This document shows positions 1-64,000 of a stretch of DNA of 64,000 nucleotides, piece by piece (within the stretch, counting starts at the first letter, position 1; each line of letters begins with the position of its first letter). The notes under the pieces were generated by a model that was given only the letters and a program-made list of their open reading frames with translations, was not told where the DNA came from and made no database searches. The stretch covers positions 52,578-116,577 of the forward strand of contig CAWHXP010000008.1 in assembly GCA_963833425.1 (NCBI GenBank), written 5' to 3'. The position numbers and the translations under genes were made by a program. Origin of the DNA: an uncultured Methanosarcinaceae archaeon (lineage in GTDB: Archaea > Halobacteriota > Methanosarcinia > Methanosarcinales > Methanosarcinaceae).

Positions 1-185
1 TATATACTTTTTGCATATATTCTATATAGTAATAACTCAAAATAAATAATTAAAAATTATGTGATTCTGATCTTCTGAATTATTACAGACTGCGTTTTTT
101 CCCTCGCATCAATAAATGACTCGATCTCAGCTGTACTGTAAATTTTTGATTCACCCCAAAATTTTTCCCTATCCAGGAAATAGCG

Positions 186-1036
186 GGTTTCGTTGCAAAA
201 AATCCTTTCTAATGATACAATAGAATAAAAAGAGAACTAAAGATAGTAATATGCTATCCAATTCCTTTAAATGGAAGCATTATGAAGGAGAAATTATCCT
301 ATTGAATGTAGGATGGTATTTAAAATACCCATTGAGCTATAGGAATTTAAAGGAAATGATGATAGAAAGAGGAATTCAAGTTGCTCACAGTACTATAATG
401 AGATGTGTGCATCAATATTCTCCTGAAATGGAAAAGAAGATAAGAAGACATTTAAGACCAACAAACTATTCGTGGAGAGTTGATGAAACCTATATCAAAG
501 TAAAAGGTAAATGGAAATATTTTTACCGAGCAGTTGATTCAAATGGAGATACAATTGATTTCATGTTAAGGCAAAACGAAATCGAAAAGTAGCGAAGAGA
601 TTCTTTAATAAAGCTTTGAGTTCTAACCATAATCAGATTCCAAGAGTAATAGCCGTTGATAAGAATCCAGCTTATCTCCCTGCTATAGATGAACTGAAAA
701 CTGAAAAGAAGTTGTCTAAAAGGATTGAAATTAGACAAGTAAAATATTTAAATAACATTATAGAACAAGATCATAGGTCTATAAAGCGAATCTTTAATCC
801 AATGTTAGGATTTCAGTCTTTTCGATCTGCTAATAAGACTTTAAAAGGAATTGAAGCTATGGATATGATTAAAAAAGACAAGTCAATAATTTAAATACTC
901 TGTTCTTAAAGAAGTCAAATGCATTAATCAATTGTTTGATATCGTTTTAAAATATTGGTACATTTTCCTCGAATATTTTGATTTTTGTTCATTACTTATA
1001 GATTTACATATTTTTTTGAATTTTTTGCAACGGACC
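186..1036 (+). mobile_element. IS6-family insertion sequence, degenerate (transposase split by frameshifts)
   Basis: Terminal inverted repeats GGTTTCGTTGCAAAAAA (186) and TTTTTTGCAACGGACC (ends 1036). ORFs 251-592 and 616-894 carry IS6 motifs (WRVDETYIKVKGKWKY.YRAVD, DK.PAY, YLNNIIEQDHR). A 1-nt frameshift near 570 restores ...AKRNRKVAKRFFNKAL. Confidence 0.95.
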
Positions 1037-1105
1037 AAGAAATATATGACATTTTTTACGCATCTGTGGAAAGCGGCTTTAAGGAAGAAAATTTTACTTT
1101 TTGAT

Positions 1106-2461
1106 TCACCTTCGAGAAAGTGGGTCTTCAGCGTAATCTATCGGAAGAGCAAAGATAAATGTGCTGCCCTTTCCTGTTTTATATTCCACCCTGATTTTTC
1201 CTTTGTGAAGGTCTATTAAATTTTTGACTATATAAAGTCCGATTCCGGCTTCACCATATCCCACGATTGTGGAAGGATTTATGTGGGTAGAAGGCAAGAA
1301 AATGTTGTCATAATATTTTTTTAGCAATCCTGCCCCAGTATCCGAGACCATGATCTCGAGCATCCCCTCTTTTTTGAAGGCATTAACTGTAACTTTCCCT
1401 TTCTCAGGAGTGCATTTTATAGCGTTACTTACTAAATTGTGCAGAATCTGTCTCAATTTAGTCCTATCAGCCCGAATATTTTCGATAGAATCATCAACTT
1501 TTAGTTCTATAACAATTTTTTTGTTTGAAGCAGATGAAAGAAAACTCGTTCTGATATCTCTTACAAGGCTGGCAATATCTACGTCTTCATAATTGAGACT
1601 TAGATCGCCGACTTCGAACTTCAATATGTCAAGCAGATTGTCGATGATTTCCAAAAGGTTTTTCCCGCTTATGAGGATATTATTTATATATTTTGATTGT
1701 CTCGTGTTCAGGGATCCAAAAGCACCTTCTAGCAGTAGATCGGAAAAACCTATCACAGAATTGAGGGGAGTCCTAAGTTCATGACTGAGGCTCATAATAA
1801 ACTCATTCTTGACCCTGTTTAAAACTTCTGAATCGTTTTTCTCCTTGATAATGGTTTTTTTAAATTCCGTTTGTACTTCCAAATTTTCTAAATATTTCCA
1901 TTTTCCTTTTCTTTTAACAACTATGCTGTTTTCTTCCATCAACTCAAGCAGTATACAACCGGAAAGTTCATCAAGCGGTAATGTATAGAGAAATGTTAGA
2001 TTTTTGCCATTATTGAGAGCAATTATTTGAACAGCTTTTCGATATATTTCAAAATAATTTTCAATAGTAATTTCTAAATTTTTTATATCAAAATTTGTTC
2101 TGAATCCTTTAAATTCTTTGGAGAGGACTTTTTCATATCCTTTTTCTACAAGTTCTGTTATCCCTGATTCAAAAGTGGTAATATTTTTGTGGAGTGGTTT
2201 GGCTGGCAAAATTTCCAACTGAGAAGAGCGGATAAATTGCTCGACATCTATTCCCGATTTTTTAAGTTCATTTTTTGCTTTTTCAGCAGATAGTTCATCC
2301 GGGGAAATCCATAAGCAATATTCTCCTATTTCAATTCCTTGCTTGAAATATGTAATAAGTAACTCAGTCAATTCTTCAGTATTGCTATATATGGCAGAGA
2401 TCTGGTGGCTCTGCAAAACACTTGGAAAAAGTATAGGATTACTGTCATTTTTTTTTCCCAA
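1106..2461 (-). CDS. Sensor histidine kinase (N-terminal MEDS-like domain + HisKA + HATPase_c)
   Basis: H-box SHELRTPLNSVIGFS, N-box QILHNLVSNAIK, G-boxes DTGAG and GIGLYIVK. The N-terminus (HQISAIY...YFKQGIEIGEYCLWI) resembles MEDS. A GGAG-rich RBS precedes the TTG start. Confidence 0.9.
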   Translation of the reverse strand: MGKKNDSNPILFPSVLQSHQISAIYSNTEELTELLITYFKQGIEIGEYCLWISPDELSAEKAKNELKKSGIDVEQFIRSSQLEILPAKPLHKNITTFESGITELVEKGYEKVLSKEFKGFRTNFDIKNLEITIENYFEIYRKAVQIIALNNGKNLTFLYTLPLDELSGCILLELMEENSIVVKRKGKWKYLENLEVQTEFKKTIIKEKNDSEVLNRVKNEFIMSLSHELRTPLNSVIGFSDLLLEGAFGSLNTRQSKYINNILISGKNLLEIIDNLLDILKFEVGDLSLNYEDVDIASLVRDIRTSFLSSASNKKIVIELKVDDSIENIRADRTKLRQILHNLVSNAIKCTPEKGKVTVNAFKKEGMLEIMVSDTGAGLLKKYYDNIFLPSTHINPSTIVGYGEAGIGLYIVKNLIDLHKGKIRVEYKTGKGSTFIFALPIDYAEDPLSRR

Positions 2462-3952
2462 AGTCTCCCTCTCCTTGTAATGTACATTAAAAGCATTTTT
2501 AATATTATACAGCCTACACTGTTAAATTTTGTTGCGATGAGGTACGCAGTTTACAGGGGCATAATGTTAGTATCAATAACACTTGAGCCCCTACAAGACA
2601 GCTTAAAGTATTTCACAGTTATGAATAATTGAGGGTCATATCACTCATTTTCAGCAGCTTAGTATGTTTCAAACCTAGACTTGAACTTTTTCTATAACAT
2701 ATCACTACCATAATATAAAATATACTTATTTATACTGTTTGCTCAACTCATTGAAGTTTTATACCAATTGAATGAAATCAAAAAGTGTCAGATTTTTCGG
2801 ATGAAATTGAAAGAAATTTGAAGATATTAAATTTGTCACAAGAGCTTCAGACTTTCATTTAAAATAATTTATTTAAAATTTAAAAAAACAGCAAGTGAAA
2901 TTTTTCAAGAAAAGTCTAAACGCATTTTTATGTGATGTTTATTAGTGTAAGAATTTTCAGTTACTTATGCATATAAGTTAAGGACGTAAGTGGTAAAAGA
3001 TTTAAATATTGTTTATTTTATTTTTTTCTACCTCAATCAAGGTTTAGTATCACAATCCACTCAAGCAAGGGTATGTGACTAACAGCTCTGGGTACAAAGG
3101 AATTATTAAAGATCAAGTATTTTAATTTGCCAATATGCTTTTTTTTTCCTGGGTTCCCTGATTTTCAACATAGTAGGTAGTTGCATTGGAAATCGTGCCT
3201 TCGTCCACAGTCCCAATATAACTCTATAATTCCACAGTTCAGGGTCCAAAATCCGTTTTTCAATTCTAGAGTATCCTATGATGATTTCTTTTGTTACGAT
3301 CTATCATAATAATCTGCATCATAAAATTAAGTGGTATATTTTTTATAGACTCAATAATTGCATGATGTAGTTCCATCATATCACGCAAAAATAACTTAAA
3401 ATATAAATTAGTTAGCCAAGAATGGTTCTCTGAGAATTTTCAATACCCTGTGCAACCTACGGGATAATCGACTGAGATAAGGTAACAAACAGAAATCAAA
3501 GGTAAATATTTAGACAGAATTCCCTCAATGAAAAAAAACGGAATTTCCTGATATTAAAAAAATTAAAAGAAGTAAAATATGCTGAAACTATAACTGCATA
3601 ATTTCTACTTTACTAAATAATTTTAGGAATGTAAATATAATACTTTCTGCTTTGGTTGAATGTACCAGGGAAATAGGGATCAAAAATCTCTTCTTCAAAG
3701 ACATTTGGTATGTTATCTGTGGCTCAACTAATCAAAGGGAGAAGTGAATTAAGTGTAAAGTGAAGAGCTTTCTACTTAATTTGAGTCGGATTTCTTATTT
3801 TTTTCGAATTTTTGGACTTAGCTAAAATTACAACAGAACATTTATAATTTTAGAAATTATATTCGGTTCAATTTATATGTCTAAAACCAGAATATTAATC
3901 ACTCAAGCATAGGGTTTTTAATTTTTAGTTGAGACAAAAAGGAGATTATTAT

Positions 3953-4684
3953 ATGAAAATAACAGTGTTTAGCGGAAGCCATAAAGGCAAAAAAGGAAAT
4001 ACTCTCAGCATGGTTGAAGAATTTTTGAATGGGGCAGAAGAAGCCGGGGCAGATACTGAGAATATCATCCTTGCCGAAAAAAATATAAAATATTGCAAGG
4101 GAAAATTCGAATGCTGGCTAAATACGCCTGGAAAATGTGCTATTCATGATGATATGGAAGACTTAATTCAGAAATTTTTGGAATCTGATATTGCTGTTTT
4201 TGCGTGCCCTGTATATTTTGACAATGTTCCGGCTGTAATGAAAAACTTCATAGACAGACTTACACCCATCCTTTTACCCCATTTTGAGGAAGACGAAAAA
4301 GGTGAGTATAGGCATGCAAAACGCTATGAGAAATTACCGAAAATAGTTGCTATTTCGAATGCTGGTCTACCGAGCCAGAAAAATTTTGAAGTTGAAAGCC
4401 TTTTTTTCAGGAGGCTCGCAAGAACTTTTCACACAGAACTTATTGGCGAAATCTACAGAGGAGAAGGGGAAATTTTCAGGGGCAAAGACAACATCATTCT
4501 GAAGCCGTTACTCGGAAAGTATAACAAATATCTCAGAAGTGCTGGAAAAGAGATAGTCGAAAGCCATAAAATTTCAGAAAAAACAAATGAAGGTCTCGAA
4601 AAATTTATTTTGCCGCCAAGTCTGTATATAAAATTCGGAAATGATGAATGGGATCGGATGCTTGAGGAAGGTAGGGTAGATTGA
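3953..4684 (+). CDS. Flavodoxin-fold / NADPH-dependent FMN reductase family protein (iron-sulfur flavoprotein-like)
   Basis: MKITVFSGSH..KGNT, Cys cluster CKGKFEC-x6-C..DDM, and PVYFDNVPAVMKNFIDR. A GGAG RBS lies before ATG 3953. Confidence 0.85.
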   Translation: MKITVFSGSHKGKKGNTLSMVEEFLNGAEEAGADTENIILAEKNIKYCKGKFECWLNTPGKCAIHDDMEDLIQKFLESDIAVFACPVYFDNVPAVMKNFIDRLTPILLPHFEEDEKGEYRHAKRYEKLPKIVAISNAGLPSQKNFEVESLFFRRLARTFHTELIGEIYRGEGEIFRGKDNIILKPLLGKYNKYLRSAGKEIVESHKISEKTNEGLEKFILPPSLYIKFGNDEWDRMLEEGRVD

Positions 4685-4996
4685 GAGGAACTGGTAAAGA
4701 TAAAAGAAACTTGGTAGGGATAACCACGAATAGATGTGAAAAATTTAGATGTTAGTTAATAGATAAATTTGTGGCATCCTTTATGAGATAAAGCAAGAGT
4801 AAACTGTTTTAGTCCCCTTATAACATCCATTTTATGGATGTGCCAGATGCAAAATTTATTTGCTTATTTGGCTATTATTAATTCGTTGAAAGTTAAATTA
4901 ATTTTTTGGCTACTGTCGCATTAAGAAAATAGATGTCATTCATCTGTACAATGTGAGAAGTGTGTTGAAACATTTGAGCTATTTTTTAAGCATCTT

Positions 4997-6757
4997 TTAA
5001 TTAACTTTCGGTATCCCTTCGATCAGATCTTCCAGACTTTGCTTCAAATAAGGAGCATTGCTTCTGTTGATCAATTCCTGACAGGTCTCAATTGGATTCC
5101 CAACCATTACAATTGCTCCTTTTTCGATCATCACAGCCCTATGAGCAATTTCCCGAACGAAATCCATGTGGTGGCTCACAAGAACGATGGTCGTGTTGAA
5201 GCGTTCATTGATCCTTTTTAAGGAATTTGTGACGTCCCTGAGAGTTATAGGGTCTAGGTCTCCAAAAGGTTCATCAAGCATTAAGTACTCTGGAGATGTC
5301 GAAAGGCTCAGGGCGATAAAAGCTCTAACATGCTCGCCTCCGCTGATCTGGGAAGGAGTCTTGTCAAGGACTTCCAATGGTAGATCAAGTGCTTCAAATA
5401 CTGGCTTTGCATAGGTATCAACATCATTTAACGGAACTATGGGAAAAAGTTCAAAATAAATGGTATCATTCAGATTCAACTCTTGCAATGCAGTTGCTTT
5501 TTCTTCTTCGGTCGTATCTAACAACCGATATACATTATCAAGGGTCTCATCAGAGAGCCCCATTTCCATGGCTTTATTCCTCGAGTATTCTATTGCATCT
5601 TTCTTTTTGATACTTAACCTAAATCGGATCTGGTCCCTAACTGTGGAGTTAACTGACATGGAAAATTCCTGATTCATGATGCTCATAATCCTACGGAGTT
5701 CCATGCGCTTCTTGCTATATTCGGTAACTTCTACCCAGTCTCCGTTACAAAAATAATCTACAGTACCGCTATTTGGTTTGACAAGCCCTTCAATAATTTT
5801 CATAATTGTTGTTTTTCCGGCTCCAGAAGAGCCTATAAAAGCTAAAATCTCTCCCTTGTAGACATCGAACGATAAATTTTTGATGTTAAGGACTTCTCCC
5901 ATCCGGATGATGGAATAACGTTTTGAAATTTCCTTTACTCTCATGCAAACTTCCTTATTTTCGAGCTTCTTAAGATCTTTCTTTGGTTTCATATCTCTAA
6001 GGAAATTTTTAAGTACACCTAATGGTTCTCCTTCGGCTACTATTTTCCCTTCTTCAAGAAAAATCAGCCTGTCAGCAAGATAAGCATGAATTTCCGGAAG
6101 GTGAGAAACTACTATGATTGCTATTTTCAAGTTAGCTTTTAGGTTTTTAATTATATCAAGTACTTCCTGCTTGGTATCGGGTCCTGTCATCGTTACTGGT
6201 TCATCCAAAAGAAGAACTTTTGGATTCGCAGCAAGTTGCCTTGCCATTACAATTCTCTGTTTTTCCCCTCCACTCAGGAGGTTAGTGGAGTGGAGAGCTT
6301 TGTGCTCGAGGCCAACAAGTTTCAGATATTTCATTGCCTCTTTGAAAAGTTCATCATAATCATTAGTTATACTGTGTGGCAAATGTTCATTATTTGGAAG
6401 GGCTTCATGCCCAACTTTAAGGTAATTTAGTTTCCGGATTACATTTTCAATTGCAGGTCCGTTCCATAGACTGAAATTTCGCTGGAAATGTATTGCTGTT
6501 ACGTTTTTCAGGAATTTTTCTCCTTCAATACCGGAATTTGGGGTTACAATTTTCCCATCTACTTCCACAGTTCCTTCTTGAAATGGTTCCACCCCACGAA
6601 TGATGCGAAGAAGCGTGGACTTTCCGCTCCCGCTTCGTCCTGTAATCCCAAGGATTTCACCATCCTCCACTTTGAGGTTGATATGGTCCAATACTTTCAT
6701 GCTTTTGGAACACACATCATAAATTTTTACTAAATTTGAAATCTTGAGCATAATCAC
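4997..6757 (-). CDS. Dual-cassette ABC ATPase, methyl-CoM reductase component A2 (AtwA)-like paralog
   Basis: Two Walker A motifs (GRSGSGKS, GSSGAGKT) and signatures LSGGEKQR / ISGGEHVR. AtwA-like segments ARQLA.NP, LDEPFGDLDPIT..VT.S and VSHHMDFV. No transmembrane partner nearby. Confidence 0.8.
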   Translation of the reverse strand: MIMLKISNLVKIYDVCSKSMKVLDHINLKVEDGEILGITGRSGSGKSTLLRIIRGVEPFQEGTVEVDGKIVTPNSGIEGEKFLKNVTAIHFQRNFSLWNGPAIENVIRKLNYLKVGHEALPNNEHLPHSITNDYDELFKEAMKYLKLVGLEHKALHSTNLLSGGEKQRIVMARQLAANPKVLLLDEPVTMTGPDTKQEVLDIIKNLKANLKIAIIVVSHLPEIHAYLADRLIFLEEGKIVAEGEPLGVLKNFLRDMKPKKDLKKLENKEVCMRVKEISKRYSIIRMGEVLNIKNLSFDVYKGEILAFIGSSGAGKTTIMKIIEGLVKPNSGTVDYFCNGDWVEVTEYSKKRMELRRIMSIMNQEFSMSVNSTVRDQIRFRLSIKKKDAIEYSRNKAMEMGLSDETLDNVYRLLDTTEEEKATALQELNLNDTIYFELFPIVPLNDVDTYAKPVFEALDLPLEVLDKTPSQISGGEHVRAFIALSLSTSPEYLMLDEPFGDLDPITLRDVTNSLKRINERFNTTIVLVSHHMDFVREIAHRAVMIEKGAIVMVGNPIETCQELINRSNAPYLKQSLEDLIEGIPKVN

Positions 6758-7083
6758 ATCTCTTAGTGTTGATTGAAAGTTGACAAAGAATCCTTCATTC
6801 TGAAGGAAAGTTATGATATTGTATCCTTCATCATTTTCTGATCCTTGTGATACACATGGGTAATGCAGTTATACTAAATGAATTTTTTCAAAAATACAAA
6901 AATTTTGATATGAGTGACTGAACTATTGAAAATGAGAAATGTTTCTTGATTCAGTTACTTGAATAGACAAATATAGGGAAATTAAGATAAGTTAGTTGTC
7001 AAATACATCTTGATACTCCTAATCCATGATTTTCAGTGAACTGATGAGATACGTGGTAATTAAACACGAATACATATAACTAA

Positions 7084-7174
7084 AGACGATTTCGATAAAC
7101 ACCACTTTTTAGTAGATAGTTTATAAAGGGTATATAAACAATTTGTTGAAATCCGAGGTTTATCGAAATCCTCT
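7084..7174. mobile_element. ~90-bp MITE-like element, copy 1
   Basis: Inverted ends AGACGATTTCGATAAAC / GTTTATCGAAATCCTCT. Homologous copies at 49482 and 60992. Confidence 0.65.
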
Positions 7175-7249
7175 AAAGAACAATATTATGATATTTTTAC
7201 TTCATTTCCCCCAAAACAAAAAAGAATCCAGCGGAAAAAAATACAGAAT

Positions 7250-7545
7250 CATTGCAAATTTTAACGTCATCGGAAATCTAAAAATTCATAGTTTCAAATC
7301 TTGATAATCAAGACCGGGATTAATTGTTTTTTTATACGAATAAAGTTGCAAAAAAGGTGAATTCTTAACCACACTAATTGAAAACATTACGTTCAATGAA
7401 AGTGGCTCATTAGTCATAATTTCACGGGAAAAACTGGCTCAAGGAAGATTCAAGTTGTATATTCTGCGCCTTCTCTGAGGCAATGGATCTAATGTCAACA
7501 GATAAAATAGAATTGAGGGATATTTGTTTTATTTATTTCACAAGT
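7250..7545 (+). pseudogene. Tyrosine recombinase/integrase remnant
   Basis: Manual translation across stops and frameshifts gives DRD..LIVFLYE*SCKKGEF (box I like), then IENITFNESG...GKTGSRKIQVVYSAPSLRQWI, as in archaeal XerC/D-like integrases. Confidence 0.7.
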
Positions 7546-7756
7546 ATGGATATCGTCTTCATCTGGATTGGAAATACCATATCCTATATTGAGAAAGGAT
7601 TTCGATGAGCTCTTAAATGTTTATATGCATATATATGGTATATGGTATATGGTATATGCATATATATGGTATGCAAATAACCCTTGAGATCAAAACTTCT
7701 CCGTAAATATCATCAACTAACTGATTTTATATTTTGAGCTACCTTCATACTAAAGA

Positions 7757-8035
7757 GTGGAAATACAGCATGAAGACTATTGTGTTTACAATATAATGCA
7801 TCACATGTTTTTATAATATAATGCATCACATGTTTTTTCATTAAGTATCGTAAAAATTTAGGTTAGACAAAGATATCTTCGATTATTTGAGATATATATG
7901 CTTTGAACTTGATAAAAAAATACTCTTTTGAGTTTAATGTGATAGATGCGGATGGTGGTCATGTACATCTTTTCGCGGTTCTGGACCAAAATATTATCCT
8001 TCAAAAGTTATGCAGAGCATAAAAAATAACTATAT
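7757..8035 (+). pseudogene. IS200/IS605-family TnpA (Y1 HUH transposase) remnant
   Basis: Translates as MEIQHEDYCVYNIMHHMF...KYRK...YSFEFNVIDADGGHVHLF / GSGPKYYPSKVMQSIK, with HUH motif HVH. Contains frameshifts and an internal 25-bp tandem duplication. Confidence 0.8.
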
Positions 8036-8391
8036 TGAACAAAAAAATAAAGGAAGTAAAGAAAGAATTTTCTTCCATATAATTTTTTTTTTCTTCTCGT
8101 TTACTCCAATTTATGTTAGCACATATCTGCACCTATTTGATGATGAATGATCCGTCATAATTTTTGTAAGTGTTGATTTTTATTGTAAGGATTACAATCA
8201 AAAAAATTACAAAATATTTTATGGTAACTATACATAATTTCTTTCAAGAGCTATAAATATTAAATTTTCAGAGGAGATTGCATAAAATAAAATTAGGGTG
8301 TAAAAGTGAAGTTTTTTCTTATGAACCGTTAAAGTAAAAATCAAGAATTAATCAAAATAGTTATCTGGCACTACACCAAATCAGAACCAAT

Positions 8392-8523
8392 GACTAGCAA
8401 GGTGACTCCTCTTTATAAGTTCAGAAGTCTTTAAGTATAAACTTAAAGTTAAATAGTTTTACACTAAAAATATATTTAGACCTCTCAATAAGTCTTGGTC
8501 CACACTTCAGCGGGGAGCAGTTC
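8392..8523 (+). mobile_element. Possible IS200/IS605-type end remnant
   Basis: Ends in ...CCACACTTCAGCGGGGAGCAGTTC, which resembles IS605/tnpB-type terminal hairpin ends. Lies close to the tnpA remnant. Confidence 0.3.
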
Positions 8524-9246
8524 TGGTTGTCTATCCTGTCCCTTCTCTCTAAACAAATGGTGGGTTTTTATCTCTTCCCGCCATACCATTAAATAGTTTA
8601 TTATTTTAATTATATATTAATTCTGTATCCTTAAATTTTTAACTTGTACTTATTATAATGTGTATATGGGGAATAAAATAAATATTGTGTGATGGAAAGT
8701 TATAATGTTAGTGTTGATTAAATACTTACAGAAAAATATTATACTGCAAACCAATCCCAATCATAAAATATTTTTTTTGCTCTGTGATCCACCAGCCTTA
8801 TTAAGTAATCATAAAAATTATTTAACCAGCAACTCGACATAGAGTAAAATAATGGATTTTATATTTTGAAAATATGTTTATTTTGTTGAGATGTCTATGA
8901 AGACCAAATAACAGATTTGTCTGGGCATAGTAATTTTCACAAATCAGATTATCCAAAGTTTCTTTTTCAAATAGCATTAACATCTACATCTTTACACTCC
9001 GGATCTATTTTTCAAAGTATGAGCCTACAGTAGAAATTGAGCCTTCAAAATTTAGAGTAATGGATTTATCGTCTAGTCAAGAAATCTTTCTATTAATCAA
9101 AAATGCGATATAGGGTCAATAAAGCTGATAAGAAAAGAAATTGTTCTTTTATTTCAGTTCTTCTGCAATTTTTGTGGTCATCATTGAAGAGGACTTAAAT
9201 GTAATATTCAAAATAGTATAATGTCTATTAGAGTTGTATTTAATTC

Positions 9247-9593
9247 GGCTCTGTAGAAATGCTCTAAATTGGACTTTTACACTAGAGTATTATAACTATT
9301 CTGTTATAATATTCTTCGTATTTTTTCGCTAAAAGCAGAGGAACTTTAAATACTGAAATTTAATAAGTACATAAAATTTGTTGATACCAGCCTTAAACGG
9401 TTCAGTCTTCGAGACTGAAGCTTTACTATGTAGGTATTCAAAACTCTTTTATACCCAGCATCAGTTTCTTATACTGGTTTTGTCGAAAGAATATATTAGT
9501 ACAGACTATCGAGATTTTGTAGAACTTATTGACATTATTAAACAAAAAAGTTATAGAAATAATTTGTATCAAATTAAGGATTTCTACGGAACC
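9247..9593 (+). mobile_element. Internally deleted (MITE-like) derivative of the IS5-like element at 27493-28484
   Basis: TIRs GGCTCTGTAGAAAT / ATTTCTACGGAACC. The first ~290 bp align with 27493-27785, then the sequence jumps directly to the last ~55 bp of the element (AAACAAAAAA..GTTATAGAAATAATTTG). Confidence 0.9.
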
Positions 9594-10403
9594 ACTAATT
9601 CGTGAGTTTAAAACGAATCTGAAATTCTTTGAATATTAAGCATAATAAATGAAAGTACTTTTCCCTTTACTTTGTTGACCTTTGATTTCATTACTACTTT
9701 GTCGTGAAGGTCGATTAATTTTGTTTTGAGACCATTATAATACTAATCTGCGAATTGAAATCAAGACTCGAATGTTATATTGATCAAGTATGCCAAAATG
9801 ATTTTAAGTAATTCCAATGCTAAATAGATTTGTGATTTAAACTTTCAGGAATAGTAAACAGCTCTTGTTGTTTAGCCCCTCACAAAAATTTTTGATTTCT
9901 ACAATTCTCATCACATCTTATGGGGGCTAATAACAAAATTTCATAGAGATGATGACGGAATTCTAGCTCATAAAATTCTTTGTATCAGAAAAAAATTAGA
10001 TTATTATGTGCGATTAACAAGTGATTCTTTGGAGCTTATTAAAGATTAATTGCTGATTTATTTAATCATCATGGTTGGAGGTGCAAGAGGCCAGAGCATT
10101 TATGCATAATTAGATTAGAAGTCATCAAGAATTACTCTTAATAGCATTGTTAGACTATCAATTAGCTTCAAAAAATATCAACGAAAATTTCGATCTTATT
10201 TTAGGCTATCTTGCAAATTTGTACAAGAGCATATACATAAAAAGGGACCTCGTCTCCCAATATTGCACCCTGAATCTTTCATATAAGTAATTTTTTCAAA
10301 GATATCATATAAAGTATGGTAGAATTACAGATGAGAAATTTTTTCATGTTAGTGTTAGCCAAAAAAGAAGAATAAGGTATATTTAAAAAAAGGTTAAATT
10401 CCT

Positions 10404-11369
10404 TTATACATGCTTTATTCCAAAGGATTGGAGCAAAATTTCGGGATAAACTCCACCGCTCGAGATAATTTTTTTGCTTTTTAGGTCGTTTACATTAAGC
10501 CTAGCGGGCGCAAAAATACCTTCATCAACTTTATAAAAGTCAAACCCTGCATCTTTGAAAGTTTGATAGAAAGGTTTTCCGAAATTGTGGGAATTTGTGG
10601 AAGGCACCTTCTGAACGAATTCTTCAAGTTCGCCAAGTTCCCCATCAAAGCATACTGTATAACTGGTTTCGCCGCAGTAAATCACGCAGTCATTGGTTGA
10701 ACCCATGCAATGAACATCATTTCCGACTACCGGAGCAATGGGGGCAATACCGTATCCGCTCTTAATGCAATTGATGTCAAAGCCGATTGACTTGAATTTG
10801 TGAATTCCAGTTTCCACGACACGTGCCGAGATTTGGACAGCCCCGGCAATAGATGCGGTTGGAGCAACTGCAATCAGTGCATCTTCAGGGTTCACTCTGC
10901 ATTGCTTAGCGATGTACTCGACAACTCTTTCGTCAGGTAGCTTATCGGATTCTATGAACATAACTGCGGCTTGGAAGTCATCTTCATATCCAATCTTATC
11001 GTATAGTTCTCGGGGTTTTAAGGAAAGTGCACGCGCAGGACCTGAAACCATTCCGAAGTAATCTCCGACAGAGATCCTCCAGCCTGCATACTGGGAAGCC
11101 ATACAAGCAATCATCGGATTGTCAGTTGCTATTTGAATGGCCGGCCACTTAATACCTTTTAGATCAGAAGTGGTATATCGTAGGTCAGCAAGGTCAGCTA
11201 AGCAGAGTCTTGCTATATACATACCGGCTTCATATCCTCCATCTTTGTTAACTCCACAGTCGACAACTGTAGCCCCATTTTTGAGTTTTATAACTTCGAT
11301 TTTCAAGTCTTCGCTCCAGTCGAGCATCTCTTCTATGACATACGATCCCATTTCATTGACACTTATCAA
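10404..11369 (-). CDS. mch: Methenyltetrahydromethanopterin cyclohydrolase
   Basis: MISVNEMG..., [53 protein letters not shown]. Confidence 0.97.
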
Positions 11370-11636
11370 AGTAGCACCTTTCTAACTCTGGATAACAGAA
11401 ATATTGTTCTTGTCAGGATAATTTTCTTTTAGATAACTTTTTGTCGCGTAGACGGACTGTATATCGGTTAAAAAGTTGTTAACCATCAAAAATAATTCTC
11501 AATTAGAATCGTTTACAGATCAGAAATCTGTTACTAATCTGTAACGTTCATCAGATGAATTTTTGTTCATTCATCATGTTAACTGTAATATTATTTTGGA
11601 ACATCGTCCAATCAATCAGCGTTTACGACGATATTA

Positions 11637-12270
11637 TTATAGAAAGGTATTCGAGACGTTGAACTCCAAAGAAAAGCTTGTAGAAAAGCTACTGTTATAA
11701 ACAGAGGAAAGTTCTAATTTCCAGACCTCTATTTTTTCTAGATTATGATTCCCATCTCTGAAGGCGTCGATAGCTTCCCTACAGCAACTGGAAACAGCTT
11801 CAAGATACTCTGGACTCTCAGCTTCCCTTCCATTCAAAGAGATTTATTCCGGCTTTAATAAGCTCTGGGATGTGCTCCATCATACAAAGGTCTTTAGTAT
11901 TTTGTACTGTGAAGAGATTTTCCCATAATCTCTGCAGCAAACCAGTTTTTCCCATGAAGCTTCCGTTCTCATCGCATAGCTGGATACGCTTCTCCGCGTT
12001 TCCAGATTTCTCAATGGCTAAGCTGAAAAATGGCATCTACTTCAAAACGCCATGTGCATGCACCATGGACAAAAGTTTTGATCTCTACTCAGTTTGCTGA
12101 ATTATTTTCGTTATCTCTATAATAAAAAGTTCTCTCGAAAGTGTGACAATTCTTACCCCCAGAGTCCTATTAGATTTTGCTGTTTTGTGGTTAGTGATAT
12201 TCACTTGGGTGGAGACAAAAATTGAAGCTAGCTTTTTCGCGCTTTCAAGATCACAACAAGTTCCTAGGTG
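11637..12270 (-). pseudogene. Peptidase U32 family (TrhP/RlhA-like) remnant
   Basis: Fragments NTKDLCMMEHIPELIKAGI, GREAESPEYLEAVSSCCREAID and, upstream, IFVSTQVNITN..TAK...GVRIVTLSREL. Multiple frameshifts. Confidence 0.75.
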
Positions 12271-12439
12271 ATAATAGCTAAATTCTCAAATTATATTTCT
12301 GATTATTTATATTTAATTTATTAATTTTATTGAGATAAATTAAGGAGGAAAAATGCTTAATCATATTTCCATAATTCCTATATGGCAAGAAGCTATTTCA
12401 TGGCGTAGATTCAGAGTAAAACATAGATTACTACATTTT

Positions 12440-12830
12440 GTTGGCAATAATAATCAATGTGCAGAGCTGTGCAGCCAAGTCCCAGGCTCTAGGTTCAAGA
12501 GCCTATATTGTAGAAATTTTTGCCTTAGAAACGCATCTATCGAGCCAAATTTTTAAATGCTTATTTTTTTCAGCTCAATTCTGCCTTTTTAAATCTCTTT
12601 TGAGATGCTAAAGTTCCAGATTGTATGATAAAAGGGATATATTGAGGTGTTTTTCACCACATATTGGGTATTTAGACATCTTTAAAGGTAAAGTAAAAAT
12701 TAGTGAACTACCGAATACAGTCTTCCAGATCCCAAATTTGGCTATCCGTAATTTGTGGGTTAAATTAATTATCCAGTTGAAAAGTGACTATCTCAAAAGA
12801 AATATCGATTCTGAATGTGATTTTCATAAA
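12440..12830 (-). pseudogene. Possible ISNCY-type transposase remnant
   Basis: The minus strand reads MKITFRIDISFEIVTFQLD...SQIWDLEDCIR*FTNFYFTFK, resembling the N-terminus of a Methanosarcina transposase family as I recall it. Heavily degraded. Confidence 0.35.
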
Positions 12831-13079
12831 TAATGTTTTCAATATTATTATATCGCTCCATATTTAGAAATTGATGACGAATCATTTTCTTAAAATAGTG
12901 AAGAAAGTAACGATTTGAGAAAGGATGCTCTGAAGGCAACAAGGAATTTCTGGTTACACCTCGTTGTATAAACCAAAGATATGAGTAAATTATATTATAA
13001 AAAATCAGTATTTTTCTAGAACTATCAAATATATTTTTATAATTTTGAGCGGACTAAATTTCTGTAAAGGTGTGATCTC

Positions 13080-13925
13080 ATGGTAACAGTAGAGAATTCC
13101 ATTAAAATGGCTGCAAAAAAAGAATTGGTCCTCCTTCTCCCTAAAATATCTAGTACCTTTGCGCTAGAACCTGCAGTGCTCCGAACTGATGCTGAGCCAA
13201 TAATGCTTGTTGGAGATATTCACGGAGACCTGCCAGCTCTCAATTTCATAATAGCACTGAGAGAAGAAATAGATTGCAAAAATATTCTCTTTCTCGGTGA
13301 CTATGTTGATAGAGGATTGCAGAGTACTGAGGTACTTTTAAAACTTTTCCAGTTGAAAATTGATGATCCTGAGCATGTTTTCCTCCTTAGAGGCAATCAC
13401 GAAAGTGCAGAAATGAACTTTTACGATGGTTTTTATAAGGAAATGGGTTACGATAAAGAGTTACTCTTAAGGATCGGCCAAACATACGATAAGATGCCGG
13501 TAGCTGCTGTACTTTCAGGACACACTTTCTGCGTACATGGAGGTATTAACGGAACTGGAAGTATTGATATTATTAACAAGGAAGGATGTTTCCCCTATCT
13601 TTGGAATGACCCAACGGAAAGCTTAGGCCTTACTCCTTCAAATAGAGGTTCCATGGCAAAGAAATTTGGGCCTGACATTGTATACGGTTTTTTAATGACA
13701 AATAATCTGAAAAGAATCGTGAGAGGGCACGAATTCTTTAAAGAAGGGTACAAGTGGTGGTTCGATGGGAAATTACTCTCTATCTTTTCTTGCCCTAGGT
13801 ACTTGGGTCAAAAAAATGATGGCGCTTTTGTCTTGCTTGATAATGAACAGCTAAAACTGTTCGTTTTCGGGATCAAAAAGAGTAAAGAAAAAATAGTTAT
13901 CAAGACTCGTTACAAAATAACTTAG
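13080..13925 (+). CDS. PPP-family serine/threonine protein phosphatase (metallophosphoesterase)
   Basis: Motifs GDIHG, GDYVDRG, LRGNHE, HGGI, LWNDP, RGHE, SIFS.P.Y. Confidence 0.93.
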   Translation: MVTVENSIKMAAKKELVLLLPKISSTFALEPAVLRTDAEPIMLVGDIHGDLPALNFIIALREEIDCKNILFLGDYVDRGLQSTEVLLKLFQLKIDDPEHVFLLRGNHESAEMNFYDGFYKEMGYDKELLLRIGQTYDKMPVAAVLSGHTFCVHGGINGTGSIDIINKEGCFPYLWNDPTESLGLTPSNRGSMAKKFGPDIVYGFLMTNNLKRIVRGHEFFKEGYKWWFDGKLLSIFSCPRYLGQKNDGAFVLLDNEQLKLFVFGIKKSKEKIVIKTRYKIT

Positions 13926-14238
13926 GTAACATATGACTATGTCGAAGTTTAATAGAGTATTCTGCTTGTGAAAATGGTGATGTATGCATAAAAATATGTC
14001 TGAATTGTTTAGTAGGGTTCTTATTAGTGATGCATATTAATTCTTCCTAGATCTAAATTCAAACATTAGGTTTGTGGCACACTTTTGAACCGAGTCTCTA
14101 GCGTCACAACTTAACGTGATTTTTGAAGAATAGTTTAGTCTATCTTTATAATTTATGGTATTTCCGATTTTTGATAAATAAAATATCTAAAAAGGAGATA
14201 CACTGTTAAAGCCACTTTAAAATAGGAATCGATCCGTG

Positions 14239-14380
14239 CGGAATTGCAATTATCCAGATGCAACAAGTGTATATATGACAAATGCTGGCAATAACACTGT
14301 TTCTGTAATTAATACAACAACTAACAATGCTATAGTCACGGTAAATGTAGGATGGAGTTCGGATGGGCTGCAGTCATTCT
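14239..14380 (+). pseudogene. Single YVTN beta-propeller repeat remnant
   Basis: Reads PDATSVYMTNAGNNTVSVINTTTNNAIVTVNVG, the same repeat type as at 38-40 kb and 44 kb. Confidence 0.7.
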
Positions 14381-15451
14381 TTGATGACTCCTATTCTGAT
14401 CAGAAATTATAGAAAAATGTTAGAGACAAAACCACTGGGAAGGCTGGAGTGGCATCCACATAATTTTTCATTCTATTTATTAACTATTTCATACTTATAT
14501 ACACATTGGTTTTTTGAATTATGAACAACTTGAGCACTATATATACGAGTATACATTCGAAGTTACTGTATCAGGGGGACTGTAGAGCCAGTCTTCTATC
14601 TTTCACTCGATATTTTTTAATGTGCTTTATTTGGTTGCGTGCCTAACTTTATGTGAAATCTGTTGCTTACCCTTTAATCTTCTGTTTTGATTACCATGCT
14701 GTTACTAACTTGTTAACTATGATCCGTGATGCACCCTAATTTAATATGAAGTAGCGTATTAGTTTTTCATTATTTAATAATCTAAGTCAAACATATGTAT
14801 TTATCCACAATTCAGGTAAAAATACCCTTTTATTTTTACCATATATTACATTTAATTTTTTTTCCAACAAAGAATCATTGACTTGCTTTGTAAACAATAT
14901 CTATAACTGTGTCCATACTAACTTTTCCGATAGTATCACGTCGCTTTAGATAGTAACTACAATAGTAGATTTATTTCTTTTTGGGAAATATACATCCAGA
15001 GAGCCATAGAAACTGCTTTTCCTTTATTTTTATTTTGATAACAAGCCCAAGGATTTACTCAGAATCAACTAGCATATTCTAAAAGGGAGTACAACTTATT
15101 GCTGGTGGATTCTGATTTTCTCTATAGGGGTGTTTTCTATGAAAGAGATTGCTTCCCTGAGTTAATCATCTGCCTTGTTAGTTAATCTAATTTGCATAAA
15201 TTGTAGGCAGTGCGTGGCCTTCCAGATGATTTCGTGGCTCAGTCTCAAACCTAGGATGTTCTCGCTGTTGAAATTTGAAATTTCTATTTCGACTTTTTCT
15301 TAGCTTCAGTATTTTCGGCTTATGAGCTTCCTCACAGGTCAGCTTTAGGTAAGGGCTGATGTAGCTTTCAACGGTTAAGATCGCGATATTGGACTTTTTG
15401 TTTTCTATCTTGCAGTCACATTTTACTCCAGTAAATGTGTCTAAATAGCTT

Positions 15452-16315
15452 TCATTGAGCCGTCTTTTTTCTTTCTTTGTTCAGGTGTGATAATGCGCTT
15501 GCAAGCATTATAGCTTTAGTAAAATGTCCGCCTGCCCTTGAAGTATCCACAAAAACGTAATCATCCATTAAAACAGGAGCCCCAAGCCCGTCGCCTCCGC
15601 CCAGGAAAGCAACCGTCCGAAAAATAAGGTTTCCTGAGATTCCATCTGGGGCAACGATAAAATTAGATTCTATTATAGCATCTTCGATAAGAATGGTGTA
15701 ATGCTTCGCATTGATCCCGAGTTTCGCAGCTCTATTCGCAACTAATTCACCGTCTGCTAGGGTTCTATCCACAAGTGGGTTCCTCCCAATATCTTCGATC
15801 CTACCTCCTGAAAGGACACCTATTACAGGCTTGATTCCTAATCTACTGATGTATTCGGCACCCAGAGTAATAATGTGAAGCTTATCTTTGATGGTACTAC
15901 CCTCATCGATTCCTACAGGGGCAAGAAAAAAAGGCTTCCCGTCCGCTGTCAGAAGTAGGGCAAGTCTGCAGACGCTTTTTTTTCCAAGTGCTTCTTTGAG
16001 GTGTACAAGGGTTCCAGATGATTCTGCAGTTCCCCTTATTGCTGCATCGATTTTTCTTGATATCATGAGTTCCACAAGAACCTGTTCTGGTTCTTCGGTA
16101 TCCACTACCTCAAGCTCAGTTCCAATTTTATTTATTTCCTTTTTGCTCCCTACCAGGATAACCTGAGCATATCCTTTTTCCTGGGCTTTCCACGCACTTT
16201 CAAGAACCTTGGAATTTGGATCCCTTATTCCCATAGCAACCCTTGCTCTATTCGTCAGTGCTCGTATTTCGATAGCCTCAAGGAGAACGTCCATAACGTT
16301 CTTCTCCATGTTCAT
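15452..16315 (-). CDS. mtxX: Methanogenesis marker protein Mmp4/MtxX (phosphotransacetylase-like fold)
   Basis: IDAAIRG, FFLAPVGIDEG, LSGGRIEDIGR, APDGISGNLIFR, FVDTSR. AGGAGG RBS. Confidence 0.88.
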   Translation of the reverse strand: MNMEKNVMDVLLEAIEIRALTNRARVAMGIRDPNSKVLESAWKAQEKGYAQVILVGSKKEINKIGTELEVVDTEEPEQVLVELMISRKIDAAIRGTAESSGTLVHLKEALGKKSVCRLALLLTADGKPFFLAPVGIDEGSTIKDKLHIITLGAEYISRLGIKPVIGVLSGGRIEDIGRNPLVDRTLADGELVANRAAKLGINAKHYTILIEDAIIESNFIVAPDGISGNLIFRTVAFLGGGDGLGAPVLMDDYVFVDTSRAGGHFTKAIMLASALSHLNKERKKTAQ

Positions 16316-16831
16316 TCGACCTCCTTAGCAAGATTCAAATTAGTTTAGCTAAGTACAAGCACGATCATTAATCAATTTTATCCTTGCAGAGTTGCTATTG
16401 GTAATCTTTATAGAATACTCAATAAGTTAATTAAGTACTTTGAATTTAGTCAATTTTACAATATCATTTCATGAGTTTTCATTATGGAGCTTACCCTAAA
16501 AGCGGATTGAGGGAGACCATAGATTTTTATTTGCCTATAGATAGAGAAATGTTGCTAGATTCCGGCATAAAAGCTGAAGATGTTCCTTAATACCATATCA
16601 GTGGCATGTTTAAGAGGCTTGTTTAACTGCGATATAAAATGTTGCTGAGTAGCCGATAAAATTAGAATGATCCTCAAGATAAACTAACTGACATTCAGTA
16701 AATGTACAAAAATGTAAAATTTGTTTGTCAACTTACTCAATATTAATTCATTGATTCATTGAAAGTTAGTTTAATTTACTGTCCTATTGAGAAGATGAAT
16801 GGCATTTTTGTATGCATCTGAAGAAGTGGGA

Positions 16832-17727
16832 TTGTAGAAATAGAGGCTATAATTCTGCAAAAAACTGTTGCAGCTCTTGTACTTATTAAGATTTCTTATA
16901 TTTTATGCTATAATTTCATCATTATGATATCCTTTTTTGTTTGATTATTTTCAAACTGAACTCTCATATCTATAAGAAAACTCACGATCTTTTTTTATAC
17001 TACATTTAAACCTATCAAGTAGATTTCTTGTCTTTCTTTTTTGATTTGCATCAAATTTTCCTTTTTTTGGGGGTGGTTTAGAGAATGCGAATTTTCTTTA
17101 ATACTTTTCATGACTAAGGAATCAAACCTATTTTCAAAAGCTTTAATTGCTCAAAAGTGCACTTTTTCGTCTTCTGTTAAAGACTCATTTATCTCTTTAT
17201 CTTTCTTTATCTTATTACTTTTATAATTCTCTTAAATCCCATCAGGTTCTCTTTGTATGAGCACTGTAAAGAGCTTGAGCACATTTATAATTGCTCTAAA
17301 ATTTTCAATCCATTATGAACCGCTATCCTGTTAAATTTTAGAAAAATTCCCATAGTTTCCATTACTTTAAAATTCTCTTCTTTTACTGAATAAACAACAT
17401 ATGTATTCGTAATTGTGAGCTACATGAATCCGGATTCTCCTATTTATTGCTATCCTTTTTACAGCGATTCTAGGGATTGGAGCTCTCTTCTACAAATAAA
17501 CTGGTAGAAAGAGGATTGATACTGTTAGAATCATTTTGGTTCAAGCTAGTTCAAATAAGGTAATCTTTTAGTGAATTCTTCAATTTGAGATTCAAAACTC
17601 TCAATATAAGTAATAAATTCAAGGTTTAAAGCAAAGAGAGCAATAATCTCGTCATGTTTTACCAAAGATAAAAATCATTTTACATTCAACTTTTTCTCAT
17701 TTCTAAGAAAAATTATGTAGTTACCCG
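16832..17727 (-). mobile_element. IS66-family transposase remnant with internal deletion
   Basis: Minus-strand fragments: HDEIIALFALN..YIESFESQIEE, LNQNDSNS..PLST, METMGIFLKF..IAVHNG, KTRNLLDRF, SFLIDMRVQFENNQTKKDIIMMKL*HKI, FCRIIASISTI. A GGTAAC... end lies at ~17727. Confidence 0.8.
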
Positions 17728-18103
17728 CAAGGTTTCATGAATAGTTACAATAAATTGTGAATGGATAAGAATAACCATTCGGAACTACAGCAAAGAGAAC
17801 AATTTAATGAGCAAATATGCTTGAATACTCCAAAGCCCGATACTTCTCGAAATTGTATAGTGCTAAATATTGGATTCCTAAAATAAAAGTATTTTCAGAA
17901 TTTGGATTCTCAGTGTAATCTATAAATGCCAAAATAAATTTTCTTAAGAAACAAGCGCAAAACTTATTTAAAATTATTATCTTTTTTACCGGATAAAGAA
18001 TTAAATACAATTCGAACATGTAATGGTTAAGCTGAGTTAAATGTTAAGCTTCAAATAACAAAATATATGTATAATGATAGAGCAGAAATGAAAGGGTGAA
18101 ATT

Positions 18104-19390
18104 ATGTCGTATATCGGTCTACAGCAGGAATCTGGAGAATATAAAATCCAAAAGATACATGCTCGGGAGATCCTGGATTCAAGGGGAAATCCCACTATTG
18201 AAGTTGATTTATTCACACAAAAGGGATTTGGCAGAGCTAGTGTTCCTTCAGGAGCTTCCACTGGTACCAATGAAGCCCTTGAACTGCGGGATGCAGACCC
18301 TAATAGGTACGAAGGAAAAGGAGTTCTAACTGCAGTCAAAAATGTAAACACTATTATCCAGAAAGAATTGCTTGGGCTCGATGTGCGAAATCAGCGAGAA
18401 ATCGATGAGTTGATGATCGAACTAGATGAAACCGATAACAAATCAAGCATGGGAGCAAATTCGATTCTTGGTGTATCTATGGCTGTTGCAAAAGCAGCTG
18501 CAGATTCCCTTAATATTCCTCTTTACCGTTATTTAGGGGGTGCGAATGCTTTCACTCTGCCAATACCCATAATGAACGTCCTCAACGGAGGCAAACACGC
18601 GGGTAACGAGCTTGCAATCCAAGAATTTATGATCCAACCTAAAGGTGCAGAAACCTTCTACGAAGCCCTTCAGATAGGGGTAGAGATTTATCATGTTCTT
18701 GGAAAGTCATTAGGCAAAAAATACGGCAGATCTTCTATTAACGTAGGTTATGAGGGGGGGTATGCTCCTAAAATGAGTGAATCTACGGAAGCCCTAGATT
18801 CTCTTGTGCAGGCTATTGAAGAATCAGGCTATACAGAATCCGAAGTCACAATAGGGATTGATGCAGCAGCTTCTGAGTTCTATGAAGGTGGATTTTATAC
18901 AATCGACGGAAAGAAACTTACTGCTCAAGAATTGCTGGATTATTATGTTGAACTTGTTAACTCTTACCCAATCCTTTCTATCGAAGATCCTTTTTTTGAG
19001 GAATCCTTCGAAGACTTTGCAGCTTTGACCAATGAACTGTGGGACACGATCATTGTTGGTGACGATATCTTTGTTACGAACATCGAGAGACTCTCTAAAG
19101 GTGTGGACATGGGAGCAGCAAATGCACTTCTTTTGAAAATTAACCAGATCGGAACACTTTCGGAGTCTTTTGATGCTGCAAGCATGGCCTCCAGAAACGG
19201 CTATACAGTAGTCGTAAGCCATCGTTCCGCTGAAACTGAAGACACAACCATTTCGGATATTGCAGTTGCCATTGGGGCAGAAATGATAAAAACCGGGGCT
19301 CCTGCTCGTGGTGAAAGAACTGCAAAATATAATCAGCTCCTTAGAATAGAGGAAGACTTGGGTGAGGTTGCACATTATGTGCAGCTCTAA
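18104..19390 (+). CDS. eno: Enolase (phosphopyruvate hydratase)
   Basis: REILDSRGNPTIEV, VPSGASTG, NGGKHAG, QEFMI, IEDPF, GDDIFVTN, LLKINQIGT, SHRS.ETED, ERTAKYNQLLRIEE. Confidence 0.99.
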   Translation: MSYIGLQQESGEYKIQKIHAREILDSRGNPTIEVDLFTQKGFGRASVPSGASTGTNEALELRDADPNRYEGKGVLTAVKNVNTIIQKELLGLDVRNQREIDELMIELDETDNKSSMGANSILGVSMAVAKAAADSLNIPLYRYLGGANAFTLPIPIMNVLNGGKHAGNELAIQEFMIQPKGAETFYEALQIGVEIYHVLGKSLGKKYGRSSINVGYEGGYAPKMSESTEALDSLVQAIEESGYTESEVTIGIDAAASEFYEGGFYTIDGKKLTAQELLDYYVELVNSYPILSIEDPFFEESFEDFAALTNELWDTIIVGDDIFVTNIERLSKGVDMGAANALLLKINQIGTLSESFDAASMASRNGYTVVVSHRSAETEDTTISDIAVAIGAEMIKTGAPARGERTAKYNQLLRIEEDLGEVAHYVQL

Positions 19391-20251
19391 TATTTTTTAT
19401 TTCATTCCTTTTCCTTTGTAGATCTTCCGTCATTCAGCGGATGATGTTTTTCATAATTAAGTTTCCAATTTAATGAAAAGTTGTATTTTCATATGCTGAA
19501 GCATATCTGTTCAGTTAAAATCACTAAGGTTTGTGACATAAAAGTCTGGAAAATGATATTAACCGTGTTAAGAAATAATATCAACCAAATGCAGTATTTA
19601 CCAACTGACTCAGATACCAATTAAAGTTTCACTCAATTTTCATGAGTTTTACAGAAGAATAGGGTTGAATACTGGTTTTTTATTTCAAAGTATTTGTCTT
19701 AAGTTCGAGATGATAGAGGAATAAAAACTCTAGGTGAAATACCCTGAAACACATCGAGTTATCTTTTTTTTATGCAAGATGAGAAAAATCGATATGCTGC
19801 ACCATATATTTCGAATTGTATCAAAATAGGAAAGAATATAAAGGAAAGTACAGAACATCAGAATATAAAAAATTTAAAACAAATGAACCGATTTAGTGAA
19901 GAGCTGAAAAGACATACTATAAAAAAACCTCTATTAAATATGATCAAACATTTCTATTAAATATGGTAAGGGAATCAGGCGATCAAAAGTAATCTTATAC
20001 ATTTTAGTGGTATTTTCACGGAGAACCTTTCCATTTTACTATAGAAAAGGCATGAAATTTACTATTTATACTCGGGTGACTCAGAAAGAAGAAGGAAGTA
20101 TCCCAAAGTTTTCTGATTCCTTCAAAGTAACAAATGGAAATAGTTTTATGCTTGGATTAATTAAACAAGAAAGTCACTTTAAACATCAACCCACAAAGGA
20201 AAGCAATCCGAGAAATCCTTAGGTTTTATGCTTTCCCAATGGAGGGAAGCC

Positions 20252-20893
20252 ATGAATATGTTAAAACGATTTAAGGCAAGCTTTTCAAAAATGTTCAATA
20301 AATTGTTCAAGAGAAAAGGAGCATGTATAGGAATTTACGGTCCCCCTAATGCCGGTAAGACAACTCTTAGCAATCGGATCCTTAAGGACTGGGTCGGGAC
20401 AGAAGAAACTATGGGCTCTGTTTCTCATATCGCCCATGAAACCAGGCATGCAAAGAGAAAGAATGGAATCACTATCGAAGCTAATGGGTATACTATCAGT
20501 CTTGATATAGTAGACACACCTGGGATTGCCACGAAAATAGATTTTCACGATTTCATGGAACAAGGAATGAGTGACTCTGAATCAAAGAAAAGATCTAAAG
20601 AAGCGACAGAAGGTGTAATTGAAGCTGTCAAATGGCTCGATGACCTAGACGGCGTCATACTGGTTATGGATTCCACTGCAAATCCCTATACACAGGTCAA
20701 CGTAACGGTAATAGGAAACATGGAAGCCAGGAACCTTCCACTTTTGATCGTAGCAAACAAAGTAGACCTTCCTGATGCTGACCCTGCAATCATTAAGGAA
20801 GCTTTCCCACAACATCCCATGGTACCAGTTTCAGCACTCGAAGGGGTCGGGATGGATTCGTTTTACGAAGCTCTGGCGAAGCAGTTCGGGTGA
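20252..20893 (+). CDS. oapA: Era-like small GTPase (OapA/ArvA type)
   Basis: G1 GPPNAGKTT, HETR, G3 DTPG, G4 NKVD, G5 SAL, and the family segments EATEGVIEAVKWL and PYTQVN. A GGAGGG RBS precedes ATG 20252; the ORF track starts at 20228. Confidence 0.85.
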   Translation: MNMLKRFKASFSKMFNKLFKRKGACIGIYGPPNAGKTTLSNRILKDWVGTEETMGSVSHIAHETRHAKRKNGITIEANGYTISLDIVDTPGIATKIDFHDFMEQGMSDSESKKRSKEATEGVIEAVKWLDDLDGVILVMDSTANPYTQVNVTVIGNMEARNLPLLIVANKVDLPDADPAIIKEAFPQHPMVPVSALEGVGMDSFYEALAKQFG

Positions 20894-21259
20894 TCAATAT
20901 GCAGGGAATTCAACTTGATCTTATATCTGAAGCCAGAATCTCTCAGATGGCTTCGATGGAGAAAGTCCGATACATAATTGATGAGGTGCGGAAAGGCAAA
21001 ATCCTGGTGCTTGAAAAAGGCCTGAACCCTATGGAGGAAGCAAAGCTAATAGAGATGACAATGTCAGCAATCCAGCCGGATGTGTTTTCAGGCATTGAAA
21101 TGCAAAGTTATCCCGCGAATTCAGACAATTCGCTGCTAGGAAAGTTTTTCAAAAAACAAAGCAGTCGGAGACTCACAGTAATAGGTCCTGCAAACCAGCT
21201 AAAAACTCTTCAAAAGGATCAGTAACCTGATCAGTGCACTTGTCTCTATAAGTAAGTGA
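20890..21259 (+). CDS. oapB: DUF2073 (OapB/ArvB) protein with an apparent 1-nt frameshift near the C-terminus
   Basis: MEKVRYIIDEVRKGKILVLEKGL.P.EE.KLIE.TM..I, RLTVIGPANQLKTL. In-frame stop at 21225; the +1 frame continues NLISALVSISK* to 21259. Confidence 0.8.
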
Positions 21260-21786
21260 ACGAAGTGGAAGCGATGCGTGCCCAAAAGACCCAAGACATG
21301 GAAGCAAAAATATCCTCTCCTCAGTCCCTAAGCTCCTTTGAAATGGGCAGGAATGACGTTAATATGGTGTGTACCTACGGGAAAATCGCTGTATGGTTTG
21401 GAAGAAAGGTTCCTGATTACATCATAGCGCAGGTACTCATTGGAATTTCGAAAATAGACCAATCTGCGGTTCATGAATTTGAGACAATCTGCAATTTTGA
21501 TGATATCACGGAATATGAAAGTAAGGGGTATATATTGGTGTCTTACGGAAAAACAGCCGGCGGTTATCGCGTTAACTATAGCATTCCTTTTTCCAATAAA
21601 AAAGCTCTCTTCCATATGTCTAAATTTATACTTGAAGAACTCAAAAAGGGAGACGTGCGTCAGGATTTTTACTGGAACGGTAGTGACTGTGATATTCAGA
21701 GGCTATACCAAGAATTAAAAAACAATATCGAGAACTGGGAAATGAAATGTATAAACTATAAAACCGAATCACAAACAAATAGATAA
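21256..21786 (+). CDS. Hypothetical protein (176 aa), third gene of the oapAB operon
   Basis: Long ORF with protein-like composition. Its GTG start overlaps the restored oapB stop (GTGA). Confidence 0.75.
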   Translation: MNEVEAMRAQKTQDMEAKISSPQSLSSFEMGRNDVNMVCTYGKIAVWFGRKVPDYIIAQVLIGISKIDQSAVHEFETICNFDDITEYESKGYILVSYGKTAGGYRVNYSIPFSNKKALFHMSKFILEELKKGDVRQDFYWNGSDCDIQRLYQELKNNIENWEMKCINYKTESQTNR

Positions 21787-22143
21787 AAAAGGTAACTTGC
21801 TGGCATGCCATTAAATGAAAAGAAAATCCAGGAATTTGCCTTGGAACAGAAATTCAGCGGATCTACGCAGATCTAGCATTTGTTTGCCTATTTGCCCATT
21901 ATTTTCATTAATAGTTAGATACTTTATAAGTTACTGTCAGATTGAAAAAAATAAATGGAATTCTTGTGTACAGCTTCTGAGAGTGAGCTGAAGTCCATAT
22001 TAATTTACATAAAAATGGCCAGGTTATGGAAAAAGAGTTTCAGGAGTGCTATACAATCATTGATGCAGACAGATAGATAAAGATCTAATCAAATATTCTT
22101 ATATGAATCAGGCTTTCAACCCAATGTTCTTTGGAGAACTCAT

Positions 22144-22758
22144 ATGAAAAAAATTAAGGTAAATGACTGCGAAGAAGTATTATCATCAATGAGACTGATC
22201 ATAGAAAATATAGAAGAAGTAATTGACAAATTAGATAAGGAAGCCATAAAGGCAATGCTCCAAAAAACAATTGATGGCAATCAAGTTTTTGTAATGGGAG
22301 CCGGAAGATCGGGACTTGTTGCCAAAGCATTTGCGATGCGGCTTATGCATCTTGGACTTAGAGTTTATGTAGTCGGTGAAACCACAACCCCTGCTGTTTT
22401 GCCGCAGGATGTCGTGATTGCTATTTCTGGGTCCGGGGAAACTCGTACTATAGCTGATCTTGGAAAATTAGCAAAAGATATTGGCTCAACCCTTATAACG
22501 ATTACATCTAAAAAAGATTCTACACTGAGTAAAATTTCAGATATTGCTGTGATAATTCCTAGCAAAACTAAAAATGACCCGGATGAAGCCGGCTACCTTG
22601 AAAGACACATGCGAGGTGACTACAAAAACATGCCTCCTTTGGGAACTTCTTTCGAAATTACTTCACTTGTCTTCTTGGACTCTGTAGTTGGCCAGCTGAT
22701 TATGTTAACAGGCGCTTCGGAAGCCGAACTTAAATCAAGGCACACGAACATCGAATAA
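22144..22758 (+). CDS. hxlB: 6-phospho-3-hexuloisomerase (SIS domain)
   Basis: GAGRSGLVAKAFAMRLMHLG, VVGETTTP, ISGSGET, PLGTSFE, C-terminal RHTNIE. Confidence 0.95.
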   Translation: MKKIKVNDCEEVLSSMRLIIENIEEVIDKLDKEAIKAMLQKTIDGNQVFVMGAGRSGLVAKAFAMRLMHLGLRVYVVGETTTPAVLPQDVVIAISGSGETRTIADLGKLAKDIGSTLITITSKKDSTLSKISDIAVIIPSKTKNDPDEAGYLERHMRGDYKNMPPLGTSFEITSLVFLDSVVGQLIMLTGASEAELKSRHTNIE

Positions 22759-22829
22759 AGTCTGAAGATGTGCAGAAAAATAGGGGATATTTCAGAAATA
22801 GTGAATTAGGGGATACAGGAGAGTTCAGT

Positions 22830-23942
22830 TTGAAGGAGATGAAGTTTTCAGAAAATGTAGCAAGAATAGACACTTCAGGGATTAGAAAAATTTTTGAAAC
22901 TGCAGGCTCTGGCTGTATTAACCTTGGGCTAGGCCAGCCGGATTTTGATACCCCTGAGCATATTAAGGCTGCGGCAATAAAAGCAATAAACGAGGGATTT
23001 ACGGGTTATACAATAGGGGCCGGAATTCCGGAACTTAGAGAGGCTCTGAGCTTAAAATTCAAGGAAGAAAATGGATTCTTTGTTTCCCCACAAGAAATAA
23101 TCGTCACCTCTGGAGCATCCGAAGCTCTTTCCATTGCTCTTGCAGCCCTTCTCAACCCAGGGGATGAAGTACTTATCGCGAATCCAGGATTCGTTTCGTA
23201 TAACGCACTTACAGAGATTCTAAATGGTAAGGCAATAAGCATCCCTCTAGAAGAAGACTTTACTATGAAGCCGGACTCAGTGCTCGAAAAAATTACACCG
23301 AAAACTAAAGTTCTTATTCTCAATTCTCCTTCAAACCCCACTGGTGCAGTCACCAGCAGGGCGGATATCAAAGCCCTTACAGAGATTGCAGAAGACTACA
23401 ATATAACTATCATCTCAGACGAGGTCTATGAGTACTTTATTTACGAAGGAGAGCATGTAAGCCCTGCCAGCTACTCGGACAATGTAATTACTGTAAACGC
23501 TACCTCGAAGAGCTACGCTATGACTGGCTGGAGACTAGGGTATGTAGCAGGCAGAGCTGAGTATATCGGCCAGATGCTCAAAGTACACCAGTACATGCAA
23601 GCATGCGCCAATTCAGTAGCTCAGAAAGCTGCTTATGCTGCAGTTGTTGGACCCAAAGATTCAGTCAATGCAATGAGAGAAGAATTTCGAAAGCGCAGGG
23701 ATATGCTTGTGAATGGAATAAATGAGCTAGGAATGGAGTGTGCTTTCCCAAAAGGAGCTTTCTATGCCTTCCCAAAAATTTCAGATTCTGCAACAATTGT
23801 CTCTAAATTGATTTCAAACGGTGTTTTAGTTGTTCCAGGGATAGCTTTCGGAAGCGAGGGTGAAGGCTATATGAGAATTTCTTATTCAGCTTCAATGAAA
23901 GCTATTGAAAAAGCTCTGAGTATCATGGGTAAAGTGCTCTGA
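22830..23942 (+). CDS. PLP-dependent class I (aspartate-type) aminotransferase
   Basis: INLGLGQPDFDTP, NSPSNPTG, SDEVYE, SKSYAMTGWRLGY, GAFYAFP, RISY. Start is probably TTG 22830 or ATG 22839. Confidence 0.93.
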   Translation: MKEMKFSENVARIDTSGIRKIFETAGSGCINLGLGQPDFDTPEHIKAAAIKAINEGFTGYTIGAGIPELREALSLKFKEENGFFVSPQEIIVTSGASEALSIALAALLNPGDEVLIANPGFVSYNALTEILNGKAISIPLEEDFTMKPDSVLEKITPKTKVLILNSPSNPTGAVTSRADIKALTEIAEDYNITIISDEVYEYFIYEGEHVSPASYSDNVITVNATSKSYAMTGWRLGYVAGRAEYIGQMLKVHQYMQACANSVAQKAAYAAVVGPKDSVNAMREEFRKRRDMLVNGINELGMECAFPKGAFYAFPKISDSATIVSKLISNGVLVVPGIAFGSEGEGYMRISYSASMKAIEKALSIMGKVL

Positions 23943-25194
23943 GAATAAGGATTCTCTAAAAAGGGATACTTTTTTGCTTCTTTCTTCGATTTTCTTTACT
24001 ATTCTCATTTTTTGCAACTGTTTTCTAGAAAATTAGATATTGTAGAGTTCTGGAGTACGAATTATGTAAATTCCCACTTACGGTTTTGATTTATTTGTGT
24101 GATATTTTTAAGCTGATATCTCTATTAATCGATAGCAAAGCACCCTATTTCTGACTAGATTAAATTTCGTCAAATAATTCACAAATAATTTTATTTCAGT
24201 TAAAAATCCAGTAGCTTATTGAAGGAATGTAAATTTCCCCGAGAACAACTATTAATAACTGAGTTAAGTTTCAGGCTACTTTTGTACTGTAAAATGGAAT
24301 TTGGTATGAATGAGATTACGCCGGATCAATTGATGATAGTACGACTTTCGATGTCCTTAAAAGATATGCTGAAAATCAAGGAAGCCAGGAAGAAAAAAGC
24401 ACATAAGCATATAAAGCTTTAAAGTTTGAATAGTTCCTTAATTAAGAGCGTGGCACTAACATTTCTGTTGCTTTCAGTGTAGCGTGCCATAATAAATTTG
24501 ATTATTTTGCGTGATTTTGAGTTGGGATATAAAGATCAGAATATAATAAAAAGTATCTTCCAAATAATTGGAAGGTATATCCGCAACCAATAAGATAGTA
24601 GAGGAAGATCCTGCAGTCCTCTATAGACACGAGCTCGCAAATTTTGTGGTGGGCGGAAACAGATTTCTTAATGCAAAAGGAACTGGGATAAAAAATGGCC
24701 ATTATGAAAGGTAAAGATTAAACTACTATGCATATCTGCCGCCAAAAGATCCAGAAATGAGCTTCGGAAATCAAGATATTTTTGTGGTCGAAGGCGACTC
24801 AGCTATTAAAATAATTATCCACTGTAAAATTTCCTAATACTGTGAAGTTAGTCCACAAAATAGACTCTAGGATATTTGTAGGGAAAAATTACAATCAAAT
24901 TATGCTGAAACTAACTCATAAGATCCTCATAGAGGTATTCATGTAATTCCGATGGACCATGTTAACAATCGAGGAAAAAATAGCTACTATATTGTTTTTT
25001 TTTCTTCATATATTTCTGCAATTGTGGGATATCTAAAATTTGATTAAATCATTTATTCTAAAAAAATTCCATATGTGAAATCGGAAGGTATGTGGGTCAA
25101 AAAAATAACAAAATAAAAATACTCGAAAAAAATATCTCTTAATGTAGGAAATTTATAAAGCATATTCAAAAACCCATTAGATATTACCGATACT

Positions 25195-25402
25195 ATGGGG
25201 TTGGAATTCTGGGAATATACTGAGTGCTATGCGCCCAGAACCCGAGGCAAACGGATCGCATAGGAGTTATAAGGGATCACTCGAAAGCTTAAGCATTCCA
25301 TTGTCATTGTTGCTTAGCTCTGGTTGAAGTAATCGATGAATACGGAATCGATTGTTTGAATGAAAAAGCGGTAGGAATTCTCATGGTACCTGGCCTACAA
25401 GA
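25195..25402 (+). ncRNA. Candidate structured non-coding RNA
   Basis: GC-richer island in AT-rich DNA with four consecutive hairpins. A TATA-like TTTATAAA lies at ~25152. No ORF longer than ~25 codons from the only obvious ATG. Confidence 0.4.
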
Positions 25403-25549
25403 ATATGATACTTTCTAATTTATTGTAAAAGAAATGCTTTTATAATATCTTTCCATTTCTTCTTACTCTAAATGTCCATCGTTCATATTATTTTATCTGC
25501 GAATATAGAAAAGCTTTTCATAAGACCTGAAATTTAATCTTTACATGAG

Positions 25550-25924
25550 GTGGGAAGCATAATCGGCGAGATTATAATCCTCGAGAAAAAGTACTCTGAA
25601 AAAAACCTGCAACTTATAACAGGAAAAAAAGATATCTCTCTAAATTGTGAAGAGATTCCAGAAGAGATGCTGCTTTTAAGTGAAGTTATAGAGGATCCAC
25701 TCAAACTACCTTATCTACTGGATACATTCTACGTAGCAAATATAAAAAATGAAAAAGCTTTTCATTTTGCTCTCTTGCGCGTCCAGGTAGATTCCGACCT
25801 TAGGATGCATGAGGATATTCAGAAATATCAGCAAAGGAAGTACGTAGCTGAAACACTGGAAAAATTACTTTATGGAGAACTTATGCTTTCTGTAGAAAAT
25901 AATTTAGAAATAGATGGCCCTTGA
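25550..25924 (+). CDS. Hypothetical acidic protein (124 aa)
   Basis: Clean ORF with protein-like composition and a GTG start. Confidence 0.75.
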   Translation: MGSIIGEIIILEKKYSEKNLQLITGKKDISLNCEEIPEEMLLLSEVIEDPLKLPYLLDTFYVANIKNEKAFHFALLRVQVDSDLRMHEDIQKYQQRKYVAETLEKLLYGELMLSVENNLEIDGP

Positions 25925-26011
25925 TTGATATGTCTATTTCCTTACAATAGATCTTTCATCTTTTATGTCATTTTAGAAAGACAATAAAGGAATACAGCGT
26001 TTTCAGTAGTT

Positions 26012-26704
26012 TTAGATGATATACCAGTCCGTATCATCTACCGAAAGATCTTCCTTGATACCTACTGTCTTTCTGGGAAGCTTGAGGGCATCAGTAATTG
26101 AATTTGCAAGATCCTGTAGGTACTCTTTAGATGAGAGACTATTAAAAATAAAGGACTTTGAGGGTTGAAGCATACTCTGAATTGTAGGCTCTCTGGGGAC
26201 TACATTTACTTCTATGTTGACTATTTTCAAGGCTTTTTCCATTGCAGTCCGGAAATCTCCGATACAGTAAGCTATCCTGTACTTGTAATTTCTTCTCGTT
26301 TTTTCAAGATAAGCGGCAATCCTTTCGCTCTCCAATTTTATGAAATCTTTCTTAATATGCACCACATTACATTTTCCCATCATAAAATTGTAATGCATGA
26401 AAGGGTATTGAGTATCAAGTTCTCTTGGAGTAATACCGCAAGTTCCAAAAGTGACAATATGCACCTCCTCAAGTTTTGCGATCTCGAAGATTACTCGATC
26501 GAATTTTTTGTGTGAGGGACTTTCATGATAGGGTTTTTTTTTTGAGCAGGGAACGAAGATGCAGAGCCTTTTGAAAGGGGCTTCATACTCTTTCAGAATC
26601 CAGTCGTTGGCCCTTAACATATCCGGGTGATAAATTATTTTATCAGTATCAAGAGGTTCTTGAGAGCGTTCAGCTTCAGGAATGATGGGCTGTATAAACG
26701 TCAT
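26012..26704 (-). CDS. DUF5591-type protein (domain shared with archaeosine synthase ArcS)
   Basis: IFVPCSKKKPYHESPSHKKF and G.CGITPRELD..YPFMHY motifs. Confidence 0.75.
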   Translation of the reverse strand: MTFIQPIIPEAERSQEPLDTDKIIYHPDMLRANDWILKEYEAPFKRLCIFVPCSKKKPYHESPSHKKFDRVIFEIAKLEEVHIVTFGTCGITPRELDTQYPFMHYNFMMGKCNVVHIKKDFIKLESERIAAYLEKTRRNYKYRIAYCIGDFRTAMEKALKIVNIEVNVVPREPTIQSMLQPSKSFIFNSLSSKEYLQDLANSITDALKLPRKTVGIKEDLSVDDTDWYII

Positions 26705-27492
26705 CAATAATTGAGTGTGGATATGATATATATATATAATTATAGCGAACGAATGAATAAAGTTTACTTCTTTAAATCAATAATGGTTAAATACACAATT
26801 ACTTATACTTAAATTATCGAAATTTTATAACCTAAAATGATGAAAAGGCAAGGAAAAATTGTTCCAATATTTCTTTTCTTCAGTATATTTCTAGCTCTAC
26901 GCAATTTGTATCTAAGTTCAGGATTGGTGAAGGAATTTTTGTATTTGACCATAAAATGTATTTTTCTTATAATATGAAGTGTTGATTTTTATTGTGAGGA
27001 TTAAGCTATGTATTTACATAAATTAGTTAATTATAAGAACAACGATATAACTTAAAGTATTTCTTACTGTTATAATCCAGAATAAACATTCAAATAATTT
27101 TTAATTTTTTCTCGATAGCTAATAAGAAAAAAATTTTATCAAAATATCTGGGTCCCATTTTTTAGCCTCGTCTAGATAATTTAATATTGTAGATTTCTAA
27201 AGTATAAAATTATGCATAATCTCCATTATATTATTTTGTAATTTTTTTAAATCTATCTTTTAGTTCATATATCTATTAATCGAGATGTAAGGCTTTATCT
27301 CTCAAAAACTGACTGTAACACATTAAAAATGTTATCCATTATACAGGGTTCCTGAAAAAAAAGAATTGGAGACAAATTTGAAATCTTCTGTATTTTAATT
27401 AATTTCTTTTATATTCGGTAAAGATAGATATGTAAGAAATATGTTACTTTTTTGTTTTTTTGTAAACCTAAAAATCTAAATTGAGATTATAG

Positions 27493-28484
27493 TGTTCTGT
27501 AGAAATGCTCTAAATTGAACTTTTACACTATAATATTAATTACTGTTCCGTTATAATTTTTTGTTATTTTTTAGCTAAAAACGAAGGAACATTCAATATT
27601 GAAATTTAGTAAGTACATTCAATTCGTTGATATCAGCCTTGAAACTGTTCAGTCTTCGAGACTGAAGCTTATTCTTGCAAGTATTCGAAACACTTTTATA
27701 CCCAGCATCAGTTTCTTTCACTGTTTTATTGAAAGAGTATATTAGCACAGATTACCGCGATTTGTAGAACTCACTGACCTTATTAGCGATATAACAGAAA
27801 AACTTACTCTTGATAAGATTCCACATTTCACTGCCTTTCAAAAGTTTAAACTAGGATTCCCTTTTCTATTTTTAACCTTTTTTTGTCAAGGATTCTAAAT
27901 CTTTTTACTCATATGGAGAAAATGTCTCTGTTGCAGCGATTGATGCAACAGAATTTACGAATTCATATGTAAGTAATTATTATCCCAGAAGAACAGGGAA
28001 GCTTCGAAGAAGTTTCCTTAGAACTTCAATATTAGTAGATAGAAGTAAAAAGGTAATATAGGGATGGAAAATCAGTCAAAAACAGATCATGAAATTAAAT
28101 ATGCAAAGCTCTGATAAGACAATCAAATAAGATTAGAAATTCTGATTGTTATGTAATGGATAAAGGATACGATTCAGAAAAAATATATTTTATAATTAGA
28201 GAAGAAATCAAAGAAGATTCAATTATACCTGTAAAGGAGAGAAAAAGGAAGAAAATAAGCGGAAAATACAGAAAACAATTGAACTGGTCTTTGACAAAAT
28301 TAAATATAATCAAAGAAATATTATGGAGACGCTATTTTCTGTAGTTAAAAGAAAATTAGGAGAAGCACTAAGGGCAAGAAAATTCCGCTATCAAGTAAAA
28401 GGGATTAAAATAAATTAATAATTACAACATAAACAAAAAAGTTATAGAAATAATTTGCATCAAGTTACGGATTTCTACAGAGCC
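27493..28484 (+). mobile_element. IS5-like DDE insertion sequence, degenerate
   Basis: TIRs (T)GTTCTGTAGAAAT / ATTTCTACAGAGCC. Transposase fragments YTQHQ, DKIPHFTAFQKF, AAIDAT, MDKGYDSE, YNQRNIMETLFSVVKRKLGE. Many frameshifts. Confidence 0.9.
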
Positions 28485-28639
28485 AAAATAATTAAATGTT
28501 AAATGGTTAAGAACGAATCCTTTCTTAAAAAAGGAAAAATATTTATAAAATACTGTGAATGAAAAAGACATTATGGAAATACCATATATAAGACTTAAAA
28601 ATCAGTATAAGATTAAGCAAGGAGTTTGGAGATTTCATT

Positions 28640-30445
28640 TTGAGCAAACAAATATTTGATAGCAATAGAAAGGCACTGGCTATTTTGTTGGCTGTGTCAT
28701 TTTTACTAACATTGGCCTCTTTTCCGGTAAGTTCCCATCCAGTAGAGGCGTCAACTTTATATGGTACTTATATATGGAAACCTACGCTTAACACCCCCGC
28801 TTCTTCATACATTCCTAGTCAGATTCCTAATCCCAACATTCCTAGTCAAACTCCTAATACCGACATTTCTAGTCAAACTCCTAATACCGACATTTCTAGT
28901 CAAACCCCTAATACCGACATTTCTACTCAAACCCCTAATACCGAGGTTTCTAGTCAAACTCCTAATACCGACATTCCTACTCAAACCCCTAATACCGAGG
29001 TTTCTAGTCAAACTCCTAATACCGAGGTTTCTAGTCAAACTCCTAATACTGACATTCCTAGTCAAACCCCTAATACCGAGGTTTCTAGTCAAACTCCTAA
29101 TACCGAGGTTTCTAGTCAAACTCCTAATACTGACATTCCTAGTCAAACCCCTAATACCGAGGTTTCTAGTCAAACTCCTAATACCAACATTCCTACTCAA
29201 ACCCCTAATACCGAGGTTTCTAGTCAAACTCCTAATCCCAACATTTCTAGTCAAACTCCTAATTCCAACGTTTCTTGTCAAATTCTTAATCCCAAGCTTT
29301 CCAGTCAAATTCCTAATCCCAACATCCCTAGTCAAACTCCTAATCCCAACGTTCCTAGTCAAATTCTTAATCCCAACATCCCTAGTCAAACTCCTAATCC
29401 CAACGTTCCTAGTCAAATTCTTAATCCCAACGTTCCTAGTCAAATTCTTAATCCCAACATCCCTAGTCAAACTCCTAATCCCAACGTTCCTAGTCAAATT
29501 CTTAATCCCAACATCCCTAGTCAAACTCCTAATCCCAACTTTCCTAGTCAAATTCTTAATCCCAACGTTCCTAGTCAAATTCTTAATCCCAATGTTCCTA
29601 GTCAAATTCCTAATTTCAACATCCCTAGTCAGACTCCTAACCCTATAACTCCTCGTAAGAATTCTGGTCAAACTCCTCATCTCAGCATCTCTCGTCAAAA
29701 TTTTAGTCCAATGTCAGATACAATGACTGAGTTAACTTCTTCAGCTAATAAATATACATTGGGCCAGACAGTAACGCTTACTGCTATCATTGGTACGCCT
29801 TCAAAAGGAGTCAAAAATCCTTCAGGTACAGTTACTTTTATCGATGGGACCCTGGCCATAGGAACTGAAACTGTAAATTCGGGGCAGGCGATTTTGGCTA
29901 CTTCAGTGCTTTCAGTTGGCTCACATTCGATCACAGTCCAATATAGTGGTGATAATAACTTCAAACCCAGTACATCATCTATTTTCACACTAGTGGTTCT
30001 AGATAAGCTTGGTTCAGATCAACTACCTGGATCCCCAGAGAATCCTATGGTGGATACAAAGATTGAGTTAACTTCTGCAGCTACTGAGTATGTATCTGGC
30101 CAGCCAATAACATTTACCGCTAAAGTTGATACGATATCACAAGGAACAGATAAGCCTTCAGGTACAGTTACTTTCATAGACGAGAAAACGCAAATAGGAG
30201 CTGAAGCTATAAATTCGGGACAGACAATTTTGACTACTTCAGAGCTTTCAGTTGGCTCACATTCGATCACAGCTCAATATAGCGGTAATAATAACTTCAA
30301 ACCTAGCACATCAACTGTTTTTACACTAACAGTTAAAAAAGATTCACTATTTCATCACCCATTATTTCCAATGGGTTGCGGTATTATTGCTACTATTATT
30401 GTTACAGTGGTTGGTGGCTTCATACGGACAAAATTACGTTTATAA
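28640..30445 (+). CDS. Cell-surface protein: signal peptide, 31 x 9-aa S/T/P/Q/N repeat stalk, two Ig-like (Big_3-type) domains, C-terminal TM anchor
   Basis: Hydrophobic N-terminus. Two copies of TELTS..GQ.VT.TA...PSGTVTF.D...GSHSIT.QYSG.NNF.PSTS. C-terminal hydrophobic helix followed by RTKLRL. GGAG RBS. Confidence 0.9.
   Translation: MSKQIFDSNRKALAILLAVSFLLTLASFPVSSHPVEASTLYGTYIWKPTLNTPASSYIPSQIPNPNIPSQTPNTDISSQTPNTDISSQTPNTDISTQTPNTEVSSQTPNTDIPTQTPNTEVSSQTPNTEVSSQTPNTDIPSQTPNTEVSSQTPNTEVSSQTPNTDIPSQTPNTEVSSQTPNTNIPTQTPNTEVSSQTPNPNISSQTPNSNVSCQILNPKLSSQIPNPNIPSQTPNPNVPSQILNPNIPSQTPNPNVPSQILNPNVPSQILNPNIPSQTPNPNVPSQILNPNIPSQTPNPNFPSQILNPNVPSQILNPNVPSQIPNFNIPSQTPNPITPRKNSGQTPHLSISRQNFSPMSDTMTELTSSANKYTLGQTVTLTAIIGTPSKGVKNPSGTVTFIDGTLAIGTETVNSGQAILATSVLSVGSHSITVQYSGDNNFKPSTSSIFTLVVLDKLGSDQLPGSPENPMVDTKIELTSAATEYVSGQPITFTAKVDTISQGTDKPSGTVTFIDEKTQIGAEAINSGQTILTTSELSVGSHSITAQYSGNNNFKPSTSTVFTLTVKKDSLFHHPLFPMGCGIIATIIVTVVGGFIRTKLRL
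28808..29644 (+). repeat. 27-bp tandem repeat, 31 units, coding (xxxSQTPNx)
   Basis: Core CTAGTCAAACTCCTAAT repeated with period 27. Unit count taken from the translation. Confidence 0.97.
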
Positions 30446-30487
30446 TGTAGAGTATCCACACCTAAGTAGTGATTATCCTACATTATA

Positions 30488-30647
30488 GTCGTGGAAATTA
30501 GGCAACAGTAAGAGAAAAATAAACTTTAAAGCATCGGGTTGATCATCTCACTAACTACACAAACAATATTTTATTGTTGTTAATTTCATGTTGATAGTTG
30601 AAATCTCCATGTATAATTTAAATGGGTTGTCACCTAATTTTCAGGGC
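30488..30647. mobile_element. Possible ~160-bp MITE
   Basis: Imperfect inverted ends GTCGTGGAAATTAGGCAACA / TGTCACCTAATTTTCAGGGC. Confidence 0.4.
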
Positions 30648-31097
30648 AATAACGATATTTCTTAAGGTGGTAGATATTGCCCTATTTTTGGAGTCTTCTG
30701 CAGCACTTATTATTTTACCCTTTTTGAAATTATTGAGAAGTCAGTAGTTTTACTGACAAATTTTCTGTTTCTGTTGTTTTCACGGATGCATGGGTTTTAA
30801 AATAAAAATCTATGCAAGATCGTTTTGAGATAGCTATGTTCTACTGATACATTGCAATTTTTTTGAACTTTTGTGAATTAAGCTTAAAAGTTTTTCCCAA
30901 AATAGCCGTTTTGCAAGTTAAAATGTTGTGTATTTGTACATTATTAAAACTTTTAGAATCTAATCAACTAAAAGCAATGCAGCATCTAGTTTAAATATTC
31001 AGTAAATATATTTTTACATTAGAAAAGTTTACTTTGTAGAGTGAAATATTATTTATTCATATTTTTGTAGTTCTTTCATTATTAATATCTAAACAGT

Positions 31098-31832
31098 ATG
31101 AGGATGCTGAAAATGAAAAAAGCGACATATGTTAAAATGAGCGGAAGGCATAACTTTATAATATTTATAGTTATCACTGTGCTGACGTTTTTGATACTAG
31201 TGAGTCTAGTAGGCGCATTGACTGATTCACAGACTATTGTCAATCAAGGAACCGATTTTGCGAAATTCGGCCAGAACGAAAAGGCAGTAAAGACATATGA
31301 GAAAGCTATTGAAATTAATCCGCAAGATTCAGATGCTTGGTATAATAAAGGACTAGCTCTAAAGAAATTAGGTAAGTCAGATGAAGCAATAAAAGCATTT
31401 GACAAAGCAATTGAAATTAACCCGCAGTACTCAAAAGCTTGGTACTATAAAGGAGTAGCTCTAAACAAACTAGGCAAATCAGATGGAGCACAAAAAGCAT
31501 GGATCAAAGCAAAGGAAATTGATTCAAAAACTTGGTACAATAAAGGAAATGATTTATTTTACTTAGATCAATTCGATGGAGCAATAAAAGCATATGACAA
31601 AGCAATTGAAATTAACCCACATGATTCAGATGCTTGGTACTACAAAGGCTTAGCTTTAGGGAAATTAGGTAAGTTAGATGAAGCAATAATAGCATTTGAT
31701 AAAGTAATTGATATTAACCCACAGAATCCGAAAGCTTGGCACTATAAAGGAGTTGCTCTCAGCGCATTAGGAAAGTCCAATGAAGCACAGAAAACTTGGG
31801 CCAAAGCAAAGGAAATTATTCCAAAAGTTTGA
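31098..31832 (+). CDS. Membrane-anchored tetratricopeptide repeat protein
   Basis: N-terminal hydrophobic helix followed by repeated KAIEINPQ.S.AWY.KG.AL TPR units. Confidence 0.92.
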   Translation: MRMLKMKKATYVKMSGRHNFIIFIVITVLTFLILVSLVGALTDSQTIVNQGTDFAKFGQNEKAVKTYEKAIEINPQDSDAWYNKGLALKKLGKSDEAIKAFDKAIEINPQYSKAWYYKGVALNKLGKSDGAQKAWIKAKEIDSKTWYNKGNDLFYLDQFDGAIKAYDKAIEINPHDSDAWYYKGLALGKLGKLDEAIIAFDKVIDINPQNPKAWHYKGVALSALGKSNEAQKTWAKAKEIIPKV

Positions 31833-31842
31833 CTTAACGAAG

Positions 31843-32176
31843 AACTTTATCAATATCAAGTCTTTTTTTATATGGCTCATAAGGTCAATAAGTTCTAAAA
31901 AATCACGATAATCTGTGCTTATATACTCTTTTTTAATAAAACTAAAACAAGAAGCTGATGCTGAGTATAAATATGTTTGAATATTTGCTGAAATAAAGGT
32001 TCAAGTTGGAAAATTGGACCGTTTTAAGATTAGTACCAACAAATTTAATGCATTTATTCGATTTAAATGTTGAATATTCCTTCGTTTTTGTGGAGAATAA
32101 ATAAGAAGAAATATAATATATGATACCTATAAAAAACATAGTGTAAAAATCCAATTTACAGGATTTCTACAGAGTT
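31843..32176 (-). mobile_element. Truncated third copy (left end) of the IS5-like element
   Basis: The reverse complement begins CTCTGTAGAAATCC..AAATTGGATTTTTACACTA and continues with TATACTCAGCATCAG...AGCACAGATTATCGTGATTTT, matching the 9247 and 27493 copies. Confidence 0.85.
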
Positions 32177-32202
32177 TTTTTTAGATGCTTTAAGAATTTG
32201 GA

Positions 32203-32253
32203 TTATTCCAGTCGAATACTCCATAGCTTGATTCTTGTATTCGACTGGAATAA
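32203..32253. repeat. Perfect 17-bp inverted repeat with 17-nt spacer
   Basis: TTATTCCAGTCGAATAC-N17-GTATTCGACTGGAATAA. Confidence 0.9.
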
Positions 32254-32638
32254 AAGAAGCTTTAAAATTGATATCTGAGTTAAATAAGATATTTATTTTT
32301 TGATTAATTATATTTATTTGTAATTGAGCATCATATTATATTTTTCCTGTTATGCTAAATTAAATGTTAAAAAAGGATTAGTAAGCTTTTAAAGAAAAAC
32401 TAAGACCAATTTTCTATTTGAATGCAAAATAAATTTTTTCACATCGATATTTGTATTTGGAGAATAATGTATAATATCAACTATGAAAAATAAGAATAAT
32501 TAGCCCGTAAAAAGTGGACCAATTTTTAAAGACCCTAAAGCAGCATATCTGTGTATAGATATGAATCAGAATCGAAGTACTAATATTCTATTCTACCTCG
32601 CACTTCAGATCTCCACTTCAAATTTTCGACCATAAACC

Positions 32639-33004
32639 TCAGATTTTACGAGATGTTGGAAACCTTTCTCCTGAACTATTTAAATGAACCCAGTCAAGAT
32701 ACTCCTTCTCTCCTTCAATTTTCCAGAATTCAATCGCAGGCATTTTGTAGGTATGTAGAGATTTCACAAGCTTTATAATATCCTCCAAACTCGAAGAATC
32801 AGCTTTTACAAACATAGCTATTTCATTATCTTCCTCTATCTTCTCATTCCACCTATATATTGAAGATATGGGAAAAATATTTACGCAGGCTGCAAATCTT
32901 TTCGAAACCAATTCTCTTGCGATCTCGGATGCATTATTCATATTTCCAGCAGTAATGTAGATTATACATGTGCATTTCCTTAGTTGCGATGTAACCAACT
33001 GCAA
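32639..33004 (-). CDS. cutA: Divalent-cation tolerance protein CutA
   Basis: IYITA...A.EIARELV.KRFAACVNIFPISSIYRW, E.AMFVK, LH.Y.MPAI, YLDWV. Confidence 0.92.
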   Translation of the reverse strand: MQLVTSQLRKCTCIIYITAGNMNNASEIARELVSKRFAACVNIFPISSIYRWNEKIEEDNEIAMFVKADSSSLEDIIKLVKSLHTYKMPAIEFWKIEGEKEYLDWVHLNSSGERFPTSRKI

Positions 33005-34018
33005 TCAACTCCATTATTTAATTGAAGAAAATTCTGATAAATCCCTAAATTTGATCATATGATATAAATGATATATAAGTACTCGGGAAAATTATATGTT
33101 TATCGAAATCTTCTGATATTCATTTAATAATATGTAGTCAATCACTGTAAACTTCATTAAGGATTAAAATTTCTTTACTTCAGCTCATAAAAGTTCTATA
33201 TGTGATATTTGCTTTTGAAGAAGATAATTAAAACAATCATTTTAAAGAGCGGCAATTGTAGAAGGATATCAAATAGTAGTTTCTGTCAAGATAAAAACTG
33301 TAGATTTAGCAATAATAAACACATACATGAAATCCTCTGATAACATTCACAAATAAATGCATTTCAGCTAACCTTTTTGATCATCTTAATCATTAACTTT
33401 AGAAGGAAGGCTGTCCGCAATTTTTCCTAAAAACCTTTAAAAAAGGATCATGGATAGTCATCGAAGCTCAAATATGACTTTGATCTGGATCCAAGTTGCC
33501 TTTGAGCAAAACAAATGACAAAATAAATTTTGTAACCTAAATTGTCATAAATAGTAAGAAAATTATTTTGCTTTAGATATTCATAAATATTTTCCACTGC
33601 CATCATCACCAGTATATTCGGAGAAAAATAACAGCAACTTCTGGATAGAGATGATGGCTGTATTCCAGCCCTTAAAAACAGGATTATAAATCAGAAAAGG
33701 TTATGTTGTCGTATTGAGTTAACTAGTGACCTTTAAGTCCCTCAGTTCCAATTAATTCATAAAACATATACCTGTCTATAACTCAAAATCAGAAAGTAGA
33801 TACTATTTAAGAAAATAAATTATCACAAAAAAAAATGAAATGTGTCAAAGGGAGTGATGCAAAAAATATGGCTTTGTTAGAAAATCGGTGTAAACTTTCA
33901 CGATTAAGAAAGTTAATCAATCTCAACACCGGGAAAAATGGTATATAAAGATCAGAATTATTGAATCAAACTGCGGAAATTTTATTTTTTCACCACAACA
34001 AAAAACCTGAGAAATAAA

Positions 34019-34914
34019 ATGCAAAATCAAGTACCTCAATCCGAGTTAGACGCGCTGCGCACTGTCATTTCACAAACGGGGGTGCGATGGACGGCAGGCG
34101 AAGCAAACATCTCCCGGTTCACCACAGAAGCCTGCAGGCAACTTCTCCTTTCAGCACCACCAACCCGCGCAGAACCCTCAAAGTGAAAGATAGAGCCCTT
34201 GGCACTGTCTCACCTTCCACTATTTTTGATGCCGACCTCATTCGACTGGCGGAATGTGAACGGTCAAAGTTATGTGACGCCTGTAAGAATGCAGGTTGGA
34301 GGGACTTGTGTGGCGTTTGCTAACACGGGCGCTGTCGAATCCTGCTTTCTGCGCTCCGAAACCTTCCACGACAACGACATAGACCTTTCAGAACGCGTCC
34401 TTTCCGCGTGCAACAGTGGGCTCTACCCGTGTCCTAGGTCGCCCGAATTCCTGCAAAGCACTGGACTGCCTTCAGAGGCGTGCTACCAGTGGAGCGCCAG
34501 GGCCCGTCGGCTGGAGGCAAGACCAAACCTATAAAGTGATTGCACACAACTACTACAATCCCTTCCGATCGGCGATGTCAAAACGTTCATAACTAGCTTC
34601 GGGCCTATCGTCACCGGCATGAACTTCCTGAAAGACTTCTTCAATTACAACGGCGGAATATAGACGGGAACCACGAATCCATCGACAGTTTTCACGAAGT
34701 GCTCGTTGTTGGCTACGACGATAACTCCCAGTGTTTCATCTGCAAGAACAGTTGGGGTGAAGACTGGGGAGAAAGCGGATTCTTCCAGATTGTCTACAGC
34801 CAGTTTGGGCAGTGTTCAGAGGTCGGCATCGGCGGGCAGAACAACGTTCCGATCCATACCGACACGAAGAATATCGGCCCTTGGGAGAAGTTCACAGCGG
34901 TGCTTGCGCACTGA
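34019..34914 (+). pseudogene. Papain-like (C1A) cysteine protease pseudogene on a GC-rich insert
   Basis: PTSFDWRNVNG.SYVTPVR.Q, TCVAFA, DLSE, GPIVTGM...DFF.Y.GGI, HEVLVVGYDD, ICKNSWGEDWGESGFF. Several frameshifts and stops. Confidence 0.88.
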
Positions 34915-35189
34915 CTTCGCTTGCCTGGGTCATGCGATTGATCTTTCACTCTGGCAATTGGGAAAAATTATTTTTTAGGGAATAAAGCTCAGTAGGCACA
35001 TGTGTTTAATGTAACCTCGGGAAACTAACCGTATTGGGAACGCCTATTTTCGAGGCACTTGAATATGAAAAGGTTGCTAAATGCTATTCTGCACATCTCT
35101 AAAACAAGCATACAAATGTTATGATACATCCTTACCTCGGTTAGAATAAAAATCACTATTTGGGGTATGGCAACGATTCGTTCTTTTGT

Positions 35190-35430
35190 GGATTCTGTTG
35201 CAAAAAATTCATAAGAAAAATACATTAAAATAAGGAGGAAATCAAGAGAATGGTAATATGCTATCTAGTTACTTTAAATGGAAACATTATGAAGGAGAAA
35301 TTATTCTATTGAATTTAAATGATATCTAAAATATCTGTTGAGTTATGGAAATTTAGAGGAAATGATGGAAGAAATAGGAATAAAAATTGATCACACTAAT
35401 ATAATGAGATGGGTACATCGATATTCACCT
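35190..35430 (+). mobile_element. IS6 5' fragment
   Basis: Left TIR GATTCTGTTGCAAAAAA. ATG at 35258 gives MLSSYFKWKHYEGEIILLN, and the fragment ends at ...MRWVHRYSP. Confidence 0.88.
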
Positions 35431-35479
35431 CCGTTTTTATCAAGTAAAAAGGAACTAACAATTAGTTTTTGTTAGGATC

Positions 35480-36229
35480 TCAACCTTTCTCTAATATTTT
35501 CAGCAAGATATATGCGATACAGATAACAAAAAAGATTGAAAATAAAAGGGCTTGAGGAAAACTGACTTTGAACTGTAAGCTCTCTGGTAGAATAAAGTAT
35601 AGGAAGAATGAGATTACAAGCAGTAAAAAACCTCCAAATACTATATTCAAGCGAATTCTCTCATCATTTCCCATATTTTTTTGGGCTCTTTTCCCAGTGG
35701 AAGCAAAAAAGTTACCTCTAAGATTTTCAAGAAAGGGAGATGACAGCCAACTAAGTTCTCTATTCCACGATCTTTGGGAAGAGGCCTTCTTTATCGGTAT
35801 AATTGGTGACTCTCGAGAATTTAGCTCTTCCTGATCTAAACTTTTATAACTTGCATCCCCCAAGCATTCCTGCAGCTTTGCCTCGACTTTTCCCAAAAGT
35901 ACTGGGAAACCTTTTTTTCGTGATCCATAACCTGCTGTGATAAAAATCTGACCTTTTGTAAGTACTCTACCTTCCCCTGGTATTCTAGCAACTGCTGAAA
36001 CATATTCTTTTTGAAGCACGTAAGGATTATTCCGCAAAAAAGTGATCATTCCTTTTAACTCTTCACTGACTGAAAGATGTATATGGGTTGGAGATCCTTG
36101 ATTTGTAATCAGGATTTCAAAAGTCTTTTCTCCCCCAGGATAAAGAGGAATCTCAAGGCTTTCATTCTCAAATTCAATTGAATTGATTTCTTGTCGGTTG
36201 ATAATAACATTCTGGAATATCTGCTGCAA
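35480..36229 (-). CDS. Hypothetical membrane protein (N-terminal beta-rich domain, two C-terminal TM helices)
   Basis: Clean ORF 14 nt downstream of trm112, with two hydrophobic C-terminal segments. Confidence 0.8.
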   Translation of the reverse strand: MQQIFQNVIINRQEINSIEFENESLEIPLYPGGEKTFEILITNQGSPTHIHLSVSEELKGMITFLRNNPYVLQKEYVSAVARIPGEGRVLTKGQIFITAGYGSRKKGFPVLLGKVEAKLQECLGDASYKSLDQEELNSRESPIIPIKKASSQRSWNRELSWLSSPFLENLRGNFFASTGKRAQKNMGNDERIRLNIVFGGFLLLVISFFLYFILPESLQFKVSFPQALLFSIFFVICIAYILLKILEKG

Positions 36230-36243
36230 ATTTAACCCTCACA

Positions 36244-36429
36244 TCAGTCTCTTAGGTCAGAAGGAAGAAAATTTGGAATCCCCTCATCTATAGGATAGTA
36301 CTCTTTGCATAGCGTGCAGTAAAGGGTTCCGGAAACGACCACTTCTTCTTTTTCTTCAACAACGTCCAAAATCAGGTCACCCTTACAGACAGGGCAAGCT
36401 AGAATATCTATAAGATTTTTTTTCATCAA
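36244..36429 (-). CDS. trm112: Methyltransferase activator Trm112
   Basis: LIDILACPVCKGDL ... GTLYCTLC...YPIDEGIPNFL (zinc-knuckle pattern). Confidence 0.92.
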   Translation of the reverse strand: MMKKNLIDILACPVCKGDLILDVVEEKEEVVVSGTLYCTLCKEYYPIDEGIPNFLPSDLRD

Positions 36430-37748
36430 AATTCACCTTCAAAGATGATTTTGCAATCAAAGGAAACACAACTCTTCTCTTTTATCAGGGTAAATCGAAT
36501 AGTTTTCAATCATCGCTCTCTCATTTTCCTGTAGATTTGATCTTGACTAAGTACTTGGTATTCAATTCATCTTATTATTTCAATGTAATCTATGCATTAT
36601 GGAAACTTGTTATTTGAATTTTTACTATTTTATCAATGATAATGATTTTATTAATTCGTTTTTTTATTAGTTTTGATTTTCCATCGTTCCATATGACTAC
36701 TGGTATTCATTTTCAATCTTTTTCAATGATTCACAAGAATAAAACTCATCTGTATATCGTAATTCCATTTTTTTTTTCATAATTTGATTTCATTTGAAAT
36801 GCTGCCTAACATTCCGATTTACCTCTAATCTTTTTCTTCGCGGGTATCATTCAAATATTTCTCGCGACTTTCTGTATGTGACCAGAATTGTTCTGATAAA
36901 AAGATCTGAGAATCATGAAGTGATACAATTATTGTTTTGAAACTTCTGATCAGTCCATATTCCCTGTCCATTATGCTGTAAAGTTTAGATCTAAATTTTC
37001 GATCTAAGGTAATCAAGTTGGCTTTGCAATGTCCCTATACGCCTTCTCCTCAGCAGTTATCAATTACTGTCTCTCTCTAAATGACTAGACTGTGGTACTG
37101 TCGGTATATGCTTAAGAAAACAAGGCATTTTTTGAAAGAAATTTGAACAATTAGTTATCTTTCAAGTTCAAAGTAAGAAGCTTCGTGTCCACCTCAAAGC
37201 TGTTTTCCATCTAGTAGCCTCCCACAACTTCATAAGATTGATGTTAGCGATACAATGTTATTTTTTTGAATTGGTTTATATATTTCATGTTAATGAGCTC
37301 GTTTTACTTATTTTTGATTTTTAATCCATAATGTATATCGCACTAATAATATATACTTTTTTTATATATAAAATATATCCTAATATATAAAATTGATTCA
37401 ACTGGAAATCTTCGATCTCATTCGCATGCCTAGACTTGTAAAATTGTAAAATTCTTTCCCAATTAAAAATTGATATTATAAGGATTCGGTCGAATTTGTC
37501 TATGCTTTTTAAATACTTTTTTTGCATTTACTAGATATAATCGGTAGAGAACACTACTTCCAAAAGAATAGGCTAAAAAAGTGACATGAGCTTAATAGAA
37601 TTGAAAGAAGTTTCAATAAATTATGCGATGAGTCAAATTATTTAAAAAAGATATCTAATCACAGAATATAGATAAATAATTTAAGAGAAGTTGTTGAACT
37701 CCTCAATTTTAGCTGTTTTTTCAGGTTGATTGGTTATATCAACATTCA

Positions 37749-40067
37749 TTATTTCTTAATTGCATTAATAACAGCATTCGCTCCATCAATCAGTGTCAAC
37801 CCGTCTGTCGAAGAAAGCTTCCCAGTTTTGACGTCAGCATTTACTTCGTTAATGAAAGCATTGAGCTGATTAATTGCAGCATTTGTATTCCCATCATTTA
37901 TTTTTTTAGTCACATCATTCAGTTTGACTATTAATGAGTTAGCTTGCCCATTATTTAGTTGACCTGAAGTGACCAAACTCTGGATAAAAGTAGTCATTTG
38001 CTGGATTTTCTGCACCGGAGTCAGGACGTTGATTTGAACACTAGCTGATGTTGTACTGTAGTCCATAGTATCGTTGGGTGTAAATACTGTCTGCAATGTT
38101 TGTGTACCTGCACTTAGTAAAGTTCCTGCTACTGGAGTATAAACGAAACTTCCCGATACCGAAGAAATTGCATCTAGCTGAGTGCTACTTAATGCTGTTC
38201 CATAAACTATGTCAGCAGGATTACCCCAGGTAATTTTAGGAATCGCCTTCTTTACATTTATCAAAACACTTGCTGATGCCGTAGTATAGTTTGCAGTATC
38301 AGTTGGAGTAAACTTAGTACTCAATTTCTGACCCGAAACTGCACTTAATACAGTTCCTGATAACGGGTTATAAGAAAAGCTTCCAGGCACTGAAGCACTT
38401 GCATCTAGCTGAGTGGTGCCTTAGTGCTGTTCCATATGTTATGTTAGCTGGTTTATTCCAGGTAATTATAGGAGCAGCCGGTGTTACATTGATTTGAATA
38501 CACCTTGTTGCAGTAGTATAGTTTACAGTATCAGTTGGTGTTAAAGTAGCATTCAAGGTTTGGGTACCTACACCTAATACAGTTCCTGCTACTGGATTAT
38601 AGGAAAAGCTTCCTGGTACAGATCCAGTTGCATCTAACTGAGTGTTGCCTAGTGCTGTTCCATATGCTATGTTAGCAGGGTTACTCCAGGTAATTGTGGG
38701 AATCGCCTGGTTTACAGTGATCGAATTAGTAATTATCCTTCCACTAGTATAGTTTGTAGAATCACTTGGTGTGAAAGAAGCAATTAATGTCTGTTTACCA
38801 GCACTTAATACAGTTCCTGATTGCGGAGTGTAGACAAAAGTTCCAGGGACTGAAGCATTTGCATCTAACTGAACGTTGCTCAATGGTGTACCATAGACTA
38901 TGTCAGCAGGATTGCTCCAGGTAATTGTAGGAGTAATTTTATAAGTCAATGGTATAGGACCTATAAACTGCCCAAAGGCAGTAGGATTGCTGCCTACAGG
39001 CACTGTGGCTGTAACACTGTCTGTGGCTATGTCAATTACAGAAACAGTATTGTCATTAGAGTTTGCTACATATACTTTTGTTCCTTCTGGTGTGGCTGCA
39101 ATTCCCTGCGGATTGAGTCCTACAGGTACGGTGGTTATAACATTGTTTGTGGCTGTGTAGATTACAGAAACATTATTGCTGCCTTCGTTTGTCACGTATA
39201 CTTTTGTTCCATTTGGTGTGACTGCAACTCCATAAGGATTGTATCCTACAGGAATAGCGGCTGTAACATTGTCTGTGACTGTGTCAATTACAGAAATAGC
39301 ATTGTCATTAGAGTTTGCTACATATACTTTTGTTCCATCTGGACTGACTGCAACTCCATAAGGATAATTGAATCCATTAGCGTTTACTGTGGCTGTAACA
39401 GTGTCTGTGGCTGTGTCAATTATAGAAATAGTATTGCTACCTTCGTTTGTCACGTATACCTTTGTTCCATCTGGGGTTACTGCAACTCCATAAGGTTCGT
39501 TTCCTATAGACACTTTAGCTGTAACATTCTCTGTAGCTGTGTCAATTACAGAAATATTATTGCTGCCTTCGTTTGTCACGTATGCTTTCGTTCCATCTGG
39601 TGTGACTGCAACTCCATAAGGCTGTCTTTCTACAGGCACGCTTGTTGTAATATTTTCTGTGGCCGTGTCTATTACAGAGACAGTGCCTGGGTAAGCTGAG
39701 TTCGCAACGTATACCTTTGTTCTATCTGGTTTGACGGCCACTCCATAAGGATAATTGAATCCATTAGCGTTTACTGTGGCTGTAACATTCTCTGTGGTTG
39801 TGTCAATTACAGAAACATTATTGCTACCTTCATTTGTCACGTATACCTTTGTTCCATCTGGGCTGACTGCAACTCCATAAGGATAATTGAATCCATTAGC
39901 GTTTACTGTGGCTTAACATTGTCTGTTGCTGTGTCAATTACAGAAACAGTATTGCTACCGGAATTCGCAATATATGCAAATGGCGTAGCAGCTGCGATAT
40001 TCACAAATATTAAAATCATAACAGTTGAGGCTAAAAAAATCGAAAAAGATTTGTGTTCATTGATCAT
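37749..40067 (-). pseudogene. YVTN beta-propeller surface protein with ITWxNPA.I.YGT.L repeats and C-terminal helical domain; two 1-nt frameshifts
   Basis: Signal peptide from ATG 40067 (MINEHKSFSIFLASTVMILIFVNIAAATPFAYIAN). 1-nt deletion at ~39913 and 1-nt insertion at ~38420. ORFs 38368-39840 and 37749-38390 are continuous in repeat phase. Confidence 0.88.
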
Positions 40068-40276
40068 GATTTCTCACATTTTCCATATATTATTTACCGA
40101 AAAAATTAGGATAGGTTCTCTTCTGTATAGAATATTTATCACTCTGTTTTTTAGTATCGTAACGTCGCTTGATTTTGATATCAAGTAAATTAGCATTGTT
40201 ATAACCAAGAAATTTGTCATTTTCCGACTCATCCATTAATTTTTGATTTAAATATCAGCATTGGTGAAAGCACAGC

Positions 40277-40309
<33 letters not shown>

Positions 40310-40968
40310 CACCAAATATTAGTAACAACGTTATACAGTTATCTTTGATAATATTTTTGATAATACTTATAAATGAATCATTTGAAATATTATATAAGTT
40401 GCAGTGTTTATATGACTTGATTATCCTTAGAGCATAACCAGTCTCCAAATATTTTCTTTCCAGAAAAGAAACGGTGAAATGCTTTATCGTAGGTCACTGA
40501 ATCCATTAACTTCCGCTATAATCTGTAATTCGTCAAGCCCATGCTATTTACCGGATAAACATTTACTAAATTTAGATTTAGTGACATGTAGAATCATATT
40601 TGGCTAGCCAAATATTATATAATTTTCTTTAGGAGATCAGTTTGTTTTATAAATTAGGGCTGTCTCGAATGCGTACCAATCTGCAGATAGATTCGCTATG
40701 TACTCATCTCAAAATGGCTCCAAGATAGAAAGGATTGCTCAGGCAGCAACAAAAAAATGAATAACAAGTTAAAAGAGTTTTTTAAACGGAAGAAAAAAAT
40801 CAATTAGAAATGCAAAAACAATTATTGAATTAGCACTGAAGATCACCAATTATTTAAGAGGTTACTGAGAATAAAAAATTATGTGAAGATAAAACAAGAT
40901 ATTCACTCGGTAGATATATGTCAATACACACAGATGTACATCTGTTAGCCTATTATCAACTATTCATT

Positions 40969-41028
40969 AAAAGTTAAATTAATTTTTAAGCTACTATCAA
41001 AAGTTAAATTAATTTTTAAGCTACCATC
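40969..41028. repeat. 30-bp tandem duplication
   Basis: AAAAGTTAAATTAATTTTTAAGCTAC(T/C)ATC x2. Confidence 0.9.
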
Positions 41029-41255
41029 ATATTAAAAAATAAATAACGTTTTTGTGTATATCGACGAAAGGTAGGAGATTATTACAAGGGAGAAACTCAA
41101 AAAAATTTGGTGGAACTTGTAGCATCTGTTAATAGACGTATAATAATTAATGGGATAATCGGATTATGTGGATAGAGGATGGAGAAAGTACTTGATAAAG
41201 CAATTTCATCACGTACTATCATGATAAATTAGTTACAACTTTTAGCTACTATTCT

Positions 41256-42437
41256 TTAGGAAACAAGTGCTTTGAGCTCAGAAACTGCCTTTACTAGGAT
41301 ATCAACTTCTTCCATTGTATTATATAGTGCGAAAGAAGCTCTTACAGTACCATCTACTTTCAGAAATCGAGTAATTGGAATTGCGCAGTGGTACCCGCTT
41401 CTAACGCAAATTCGTTTGGTCTGGTCAAGAATTAGAGCAACATCATGGGCATTAAGCCCTCTCACATTAAAAGGTACTATTCCCATACTGCTTTCGGGCC
41501 CGTAAACTTCCACATGCTCGAGTTCGGAGAGTTTTTTTGCAGTCTCTCTTGAAAGATTCATTTCATGTTTTTTGATTTCAGAAGTCCCTATTTTCGCTAC
41601 ATACTCTACTGCTCTTCCTAACCCTATGACTCCTGGAATATTGGGAGTGCCAGCTTCAAAGCATGCTGGAGATGGCTCTAGAGTATAGGTAGACTCGGAT
41701 ACATCCGAAACAGTACCCCCTCCAACTGAAGCACTTTCGAGTACTTCGGGTTCTTTAACATAAAGTACGCCAGTGCCCTGTGGTCCAAGCAAGCCCTTAT
41801 GCCCAGAAGTTGCAAAAAAGTCACATCCTGTATCCTTAAGGTTGACTGGCATATGTCCTGCAGATTGGGCACCATCAATCAAAACTTTTATGCTGTTTCT
41901 GTGGGCAATTTTCGTCATGCCTTTTACGTCCTGTACGGAACCGAAGACATTTGAAACCTGGGTTATGGCAAGAAGTTTTGTTTTCTCTGTGAAAGCGCTC
42001 TCTAGCAGATGACTGCCGATTTTACCCTTGCTGTCAGGGTTTATAACAGTGATATTTACACCTTTTTTCTGCAAACGCATCCATGGAAGAATATTCGAAT
42101 GGTGTTCTAGCAGAGTTGTGACAATGTGATCTCCTACCTCCCATGGATAACTATTAGCAATGAGATTGATCCCTTCTGTAGTATTTTTCGTAAAGATAGT
42201 ATTTGAAGGCTCTGCATTTAGAAAGCTAGCAACTATTACCCTAGCGTCTTCGTAGTGGTTTGTGGTTTCCCTGGTCAGGCGATGGGCTCCTCTCCCATAA
42301 TTACCAGCATATCTATAGAAATAATCAACCATGGCTTCAACTACAGGTATCGGAGTCTGGGTAGTTGCAGCGCTGTCAAGATAAACGACTTCTTTTAAAA
42401 CAGGAAAATCTTTACGGACCACATATACATCGTACAT
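41256..42437 (-). CDS. Cysteine desulfurase, SufS/Csd (group II) type
   Basis: YLDSAATTQ, EHHSN, DGAQS, SGHKGLLGPQG, EAGTPN, active-site RSGYHCA, RASF.LYN. Confidence 0.93.
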   Translation of the reverse strand: MYDVYVVRKDFPVLKEVVYLDSAATTQTPIPVVEAMVDYFYRYAGNYGRGAHRLTRETTNHYEDARVIVASFLNAEPSNTIFTKNTTEGINLIANSYPWEVGDHIVTTLLEHHSNILPWMRLQKKGVNITVINPDSKGKIGSHLLESAFTEKTKLLAITQVSNVFGSVQDVKGMTKIAHRNSIKVLIDGAQSAGHMPVNLKDTGCDFFATSGHKGLLGPQGTGVLYVKEPEVLESASVGGGTVSDVSESTYTLEPSPACFEAGTPNIPGVIGLGRAVEYVAKIGTSEIKKHEMNLSRETAKKLSELEHVEVYGPESSMGIVPFNVRGLNAHDVALILDQTKRICVRSGYHCAIPITRFLKVDGTVRASFALYNTMEEVDILVKAVSELKALVS

Positions 42438-42479
42438 GCTTAGCTTTTAGGAACGAGAAATAAAAAAAGTTTGTGCAGG

Positions 42480-42638
42480 TTACTTACCCTGCATACCGCC
42501 TATCATAAAGCGGTAAATATCCAATTCATCTGAGTTCAGGCTGTCTGTACAACCCTTTATGACGGTGTGGTAACCGTCTTCGTGGTATTTATTTCCGTAT
42601 TCTCTTTTTTTTACGCATTCTTTATTTAATTCACTCAT
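42480..42638 (-). CDS. Unannotated small protein (52 aa) MSELNKECVKKREYGNKYHEDGYHTVIKGCTDSLNSDELDIYRFMIGGMQGK
   Basis: Strong RBS AGGAGG-AAAAT-ATG. Ends 42 nt before the desulfurase ATG on the same strand. Below the ORF-track length cutoff. Confidence 0.7.
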   Translation of the reverse strand: MSELNKECVKKREYGNKYHEDGYHTVIKGCTDSLNSDELDIYRFMIGGMQGK

Positions 42639-42660
42639 ATTTTTCCTCCTGTCTCTTCAA

Positions 42661-42808
42661 TGCTTGCGCTGATATGCAGGTTAGAATCATTCCCTCAGGA
42701 TATGAACTCTTCAGTTCGGTTTGAAATTTCAGTGCATCTGCATAGGATTCCTATAAGCAGATTAGAATTTTCCGTCCTGGGGCTACTAATCCCTTAACTG
42801 CGCAACAG
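42661..42808 (-). promoter_or_regulatory. Structured 5' leader RNA (riboswitch-like candidate)
   Basis: Nested complementary segments UUGCGC/GCGCAA, GCAGUUAAGGGAUUA/UGAUUCUAACCUGC and CCCCAGGA/UCCUGAGGG. Inner hairpins AUCUGC..AUAGG-AAU-CCUAU-GCAGAU and GAACU-GAAG-AGUUC. A TATA-like element lies at ~42850-42858. Confidence 0.55.
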
Positions 42809-43707
42809 TAATTGTTCTTACCCACAACAAGTATTAATTGTCATTTGTATTATATATTAGTTCCGGGAGATATGGTGTTGCCGAATTAAGTCATTTCCTG
42901 AACAATTTCTACAGATCAGGAGAATATCAAAAAATTAAGGTAATGAAATCGTTGAGTATGACAAATAAAAATGGATCCATTTCTGATAATAGACACAACC
43001 CGTTTGCCGTCTACATCCTACGAATTAGATAGTTTGGTTGAGATATAATAGCTGACCTAATAAAGCATAATTATAGTCCGCAAGAAGTTATCAAGGTTTT
43101 ATTTCGTGCTGCAACATCTTCTAACAATTCTCCTGAACCTGCAATCAACTATCAATTCATCAACAAATAACTTTTTTCGAATTTCAGAGTATTCTTCAAA
43201 GATTTTTTTGTTGTGATACTTATATGATCATAAAAAGAATTCTTTTCAGTTATTCAAAAAGTCGTCTAAGAATATTTGGTCCATCTAGCTCGCACAGGAT
43301 CTATGAAACCCTGCGTTGTTTCGGGATATAAGTGCGAGATAGATGTGTGAGTTAGCTAGCACAACTCTCAGGTTAAAAGTGTAAAAATAGCTGTTTCAGG
43401 TTCCCGTCCAAGCTATACGGATTCAAAAAAGTTATTGAAATGAATTCCAGAAATGTAATTAGAAAGGTGGTTCTAAAATCTGACAAAACAAGGCTAAAGA
43501 ACTAGTTTTATCAGATTATATCAAACACCCAACACCACATACCATGATTTACTCTTTTTTAGCTTACTTTATACAAGAATATACCAAGCAAACAGACGAT
43601 ACCATGAACTATTTCAACTTCAGGCATTCTTGTGTTTTCTTTCTACCTAGGCTTCTGTGCAACATTTGCTCCTGTTGTAACATTGGCGTTGAAGTTGCAA
43701 CAGACGG

Positions 43708-44575
43708 TTAGGCAGTTACATTAATATAGTTGGGATTTACTTTTTTATTGCTTCCCTAAGCATTCGTTACTTTTAAACTACAGTATAGTTCACTGCTTTC
43801 TAGTAGGTGTGTACAGGGTTTACTGGAATTTTACTGGTCTTGGAACTCTCGTCTCCAAATACCCATTCCCATGATGTAGGTGATCAGTGCTTTTATCGAT
43901 GAATTTCACCGTTGACCATTTCCTTCTGTTGGGGATGCCGAAAAATCAGCAACCTGTAGTACCGGATCACCAATAAAATTCCCGTTGGATGGGGGTCCTT
44001 GTCCTACAGGTACTGTGGATGTAACAGTGTTTATGGTTGTGTTAATAACAGAAAAATTATTGATGTCCACGTTTGCCGCATATACCTTTGTTCCATCTGG
44101 TGTGACCGAAACTCCAATTGGCGATCCTCCTACAGGTACTGTGGCTACAACAGTGTTGTTTGTTGTGTTAATTACAGAGATGGAACTATCTGGGGGGCCA
44201 CCAGGGTGACGGCCATTCATTCACCACCTATACTTTTGTTCCATCCGGTGTGACTGCAACTCCGTTAGATTGCGAGTTTTGTCCTACATTCACAGTAGTT
44301 GTAACAGCGTTTGTGTTTGTGTTAGTTACAGAGACATTGTCGCTGCCAGAGTTCGCAACATATACCTTTGATCCATCCGGGCTGCAACTCCCAAGGCATG
44401 TTACCTACGTGAATTTTGGCGTGACAGTATTTGTGGCTGTGTCAATTAAAGAGACAGTATTGCCTACCGAGTCCGTGATATATGCAAATTGCGCCGCGCC
44501 TGCGACACTTACCAGCATAAAAACCAAAGCTGTTGAAAATAAGGCTATAGAACACAAATTTCGTTTAGTTAACAA
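43708..44575 (-). pseudogene. YVTN beta-propeller + PKD domain surface protein pseudogene
   Basis: Signal peptide LCSIALFSTALVFMLVSVAGAAQFAYIT. YVTN repeats GVSVTPDGTKVYAAN. PKD fragments VADFSASPTEG, SWEWVFGD, NPVHTY, NYINVT. Many frameshifts. Confidence 0.85.
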
Positions 44576-45307
44576 GTGTTATTCCCCTTTTCCATACAAT
44601 GATTATAGAGCAAAATTAGAAGATGTTCTGTTGGTATGGAATGTTTATTTATCTGCTTCTTATTATCATAACATCGCTTGCTCTTGATATAAAATAAACT
44701 AGTATTGGCTACAACCACATAATTTATTATCTTACTACTTATATTCATTTTTGATTCCAAGTATCAACATTTAGCGAAAACCAATTATAAATGGCATAAC
44801 AACATAACTTAAAAAATTTAATATAATTATAAATTATATAATTTTAATATTATATATAGATATAACTTATTTAAACATTCTAAAATCAGAAGTATCTTTC
44901 CAATTAGATAATCCTTATTCTAGATTTTCAGGTGAGTAACTATTATTTTGTAAATGATAATTAATCTGAAAAGTCCCCTAGTCATCAAATATTTTCTTCC
45001 CCAATAAAATAACAAATGAAAAGCCTTATATATAGAAAATTCAAATGGGTCAACTTAGATGATGTTGATCTGAAAATTGATTTAATCTAACCCCCCAGTG
45101 AGTTTTTTTGATTGCGCTGATATAACAAACCCTACCATGCTCAAGGGAGTGGCTTAAATCGCCCCACAATCGTCCATTTTTGACTCCGATAATCGAAATT
45201 TTGACTCTCCGTCAAAGTGAACTAAATAAATATTAAGTATAAATTTAATTATATTTGTTAGTATAAATCTTAGTTACCTTTGCCTTTTTCCAAGGGAGGC
45301 AAGATAA

Positions 45308-45613
45308 ATGATGGATACTCAAACAATACTCATGTGCACATTACTATCACTCCTATGGGCCTTAAAATATATGGAAAAGTATCATGACGATCATGATATA
45401 AGCATTTGTCATATGACTGAATATCGAAACCCTACAAAAAATAATGAACAATTAAAAAATGAAGTCAAATACAAAAACTAACTGGAAGATTTGGACGTTA
45501 TTCCACAAAGAAAAAAAGTCAGAAGTAAATCAAGATATTATGATATATATGAAGACTGGATAATAGAAAACAGTAGTTGTAGTAATGTAACAATAATCAA
45601 AAAAGAATATTAA
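45308..45613 (+). pseudogene. Small hypothetical gene (101 codons) with one internal TAA at 45479; or a 57-aa small membrane protein
   Basis: GGGAGG RBS, then MMDTQTILMCTLLSLLWALKYMEKYHDDHD... The same frame continues 43 codons after the stop. Confidence 0.5.
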
Positions 45614-46213
45614 GAGATCGAGTGAAGATTTTACATAAAAGTGTGCATGATACCTGCTTTCCGTAAGAAAAGGGTTATAACCTTCAATTTTTTGTTCTTT
45701 TTATCTGTTGTAACTAACTCCCCTAGTGGCGAACTCCGATCAAAAAATTTTTAATTTTTGCCTTATTTTAAAAACTGAATCTTTGGGTAATTTTTAATAC
45801 CTCCTATTACTAACCTACTATTAATACAATTTAGCAGATCTTTTTATTAATATGGTTTTAAATTAATTTAACCTTAATTAATACTAATATTCGATGCCTT
45901 TCAGTGATTCATTGATCAAATCTAAAAAAATTACTACTAATATATTTGGGGAAAATGCAAAAAAATTCAATTTCTATTTTATCCAGCGACTCACTAGCAT
46001 GGTAAAAAATAGTTTACCATGTAATCCAAGCACGTCTATTATGCAGATGCTAAGCCATAGAATCTGGATAACTTAATCAACCACTTTAAAATTTGTATTT
46101 ACATAACTTTTAAATCCATTTAAGTGAGTGTACCAAGTGGGATAGCAAACTGCAGAAACTTAACTATGCGGAGTAACTCGGTTTATATATAATGTCCAAG
46201 CTTTTAATGAATA

Positions 46214-47630
46214 ATGGTCAAAATAAGCTTCAAGCAGGGAACTCTGCTAATAATGGGCAATGTCAGGGTCCCAAATGCAACATGGGACGAAAGGAGTGGA
46301 AGTTTAAGGGCTCTTGCTATCTATTACAGGGATACGGTAAACTATTTGAAAAACTCAAAAATTCAGTTTGAGGATAGGGTGCTTAGAGGATAGGGTGCTT
46401 AGTCTTCTCCCCTGTCCTGACCTTGCAGCAGCATATGAAGCTTCAGGAAAAAAACTGAAATTGAGGGACTATCAGGCGGAAGCTCTTGTTTCCTGGGGTG
46501 AGAATGACAAATGGGGTGTAATCGTCCTGCCTACAGGAAGCGGAAAGACCCTTGTTGGAATTCAAGCTATATCAGGGTGCAATACCCCTACTCTTGTGAT
46601 CGTCCCTACACTTGACTTGCTTGAGCAGTGGAAAAAGCAACTTGAAGAGAGCTTTTCTATAGAAATCGGACAGTTGGGGGGTGGGGGGAAAAAAATTCTT
46701 CCCATTACAGTTTCGACGTATGACTCTGCTTATATTCAAGCCGAAAATCTTGGGAACATTTTTGGCCTTGTTATTTTTGATGAAGTACATCATCTACCAG
46801 CAGCAGGGTACAGGAACATTGCCGAATTTTCCGCAGCTCCTTACAGGCTTGGGCTGACAGCCACGTACGAAAGAGAAGATGATCTACACTCGGAATTGAA
46901 TAGGCTTATCGGTGGGAAGGTATATGAAAAGCAAGTATCGGAACTTGCGGGTGGACACCTTGCCACCTACATGATTAAGCAGGTAACTACGAAGCTTACG
47001 GACGAGGAACGGAAAGAGTATGAGAAGCATTATTCTATTTTCCTTAATTATATCAGAAAAACTAGAACAACTCTAAAAGGGCCACTAGATTTTCAAAAAC
47101 TTGTAATTAAAAGCGGGAGAGACCCCGAAGCCCGAAAGGCTTTACTTGCACGAAACGAGGCTAGAGACCTTGCTTTCAATAGCAACTCAAAACTTGAAAA
47201 ACTTAAATATATTCTGGAGATACACAAAGAAGATAGGATATTTATTTTTACGGAACACAATCGCTTTGTCCACCAGATTTCTAGAGAATTTTTCATCCCA
47301 GCAATTACCTACAGGACACCTACAAAAGAAAGAAGTTCAATTCTTGAAAGGTTCAGGGCAGGAAAATATAGGGCTGTTGTCACATCAAGGGTACTTGATG
47401 AGGGTATCGATGTCCCTGAAGCGAATATAGGAATTATAGCAAGTGGGACAGGCAGCAAACGGGAATATGTCCAGCGCCTCGGGAGGATCCTGAGAAAAGA
47501 AAAAGGAAAGAAAGCAATACTATATGAAATTATTTCTGAAAAAACGACCGAAACCGGAACTGCAAGGAAGAGAAAAGAAGCTTTTTCGGTACAAAAAATT
47601 CACCGGACACAGGAAAAAAGTCCGATATAG
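46214..47630 (+). pseudogene. xpb: XPB/Rad25-type SF2 DNA repair helicase interrupted by a 16-bp tandem duplication
   Basis: N-terminus from ATG 46214 (MVKISFKQGTLLIMGNVRVPNATWDERS...). Motifs LRDYQ, PTGSGKT, DEVHH, GLTAT, DEGIDVP, QRLGRILR. Duplication GAGGATAGGGTGCTTA x2 at 46370-46401. Confidence 0.88.
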
Positions 47631-47685
47631 AGGAAAAAAGTGCTGAAAACTCTCAAAAATCCTAAAAGTTCTGGAGGCAACTCTT

Positions 47686-49479
47686 CTGCTCACATCTGAC
47701 CTTCTTATAACCCGCATCTCTAAGGGGAAAATAAAGCCATCATATGCAGCTTTTAACTCCGAAAACCTGAAAATTTCCAGCCTCCTAATCGAAACATTCA
47801 AACAGAACATCGGGAAAACCTATGGAGACCTTCTGGTCAAACTTGAGGGTTATGAACAAATGAACTATCGCTTTGTCAGGGGCTTAGCACAGTTACTAGG
47901 AAGGCGAGCTATGATCGAAACAGATGCATCTGTCGACCCTTCTTTAGCCAGAGAAACAATCTTTGAAGCCTGTAGAGGAATGGCCCTTAATGTTGCCGAA
48001 AAAAACGAAGCACTGCAAAAAGCAGCAAAGAAACTTTCAATTTCTGGCCCGAAACTTGAAAAAGCATTATGGGCAGATCTTGAAGAGAATCAGGTTCTGA
48101 AAAGCTTTTGTTATATCTCTCCCGCAGAACTCCTCAAACAATACAACATTTCCCTAACCCAGACCCTGCTCTTCCGTGCAATTGATTTTGATATATGGAT
48201 AAAGAGCGATTTTCAAATTATTTTAAGGAAGATTCTTCGTTCTGGGCTTATGTACTCACTGGACCTGGATACGGAAGATACTACGGACAAGAAGGAGGCT
48301 AGTGAACAAAATGATGATGAAAAAAAAAGGTCTGAAGGACTAAAAGATATTCATCTTCATATTGAAGGGCCAGCCTCACTTTTCCGAATGTCTGAGCGTT
48401 ATGGAAATTCCTTTGCAAAAATCTTCCCGATCTTGATGAAATCAAAAGACTGGAAACTGAAGGCAGGAATTCTTTACAAAGGTTCCCAAGGAAAACGTAT
48501 CCTCGAATTTACCCTTGAAAACTCCAATGAAGTTTTCAAATCTGTATCCGAAAAGACCAGAGACATGGAAACCTGTTCTTCAGAACTTCAGCTTATAGAT
48601 AAAAAGGAGGGTGAGGAGACAGGGAAAAAAGTCAAAACTAAATTTTCAAAAAATGAAGCTGAAACTCTAGAAGAAAATGCTGAAATTGAGACATATGATA
48701 GTACAATTGAACATATTTTCAGCAGTTTTAGATTAGGGAGCTGGAAAATAAAACGGGAACCTACAATTCTCAAAGCCGGAAAATATGCTTTTGTCCCAGA
48801 TTTTTCCCTGCAAAGAGACAGCATGAAAGCATATCTGGAAATCGTGGGCTTCTGGACTCCGGAATACCTTATAAAAAAAATTAAAAAACTTAAGGAAATA
48901 AAGGAACCTGTTATTCTCCTGATTAACAAAAGACTTAAATGTTCTGAAAAAGACTTCCCTGCTCAGGAAGTGATTTTCTTTGACAGGAAGATTCCAATAA
49001 ATAAGGTCATGCAGGTTCTAAAAAAATATGAGAAAAAGAGACTTGCAGAGGACTATGCAATACTGCAGAAAATGGACATCCTGCTTTTTGAAGAACTGGT
49101 AAACCTTGAGGAAATCGCAGCTGAGAAAAAAGTACTTGTTGAAGCTTTAAAAGAAGTAATTGTGGACAGGTATACTAAATCCAGGAAGTGCGGAGAATTC
49201 GAGGTGTCTGGAGAGTTAGAGGAATGGGGAAATTATGCGCTCCTTGGAAACTACTTAATCCATAGACAGTTGCTTGAGAGAATCAAAATAGAATTTGAAA
49301 AGCCTGGGGCAGCAGAGACATATGCAGGTGCGGTAAAGGTTTTTGAGAAATTTAAGTTCGATAGCAGCCTTTATTATCCTATTCTCGAAAAATTCGGGTA
49401 TAAAGTTATCTGGGCAGGGCTAAGTGAAGAAGAGGCAAAAATTATAAAAATTTCTAAAATAACTGAACAGCACAAATAG
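47686..49479 (+). CDS. bax1: Bax1 / DUF790 endonuclease, XPB partner
   Basis: GPASLF...RYG, YDSTIE, REPTIL....FVPDF, LEIVGFWTPEYL.KK. The frame extends upstream of ATG 47860 to (CTG)LTSDLLITR... after a GGAGG RBS. Confidence 0.88.
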   Translation: MLTSDLLITRISKGKIKPSYAAFNSENLKISSLLIETFKQNIGKTYGDLLVKLEGYEQMNYRFVRGLAQLLGRRAMIETDASVDPSLARETIFEACRGMALNVAEKNEALQKAAKKLSISGPKLEKALWADLEENQVLKSFCYISPAELLKQYNISLTQTLLFRAIDFDIWIKSDFQIILRKILRSGLMYSLDLDTEDTTDKKEASEQNDDEKKRSEGLKDIHLHIEGPASLFRMSERYGNSFAKIFPILMKSKDWKLKAGILYKGSQGKRILEFTLENSNEVFKSVSEKTRDMETCSSELQLIDKKEGEETGKKVKTKFSKNEAETLEENAEIETYDSTIEHIFSSFRLGSWKIKREPTILKAGKYAFVPDFSLQRDSMKAYLEIVGFWTPEYLIKKIKKLKEIKEPVILLINKRLKCSEKDFPAQEVIFFDRKIPINKVMQVLKKYEKKRLAEDYAILQKMDILLFEELVNLEEIAAEKKVLVEALKEVIVDRYTKSRKCGEFEVSGELEEWGNYALLGNYLIHRQLLERIKIEFEKPGAAETYAGAVKVFEKFKFDSSLYYPILEKFGYKVIWAGLSEEEAKIIKISKITEQHK

Positions 49480-49481
49480 TA

Positions 49482-49570
49482 TAGAATTTCGATAAACTCC
49501 TAAATTTTTCATATGCTTATAAATGAAATAGAAATGACTCGAGAAAATTAGAGGTTCATCGAAATCTTCT
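49482..49570. mobile_element. ~90-bp MITE-like element, copy 2
   Basis: Inverted ends AGAATTTCGATAAACTCC / GAGGTTCATCGAAATCTTCT. Confidence 0.6.
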
Positions 49571-49917
49571 ATTATATTGATCAATGCAGAATTTTATTGT
49601 CTTGAAAACCATGCATTGCTGTTTTTAGGTAGCTATGTTCTATCGTACATTATACTTTTTTGGGCATTGTGTTGGGATATAGATTCAAAATTTTATCCAG
49701 AATAGGTGTTTTGCAAGTTAAAATGTTGTTGCCTTGACAATATTATTAAAATATTTAAGAGTTTGACTACCTAAAGCAATAAGGTAATTATTTTGATTAA
49801 TTATTAAATATAATTTTTTAGTAAAAAAATTTAATTGGTAGTGTGAAGTATAATTATTCATATTTGTTTTACAGTTATTCCTCGTATTATATTTCTAAAT
49901 ATACGTTAAGAGTTTAA

Positions 49918-50260
49918 ATGAACAAAATTAGTAGTGATAAAGCAAATACTGGTATATACTCATAACGGTTTTAGAAATCAATATGTTTGCGCTTTTAATC
50001 CTAGTAGCAGCTCTAGCAACAACAATGTTTCTATTTTGAACAAGTCTGATGAAGCAAAAAAGTATGTACAAGCAATTGAAATCAGTCCGCAGGATTCAAA
50101 AATTTGGTACAATAAAGGAAATGATCTAGATAATTTAAATAAATATTATAAAGCAATATAAGTATTTGACAAAGTATTTGAAATTAACCCGCAGTATTCA
50201 GAAGCTGGTACAATAAAAGAAGATGCTTTTTCTCAACAAAATAAATACGATATAATAAAG
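49918..50260 (+). pseudogene. TPR protein pseudogene (paralog of 31098-31832)
   Basis: AIEISPQDSKIWYNKGNDL...FDKVFEINPQYSEA. The upstream 300 bp is homologous to the upstream region of the intact TPR gene. Confidence 0.75.
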
Positions 50261-50566
50261 CTGCGAGAGCAGATCAAAATCAAAGATACCCAGGTAGGTG
50301 TCAAAGATACGATGAACTCCAACAGGCCAGAATAGATTATTAAAAACTCAAATCTCAGTATTTTATGGCCAGATGAGCATTAAGGACAAGCAAATAGAAA
50401 GCTAAATGAGAATATGCAAAAATAGACTGTACATATTCAAAGCTTAATTCATGGAAATTATAGGCTAAACATCAAGCTGCTCCCGTGCATTGTAGAAAAA
50501 AGGTATGTAGAGTGAATAGTTAGATAAACCAAGCTACAATTAAATCAATATATCATATAAGAAGAA

Positions 50567-51146
50567 GGTCCGTTGCAAAAACTTCAGAATAAGCATGTAA
50601 ATCTATAAGTAATAAATAAAAGTCAAAAGATCCGAGGGAAATATACCAACATTATAAAATTATACTAAACAATTGTTTAATATATTTGACTTCATTAAGA
50701 ACAGAGTAATTTAGATTATTGACTTGTCTTTTTTAACCATATTCATAGCTTCAATTCCTTTTAAAGTCTTACTAGCAGAACTAAAAGACTGAAAGCCTAA
50801 CATTGAACGAACTATCCGCTTTATAGATCTATGATCTTGTTCTATAATGTTACTCAAATACTTTACTTGTCTAATTTCAACATTTTTAGGCAACTTTTTT
50901 TCAATCTCAGGAGAATATTGATGTAACCATCTCATGATTATCGTATGGTCGACTTTTATTCCTCTTTCTATCATCATTTCCTTTAAATTTCTATAGCTCA
51001 ATGGGTATTTTAAGTACCATCTTACATTAATAGGATAATTTCTCCTTCTTAATGCTCTCCCATTTAAAGAAATTAGATAGCATATTACTATCTTTGGTTT
51101 TCTTTTATTCTATTGTCCCTTATAAAAGATTTTTTGCAACGGAACC
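50567..51146 (-). mobile_element. IS6-family element with internal deletion
   Basis: TIRs GGTCCGTTGCAAAAA (50567) and TTTTTGCAACGGAACC (ends 51146). The transposase lacks its DDE core (YSPEIEKK fused to LPKNVEIRQVKY). Confidence 0.93.
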
Positions 51147-51688
51147 GAATTTATTATTATATATCATTTTAAAGTCCAATTTAGTTCGACTTTTTTGAGA
51201 TTTTGTGTCCTAGCGATTTTTGCTTCTATGTTCCAGTAGTTATTTAATATTTTCTAAATAAATTTCAAGGATGAAATTATCTCTACGCACTCTTAATATA
51301 CATAAAAAAATCTATAAGCTAAGACCCGAAATCGAATCGGGATGACATGAACACGAAATCCATTGCATAATTTTTCCAGCATACTAGCATTCATGCTCAG
51401 CATTTATTTCTGGTTTTAAGCCGTTGATTAATGCCCTATGTTCCGTAGACTCTCCAAAAATATCCAATTATATCGCAGACCTCATCTAAATTTTGTTTTA
51501 TGAATATCATGAAAAAAGTATTTAAGCTTGTGCGAAAAACATCTAGTTTTCCAATATTTGTCATTTATGGTTGTATGAGTTTTTTAATCCACTGCCTTAT
51601 AAGATAATTTTTTTTGGACTTCTGCGGAAAGTGAGTTGTATAAATTAGGTTATTTCTATTTAGGTAGAATCTTAAAACAGCATTGGAT

Positions 51689-53126
51689 CTATTTCAGATT
51701 CAATTCTCTAAAAACCTCCTCGCGTATTGCTAAAAAATCAGGGCTTGTTCTATCCCTTTTCCTGGCTATGTGTATATCAATAATTTTTTTCGTTTTCCCT
51801 GGGCCAGCTGTCATGATGACAATGCTATCCGCCAAAAATACTGCTTCCTCAATATCATGCGTAACAAATATGATCGTCTTTTTCTTCTCTTGCCATATTC
51901 TTTCAATCTCATTCTGCATGGTCATTCGTGTCATTACATCCAGGGATCCAAAGGGCTCATCCATTAAAAGAACAGAAGGATCAACCGCCAAAGGCCCTTG
52001 CAATAGCAGTTCTCTGTTTCATGCCTCCGGAAAGTTGGTTTGGATGATGATTTTTGTAATTCGACAATCCGACCAGTTTGAGGTATTCCTCAGCTATTTC
52101 CAGACACTTCTTCTCATCAAATCCCTTTGACTCCAGTCCCAGTTCCACGTTCTTGATTACTGTTCTCCAGGGAAGCAGACCAAAATTCCGAAATATAGCA
52201 ATCCGATCAATTGAAGGTTGACCAACAATATTTCCATTAATCTTAATGGCTCCAATATTTGCCTTGATTGTGCTTCTTTCCGGCAATCCGAAAAGACTAT
52301 CAATTGCTATTGAAGATCCAAAGGTACTGGTCCAAGCAAAGGCAAGACCACATCGCAGGAACTGCTGCATGACATTTTTCCAATCTCCATCAGTTCCTGT
52401 GGTTGTTCGATGAAGGGCTTCGACTACTTCGTGATAAGCGCTAACAGGGAGAATATCTAAATCCTTCCATACCTTTATCCGTTCCGATGTCGTAAAAGCA
52501 TGCAATGTTTTATGTTTATCAGGTACTGTTCTAGATAAATCTTCGAGAAGGACATCAGCAACCTTCGATGCGATTGATTTTATTGTTTTTCCTTCGATAT
52601 CGATACCTAATTGAGCAGCAGATTTTCTTAATTTTTCTTCGCCTAGAATTTGTAGATTTAGGCTGCCTTCGGCAGCAGCCTTTAGGGTAAGCATTATTTC
52701 GCGTCCCCTGGCACCATGGGCGGCCGCTTCTGCAGCACCCCATCTTAATAGGTTTCTTGCAACAATAAGGTCTGCATCCGCTCCGCATACTCCTCTAGGG
52801 CTTTTCTTGGTGATCCTGCAAGGTCCGATATTACAATTGCGACAGCATATACCTGCCATACCAAAGCTACAATGTGGCTTCTGCTGATCAAAACGATCAA
52901 AAGGAGTTTCACAGCCGAGCTTTTCCATTCGTAATAGCAGTTCTTTAACTGCGGGATCAGGCGTGTTCTCTAATACATCTCTCTTTGTCGGGAAACTTTT
53001 TTTATATTCAGCTACAGATTCTGTATAATCAGCGAAGTTCCTCCCACCATGATGATGGTTTTGATGACTATATTCATCCTTATGAGAATGGTCGTTGCAA
53101 TGGTGGCGAATCTCAGGAAACTTCAT
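51689..53126 (-). pseudogene. cooS: Deletion chimera: N-terminal ~half of anaerobic Ni-CODH (CooS) fused in frame to the C-terminal part of a TauB/NrtD-type ABC ATPase
   Basis: CooS motifs QQKPHCSFGMAGICCRNCNIGPCRI, GVCGA.AD.IVARNL, AAAHG, ALHRTTTG.D. These are followed by ABC motifs LLPWRTV..NV, LSGGMKQR and, after a frameshift, MDEPFGSLD, FVTHDIEEA. Confidence 0.9.
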
Positions 53127-53263
53127 TGTTTAATGACCTCTATTTGTACGTTTTACTGAATTCAGTTCAAAGCACCTTCATATTTGGGCAGCTTTCTACA
53201 GAATATCCAAGAGGAAAAATGATCTAGTTGAAATTTGTCTTATGTAATAGTTTGCATAGTTTT

Positions 53264-53279
53264 ATTCACAATTGTGAAT
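53264..53279. promoter_or_regulatory. Perfect 16-bp palindrome ATTCACAATTGTGAAT (putative operator) upstream of cooS
   Basis: Identical copy at 55694. A minus-strand TATA (TTTAAATA) lies at 53305-53312. Confidence 0.75.
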
Positions 53280-53873
53280 TAACAACAGCTATACTTACTG
53301 CCAATATTTAAACCTCCATTTCAGGGCAAAATTTGCCAGAAAAATTCTTAACATCGATGTTTTGGGAGAAAGTGTGTTTGTTCTGGAGTTATAGGCTATT
53401 TATAAAAGACATTTGACGATATTAAGACAATAAATCCTATAAAATGACCAATCTTGACCCTAAATTTCATGCTAAATTAAATTTTGTAAGTAAGTGCAAT
53501 AACTATTCTCCATGAGGTCGAGAAAATGCACACGTTTTAAAGTAAACATTTTGTATTCTAAACGTCAACTTTCGATTACAATTTTTACATTATGTGATTT
53601 TTACTTAATTTCTACCGCGAAAATGAAAATTTCAGAATTTTTACATATGTTTTTGACAACTTGATTTTCTATAGTTTAGAAAAATGCAATTTTCTACCGA
53701 TTACATACAGATTAAATGCAAAAAAAGATATAGTCCCATGGGCCATGCATCAACCTTTTGATGAACGATTGCTGTTATTTTTGATCTTTGATGTCCCTGA
53801 TAGTCCAAAATCAAAGCAAATTAAAACCGGAAATGAAACATACGCATCCATTATCCAGAAATTTTATAGTGTT

Positions 53874-54875
53874 TCAGTCCATCGTGAGGTTAGAAACATT
53901 TAATCGACTCATTATTGGGCCACTTAGAACGGATGTAACCATTGCCATGATAACCAAAGCCACAAACAAGCGGTCATCGATAAGTTCTGCATCCCTGGCT
54001 ACAGTAGCTAATATCATTTCCATAGCGCCCCTCGCGTTCAAAGCAAAACCTATGATTGCAGATTGTCTCCATGACATCCTACTTACCCTTAGGCCAAGCG
54101 TCACACCGAGCACCTTACATATACATGCAACTAAAAGAACTGCAAGCACCAGGTTTAGGTCAAATGATGCTACGAAATTCGTCTGTAGCCCAATTGAAAC
54201 AAAGTAAAGTGGGGCAAAAAAATACATGACGAACTGATAGACTATCTCATGTGCTTCATCCAGTTTCTCTAAGTTCTGGGAGAATGCAAGACCTACCAAA
54301 AAAGCGCCAAAAACAGCATGTATCCCTATACATTTACTGTTGCTGCCCCAATAATTATCATCCCCATATCTGTATTCAGCAAGTCTAGGTCCATGAGAGT
54401 TCTCGCAATAACCGGGAGAGCTGATATAGACAACGCTGTTCCCATGAACATCGCGGAAAAAAATGTTTCGCCCTTAAAATACCCCTCCCACATATTTGGA
54501 AACATGACGACCATACCGAAGCCAAATGTAAACGGTAGCAATATAACCCATTAAGCTAGCCCATGCTATGTGAATGCCGCTGTTCCTAACGAGCTTCAGG
54601 TTCATTTGCAGACCTGCAATGAATAAAAAGAAAAGAATACAAATTTGGATTAGTGCATCTCTGCCCTCAAAAACAGTACCAGATGCTGGAAATAACCATC
54701 GATAATTACTTGGACTAAGCCATCCAAAGACAGTCGGACCGAGAATGATGCCGCCAAAAAGCTCGCCCAGGACCGCAGGAAAACGAAGACTCCTCATTAC
54801 ATGACCGCACAAAAATGCTACGAAAAGCATCACAGAGATCTCCAGGAAAAATATTACCATATCCATTGGTGCCAT
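53874..54875 (-). pseudogene. Cation/H+ antiporter (CPA2/KefB-like) pseudogene
   Basis: PAVLGELFGGIILGPTVFG, LFFLFIAGL, ALSISALPVIARTLMDL, FAPLYFVSIGL, NARGAME. Split into three ORFs with an internal deletion. Confidence 0.88.
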
Positions 54876-55308
54876 ACTGAATTATCCTCATTACTTAAAT
54901 TATAAAAGAATATGTCCAAGATTGACCTATAGCACTCGAAGATGCTAATTAAGTAAACATTTTTGCATCCATAGGTTTGTCTAAAAAACACATGGCTGGT
55001 CCATAATAAGCTATATATCAAAATAAATTTTGACCAAAGCAAAGCATTTTTATTAGGCTATTCGTGAAAGGTCTTGGAAAGATATCCAGATCCTAGAATC
55101 GACTTTCTGTAGATCTTTCTTCAAAAATAGTCTTTTTCACAATTATTCCATCAACTTAATTATCTTATTTTTAATTTAATTTAGATCTGTAATTTGGATT
55201 ATCACGTTTGAGTTAATTCCAATTTTTCTTTTTGTAATCTTTCTCATCCAACTTTCAACAGATGTACACAAAAATGCCATTTCTGGTATACTGAATAATT
55301 ATAATAAA

Positions 55309-55638
55309 TCATTCTATCCAGGGCTCAAGTCCTTTTTTCCTGAGATAGTCGTTAATAGCTTCATGGACTGCTTCTTCTGCAAGCACTGAACAGTGCATTT
55401 TTGCCGGAGGGAGCCCATCAAGCGCTTCTGCAGCTGCTTTATTTGAAAGATTTCAAGCTTCTTCCAGAGTTATTCCTTTGATTAGTTTGGTTGCCATACT
55501 GCTTGATGCGACTGCAGCCACGCATCCCAAAGTCTGGAACTTCACGTCTGCAATCCGATCTCCTTCTATTTAGAGGAATATCTTCATTACATCTCCGCAT
55601 TTTGCTACGGGGGTTGGAGCATATATATTTTGACTCAT
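55309..55638 (-). pseudogene. iscU: IscU/NifU Fe-S scaffold pseudogene (N-terminus missing, two in-frame stops)
   Basis: Manual translation: MSQNIYAPTPVAKCGDVMKIFL*IEGDRIADVKFQTLGCVAAVASSSMATKLIKG.TLEEA*NLSNKA.AEALDGLPPAKMHCSVLAEEAVHEAINDY. All three IscU Cys are present. Confidence 0.88.
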
Positions 55639-55693
55639 TTTTATATTTGAAATACAAGAGCTTCTCGATAACTATATATTTAACATAAGTTAA

Positions 55694-55709
55694 ATTCACA
55701 ATTGTGAAT
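55694..55709. promoter_or_regulatory. Perfect 16-bp palindrome ATTCACAATTGTGAAT between iscU and cysK
   Basis: Identical to 53264-53279. A minus-strand TATA (TTTATATA) lies at 55734-55741. Confidence 0.75.
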
Positions 55710-56002
55710 CAATTATAAATCGCGTTATGTAGCTATATAAAGGTAGCTTAGAATTGCAAAATTTCCGGCGAGTTGAAATGCTTAAAATAAGCTTTGGAAG
55801 CTTTCGATAATCCACAAATTTTGTCAAATGCTTACAAATGATATATAGATGATTCGTATAAATTAGAGATTATTGAAATCCTCCGTAATTATGCTTGAGA
55901 AAGGTTTGAGTGAAAAATTATGAATTACTGGAAATTCTGGATATACTCTGGAATGAATTAAATTATATGAATCTGGAAAAAACTGCAGGAGAAGGTAATT
56001 GT

Positions 56003-56929
56003 ATGGGAAAAATATACTCCGACATAACATGGACAATAGGTAACACACCGCTTGTTAGGTTAAATCATATGACAGAAGATCTGTATGCTGATGTGGTAGT
56101 CAAACTGGAGTCTTTTAACCCACTGGGAAGTGTAAAGGATAGAATTGGATTGGCAATGATCGAAGGAGCTGAACGCGAAGGGAAGATCAAAAATGGTACT
56201 ATCATAATTGAGCCAACTAGCGGTAATACGGGTATAGCACTTGCAAGCGTATGTGCTGCCCGTGGCTATAAGCTTATATTGGTCATGCCTGAGACAATGA
56301 CTCTCGAAAGGGGAAAGCTACTGAAGGCCCTGGGAGCAGAACTCGTCCTGACACCCGGAAGCGAAGGAATGAAAGGAGCAGTCAGTAGAGCAGAACAAAT
56401 GGCTGCAGAAGATCCTATGCTTTATTTTATACCTCAGCAATTCCAGAACCCTGCAAATCCGGAAGTCCACCGCAGGACGACTGCCGAGGAAATATGGAAA
56501 GATACTGACGGCAAGGTAGATGTGCTTGTAGCAGGTGTGGGAACAGGGGGAACCATTACAGGTGTTGCAAGCGTCATCAAAAAAAGGAAACCTACTTTTA
56601 AGGTTGTTGCAGTCGAACCTGCCGAGTCTCCAGTTCTCAGTGGAGGAAGTCCGGGACCCCATCGAATCCAAGGCATCGGTGCAGGGTTCATTCCTGATGT
56701 ACTCCGGCTTGACCTGGTTGACGAGATAATTAAGGTAGATGGAGACGATGCCGCTGTTACTGCCAAAAGATTAGCAAGAGAAGAAGGTATCCTTGCAGGC
56801 ATATCTTCAGGTGCAGCTATATATGCGGCATTACAAGTTGCTTCCAGGGAGAAAATGATCGGGAAAATGATTGTTGTAATCTTACCGGATACTGGCGAGC
56901 GTTATCTGAGTACCCATCTGTTTGATTGA
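56003..56929 (+). CDS. cysK: Cysteine synthase A (O-acetylserine sulfhydrylase)
   Basis: [69 protein letters not shown]. Start is probably ATG 56003. Confidence 0.97.
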
Positions 56930-58615
56930 TCTATTTGAAATTGAAGACAAAGCTGGGAAATAATACCATAGTATGGGATAACATAAAATTTGAAGCTAAG
57001 TTCCTTGCAGCAAATGCGTTACAGCCTGTAAATATGCGATTTGTCCTTGATGCGGCTAAGACAGAGTTTATGGAGACAGAAAAGTCTGTTATTGAAGCCG
57101 AATTTCAACGAAAAAAGAGAAGTGTGAAGGTATGGAATGACTTACATAGACTGACCAATGATGAAGACCGTTATGTGAGGTCTATTGCTACCGATGCTTT
57201 AGGCTCTGCGTTTTTTCAAGTGCCAGATAAACAGCAGGCATGGAATAGCTTACATAGACTAATCAATGATAAAGACTGTTATGTGAGGTCTAGTGCTACC
57301 TATGCTCTTGGTTCTGCGTTTTCTCAAGTGCTAGATAAACAACAGGCATGGAATGACTTACATAGACTGACAAATGATGAAGACAGTTTTGTGAGAACAT
57401 CCTCAAATCATTCTCTTGGAAGAGTTTCTATACTTAAGGCTTCCCAGGCAGAAACATATGAAGATTACAAAAGGGAATTGGAAAAGGCAATTAAATTTTT
57501 CGAAATTGCAGCACAGGAATCATTTACAAGTAGTAACCCATCAAAATTTTGTCTTTCTTTTTATCGATCATTTCATGCAATAATTTTCAAAAAACAAGAA
57601 GCTAAAGAAGAAGTGGACAAATATCTGGAAGAAGCTAAAGCTGCGATTAAAGGCTCAGAGAGCAAGAAACAGCTTTTTGAAGCTGTTGAAAACCTAGCAG
57701 AGGCATTAAAAGAAGTCCATAATTTAGGAAAACTGGACTTGCAGGGAATAAAAGATGAACTAAATTTCTATAGGAAATACTGTGATCGTGCTGCAGAACT
57801 AATGAAAGATACTGATGAAAAAGCACCGTTCGCGACAAAAGTTCTGAGAAAAGGATTACCAATCTTAGGCAGAAATCTAAAAGGGCTTCTAGAAGAGATT
57901 CAAGAAAAAGCAAAAGTATTTAGTGAGCAAACAAAAGGAACACAATTTGAACAATTGGGCAACGAATTAAATAAGAGCAGTCAGTTTCTTTTACAGGTTA
58001 GAGATCCATTAGGATTTAAAAAACAGGTGAATATTATGCAGAAAACATTGAAAGCTATTTGTTCCCAGTTCCCTGAAGGTCAGAAGGGTGAAGCATGCGA
58101 CTTGCTTGAAATGATATGCAGAGTCATCAATTGAAGATAAAATATATCTCATAAATAATATATTAAGTAAATTTCCCTCTCAATTGAATATGACAGCTCA
58201 TTTAAACATAGTCGAAAAGAAATTAGAGAAATTGAGTTGCATAAGCTACGATGTTTCCAAAATCAAATTATATTTAGCTAATCTCGTTATTCCAAATCTT
58301 GATTTTACAAAAAGAGAATTGAAAAAAAATACTGAAACATGCAGTCTAAACACGCTCGCTATAGATAAATTGAGTTCACAGACGAAGGAACTTAATGATC
58401 TGATAGAAGATGGGCTTAAAAAATTCGATGAGATGAGAACTTTAATTGATGAAATTCCAAAAAATAAAGACATCCAACTATTTTATGATGGGTTAAGTGA
58501 ATTAAGGCAATCGAAATCAGATACGTTATTGCAAAGGTATTCAGCAATAATTACATTACTTGAATTCGGGGAGAAAATTTTGTATTTGTGTATTCAACAT
58601 TATCCATTTAATTAA
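56926..58615 (+). pseudogene. Methanosarcina-type HEAT-repeat protein, N-truncated and frameshifted
   Basis: Repeats QQAWNDLHRLTNDED..VR..A..ALGSAF. A frameshift at ~58120 links ORF 56926-58134 to 58184-58615 (AESSIEDKIYLINNILSKFPSQLNMTAH). Confidence 0.75.
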
Positions 58616-59152
58616 AATTATTCTTTTCTTACAAGAAAGACAGGATAAAAATGAGAAAATCAATCCTAACTGCACAAAACAGAAAATGAAACCTATCCTA
58701 TAGTTTTGTCATCATAAATCTTAACCAAACTGAACCAGTTATTACTGTCAACCAGAAATTCATAATTCAGAGAGATATTGAATGGATCTATTCTACTTGC
58801 TGTCTTGCAAAGTCACAGAATAAATAAATGTTATTATATTACTAAAGATATATTATTTGCTTTTTAAGTAATAAAAACAAAGGCCGTAAACAATACAGGT
58901 ATTTATGGTAGTTTATAAATTACAAAATGAATCCATCGTTTAAGAAAGAATTATCGATCATTGGATAAACTAAAAATTTAGCTTTATGATAGCCTTGGAA
59001 ATTGAAGCACTACGTAGCAAGTATTCTTGCCATTTTTAGATTTGTGGCCGTAATATTTAGCTTGTGTAGCGAATCAATCTATACACTTGTTGTTGAAATA
59101 AGGCAGCTGAAAAAGATAGCATTTTGCAAATTAGCAAACCGGGGATAGAAAA

Positions 59153-59584
59153 ATGGTTGCTTATATCTGTGAAACTGAATTAAGTGATTTTGAGAAAGTT
59201 ATCGAGCTTTTTGAGCAGCTATGGCCGGGCAAGAGTTGAACTTGAATACTTTGCTGAAAGTCTTTTAAACCGGCATCATTTCTCCAGATAAAATGTATAT
59301 TAGTGCCGAAATTGATGGTAATATAATTGGATTTTGCTATCTTGTGATCAGAGAAAGCCTCCGGGTAGAAGGTCTATTGCGTTTGTTGATGAGCTGATTA
59401 TCGACGGATCTCTCGGGCTGATGGATTTCTCACTGAGTTGCTAGAAGCCGCTATTGCTGCCGCAAAGAAGAGAAGAGGCAAAATAGTTGAGCTTGATTCA
59501 GCTTTTCACCTGGAGGCTGCTCATAAATTTTATTCAAAGGAAGGCTTTGCAAAAAGACCATATCTCTTTTCAAAAGAGCCATGA
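59153..59584 (+). pseudogene. GNAT acetyltransferase pseudogene
   Basis: MVAYICETELSDFEKVIELFEQLWP...AEIDGNIIGFCYL...FVDELIID...ELLEAAIAAAKKR..KIVELDSAFHLEAAHKFYSKEGF. Contains frameshifts and stops. Confidence 0.8.
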
Positions 59585-59691
59585 TCATTAAAATTTAGAT
59601 TTTAATTGCCGTTTACGACTCAATATAAATTGAGCATAATTTAAAATAGATATCAGGAATACAATAAAATACGTCTAAGTGAGATAAGCAA

Positions 59692-60195
59692 ATGGATATG
59701 CATATGATAAAATCGGGCGGTTACTTTTTCTATAAGGATATGCGCTGTATTATCGGCGCTGTTATCTCATTCAAAGGATCACATTACATAGTTACAGCTT
59801 CTCATATATTTCGCGGGACAGGAGAATTCGTAAAAGTGAATGGTAGGAAACTCGTTGTCAAGACCATATTTAGAGATTTTGATTTGGCTCTGATAGAGCT
59901 TCCTACTGACTGCATGTTCGTAGTCACCAAATTCGGCAATGCAGTAGTACTGGAAACCGCTGCACTTGTCAATGATATGCATGTTATAAACTGCAAAGTA
60001 ATTAATGCCGGGGCTTCGCTGCTCTATCTACTCTTTTCAATCTCAGATCTACCGCAGCCGGGGGATAGCGGTGCCCCTATACTTCAAGCAGGGAAAGTAA
60101 TAGGGCTTTTATCCTCGGTAACGCTGAACAATTGCACGGGAACTGCAATAAGTGCTGCGCAGTTTCCAAGGTTGTTTGGCTCGACTTTAAAATAG
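59692..60195 (+). CDS. Trypsin-like (clan PA) serine protease, minimal 167-aa domain
   Basis: Catalytic triad motifs VTASH, FDLALI and PGDSGAP, followed by GKVIGL. Confidence 0.82.
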   Translation: MDMHMIKSGGYFFYKDMRCIIGAVISFKGSHYIVTASHIFRGTGEFVKVNGRKLVVKTIFRDFDLALIELPTDCMFVVTKFGNAVVLETAALVNDMHVINCKVINAGASLLYLLFSISDLPQPGDSGAPILQAGKVIGLLSSVTLNNCTGTAISAAQFPRLFGSTLK

Positions 60196-60650
60196 GCTGC
60201 TCATTTTGAAGTCATGGTTTTAAAAATATTGGCTCGACTTTGACACCGACTAGTGTGTCGATTCAAAAGTGAATCCACACTGGAAGGATAAATCATCTAT
60301 CAATGAATAGATTTAAGATTTAAGTTAGTGAGTGTATTTTGTAACCAAAAAGGACCTGGCAGCGTGAATTTTATGGCCGATGGATGGGTAGCTGCGCACC
60401 ATTCAATGGTGGGAGGCTGGTTGCTTTATTTGGAAATTTTGTCGTACCATAAAAAAACTAATTTTTAATTGTTGTCCAATTTTAAAACATTTTATGTGAA
60501 AATAACTTTTGTTCAGAAACAATTTTTCATAGAATTAATTTAAAATAACAATGGGAGCATACTATTTTCTAATGGAAGTGAATAGGTCAAGAGGAGTGAG
60601 GAAATTAAATAAAAGAGTATGTGATAATTGAACCGCCTGGTAGAGATCAT

Positions 60651-60693
60651 GTTTCGGATAGATGAACTTTAGGTTTCGGATAGATGAACTTTA
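60651..60693. repeat. 22-bp tandem duplication
   Basis: GTTTCGGATAGATGAACTTTA(G) x2. Confidence 0.9.
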
Positions 60694-60991
60694 AGTAAGG
60701 TCGCATCGGAAATGCCTTATATGGGAAATGGGGGAAACCACAACTCTTCCTGGTCTTTACATCAATTTTTTAATGCGGTTTATTACGATAGCAAGCCAAT
60801 TATTAGGCTAACAAAGTTGTTTATATTCAGACATTAATCAAGGAAAAGTACTCTTAAAAATTCAGCCCAGATAAAACAGTAATAATATAAAATTATCATT
60901 TAATGTTAAAATGGTTTAAAAAAAAGTTTTATTCATATACTATTTTTGTTAGAATTAATTTAAAATAACTAGCAATCTCGGTGAATATTAT

Positions 60992-61083
60992 AGAGGATTT
61001 CGAGAAACCTCCAATTTTAACAAATTACTTATATAGGTTTATATAAGCAACCAGCAAAAAATTGGGGTTTATCGAAATCCTCT
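60992..61083. mobile_element. ~90-bp MITE-like element, copy 3
   Basis: AGAGGATTTCGAGAAACC / GGTTTATCGAAATCCTCT, flanked by TA-rich bases. The interior is homologous to the reverse complement of 7084-7174. Confidence 0.7.
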
Positions 61084-61309
61084 ATAGTTTATCGAAATTT
61101 TTTGTTGTAATAGAATCGAATACAATCAACTAATTTTTGATAGCTTGAATTTTTACCAATAACAAATTCCTTTATAAGTATTAGTTTAGCCATAAAGGGG
61201 TGAAATAAATGTTGAAACAGCCATCTAGTGGAATAAAAAAGACACTTGGTATTTTGCTGGCAGTCCTTTTGTAGCATCAGTGACACAGCGGAGCGAATGT
61301 AAGAAGCAG

Positions 61310-61578
61310 AGATGGCGTTTCTGGCGACGATAAGAATGTAGATGTTGGCATGAAGTACGCTGCTTATAATCCTAAATTAGTTGAAATATCTGTAGGTGAT
61401 ACAGTAAGATGGAAGAACATGGACACAATTTACCATGTGGGTAGAAGGTCTATTTTCAAATCTGGTATAATGTCCCAGGGCAAAGTATGAGTTCCAGTTT
61501 ACCACACCTTGAGTTTATAATTATAAATGCCCGCTTCATTGTGATATACAGGAAACTCAACAGTTGTAGTGCAGTAGG
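61310..61578 (+). pseudogene. Plastocyanin/azurin-type cupredoxin pseudogene
   Basis: NVDVGMKYAAYNPKLVEISVGDTVRWKNMDTIYHV...FKSG.M..G..YEFQFTTP*VYNYKCPLH, with the type-1 Cu ligands His and Cys-x2-His. Confidence 0.8.
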
Positions 61579-62843
61579 AGAGTTTTATAAAGACTATTGA
61601 TACCTGGATTCAAGTTGTAATTATTTTTAAAATTTTGAATTTAAATTTTTTAAAGACTACTATTTGCATCGGTGTGCTGGTCATCGGTCGTATCATATTA
61701 GCTATCGATATTTTCAGCATAGGCTACAGTTCTTTTAATTTTTTTGTAGATTATGTATGGAAAGTTGGAAAATACATGCCAAATAAAAAAAAGTTTTATT
61801 CGATAGCTTAGTGTCAGAAGCTCTGATTTTAGTACTTTCAAGCATCGCAGTCGTAGCTGCAAGAAAATTCATCAGCACTCATCAAGATACAAGAGCAGGC
61901 TTTTAGAATTGAACCAACGGTTACTTTTTAATCTCTTAATTCTTAAATTAATACAACGCAAAATGGAACTGTGAAATCTTCCTAAAAAAATCCAAGTCTT
62001 AATAATGCAACATTGAAAGTTGATATGAATTTTAGTGTTCTTCCGACATCCACGTTTATTCAGAAGGTTGTAGCATATCAAGCGAAGTAGGTAGTGTAAA
62101 CGAGCATTTTTCCGTGCTATCTGGATTATCGAAAACAGTCACTTTGTATATTATAGGAGAGAAAACGAGCACATTCTTTATGGATCCCAATGTAAATTAT
62201 TGGCAAGATAAAAATAAAAATGACTTGAGTACATTGTGTCAAGATAGCTCATTTGATGTTACACTATCCTCGACTATCACATAACCAATGCAAGAACACA
62301 TTCACAATACTCCGGGATTTTATGTAGCAGGCTCAATACCCATATTAATTATTGTATTTATCTTAAGAAGGAATTGGTGAATTAGAACAATTAAAAAAAG
62401 TGAAAATATTGAGATAATGTTTGAGTATTAATAATCCACAAATTTGCAAGAAGATTCATTAAAAGATGATCATTTAGCTTGTGGATTGGCTCTAGGTGGA
62501 TACTCTAGAAATCACTGCCTAAATAATCGTAATTTGCCTACTTTTAGAACTCTGAAGACTTCGGAAATAATAAAAAATCATTATTAATATTTAATTGTTT
62601 TTTGGTTGTGAAAAATCTGATGGGATTATTTTTTTTGTTTAGAAACTATTTTTCGTATAATTAATTTAAAATAACTACGGAGATAATTGTATATTGTACC
62701 ACAATAATACCCGTGAATAGACCAAAAAAATTTGCATCCGGTAGAATAGAATCGCTTGGAAGATGTTGGTCTTATTTAGAATTAAATATACATTATACAA
62801 AATTTCTCGTTCCTAAAAATTAAATTAAGGAGTTAACGGCTCT

Positions 62844-62963
62844 ATGGCGTTAGTAGTTATAGCAACAGTGGCAGCTTCGGCAGCAGTGACAGCAGCTGCA
62901 GCTTACAAGTTGAAAGAATACTATGCTAGTTATAAAAAGAAAGGCAAGAGTAAAAGGTTGTAG
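62844..62963 (+). CDS. Unannotated small single-TM protein (39 aa) MALVVIATVAASAAVTAAAAYKLKEYYASYKKKGKSKRL
   Basis: AAGGAG RBS and a TATA-like TTAAATA at ~62781. Hydrophobic helix followed by a basic tail. GC-richer than its flanks. Confidence 0.6.
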   Translation: MALVVIATVAASAAVTAAAAYKLKEYYASYKKKGKSKRL

Positions 62964-64000
62964 GTTTTCCATACTTCTCTATAGTTTTAATTTTTAAGCT
63001 TAAGTACTTGAAATCGAAATTCTTACTTCGATCGTATGAGTCCAATTTGATATATGATTGTTAAATACGCATTTTTTTGTGTCTAACTAGATGTATTTTC
63101 TCATTTTCAGCCCAACTAGAGACAATTTTGACTTAATTGTTATGGGGAATACTAAATTTTTATTAATATCAATGTAATGCCTACAAAAAGTTTAATACGA
63201 TAATTTAAATTCCTGATAATTGACGTGCTGAAGAAAGATTAAATGGAAAAATTGACAGATGATTGGAGCGAATACAAGCTACACCCAAACTAAAAGCATC
63301 AATTTTTAGTGAACTTGGAGAACCATTAACTTTTAGAGAAATATTGCTAGATAAATGGAGTAATAAAATTGAAATTGTATTTACTCAGTGGAATACCATT
63401 TTGAAATAAAATTTAATAAAAATCTCTGTATACTATTTTCTTTGACTCAATTGCATGTAATAGTTATTTCTTCCTTAAAATTTCCTTGATATATTTTTTA
63501 ATGGATGTTAAGACGTAAATGAGCTCTCAGAGTTGCATCGAGATTTTCATTCCATTTAAAATTTAGAACAAGAAATCTTTTTTCCATATTGTCATGATGA
63601 AAAGGAACTATATGAACTGTTTTAAATCTATAATTTTCCTGAAAAGTATTATCAGGTATGTTTGGATCATTCCCTTCTTCGAAATTGATATTCCAACTAC
63701 CTTCAGCCGGAGATATGATATTTATCTTGCCACCAATTGTTTTTGCAAGACCGATCTCTTTACTTCAGTGTCTCTTTCCATCGATGATAAGTACCTGGAT
63801 ATTTTTTTGTCATATTTCCAAATACCTGCTATGTTTTGTGCTTAGCTTCAATTTCAACTGCAACTGCCATAGTATTACTTCACAATTTTCTAACATCCTA
63901 TTAATAAATATTAAATTATATTGTCTAAAACCTTTCTGTTCTTAAATCAAATGTTGCTGCGTGCACAACACTTCAAAGACAGTGCATTAGTGATTCCCCA

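Follow-up and report, generated by a model that had tools for sequence, protein, structure and literature searches.

What is the role of a folded RNA that stands between an archaeal promoter and the genes for a small protein and a cysteine desulfurase? The question is raised by a window of 64,000 nucleotides (the whole stretch of DNA analysed) from an uncultured Methanosarcinaceae archaeon. A sequence-only reading of this DNA had noticed nested helices upstream of a small ORF, and had proposed an undescribed cis-regulatory RNA or a small RNA linked to sulfur mobilisation. Archaea have few known cis-acting RNA control elements; in the literature searched we found none for methanogen sulfur-mobilising genes, and nothing on this leader itself.

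The element looks like an apparently undescribed archaeal control leader, not a classic riboswitch. We propose that it is a cis-acting untranslated leader that would set translation of the small ORF (sORF) at a conserved box, with sufS coupled downstream. As a whole, we give this proposal a little short of an even chance.

Promoter, transcript and fold of the leader

The leader and its promoter are composed of the following elements, from 5' to 3'.

42866-42861 and 42858-42850, minus strand: archaeal promoter read from the sequence, BRE-like CCGGAA followed by the TATA box AATATATAA
42812..42830, minus strand: P0, 5'-proximal hairpin UUGUU/AACAA with GUGGGUAAGA within its loop
42805-42800 with 42669-42664, minus strand: P1, closing helix of UUGCGC and GCGCAA, in the minimum-free-energy (MFE) and consensus folds
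42793-42786 with 42689-42679, minus strand: second helix, GGGAUUA(G) with part of UGAUUCUAACC
42782-42775 with 42700-42692, minus strand: predicted inner-domain helix, CCCCAGGA with UCCUGAGGG
42762-42736 and 42717-42704, minus strand: two predicted inner hairpins
42667..42778, minus strand: inner domain with two or three tandem units of ~41 nt (42778-42750, 42744-42709 and 42704-42667)
42651..42660, minus strand: box UUGAAGAGAC, 10 nt, predicted single-stranded, abutting the Shine-Dalgarno sequence on its 5' side
42645..42650, minus strand: Shine-Dalgarno AGGAGG, 13 nt past the last helix

The promoter pattern CCGGAA-N(2-5)-ATATATA precedes the leader in the loci examined from Methanosarcina and from two sister genera (g17 and g18). 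From the usual archaeal TATA-to-start spacing, transcription is predicted to begin at ~42828, ~25 nt past the promoter. A metatranscriptome contig of 1144 nt (run X2) runs unbroken over 41666-42807, and so joins the leader to the sORF and the cysteine desulfurase gene that the sequence-only reading had placed downstream of it. In a second run of the same study the contig likewise ends at 42807; the conserved promoter lies 20-50 nt further upstream of these ends. Coverage stops at 42807, and a DNA run (X1) has no contigs over the stretch; neither this nor the lack of RNA contigs over 42808-42869 counts as evidence. P0 falls outside the RNA contigs, so we infer its presence in the transcript. 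All these contigs are assembled from related strains, mostly 90-99% alike, in one study, and are uninformative on start, strand and level. Between 42830 and 42639, ahead of the sORF, no stretch of at least four T occurs in the window's leader, which argues against the free-standing small RNA considered at the outset. A U5-U7 tract is seen near position +45 in some other species; it is not conserved.

The nested helices noted earlier, UUGCGC/GCGCAA among them, are indeed present on the minus strand between 42664 and 42805, in the sequence and in the fold alike. The MFE fold of 42655-42815 includes them and reaches -44.1 kcal/mol, against -32.9 +/- 3.6 kcal/mol for 200 dinucleotide shuffles, none of them as low (z = -3.10). 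The signal is weaker with flanks (231 nt, z = -1.53, 15/200 shuffles as low); for the 167 nt that separate the predicted start from the box, z is -2.54, with 2/100 shuffles as low. Orthologous leaders behave similarly: z is negative in 17 of 18, ranging from -3.28 to +0.27. The 3' strand of P1 stops 3 nt short of the box. The second helix changes register between the single-sequence fold and a consensus computed from the five closest leaders, and is real only in part.

Compensatory changes and a variable interior

As to covariation, none of the 53 predicted pairs is changed on both sides in the five closest leaders. The 48 leaders compared from three genus-level groups show pairing in 87.1% of cells over P0+P1+P2, with 16 doubly changed cells against 9.3 in shuffles (1/500). 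P1 pairs in 90.1% of these cells, with double changes at four of its seven pairs: its inner pair, for instance, is A-U in L125 and U-A in most of the genus. P0 pairs in 90.8% of cells, with one pair doubly changed. The GGG/CCC helix shows no convincing covariation in the same 48 leaders: 78.8% of its cells pair, and its Y-R pair fails in 28 of the 48. We rejected a long-range helix between 5' UGUGGG and 3' CCCRCA, which has no double changes and does no better than shuffles.

Further support is found inside the domain. In 21 long leaders, 94.6% of cells pair in the tested inner structure, which was derived from the same sequences as the test itself. Here 11 pairs are changed on both sides, against 6.4 after shuffling (2 of 500 shuffles reach this number), and so are 27 cells, against 10.6 (0/500); slid controls give 3-8 doubly changed pairs. 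The leader structure is thus conserved within one family, with modest compensatory support.

Conservation is unevenly spread. Over 12 genomes (66 pairs), mean pairwise identity is 0.78 in the leader interior, 0.90 in the 5' part and 0.95 in the box; for four-fold degenerate sites of sufS in the same genomes it is 0.66. The promoter, the 5' hairpin, the closing helix and the box are conserved, while the architecture of the interior is not.

The unit profile matches the window's interior once strongly (23.3 bits, E = 2.6e-4 genome-wide), once with 12.2 bits and once weakly. A genome-wide repeat was discarded: the leader is single-copy in the genome, and the profile is significant at this locus alone. 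Among 51 distinct leaders the number of units goes from 0 to 14 (four to six in most species, 14 in one) and the length from 158 to 852 nt; g17 and g18 have 0-1 units. One species (L015) carries four near-identical copies of ~150 nt. In L014, L059 and L060, a recent duplicate comprises the whole 3' end, box and Shine-Dalgarno included, with AUG turned into CUG; such pseudo-initiation regions show that the leader does take up duplicated initiation regions. Every unit has a purine-rich, GAAGGA-like element. The unit motifs are spaced by 39-42 nt, and their cores read GAATTC, GAGCTC, AGATCT or GAAATTTC. The inner fold differs among length classes, as do the strands linking P1 to the GGG/CCC helix (AUGUA, AUAUC, GACAG or AAACA); there are no invariant junction nucleotides besides the box, itself predicted unpaired. 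T-box, K-turn, tRNA-like and tetraloop-receptor readings of the units were put aside as well, since no consistent motif was found by eye.

These results bear directly on a metabolite riboswitch that would sense a sulfur-related or cofactor ligand. Like riboswitches, including that for FMN (RF00050), the leader puts a multi-helix junction between promoter and ribosome-binding site, folds more strongly than its shuffles and belongs to a metabolic operon; its 3' half had even been thought to echo the FMN riboswitch. However, no Rfam family reaches its gathering score within the window. A scan of 42400-43100 at E<=10 returned five chance-level matches (E 1.3 to 9.1), FMN not being one of them, and the nine orthologous loci are also without an Rfam match. 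The variable number of units and the variable length argue against a metabolite aptamer, and riboswitches differ from this leader in the constancy of their architecture and junction strands. Here the one stretch that does not vary is a predicted single strand, and other genera keep it in spite of short, unrelated leaders. We consider a riboswitch very improbable. The original suggestion of an undescribed cis-regulatory RNA survives as a conserved, structured operon leader, but not in its riboswitch-like form.

A simpler account is neutral expansion: promoter, box and Shine-Dalgarno, perhaps with the closing helix, would matter, and the interior would be a by-product of slippage with no regulation attached. 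The wide range of unit number and length fits this account, as do the L015 copies, the duplicated 3' ends and the sufficiency of 0-1 units in g17 and g18. The positions shared by the unit motif point the same way. They show no extra conservation between species (Spearman 0.12, p = 0.47), so the units look like duplication products and not like repeated binding sites; repeated binding motifs under their own constraint were rejected, as information content is uncorrelated with conservation. Against neutrality, the interior is more alike than four-fold degenerate sites (0.78 vs 0.66), double changes in the inner helices exceed those of shuffles, folding beats the shuffles in 17 of 18 leaders, and the upstream sequence keeps from pairing with the box in 7 of 10 (see below). 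On balance we regard neutral expansion as unlikely, while leaving it an appreciable share of probability.

Alternatively, the units could have arisen as copies of the initiation region, diverged since, and serve a box-binding factor as decoys or as cooperative sites, in the manner of bacterial CsrA-type leaders and sponge RNAs. CsrA-controlled leaders of bacteria have several GGA sites, one of them overlapping the Shine-Dalgarno sequence. The likeness to bacterial protein-binding leaders (ribosomal-protein, CsrA) lies in a structured 5' UTR whose ribosome-binding site bears a conserved single-stranded element, in upstream purine-rich repeats, here the GAAGGA-like element of each unit, and in control expected at translation initiation. 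The candidate leader differs in that it is archaeal, its 41-nt units pair mutually instead of forming short hairpin-loop motifs, and the motif they share is not specially constrained. Moreover, the unit profile fails to detect the true initiation region (its best matches, of ~0.6 bits, lie elsewhere), and for this reason we rejected units as recognisable copies of it; the idea stays on as a minor rival only on account of L014, L059 and L060 with their pseudo-initiation regions. Leaders without units occur in g17 and g18. A search for CsrA (PF02599) gave no match in the window's genome (80% complete); its control matched only E. coli, B. subtilis and T. maritima. A platform of many such sites is in our view distinctly unlikely.

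The units may also be looked at as DNA. Lying ~41-42 bp apart, or four helical turns, and having palindromic cores, they could be phased operators downstream of the promoter. But the region is transcribed, and helices between distant units carry compensatory changes. The cores vary in sequence yet stay self-complementary, which RNA pairing explains better than a fixed protein site. A DNA element is therefore scarcely probable at all.

The box at the ribosome-binding site

The 16S rRNA encoded in this genome carries CCUCCU at its 3' end, the complement of the Shine-Dalgarno sequence. The box beside it is near-invariant across Methanosarcinaceae, in loci of Methanosarcina, Methanolobus, Methanococcoides and Ca. 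Methanovorans, and the window's genome has this sole copy. The box is retained in other genera with short, unrelated leaders. It is also kept in L116 and L124, where GGUGAU replaces the Shine-Dalgarno, and is absent from L123, a paralogous copy of the sORF without sufS.

Folding predictions expose the box. Averaged over 49 leaders, its unpaired probability is 0.70, and that of the remaining leader 0.39. For box and Shine-Dalgarno together, the natural mean of 0.64 drops to 0.40 with the upstream part shuffled; no more than one shuffle in 30 attains the natural accessibility in 7 of the 10 leaders. For the leader of the window itself, shuffles expose the box just as well (0.48, against 0.49 in the natural sequence; 19/30 as high).

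Several partners and modes of action were tried for the box and rejected. Searches with a 16-mer (up to three mismatches) and with 11-mers (none or one) returned this locus and scattered coding matches only, which speaks against a regulon member or an antisense-RNA target. The box has no complement in 16S rRNA at two mismatches or fewer. A fourU-like sequestration by the upstream U-run in other genera is not borne out by accessibility, 0.55 vs 0.52 shuffled in 16 leaders. Finally, a 5' CCUGU was predicted to pair with ACAGG of the box in the consensus fold of seven leaders of ~320 nt; this pairing is not general, because it is broken by eye in the L019 group.

Under our proposal of a cis-acting leader, the RNA would start ~25 nt past the promoter, form the 5' hairpin and then a self-contained domain closed by UUGCGC/GCGCAA. 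The interior of the domain would expand and contract through tandem duplication of the ~41-nt units; as the units pair mutually, its length varies among species while its ends stay fixed. A putative factor recognising the box would set expression at translation initiation of the sORF. The folded domain, in turn, may shield the 5' end and hold the long leader away from the initiation region, with which it could otherwise pair. The leader would thus have a regulatory role, with a putative link to sulfur status.

The operon and the hairpin at the sORF stop

Downstream of the Shine-Dalgarno sequence, the operon continues as follows.

42480..42638, minus strand: sORF for a 52-aa protein, start ATG at 42638, conserved C-terminus ...LY[RK]F..GG.Q.K
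42462..42493, minus strand: terminator-like hairpin UGCAGG-N8-CCUGCA (42493-42474), then CAAAC and U7 (42468-42462)
41256..42437, minus strand: SufS-like class-V aminotransferase / cysteine desulfurase, 393 aa, without its own Shine-Dalgarno

The desulfurase matches PF00266 (Aminotran_5) with 422 bits, well over the cut-off of 21.5; with 420.6 bits for TIGR01979 (sufS) it stays under the cut-off of 475.1, hence we call it SufS-like. The locus was found in 35 of 36 genomes of the same genus at E <= 2.5e-35, and in 24 genomes from five other families no match is better than E = 0.0097. The sORF codes for 51-52 aa in all 30 loci compared, and the SufS-like gene follows after 41-46 nt in 28 of them, the remaining two being cut by locus ends. 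Searched by profile, the sORF family is present in 92 of 93 Methanosarcinaceae genomes and in none of 107 from five other families of the order. Among the genomes searched, the sORF-desulfurase operon is confined to Methanosarcinaceae.

The stop codon of the sORF lies inside the loop of the terminator-like hairpin, which has six pairs, four of them G-C. This hairpin folds at 45 of 45 distinct sORF ends, most weakly in two Methanococcoides loci, and in L093 a compensatory double change turns G-C into A-U. A U6-7 tract is present in the Methanosarcina sORF-sufS spacers examined. Judged by its sequence, a conserved G+C-rich hairpin with a U-tract, the element between sORF and sufS can be classed as intrinsic-terminator-like.

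Bacteria have translation-coupled attenuators and leader-peptide operons, such as trp, pyrBI and tna. The present operon has in common with them a short ORF that ends in or beside a terminator-like hairpin with a U-tract; as the sORF ends there, the position of the ribosome could decide on read-through into the enzyme gene. It differs in that its ORF encodes a family-conserved protein instead of a sensor peptide dominated by a single amino acid, and its coupling is putative; archaeal termination, moreover, is reported to depend mainly on U-tracts and aCPSF1, its efficacy being set by the U-tracts (PMC8716108). In the proposed mechanism, sORF translation would be coupled to the desulfurase gene: a ribosome at the sORF stop would sit in the hairpin loop and melt the hairpin, favouring read-through and downstream translation.

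The same hairpin, conserved with its U7 directly after the sORF, could also free leader and sORF as a discrete RNA of ~370 nt that acts in trans as well, a dual-function small RNA. Small protein-coding RNAs are described in Methanosarcina mazei (10.1101/2025.10.28.685009). Like these spRNAs and the small proteome, the locus would give a short, separately terminable transcript and a protein of up to 70 aa; in the accessible parts of the two sources we found no mention of this sORF (PMC11456600; 10.1101/2025.10.28.685009), and a search of 12 supplementary files of PMC11456600 for two peptide fragments of the small protein gave no occurrence. Run X8 adds a weak hint, with separate contigs for the leader plus the 5' part of the sORF and for part of sufS. 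On the other hand, one RNA contig bridges sORF and sufS, contig depth is unable to rank the parts of the transcript, and no complementary target or partner of the box was found in the genome. We hold a dual-function RNA to be quite improbable.

A more elaborate version of the cis-acting leader would form a three-tier circuit. The box would be the operator of an RNA-binding regulator that reports sulfur or Fe-S status, possibly the small protein and/or the desulfurase; the units, as diverged initiation-region copies, would load or titrate this regulator; and the ribosome at the stop codon would open the hairpin and U7, thereby switching on the desulfurase. Taken whole, such a circuit is clearly unlikely. 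If true, this archaeal post-transcriptional combination of operator, decoy array and translation-coupled antitermination would be without a described counterpart.

A bounded, family-wide, operator-like box and a closing helix with compensatory support make the question testable. The natural series of leaders with 0 to 14 units and the stop-codon hairpin with its U-tract are of further help. Cultured, genetically tractable Methanosarcina share the arrangement, so the proposed steps can be tested directly.

The operon also draws attention to its uncharacterised 52-aa protein, which the searched genomes place in Methanosarcinaceae alone and which is annotated in Methanosarcina as 'hypothetical protein'. 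It matches no Pfam or NCBIfam family at E <= 1, the LYR family included, and a look-up in the ESM Atlas gave no usable match. The predicted model is a single helix over residues 36-47, of low confidence (pLDDT 61.7). Because of the conserved GG near the C-terminus, we considered a ThiS/MoaD-like sulfur carrier; this was rejected, as the same low-confidence model has no beta-grasp fold. In eukaryotes, the cysteine desulfurase NFS1 has a small LYR-motif partner, ISD11/LYRM4. The 52-aa protein resembles it in size, in a conserved Leu-Tyr-Arg/Lys-Phe stretch and in being encoded beside a cysteine desulfurase; it differs by the lack of a Pfam LYR match, by the place of the motif near the C-terminus and by its low-confidence single-helix model. 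It is likely a partner or regulator of the SufS-like desulfurase. In some genera, a YcaO gene adjoins the operon.

A conserved leader, small reading frame and desulfurase gene

The features of the locus, in which a leader RNA and a 52-codon reading frame (sORF) precede the SufS-like desulfurase gene (sufS), are as follows.

Features of the locus in window positions (r, sequence reading; f, fold prediction)
42866-42861, minus strand: promoter-like CCGGAA (r)
42858-42850, minus strand: promoter-like AATATATAA (r)
42830-42812, minus strand: small 5' hairpin, P0 (r)
42805-42800, minus strand: UUGCGC, 5' strand of the closing helix P1 (r)
Between the P1 strands, minus strand: domain of ~130 nt (r)
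42669-42664, minus strand: GCGCAA, 3' strand of P1 (r)
42660-42651, minus strand: UUGAAGAGAC, the box, 3 bases past GCGCAA (r)
42650-42645, minus strand: Shine-Dalgarno sequence AGGAGG (r)
42638-42480, minus strand: sORF, 52 codons, start ATG
42493-42462, minus strand: hairpin UGCAGG-N8-CCUGCA, then CAAAC and U7 (f)
42437-41256, minus strand: SufS-like gene, 393 codons, starting 42 nt past the sORF

The SufS-like protein scores 422 bits against PF00266 and 420.6 bits against TIGR01979, the latter under the model cut-off of 475.1. In the window and the upstream spacers read, no separate Shine-Dalgarno sequence precedes its gene.

The locus singled out by the sequence-only reading is conserved: it was found in 35 of 36 Methanosarcina genomes (E <= 2.5e-35), the one without it being 81% complete. 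Matches always form two blocks, the promoter with ~45 nt of RNA and the leader's final 45 nt with the sORF; the promoter is conserved. Outside the family, 24 genomes representing five further families of the order gave nothing better than E = 0.0097. A genome-wide repeat was rejected: the leader occurs once in its genome.

The sORF encodes 51-52 amino acids in all 30 loci compared, and the desulfurase follows 41-46 nt downstream in 28, the remaining two being truncated by locus ends. Named public records identify the genus as Methanosarcina and place relatives of the sORF in Methanolobus, Methanococcoides and Ca. Methanovorans. The protein is annotated as hypothetical in public records. A single-protein query retrieved the sORF from 157 of 177 family genomes (13 of 16 genera); a profile search found it in 92 of 93 family genomes and in 0 of 107 from five other families. 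The protein matches no Pfam or NCBIfam family. Residues G29, Y42, F44, G47, G48 and K52 are invariant (alignment A1), an L-Y-[RK]-F stretch is conserved, and the basic N-terminal half varies; a structure model holds one helix (residues 36-47, low confidence). A partnership with the SufS-like enzyme is possible, recalling ISD11 with NFS1.

Metatranscriptome contigs from strains ~90-99% alike were placed on the region. One of 1144 nt (run X2) is unbroken over 41666-42807, which allows one molecule to contain the leader, the sORF and 770 nt of sufS. A contig from a second run of the same study likewise ends at 42807, ~20 nt inside the predicted start (~42828), and none covers 42808-42869, promoter included. 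Since contigs cannot show start, strand or level, they give a weak hint only. It seems quite improbable to us that this transcript is a dual-function RNA. That it carries a transcribed, conserved and structured leader we hold with high confidence, far more securely than any mechanistic step.

The box at the ribosome-binding site

No other non-coding feature is as conserved as the 10 bases that precede the Shine-Dalgarno sequence. They read UUGAAGAGAC (UGAGAGAC in Methanolobus) in nearly all loci printed (108 examined, duplicates included). Four were flagged as box-less (L116, L124, L123 and L080); L116 and L124 keep UUGAAGAGAC and have GGUGAU as Shine-Dalgarno sequence. In many non-Methanosarcina genomes of Methanosarcinaceae the small protein is present as two or three paralogues, and the one inspected, L123, has neither box nor neighbouring sufS. 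The window's genome holds a single box copy. Pairing with 16S rRNA was considered and rejected: the box is not complementary to that genome's own 16S rRNA.

The near-invariant box is predicted to be accessible. Its mean unpaired probability is 0.70, that of the remaining leader 0.39 (49 leaders). Predicted accessibility of the initiation region falls from 0.64 in natural leaders to 0.40 once the upstream part is shuffled, and 7 of 10 leaders lie at or past the upper shuffle tail. For the window's own leader the values are 0.49 and 0.48.

In four Methanolobus-type loci (L045, L053, L112 and L113), the last 150 nt before the ATG contain a conserved AAUAAAUAUUCUU…AUGUAUAUAUAAU element ~45 nt upstream that resembles an additional TATA box. 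Its use would put the box at the extreme 5' end of the mRNA in that genus.

Fold and modular interior of the leader

The minimum-free-energy fold of 42655-42815 contains all three nested helices and both inner hairpins described from sequence alone, and at -44.1 kcal/mol is more stable than shuffled controls (-32.9 +/- 3.6, 200 shuffles, z = -3.10). The signal drops to z = -1.53 with flanks included and is z = -2.54 for the leader between its predicted start and the box; 17 of 18 leaders fold better than their shuffles. The suggested echo of the FMN riboswitch was not borne out: a permissive Rfam scan of 42400-43100 gave five chance-level matches, FMN not among them. Neither the window nor nine orthologous loci contain a match to any Rfam family at gathering score.

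Between its conserved ends the leader consists of ~41-nt tandem units, each with one GAAGGA-like and one UUCUAACC-like element. In the window a single strong unit is joined by one or two weak ones, most Methanosarcina have 3-6 (one has 9, one 14), and the sister genus-level groups g17 and g18 have 0-1; leader length accordingly ranges from 158 to 852 nt (51 distinct sequences). The largest expansion, the 852-nt leader of L015, comprises four near-identical ~150-nt tandem repeats of three units each. Three Methanosarcina loci (L014, L059 and L060) carry a second copy of the entire 3' end (alignment A6, columns 330-456), in which box and Shine-Dalgarno sequence are preserved and CUG takes the place of the start codon: a pseudo-initiation region, the remnant of a tandem duplication. 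Together with the L015 repeats, these copies show that duplication including the initiation region is still ongoing. A riboswitch we judge very improbable, mainly because the architecture is variable and the junction strands are not conserved.

Unit cores are often self-complementary (GAAUUC, GAGCUC, AGAUCU, GAAAUUUC), and in consensus folds unit pairs with unit; that they form a phased array of DNA operators is scarcely credible to us. Positions common to all units show no extra conservation between species (Spearman 0.12, p = 0.47), so the unit consensus, in our reading, reflects shared ancestry of the units and not a repeated binding site; decoy sites are an improbable explanation of the units.

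Three lines of evidence, namely sequence constraint, compensatory change and the folding energies given above, modestly favour selection on the leader structure. Mean pairwise identity (12 genomes, 66 pairs) is 0.78 in the interior, 0.90 in the 5' part and 0.95 in the box, against 0.66 at four-fold degenerate sufS sites. The interior is expandable, folded and under some constraint; that it is neutral expansion we regard as unlikely. The consensus fold of 21 leaders of ~350 nt has 50 pairs (94.6% of cells paired), with changes on both sides at 11 pairs versus 6.4 in shuffles (2/500) and in 27 cells versus 10.6 (0/500), and 3-8 pairs in slid controls; these figures are inflated, because the sequences tested are those that yielded the fold. 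In a set of 48 leaders drawn from three groups (Methanosarcina, g17 and g18), 87.1% of cells pair over P0, P1 and the GGG/CCC helix (P2).

P1, the closing helix, is conserved and shows compensatory double changes at 4 of 7 pairs: 5 leaders have C-G in place of U-A, 4 have A-U in place of G-C, and there are two single cases. P2 is backed by invariant pairs only. A competing pairing of 5' UGUGGG with the same 3' strand as P2 was rejected, covariation being absent. Within the window's clade L011 has U-A as the inner P1 pair and L125 has A-U, against A.A in the window. Among the five closest leaders, which include that of the window, 53 pairs show 0 double changes; these sequences are too alike to test.

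The sORF stop hairpin and surroundings of the operon

A hairpin with a U-tract, conserved across Methanosarcinaceae, spans the sORF stop. It is built of the last sORF codons (…Q-G-K-stop) and the first six spacer bases, with the stop codon in its loop, and folds in 45 of 45 distinct sORF ends printed; two Methanococcoides ends have one mismatch. L093 has exchanged one G-C pair for A-U, a double change by which a Gly codon has become a Ser codon. Methanosarcina spacers printed carry a U6-7 tract, and U-tracts are reported to govern archaeal termination efficacy (PMC8716108). Hairpin and U7 could couple sORF translation to sufS read-through.

Our general reading, tentative and somewhat short of an even chance, joins a factor at the box, a shielding domain and sORF-sufS coupling. 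A putative factor on the box would set sORF translation; the folded domain would shield the 5' end and hold the long leader off the initiation region; a ribosome ending the sORF would melt the hairpin, letting transcription or translation continue into sufS. Such a system would most resemble bacterial protein-controlled leaders combined with a translation-coupled attenuator. The leader belongs to no described family. Nothing on it was found in the literature as far as this was accessible, where M. mazei small-proteome supplements or older transcription-start tables could name the transcript otherwise.

From the TATA box to the predicted start, 42831-42849 (minus strand; …UGACAAUUAAUAC…) is conserved genus-wide and holds an inverted repeat, ACAA-N7-UUGU; it may be a transcription-factor operator. 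Upstream of the operon, a YcaO gene (PF02624) lies divergently in L049, a Methanococcoides-type locus (L049:3-1112, minus strand, E = 6e-76), and in L057, from another genus (L057:3-1058, minus strand, E = 3e-74); the sole YcaO match in the window's genome is on a different contig (C2). In g18 the upstream gene encodes a DUF531 protein. ORFs on either side of the window's operon (38368-39840 and 43906-44220, both minus strand) have repeated '…TKVYVANS…VSVIDT…' units that by eye resemble YVTN-type beta-propeller repeats. Two long AT-rich stretches, 39900-41250 and 42870-43900, have no large ORFs, and an RNA contig covers 42870-43051.

Follow-up and report, generated by a model that had tools for sequence, protein, structure and literature searches.

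Two promoter regions in the window (the whole 64,000-nt stretch of DNA analysed here) carry exact copies of the 16-nt palindrome ATTCACAATTGTGAAT, one in front of the decayed remains of a cooS/ABC transporter unit and the other between the remnant of an isc unit and an intact cysK gene (Table 1). The sequence occurs nowhere else in the window, and a search allowing up to three mismatches returned a 3-mismatch site at 2611 as its sole extra match, bearing out the claim of the earlier note that two identical palindromes are present and none elsewhere. Given the base composition, a window should contain 8.3e-5 copies of the 16-mer by expectation, and this one holds four perfect 16-nt palindrome positions in total, two of which are the ATTCACAATTGTGAAT copies. 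With one mismatch allowed, the relaxed pattern TNACAATTGTNA matched the window 6 times (6.1 expected), the two known sites being the only credible ones. Both copies are dyad-symmetric over 16 bp, within the ~14–18 bp range of dimeric-repressor operators. The previously noted TATA box at ~25 nt from each copy was recovered on both sides, and the flanks were, as also noted, otherwise non-homologous: their likeness is limited to ~25 nt at 88% identity, and they are unrelated farther out. The window flanks have a loose promoter layout in common with other Methanosarcinaceae sites. The window as a whole is gene-poor and carries IS6/IS240 fragments.

Table 1 Features at the two palindrome-bearing promoter regions, in window coordinates.
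Feature	Position	Strand	Basis or remark
Decayed tRNA-Cys pseudogene, downstream of copy 1 unit	51317..51388	-	aligned to tRNA-Cys of L034, L115, L038
cooS'-'ABC ATPase fusion pseudogene, first gene after copy 1	51984..53126	-	Pfam, NCBIfam
Palindrome copy 1 ATTCACAATTGTGAAT, putative operator	53264..53279	.	exact match, 25 nt downstream of minus-strand TATA box
TATA box TTTAAATA, cooS-side promoter	53305..53312	-	8/8 TTTAWATA, 25-nt gap to palindrome
TTGCC element, 12 nt upstream of TATA box	53325..53329	-	recurs in palindrome promoters
iscS'-'iscU fusion pseudogene	55309..55638	-	13-codon iscS start fused to iscU, two in-frame stops
TATA-like box ACTATATA, cysK-side promoter, 15 nt before palindrome	55671..55678	+	conserved element
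Palindrome copy 2 ATTCACAATTGTGAAT, common to divergent iscS' and cysK promoters	55694..55709	.	exact match
TATA box TTTATATA, iscS-side promoter	55734..55741	-	8/8 TTTAWATA, 24-nt gap to palindrome
cysK, intact	56003..56929	+	Pfam PALP

Copy 1 does stand before a cooS/ABC unit, as described earlier, with the unit proving more decayed than that description. The start codon of its first gene lies 137 nt from the palindrome, and the reading frame joins an N-terminal part of CooS in frame to a fragment of an ABC ATPase: Pfam recognised Prismane (positions 1–210 of 513) together with ABC_tran, and NCBIfam recognised TIGR01702 (positions 3–244 of 621) together with a taurine/nitrate-type ATPase, the remainder of the ATPase being found at 51689–52018 in a different frame. 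The anticodon loop of the tRNA-Cys pseudogene is ruined, and ARAGORN makes no call there. On the promoter side, positions 53263–53345 are 75–80% similar to Methanosarcina tRNA-Cys promoters and to other palindrome promoters, and the TTGCC element recurs at identical spacing in the palindrome-bearing promoters of L038, L095, L114, L115, L037, L059 and L034.

At copy 2, the layout given in the earlier note, an isc unit divergent from cysK, was observed, but the isc side is a dead fusion that begins with the IscS N-terminus (MSQNIY-APTPVAK) and continues as IscU from CGDVM on, with 79% identity to residues 32–129 of the IscU of L014. CysK is 84–90% identical to the CysK proteins of L066, L014 and L007, over the full length or the available part, and no cysE was found in the window. 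Of the three targets flanking the perfect sites, cooS/ABC and isc are dead, and cysK is intact. The flank at 55662–55710 can be aligned to the palindrome in the cysK promoters of L014, L066 and L122, and the cysK promoter flank CTCGATAACTATATAT is common to the window and the Methanosarcina loci L014, L064, L066 and L122, so that orthologous promoters do carry the motif. In the same four loci, CTCGATAAC-TATATA is kept upstream of the cysK-promoter palindrome at gaps of 13–24 nt. Copy 2 is accordingly predicted from promoter conservation to serve cysK too, through the second, conserved TATA-like box on the plus strand.

By scanning one genome per species for the exact 16-mer, we obtained at least 124 matches; the primary site is invariant across these loci by construction, and the resulting regulon picture is partial because it rests on at least 124 matches to perfect 16-mers only. 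Among the 124 matches listed, 69 are archaeal and 55 bacterial. A methanogen name (Methanosarcinales, Methanotrichales or Methanomicrobiales) is attached to 67 of the 69 archaeal matches, which come from 55 assemblies when counted by contig-accession prefix. Flanks of 3 kb were compiled for 47 archaeal and 33 bacterial loci (the long-flank set), many other archaeal loci having flanks of 300 nt. Extra sites with up to two mismatches numbered 30 in the archaeal flanks (267 kb) and 0 in the bacterial ones (205 kb), and most of the bacterial matches, judged by eye, resemble terminator hairpins and stand in no sulfur-gene context.

Within 700 nt of the site, 42/47 archaeal versus 3/33 bacterial long-flank loci have a sulfur-handling gene or tRNA-Cys, a functional enrichment that was counted with a gene list drawn from the same archaeal loci and with names from independent libraries (Pfam and NCBIfam). 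No listed sulfur gene was found within that distance in the remaining 5 of the 47 archaeal long-flank loci (L021, L022, L048, L051 and L059). Open reading frames for IscS, SufS, IscU or SepCysS occur near the site at 36 of the loci listed, and the same two libraries identified ThiF (13 loci), FdhD (12), LarE-like proteins (11), ThiS/MoaD (10), O-acetylhomoserine sulfhydrylase (OAHS; 8), TtuA-like proteins (7), radical SAM proteins (7), CysE (6) and CysK, NadA and ThiE (5 each) as further neighbours. Additionally, tRNA-Cys makes up 23 of the 25 tRNAs in the archaeal loci listed. The site or a variant of it (up to three mismatches) was present within 80 nt upstream of 20 of these 23 genes, at a distance of 4–19 nt in 19 of the 20, and six of the upstream sites are variants for which the scan had not selected. 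The predicted regulon is therefore wider than had been proposed, including tRNA-Cys and SepCysS, both of which act in tRNA-dependent cysteine synthesis. From the co-regulated set suggested earlier, Fe-S assembly and cysteine synthesis are retained, with CooS and the ABC importer as possible members only: they adjoin the motif only in this window among the loci examined, and CooS was found beside it at none of the 124 loci fetched. As judged from these comparisons, Methanosarcinales, Methanotrichales and Methanomicrobiales have the predicted regulon in common.

The gap between TATA box and site peaks at 25–27 nt in the archaeal loci and is flat in the bacterial ones, with a second archaeal class at 13–15 nt. 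At ~25 nt after the TATA box, the site would cover roughly +1 to +18 with respect to the expected (rather than a mapped) start, and in the other class it would cover roughly -10 to +6. It is often accompanied by a weaker second site immediately behind the TATA box; an alignment of 13 Methanoregulaceae intergenic regions between iscS and C1 (introduced below) shows tandem sites of this kind, the second sites abutting the TATA box. The central AATT is retained in 38–40 of the 41 variant sites. Such positions, over the expected start of transcription or just past it, would suit a repressor, and since a protein dimer on the site would block the recruitment or start of RNA polymerase, we read the palindrome as a repressor site and infer repression as its effect.

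The most likely candidate for such a repressor is C1, a Cro/C1-type helix-turn-helix protein of ~105–115 aa with conserved cysteines and a generic annotation only. C1 adjoins the site in 22 of the 69 archaeal loci listed, in Methanosarcina, Methanolobus, Methanotrichaceae, Methanoregulaceae, Methanoculleus and Methanomicrobium, and is found beside the site in every major lineage having it among these loci; it is also present in Methanosarcina acetivorans and M. barkeri. This small protein takes the place of the co-occurring Rrf2, ArsR or TrmB regulator that had been anticipated: no match to the Rrf2 family was detected among the open reading frames near the sites or in the window, and Pfam scans of open reading frames revealed no other recurrent DNA-binding protein near the sites. 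Against Pfam HTH_3 (curated cut-off 23 bits), C1 of L036 scored 24.2, with L046 (20.6) and L066 (18.8) falling below the cut-off. A profile search against PDB sequences gave generic Cro/HigA/Aca1-type helix-turn-helix matches only, the best being a lambda-repressor-like protein (E 0.0099), and Foldseek returned no PDB match better than E 0.69. An AlphaFold model (pLDDT 85.8) contains five helices, and the homodimer prediction, with a score of 0.05 against a mark of 0.42, speaks neither for nor against dimerisation. In the ESM Atlas, C1 falls into generically named HTH_3 clusters only, and a cluster look-up of 10 representatives of the family likewise yielded generic names only, including entries from Methanocorpusculum and Methanonatronarchaeum.

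Across 134 aligned members of the C1 family, Cys6 is conserved in 86%, Cys88 in 84% and Cys91 in 83%, with C-terminal cysteines at 49–55%; the first three are invariant in an 89-row alignment whose rows were selected for having them. Through these three cysteines and one or two more, C1 may respond to the state of Fe-S, persulfide or thiols, and a shortage of sulfur or clusters may make it release the DNA. No gene for C1, or for the second candidate C14 discussed below, was found in the 64-kb window by tblastn. A 2-kb deletion removing C1 from the window was considered and rejected, the iscS start codon being retained at a distance of 55 nt from the palindrome; iscS and cysK have one common site in this lineage, with no C1 between them. 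Taken together, the palindrome probably serves a small regulator protein as its docking site, and we consider it likely to be a high-affinity operator whose regulon covers the synthesis of cysteine, the mobilisation of sulfur and the supply of Fe-S clusters, with C1 as the most likely binder.

A genuine sulfur-regulon operator could also be bound by another protein, either C14 or a regulator encoded elsewhere, with C1 simply co-regulated. Adjacency of C1 alone is no proof of binding, 47 of the 69 archaeal loci listed are without C1 (many of them with 300-nt flanks only), and C14, a winged-helix protein of 66–73 aa, has its gene 139–142 nt downstream of the site at two loci (L033 and L076) and within 2.2 kb at two more (L056 and L065). 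However, C14 is present in only 4 of the 69 archaeal loci listed, and the named ones among its best 120 relatives all belong to Methanoregula, Methanosphaerula or Methanomicrobiales, with no Methanosarcina among them, distant relatives being possible. With the Pfam scans near the sites having offered no further recurrent DNA-binding protein and C1 adjoining the site in every major site-carrying lineage, we regard a binder other than C1 as improbable. A separate possibility, compatible with the operator reading of the motif in general, is that both window copies are disused relics of a decayed regulon, the sites still being perfect because the decay was recent. The cooS and iscSU pseudogenes, the ruined tRNA-Cys, the lack of cysE, C1 and C14 in the 64 kb, and the gene-poor surroundings with their IS6/IS240 fragments all agree with this, but cysK beside copy 2 is intact and 84–90% identical to its orthologues, both copies are preserved at 16/16 positions with 8-of-8 TATA boxes where the surrounding promoter is only 75–80% like its relatives, and the regulator may be encoded beyond the window; disuse of the two copies thus seems rather unlikely.

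Where the TATA box lies 24–27 nt ahead of it, the site would fall within the first ~20 nt of the transcript. As a 6-bp hairpin there, in the tRNA-Cys leader among others, it might control stability, processing or translation. A hairpin was indeed predicted in 4/4 leaders tested, but it is weak (centroid energy -4.7 kcal/mol, z-scores 0.03 to -2.1), the variant sites contain 47 one-sided pair-breaking changes versus 8 compensatory ones, and the AATT that would form the loop is conserved as much as the stem. Moreover, in cysK promoters the site follows the TATA box by 13–15 nt, so that part of it precedes the expected start, second sites directly adjoin the TATA box, and no Rfam match was obtained at E ≤ 1, making an RNA element very unlikely. 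The IS6/IS240 fragments in the window and the occurrence of the 16-mer in bacterial genomes (55 of the 124 matches listed) could be taken to indicate a chance repeat or a mobile-element end, which we consider a negligible prospect given the minute number of copies expected by chance, the recurrence of the site at orthologous promoters and the scarcity of sulfur-gene homologues near the bacterial matches (just 3/33 loci). The IS or MITE end envisaged in the earlier note is excluded by flanks that are not repeated and by the promoter positions of the site in 55 archaeal assemblies. Of the three refuting outcomes named in that note, none was encountered.

The proposed operator with C1 as its repressor has partial counterparts among known regulators. 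IscR, an Rrf2-family protein of Escherichia coli and other bacteria, is encoded beside iscS, controls Fe-S assembly genes through promoter-overlapping sites, is autoregulated and carries cysteine ligands that report cluster status. The location of C1 beside iscS, the promoter-overlapping sites and the cysteines in the regulator are similar, whereas C1 has a Cro/C1-type helix-turn-helix instead of an Rrf2 winged helix (no Rrf2 protein being encoded near any site examined), the operator sequence differs, the promoters are archaeal TATA promoters, and the predicted regulon extends to tRNA-Cys, SepCysS, ThiF/ThiS, LarE-like proteins, FdhD and NadA. CymR, also of the Rrf2 family, is the master repressor of cysteine metabolism in Bacillus and Staphylococcus and needs CysK as co-repressor; here, too, cysK and other cysteine and sulfur-assimilation genes would be under a repressor, but protein family and motif are different, and the CysK co-repressor is a feature of CymR.

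Closer to methanogens, NrpR of Methanococcus maripaludis is a nitrogen repressor with the operator GGAA-N6-TTCC, often in tandem. In both systems palindromic operators, often two in tandem, follow closely on the TATA box and span the transcription start (here the expected one), with sulfur instead of nitrogen genes, another operator and another protein family in the present case. SurR, the sulfur-response regulator of Pyrococcus furiosus, has a CxxC switch and an ArsR-type winged helix, binds a GTT-N3-AAC motif and controls hydrogenase and S0-reduction genes; the proposed system is likewise archaeal and sulfur-linked with a CxxC as the putative sensor, but has a Cro/C1-type helix-turn-helix candidate, another motif, and genes of cysteine and Fe-S supply. 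The Rex box, TTGTGAA-N4-TTCACAA, is the target of Rex, a bacterial NADH-sensing repressor. Its half-sites are built from the identical seven letters, as the earlier note had pointed out, but the likeness stops at the letters: in the palindrome the halves stand in opposite order and abut without a spacer, the association is with sulfur rather than redox genes, and scans of the window and of open reading frames near the sites found no Rex-type protein or domain.

The need of methanogens for Fe-S proteins and sulfur cofactors exceeds that of almost all other organisms. Outside subscription journals and supplements, our literature search found no regulator of methanogen sulfur assimilation, cysteine synthesis or Fe-S biogenesis, and no publication on the motif or its regulator, including under the literal strings TTCACAATTGTGAA (no paper) and TCACAATTGTGA (unrelated papers only). 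The available part of one study places iscSU2 in clusters with methionine and NAD genes and makes no mention of a regulator there (PMC7585200). The motif provides a concrete, testable operator together with a named candidate protein, in the genetically tractable M. acetivorans and M. barkeri, and the operator could become a sulfur-responsive promoter part for methanogen genetics.

The predicted regulon joins both routes to cysteine, CysE/CysK and tRNA-Cys/SepCysS, with homocysteine synthesis, cysteine desulfurases, sulfur-carrier proteins, and those steps of thiamine, molybdopterin and NAD synthesis that need sulfur or Fe-S clusters. It is already unusual for tRNA-Cys genes to have a putative transcription factor site just a few bases upstream. 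Going further, we tentatively put forward as a possibility that the cysteine-rich C1 senses Fe-S clusters or persulfide and that sulfur trafficking in class II methanogens, tRNA-Cys with SepCysS included, has C1 as its master regulator. If so, a single operator would set the cysteine desulfurases, the IscU scaffold, the ThiF–ThiS/MoaD carriers, CysK/CysE and homocysteine synthesis. The level of the tRNA-Cys gene would, unusually, be set together with SepCysS, tRNA-dependent cysteine synthesis would be throttled at tRNA transcription, and a protein-controlled tRNA gene would lie inside an archaeal metabolic regulon.

An exact search of the window recovered the 16-nt palindrome ATTCACAATTGTGAAT at the same two positions that the earlier note had claimed and nowhere else, and with up to 3 mismatches allowed the only further match was one 3-mismatch site. 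Base composition predicts 8.3e-5 copies of this 16-mer per window by chance, and the two copies make up two of the four perfect 16-nt palindrome positions in the window. The minus-strand TATA boxes that the note had placed about 25 nt from each copy were likewise found, both with full matches to the consensus, and the flanks of the two copies show no homology past ~25 nt, as it had also described. Together with the conserved plus-strand TATA-like box, this layout makes copy 2 a predicted operator common to two divergent promoters, that of iscS on the minus strand and that of cysK on the plus strand.

Features of the window at and around the two palindrome copies
Feature	Position	Strand	Remarks
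Palindrome copy 1	53264-53279		exact 16-mer
Palindrome copy 2	55694-55709		exact 16-mer
3-mismatch site	2611
TATA box TTTAAATA	53305-53312	minus	25 nt before copy 1; 8/8 match to TTTAWATA
TATA box TTTATATA	55734-55741	minus	24 nt before copy 2; 8/8 match to TTTAWATA; iscS promoter
TATA-like box ACTATATA	55671-55678	plus	15 nt from copy 2; conserved; cysK promoter
Copy 1 promoter	53263-53345
TTGCC element	53325-53329		exactly 12 nt upstream of TATA box
cooS'-'ABC ATPase fusion ORF	start 53126	minus	137 nt downstream of copy 1
tRNA-Cys pseudogene	~51317-51388	minus	decayed; past cooS'-'ABC remnant; aligns with tRNA-Cys of loci L034, L115, L038
cysK	56003-56929	plus	intact; 84-90% identical to orthologues
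HEAT-repeat ORF	56926-58131	plus	three 108-nt tandem repeats at 57128-57451
70-nt direct repeat	49487-49556 and 55802-55871		77% identity
IS6/IS240 transposase fragments	224-891 and 50714-51109
Papain-type peptidase	34187-34911		split gene
Na+/H+ exchanger	53877-54881		split gene

Over 75-84 nt, the copy 1 promoter shows 75-80% similarity to tRNA-Cys promoters of Methanosarcina (loci L038, L095 and L115), and it resembles other promoters with the palindrome (L022, L034, L037 and L059) about as closely; with these it shares the order TTGCC, 12 nt, TTTAAATATT, ~24 nt, palindrome. The TTGCC spacing is the same in L038, L095, L114, L115, L037, L059 and L034; copy 2 has TTGCA instead, at 13 nt. This element may mark where a second protein binds, or it may reflect common descent of duplicated promoters. 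Separately, a 70-nt direct repeat that includes the TATA-like CTTA(T/C)AAATGA lies between copy 2 and cysK and again just past a DUF790 gene.

Both copies adjoin decayed genes. The ORF behind copy 1 opens with what looks like the first 300 residues of a CooS-type CO dehydrogenase (TIGR01702 positions 3-244 of 621), continued in the same frame by the middle part of a taurine/nitrate-type ABC ATPase, the remainder of which lies in another frame; an internal deletion has therefore fused the two genes. The tRNA-Cys pseudogene beyond it has a ruined anticodon loop, draws no ARAGORN call, has no palindrome directly upstream and is followed by an IS6/IS240 transposase fragment. Behind copy 2, a minus-strand ORF 55 nt away starts MSQNIY-APTPVAK, the IscS N-terminus (Methanosarcina: ..TIYMDNSATTPVRKE), joined directly to IscU from ..CGDVM, and the fused ORF contains two in-frame stops. 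The earlier description of perfect sites beside two decayed operons holds for cooS'-'ABC and iscS'-'iscU, and cysK is intact; given this decay, the window sites may still serve cysK alone, or they may be recent relics. The window lacks the cysE gene that comes next after cysK in Methanosarcina relatives (L014, L066); a HEAT-repeat ORF abuts cysK in its place, and the same protein is located beyond cysE in L066. The window is decayed and very gene-poor overall (55 non-overlapping stop-to-stop ORFs of at least 80 aa in 64 kb; GC ~34%). Sequence identities place it in an uncultured Methanosarcinaceae lineage: at the DNA level cysK shows 78-79% identity to Methanosarcina loci and, over 337 nt, 92% to a MAG of an uncultured Methanosarcinaceae, and the Mch protein shows 67-69% identity to named proteins of Methanococcoides, Methanosalsum and Methanolobus and 91% to a metagenomic one.

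Scanning other genomes for the motif, as the earlier note had proposed, proved informative, with exact matches concentrating in methanogen orders beside sulfur genes. The scan, restricted to the exact 16-mer and one genome per species (185,579 species, 596 Gb), gave at least 124 loci; since a uniform-composition estimate predicts ~140 chance matches in 596 Gb, the total is uninformative, and what counts is that matches cluster in a few methanogen orders. Among the 124 matches listed, 69 are archaeal by record title, 67 of them with a methanogen-type name, and contig-accession prefixes trace them to 55 assemblies. The names comprise Methanosarcina, Methanosarcinaceae, Methanolobus, Methanomethylovorans and Methanothrix or Methanotrichaceae on the Methanosarcinales/Methanotrichales side, and further Methanoregula or Methanoregulaceae, Methanospirillum, Methanoculleus, Methanofollis, Methanocalculus, Methanomicrobium, Methanomicrobiales and Methanobacteriota. 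The 55 bacterial matches listed are, by eye, mostly hairpins between A and T runs. Some share their flanks across related genera (L013, L105, L116; L045, L090, L104; L024, L087; L058, L094), the groups being Methylophilus, Roseovarius/Pelagimonas/Paracoccaceae, Clostridium and Bacteroidales; these sites are conserved in their own right and unrelated to the methanogen regulon.

We named the neighbours in the 69 archaeal loci by clustering simple ORF calls and searching Pfam and NCBIfam; of all loci fetched, archaeal and bacterial, 44 carried 300-nt flanks only. IscS/SufS cysteine desulfurases with IscU, plus SepCysS (one blast cluster, 53 ORFs), occur in 36 loci, followed by ThiF/MoeB (13), FdhD (12), LarE-like sulfur transferase (TIGR00268; 11), ThiS/MoaD (10), O-acetylhomoserine sulfhydrylase (8), TtuA-like and LipS2-like radical SAM proteins (7 each), CysE (6), and CysK, NadA and ThiE (5 each); MoaE, MetX, ThiI, ThiM, ThiN, CysRS and SufBD are also found near sites. 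Of the 47 archaeal loci with 3-kb flanks, 42 have a sulfur gene from this list or a tRNA-Cys no more than 700 nt from the site (the exceptions being L021, L022, L048, L051 and L059), compared to homologues of the same proteins in 3 of 33 bacterial loci, the list having been drawn from the same archaeal loci in which it was counted and the names from independent libraries. This bears out the association behind the proposed shared control of Fe-S and cysteine genes. Its extension to CooS fared less well: the cooS remnant follows copy 1, but CooS adjoins the motif in none of the 124 loci fetched, so the case for its membership comes from this window only. In L026 (3203-5842, plus strand), an 880-aa fusion of a PAPS-reductase-like PP-loop domain and a SufS-type cysteine desulfurase directly follows the palindrome, divergent from iscS. 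Four Methanosarcina loci (L059, L034, L037, L022) have the full TATA-plus-palindrome layout with no annotated gene found immediately downstream, just small ORFs without family, and L034 has a tRNA-Cys 548 nt away; these promoters may drive small RNAs or small proteins.

The link to tRNA-Cys is close. It accounts for 23 of the 25 tRNAs in the archaeal loci, and in 20 of the 23 the palindrome itself or a variant site (up to 3 mismatches) occurs no more than 80 nt upstream (gap 4-19 nt in 19); six of the 20 sites are variants and thus outside the scan's selection. In four loci (L018, L075, L065, L053), tRNA-Cys is the first gene of an operon that continues with SepCysS and O-acetylhomoserine sulfhydrylase. 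In L035 (Methanoculleus palmolei CP137641.1), three tRNA-Cys genes within 3 kb precede SepCysS and O-acetylhomoserine sulfhydrylase, two of them with the variant GTTCACAATTGTGAAC 5-6 nt upstream. In methanogens, as is well established (PMC5424206, PMC5688128), cysteine is formed on tRNA-Cys by SepRS and SepCysS, and the tRNA itself therefore belongs to the cysteine pathway.

We weighed whether the palindrome acts as DNA or as RNA. Changes in variant sites break the would-be RNA pair in 47 cases and are compensatory in 8, the central AATT is retained in 38-40 of 41 sites, the hairpin is weak and Rfam gave no match for the element; these features speak against an RNA stem. A further 30 sites with up to 2 mismatches occur in 267 kb of archaeal flanks, against none in 205 kb of bacterial flanks; positions 3-14 (TCACAATTGTGA) form the conserved core, and positions 1, 2, 15 and 16 vary. 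Distances from a strong TATA box peak in archaea at 25-27 nt (18 cases) and 21-22 nt (7 cases) and are flat in bacteria; the Methanosarcina cysK promoter, which shares the element CTCGATAAC-TATATA with the window, makes up a small class at 13-14 nt. A second, weaker site lies right behind the TATA box in tRNA-Cys promoters of Methanolobus and Methanoregulaceae, in Methanosarcina iscS promoters and in 13 aligned Methanoregulaceae iscS/C1 intergenic regions. The variant changes, AATT conservation, TATA spacing and extra and tandem sites fit DNA read by a symmetric protein, judging from sequence. The palindrome is not a mobile-element end, a possibility that the earlier note had raised against itself, as the flanks are unrelated beyond ~25 nt; nor do its properties match a Rex box, despite the suggested resemblance, or an Rrf2 regulon.

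In place of the Rrf2/ArsR/TrmB regulator that had been suggested, the co-occurring candidate regulator is C1, a Cys-rich Cro/C1-type helix-turn-helix (HTH) protein of ~103-116 aa without family assignment, encoded next to the site in 22 of the 69 archaeal loci (in 5 as an antisense ORF only). The Methanoregulaceae C1 gene starts 47-80 nt from the palindrome and heads an operon with larE-like and fdhD genes, divergent from iscS, iscU, thiF and thiS; the Methanosarcina gene is placed between iscS and cysK, flanked by sites at either end (L012, L014, L064, L066). Its HTH reads ..SQxxxAxxLxIAPSAVSQYLSGKRG.., with Pfam HTH_3 scores near or below cut-off. Among 134 family members, Cys6 (86%), Cys88 (84%) and Cys91 (83%) are conserved, and one or two C-terminal cysteines occur in 49-55%. 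At E <= 1e-10, a profile search retrieved 714 representatives clustered at 50% identity; members, proteins of M. acetivorans, M. barkeri and M. thermophila among them, go by no more specific name than 'transcriptional regulator' or 'HTH domain-containing'. The AlphaFold model is confident (pLDDT 85.8), and related solved structures are generic HTH proteins only. C14, a small winged-helix protein whose named relatives are all Methanomicrobiales, was seen in 4 loci and follows the site in L033 and L076; Pfam scans of nearby ORFs gave no other recurrent DNA-binding protein, and the 64-kb window contains neither a C1 nor a C14 gene.

The gene context of L063 agrees with the clustering of M. acetivorans iscSU2 with methionine and NAD genes in excerpts of the ISC paper (PMC7585200), which mention no regulator. 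Searches of the openly accessible main literature, literal motif strings included, returned no publication on the motif or C1. The regulon would work like those of IscR or CymR in bacteria, with an operator built like the NrpR operators of methanococci. From sequence comparison, it would be a repressor-operator regulon whose protein family and motif are new and which has an unusual member in the tRNA gene.

A perfectly symmetric site at fixed TATA spacing, often tandem, is conserved across three orders and tightly tied to sulfur, cysteine and Fe-S genes and tRNA-Cys, with a Cys-rich HTH gene adjoining. An archaeal repressor that binds at the TATA box or downstream of it is established to block RNA polymerase recruitment or start. 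C1, as a putative dimer, would bind the palindrome, stop recruitment or start there and probably regulate its own gene. By analogy, its cysteines may sense Fe-S, persulfide or thiol status, the ligand being a guess, and the regulon might, as a further guess, open under sulfur or cluster shortage.
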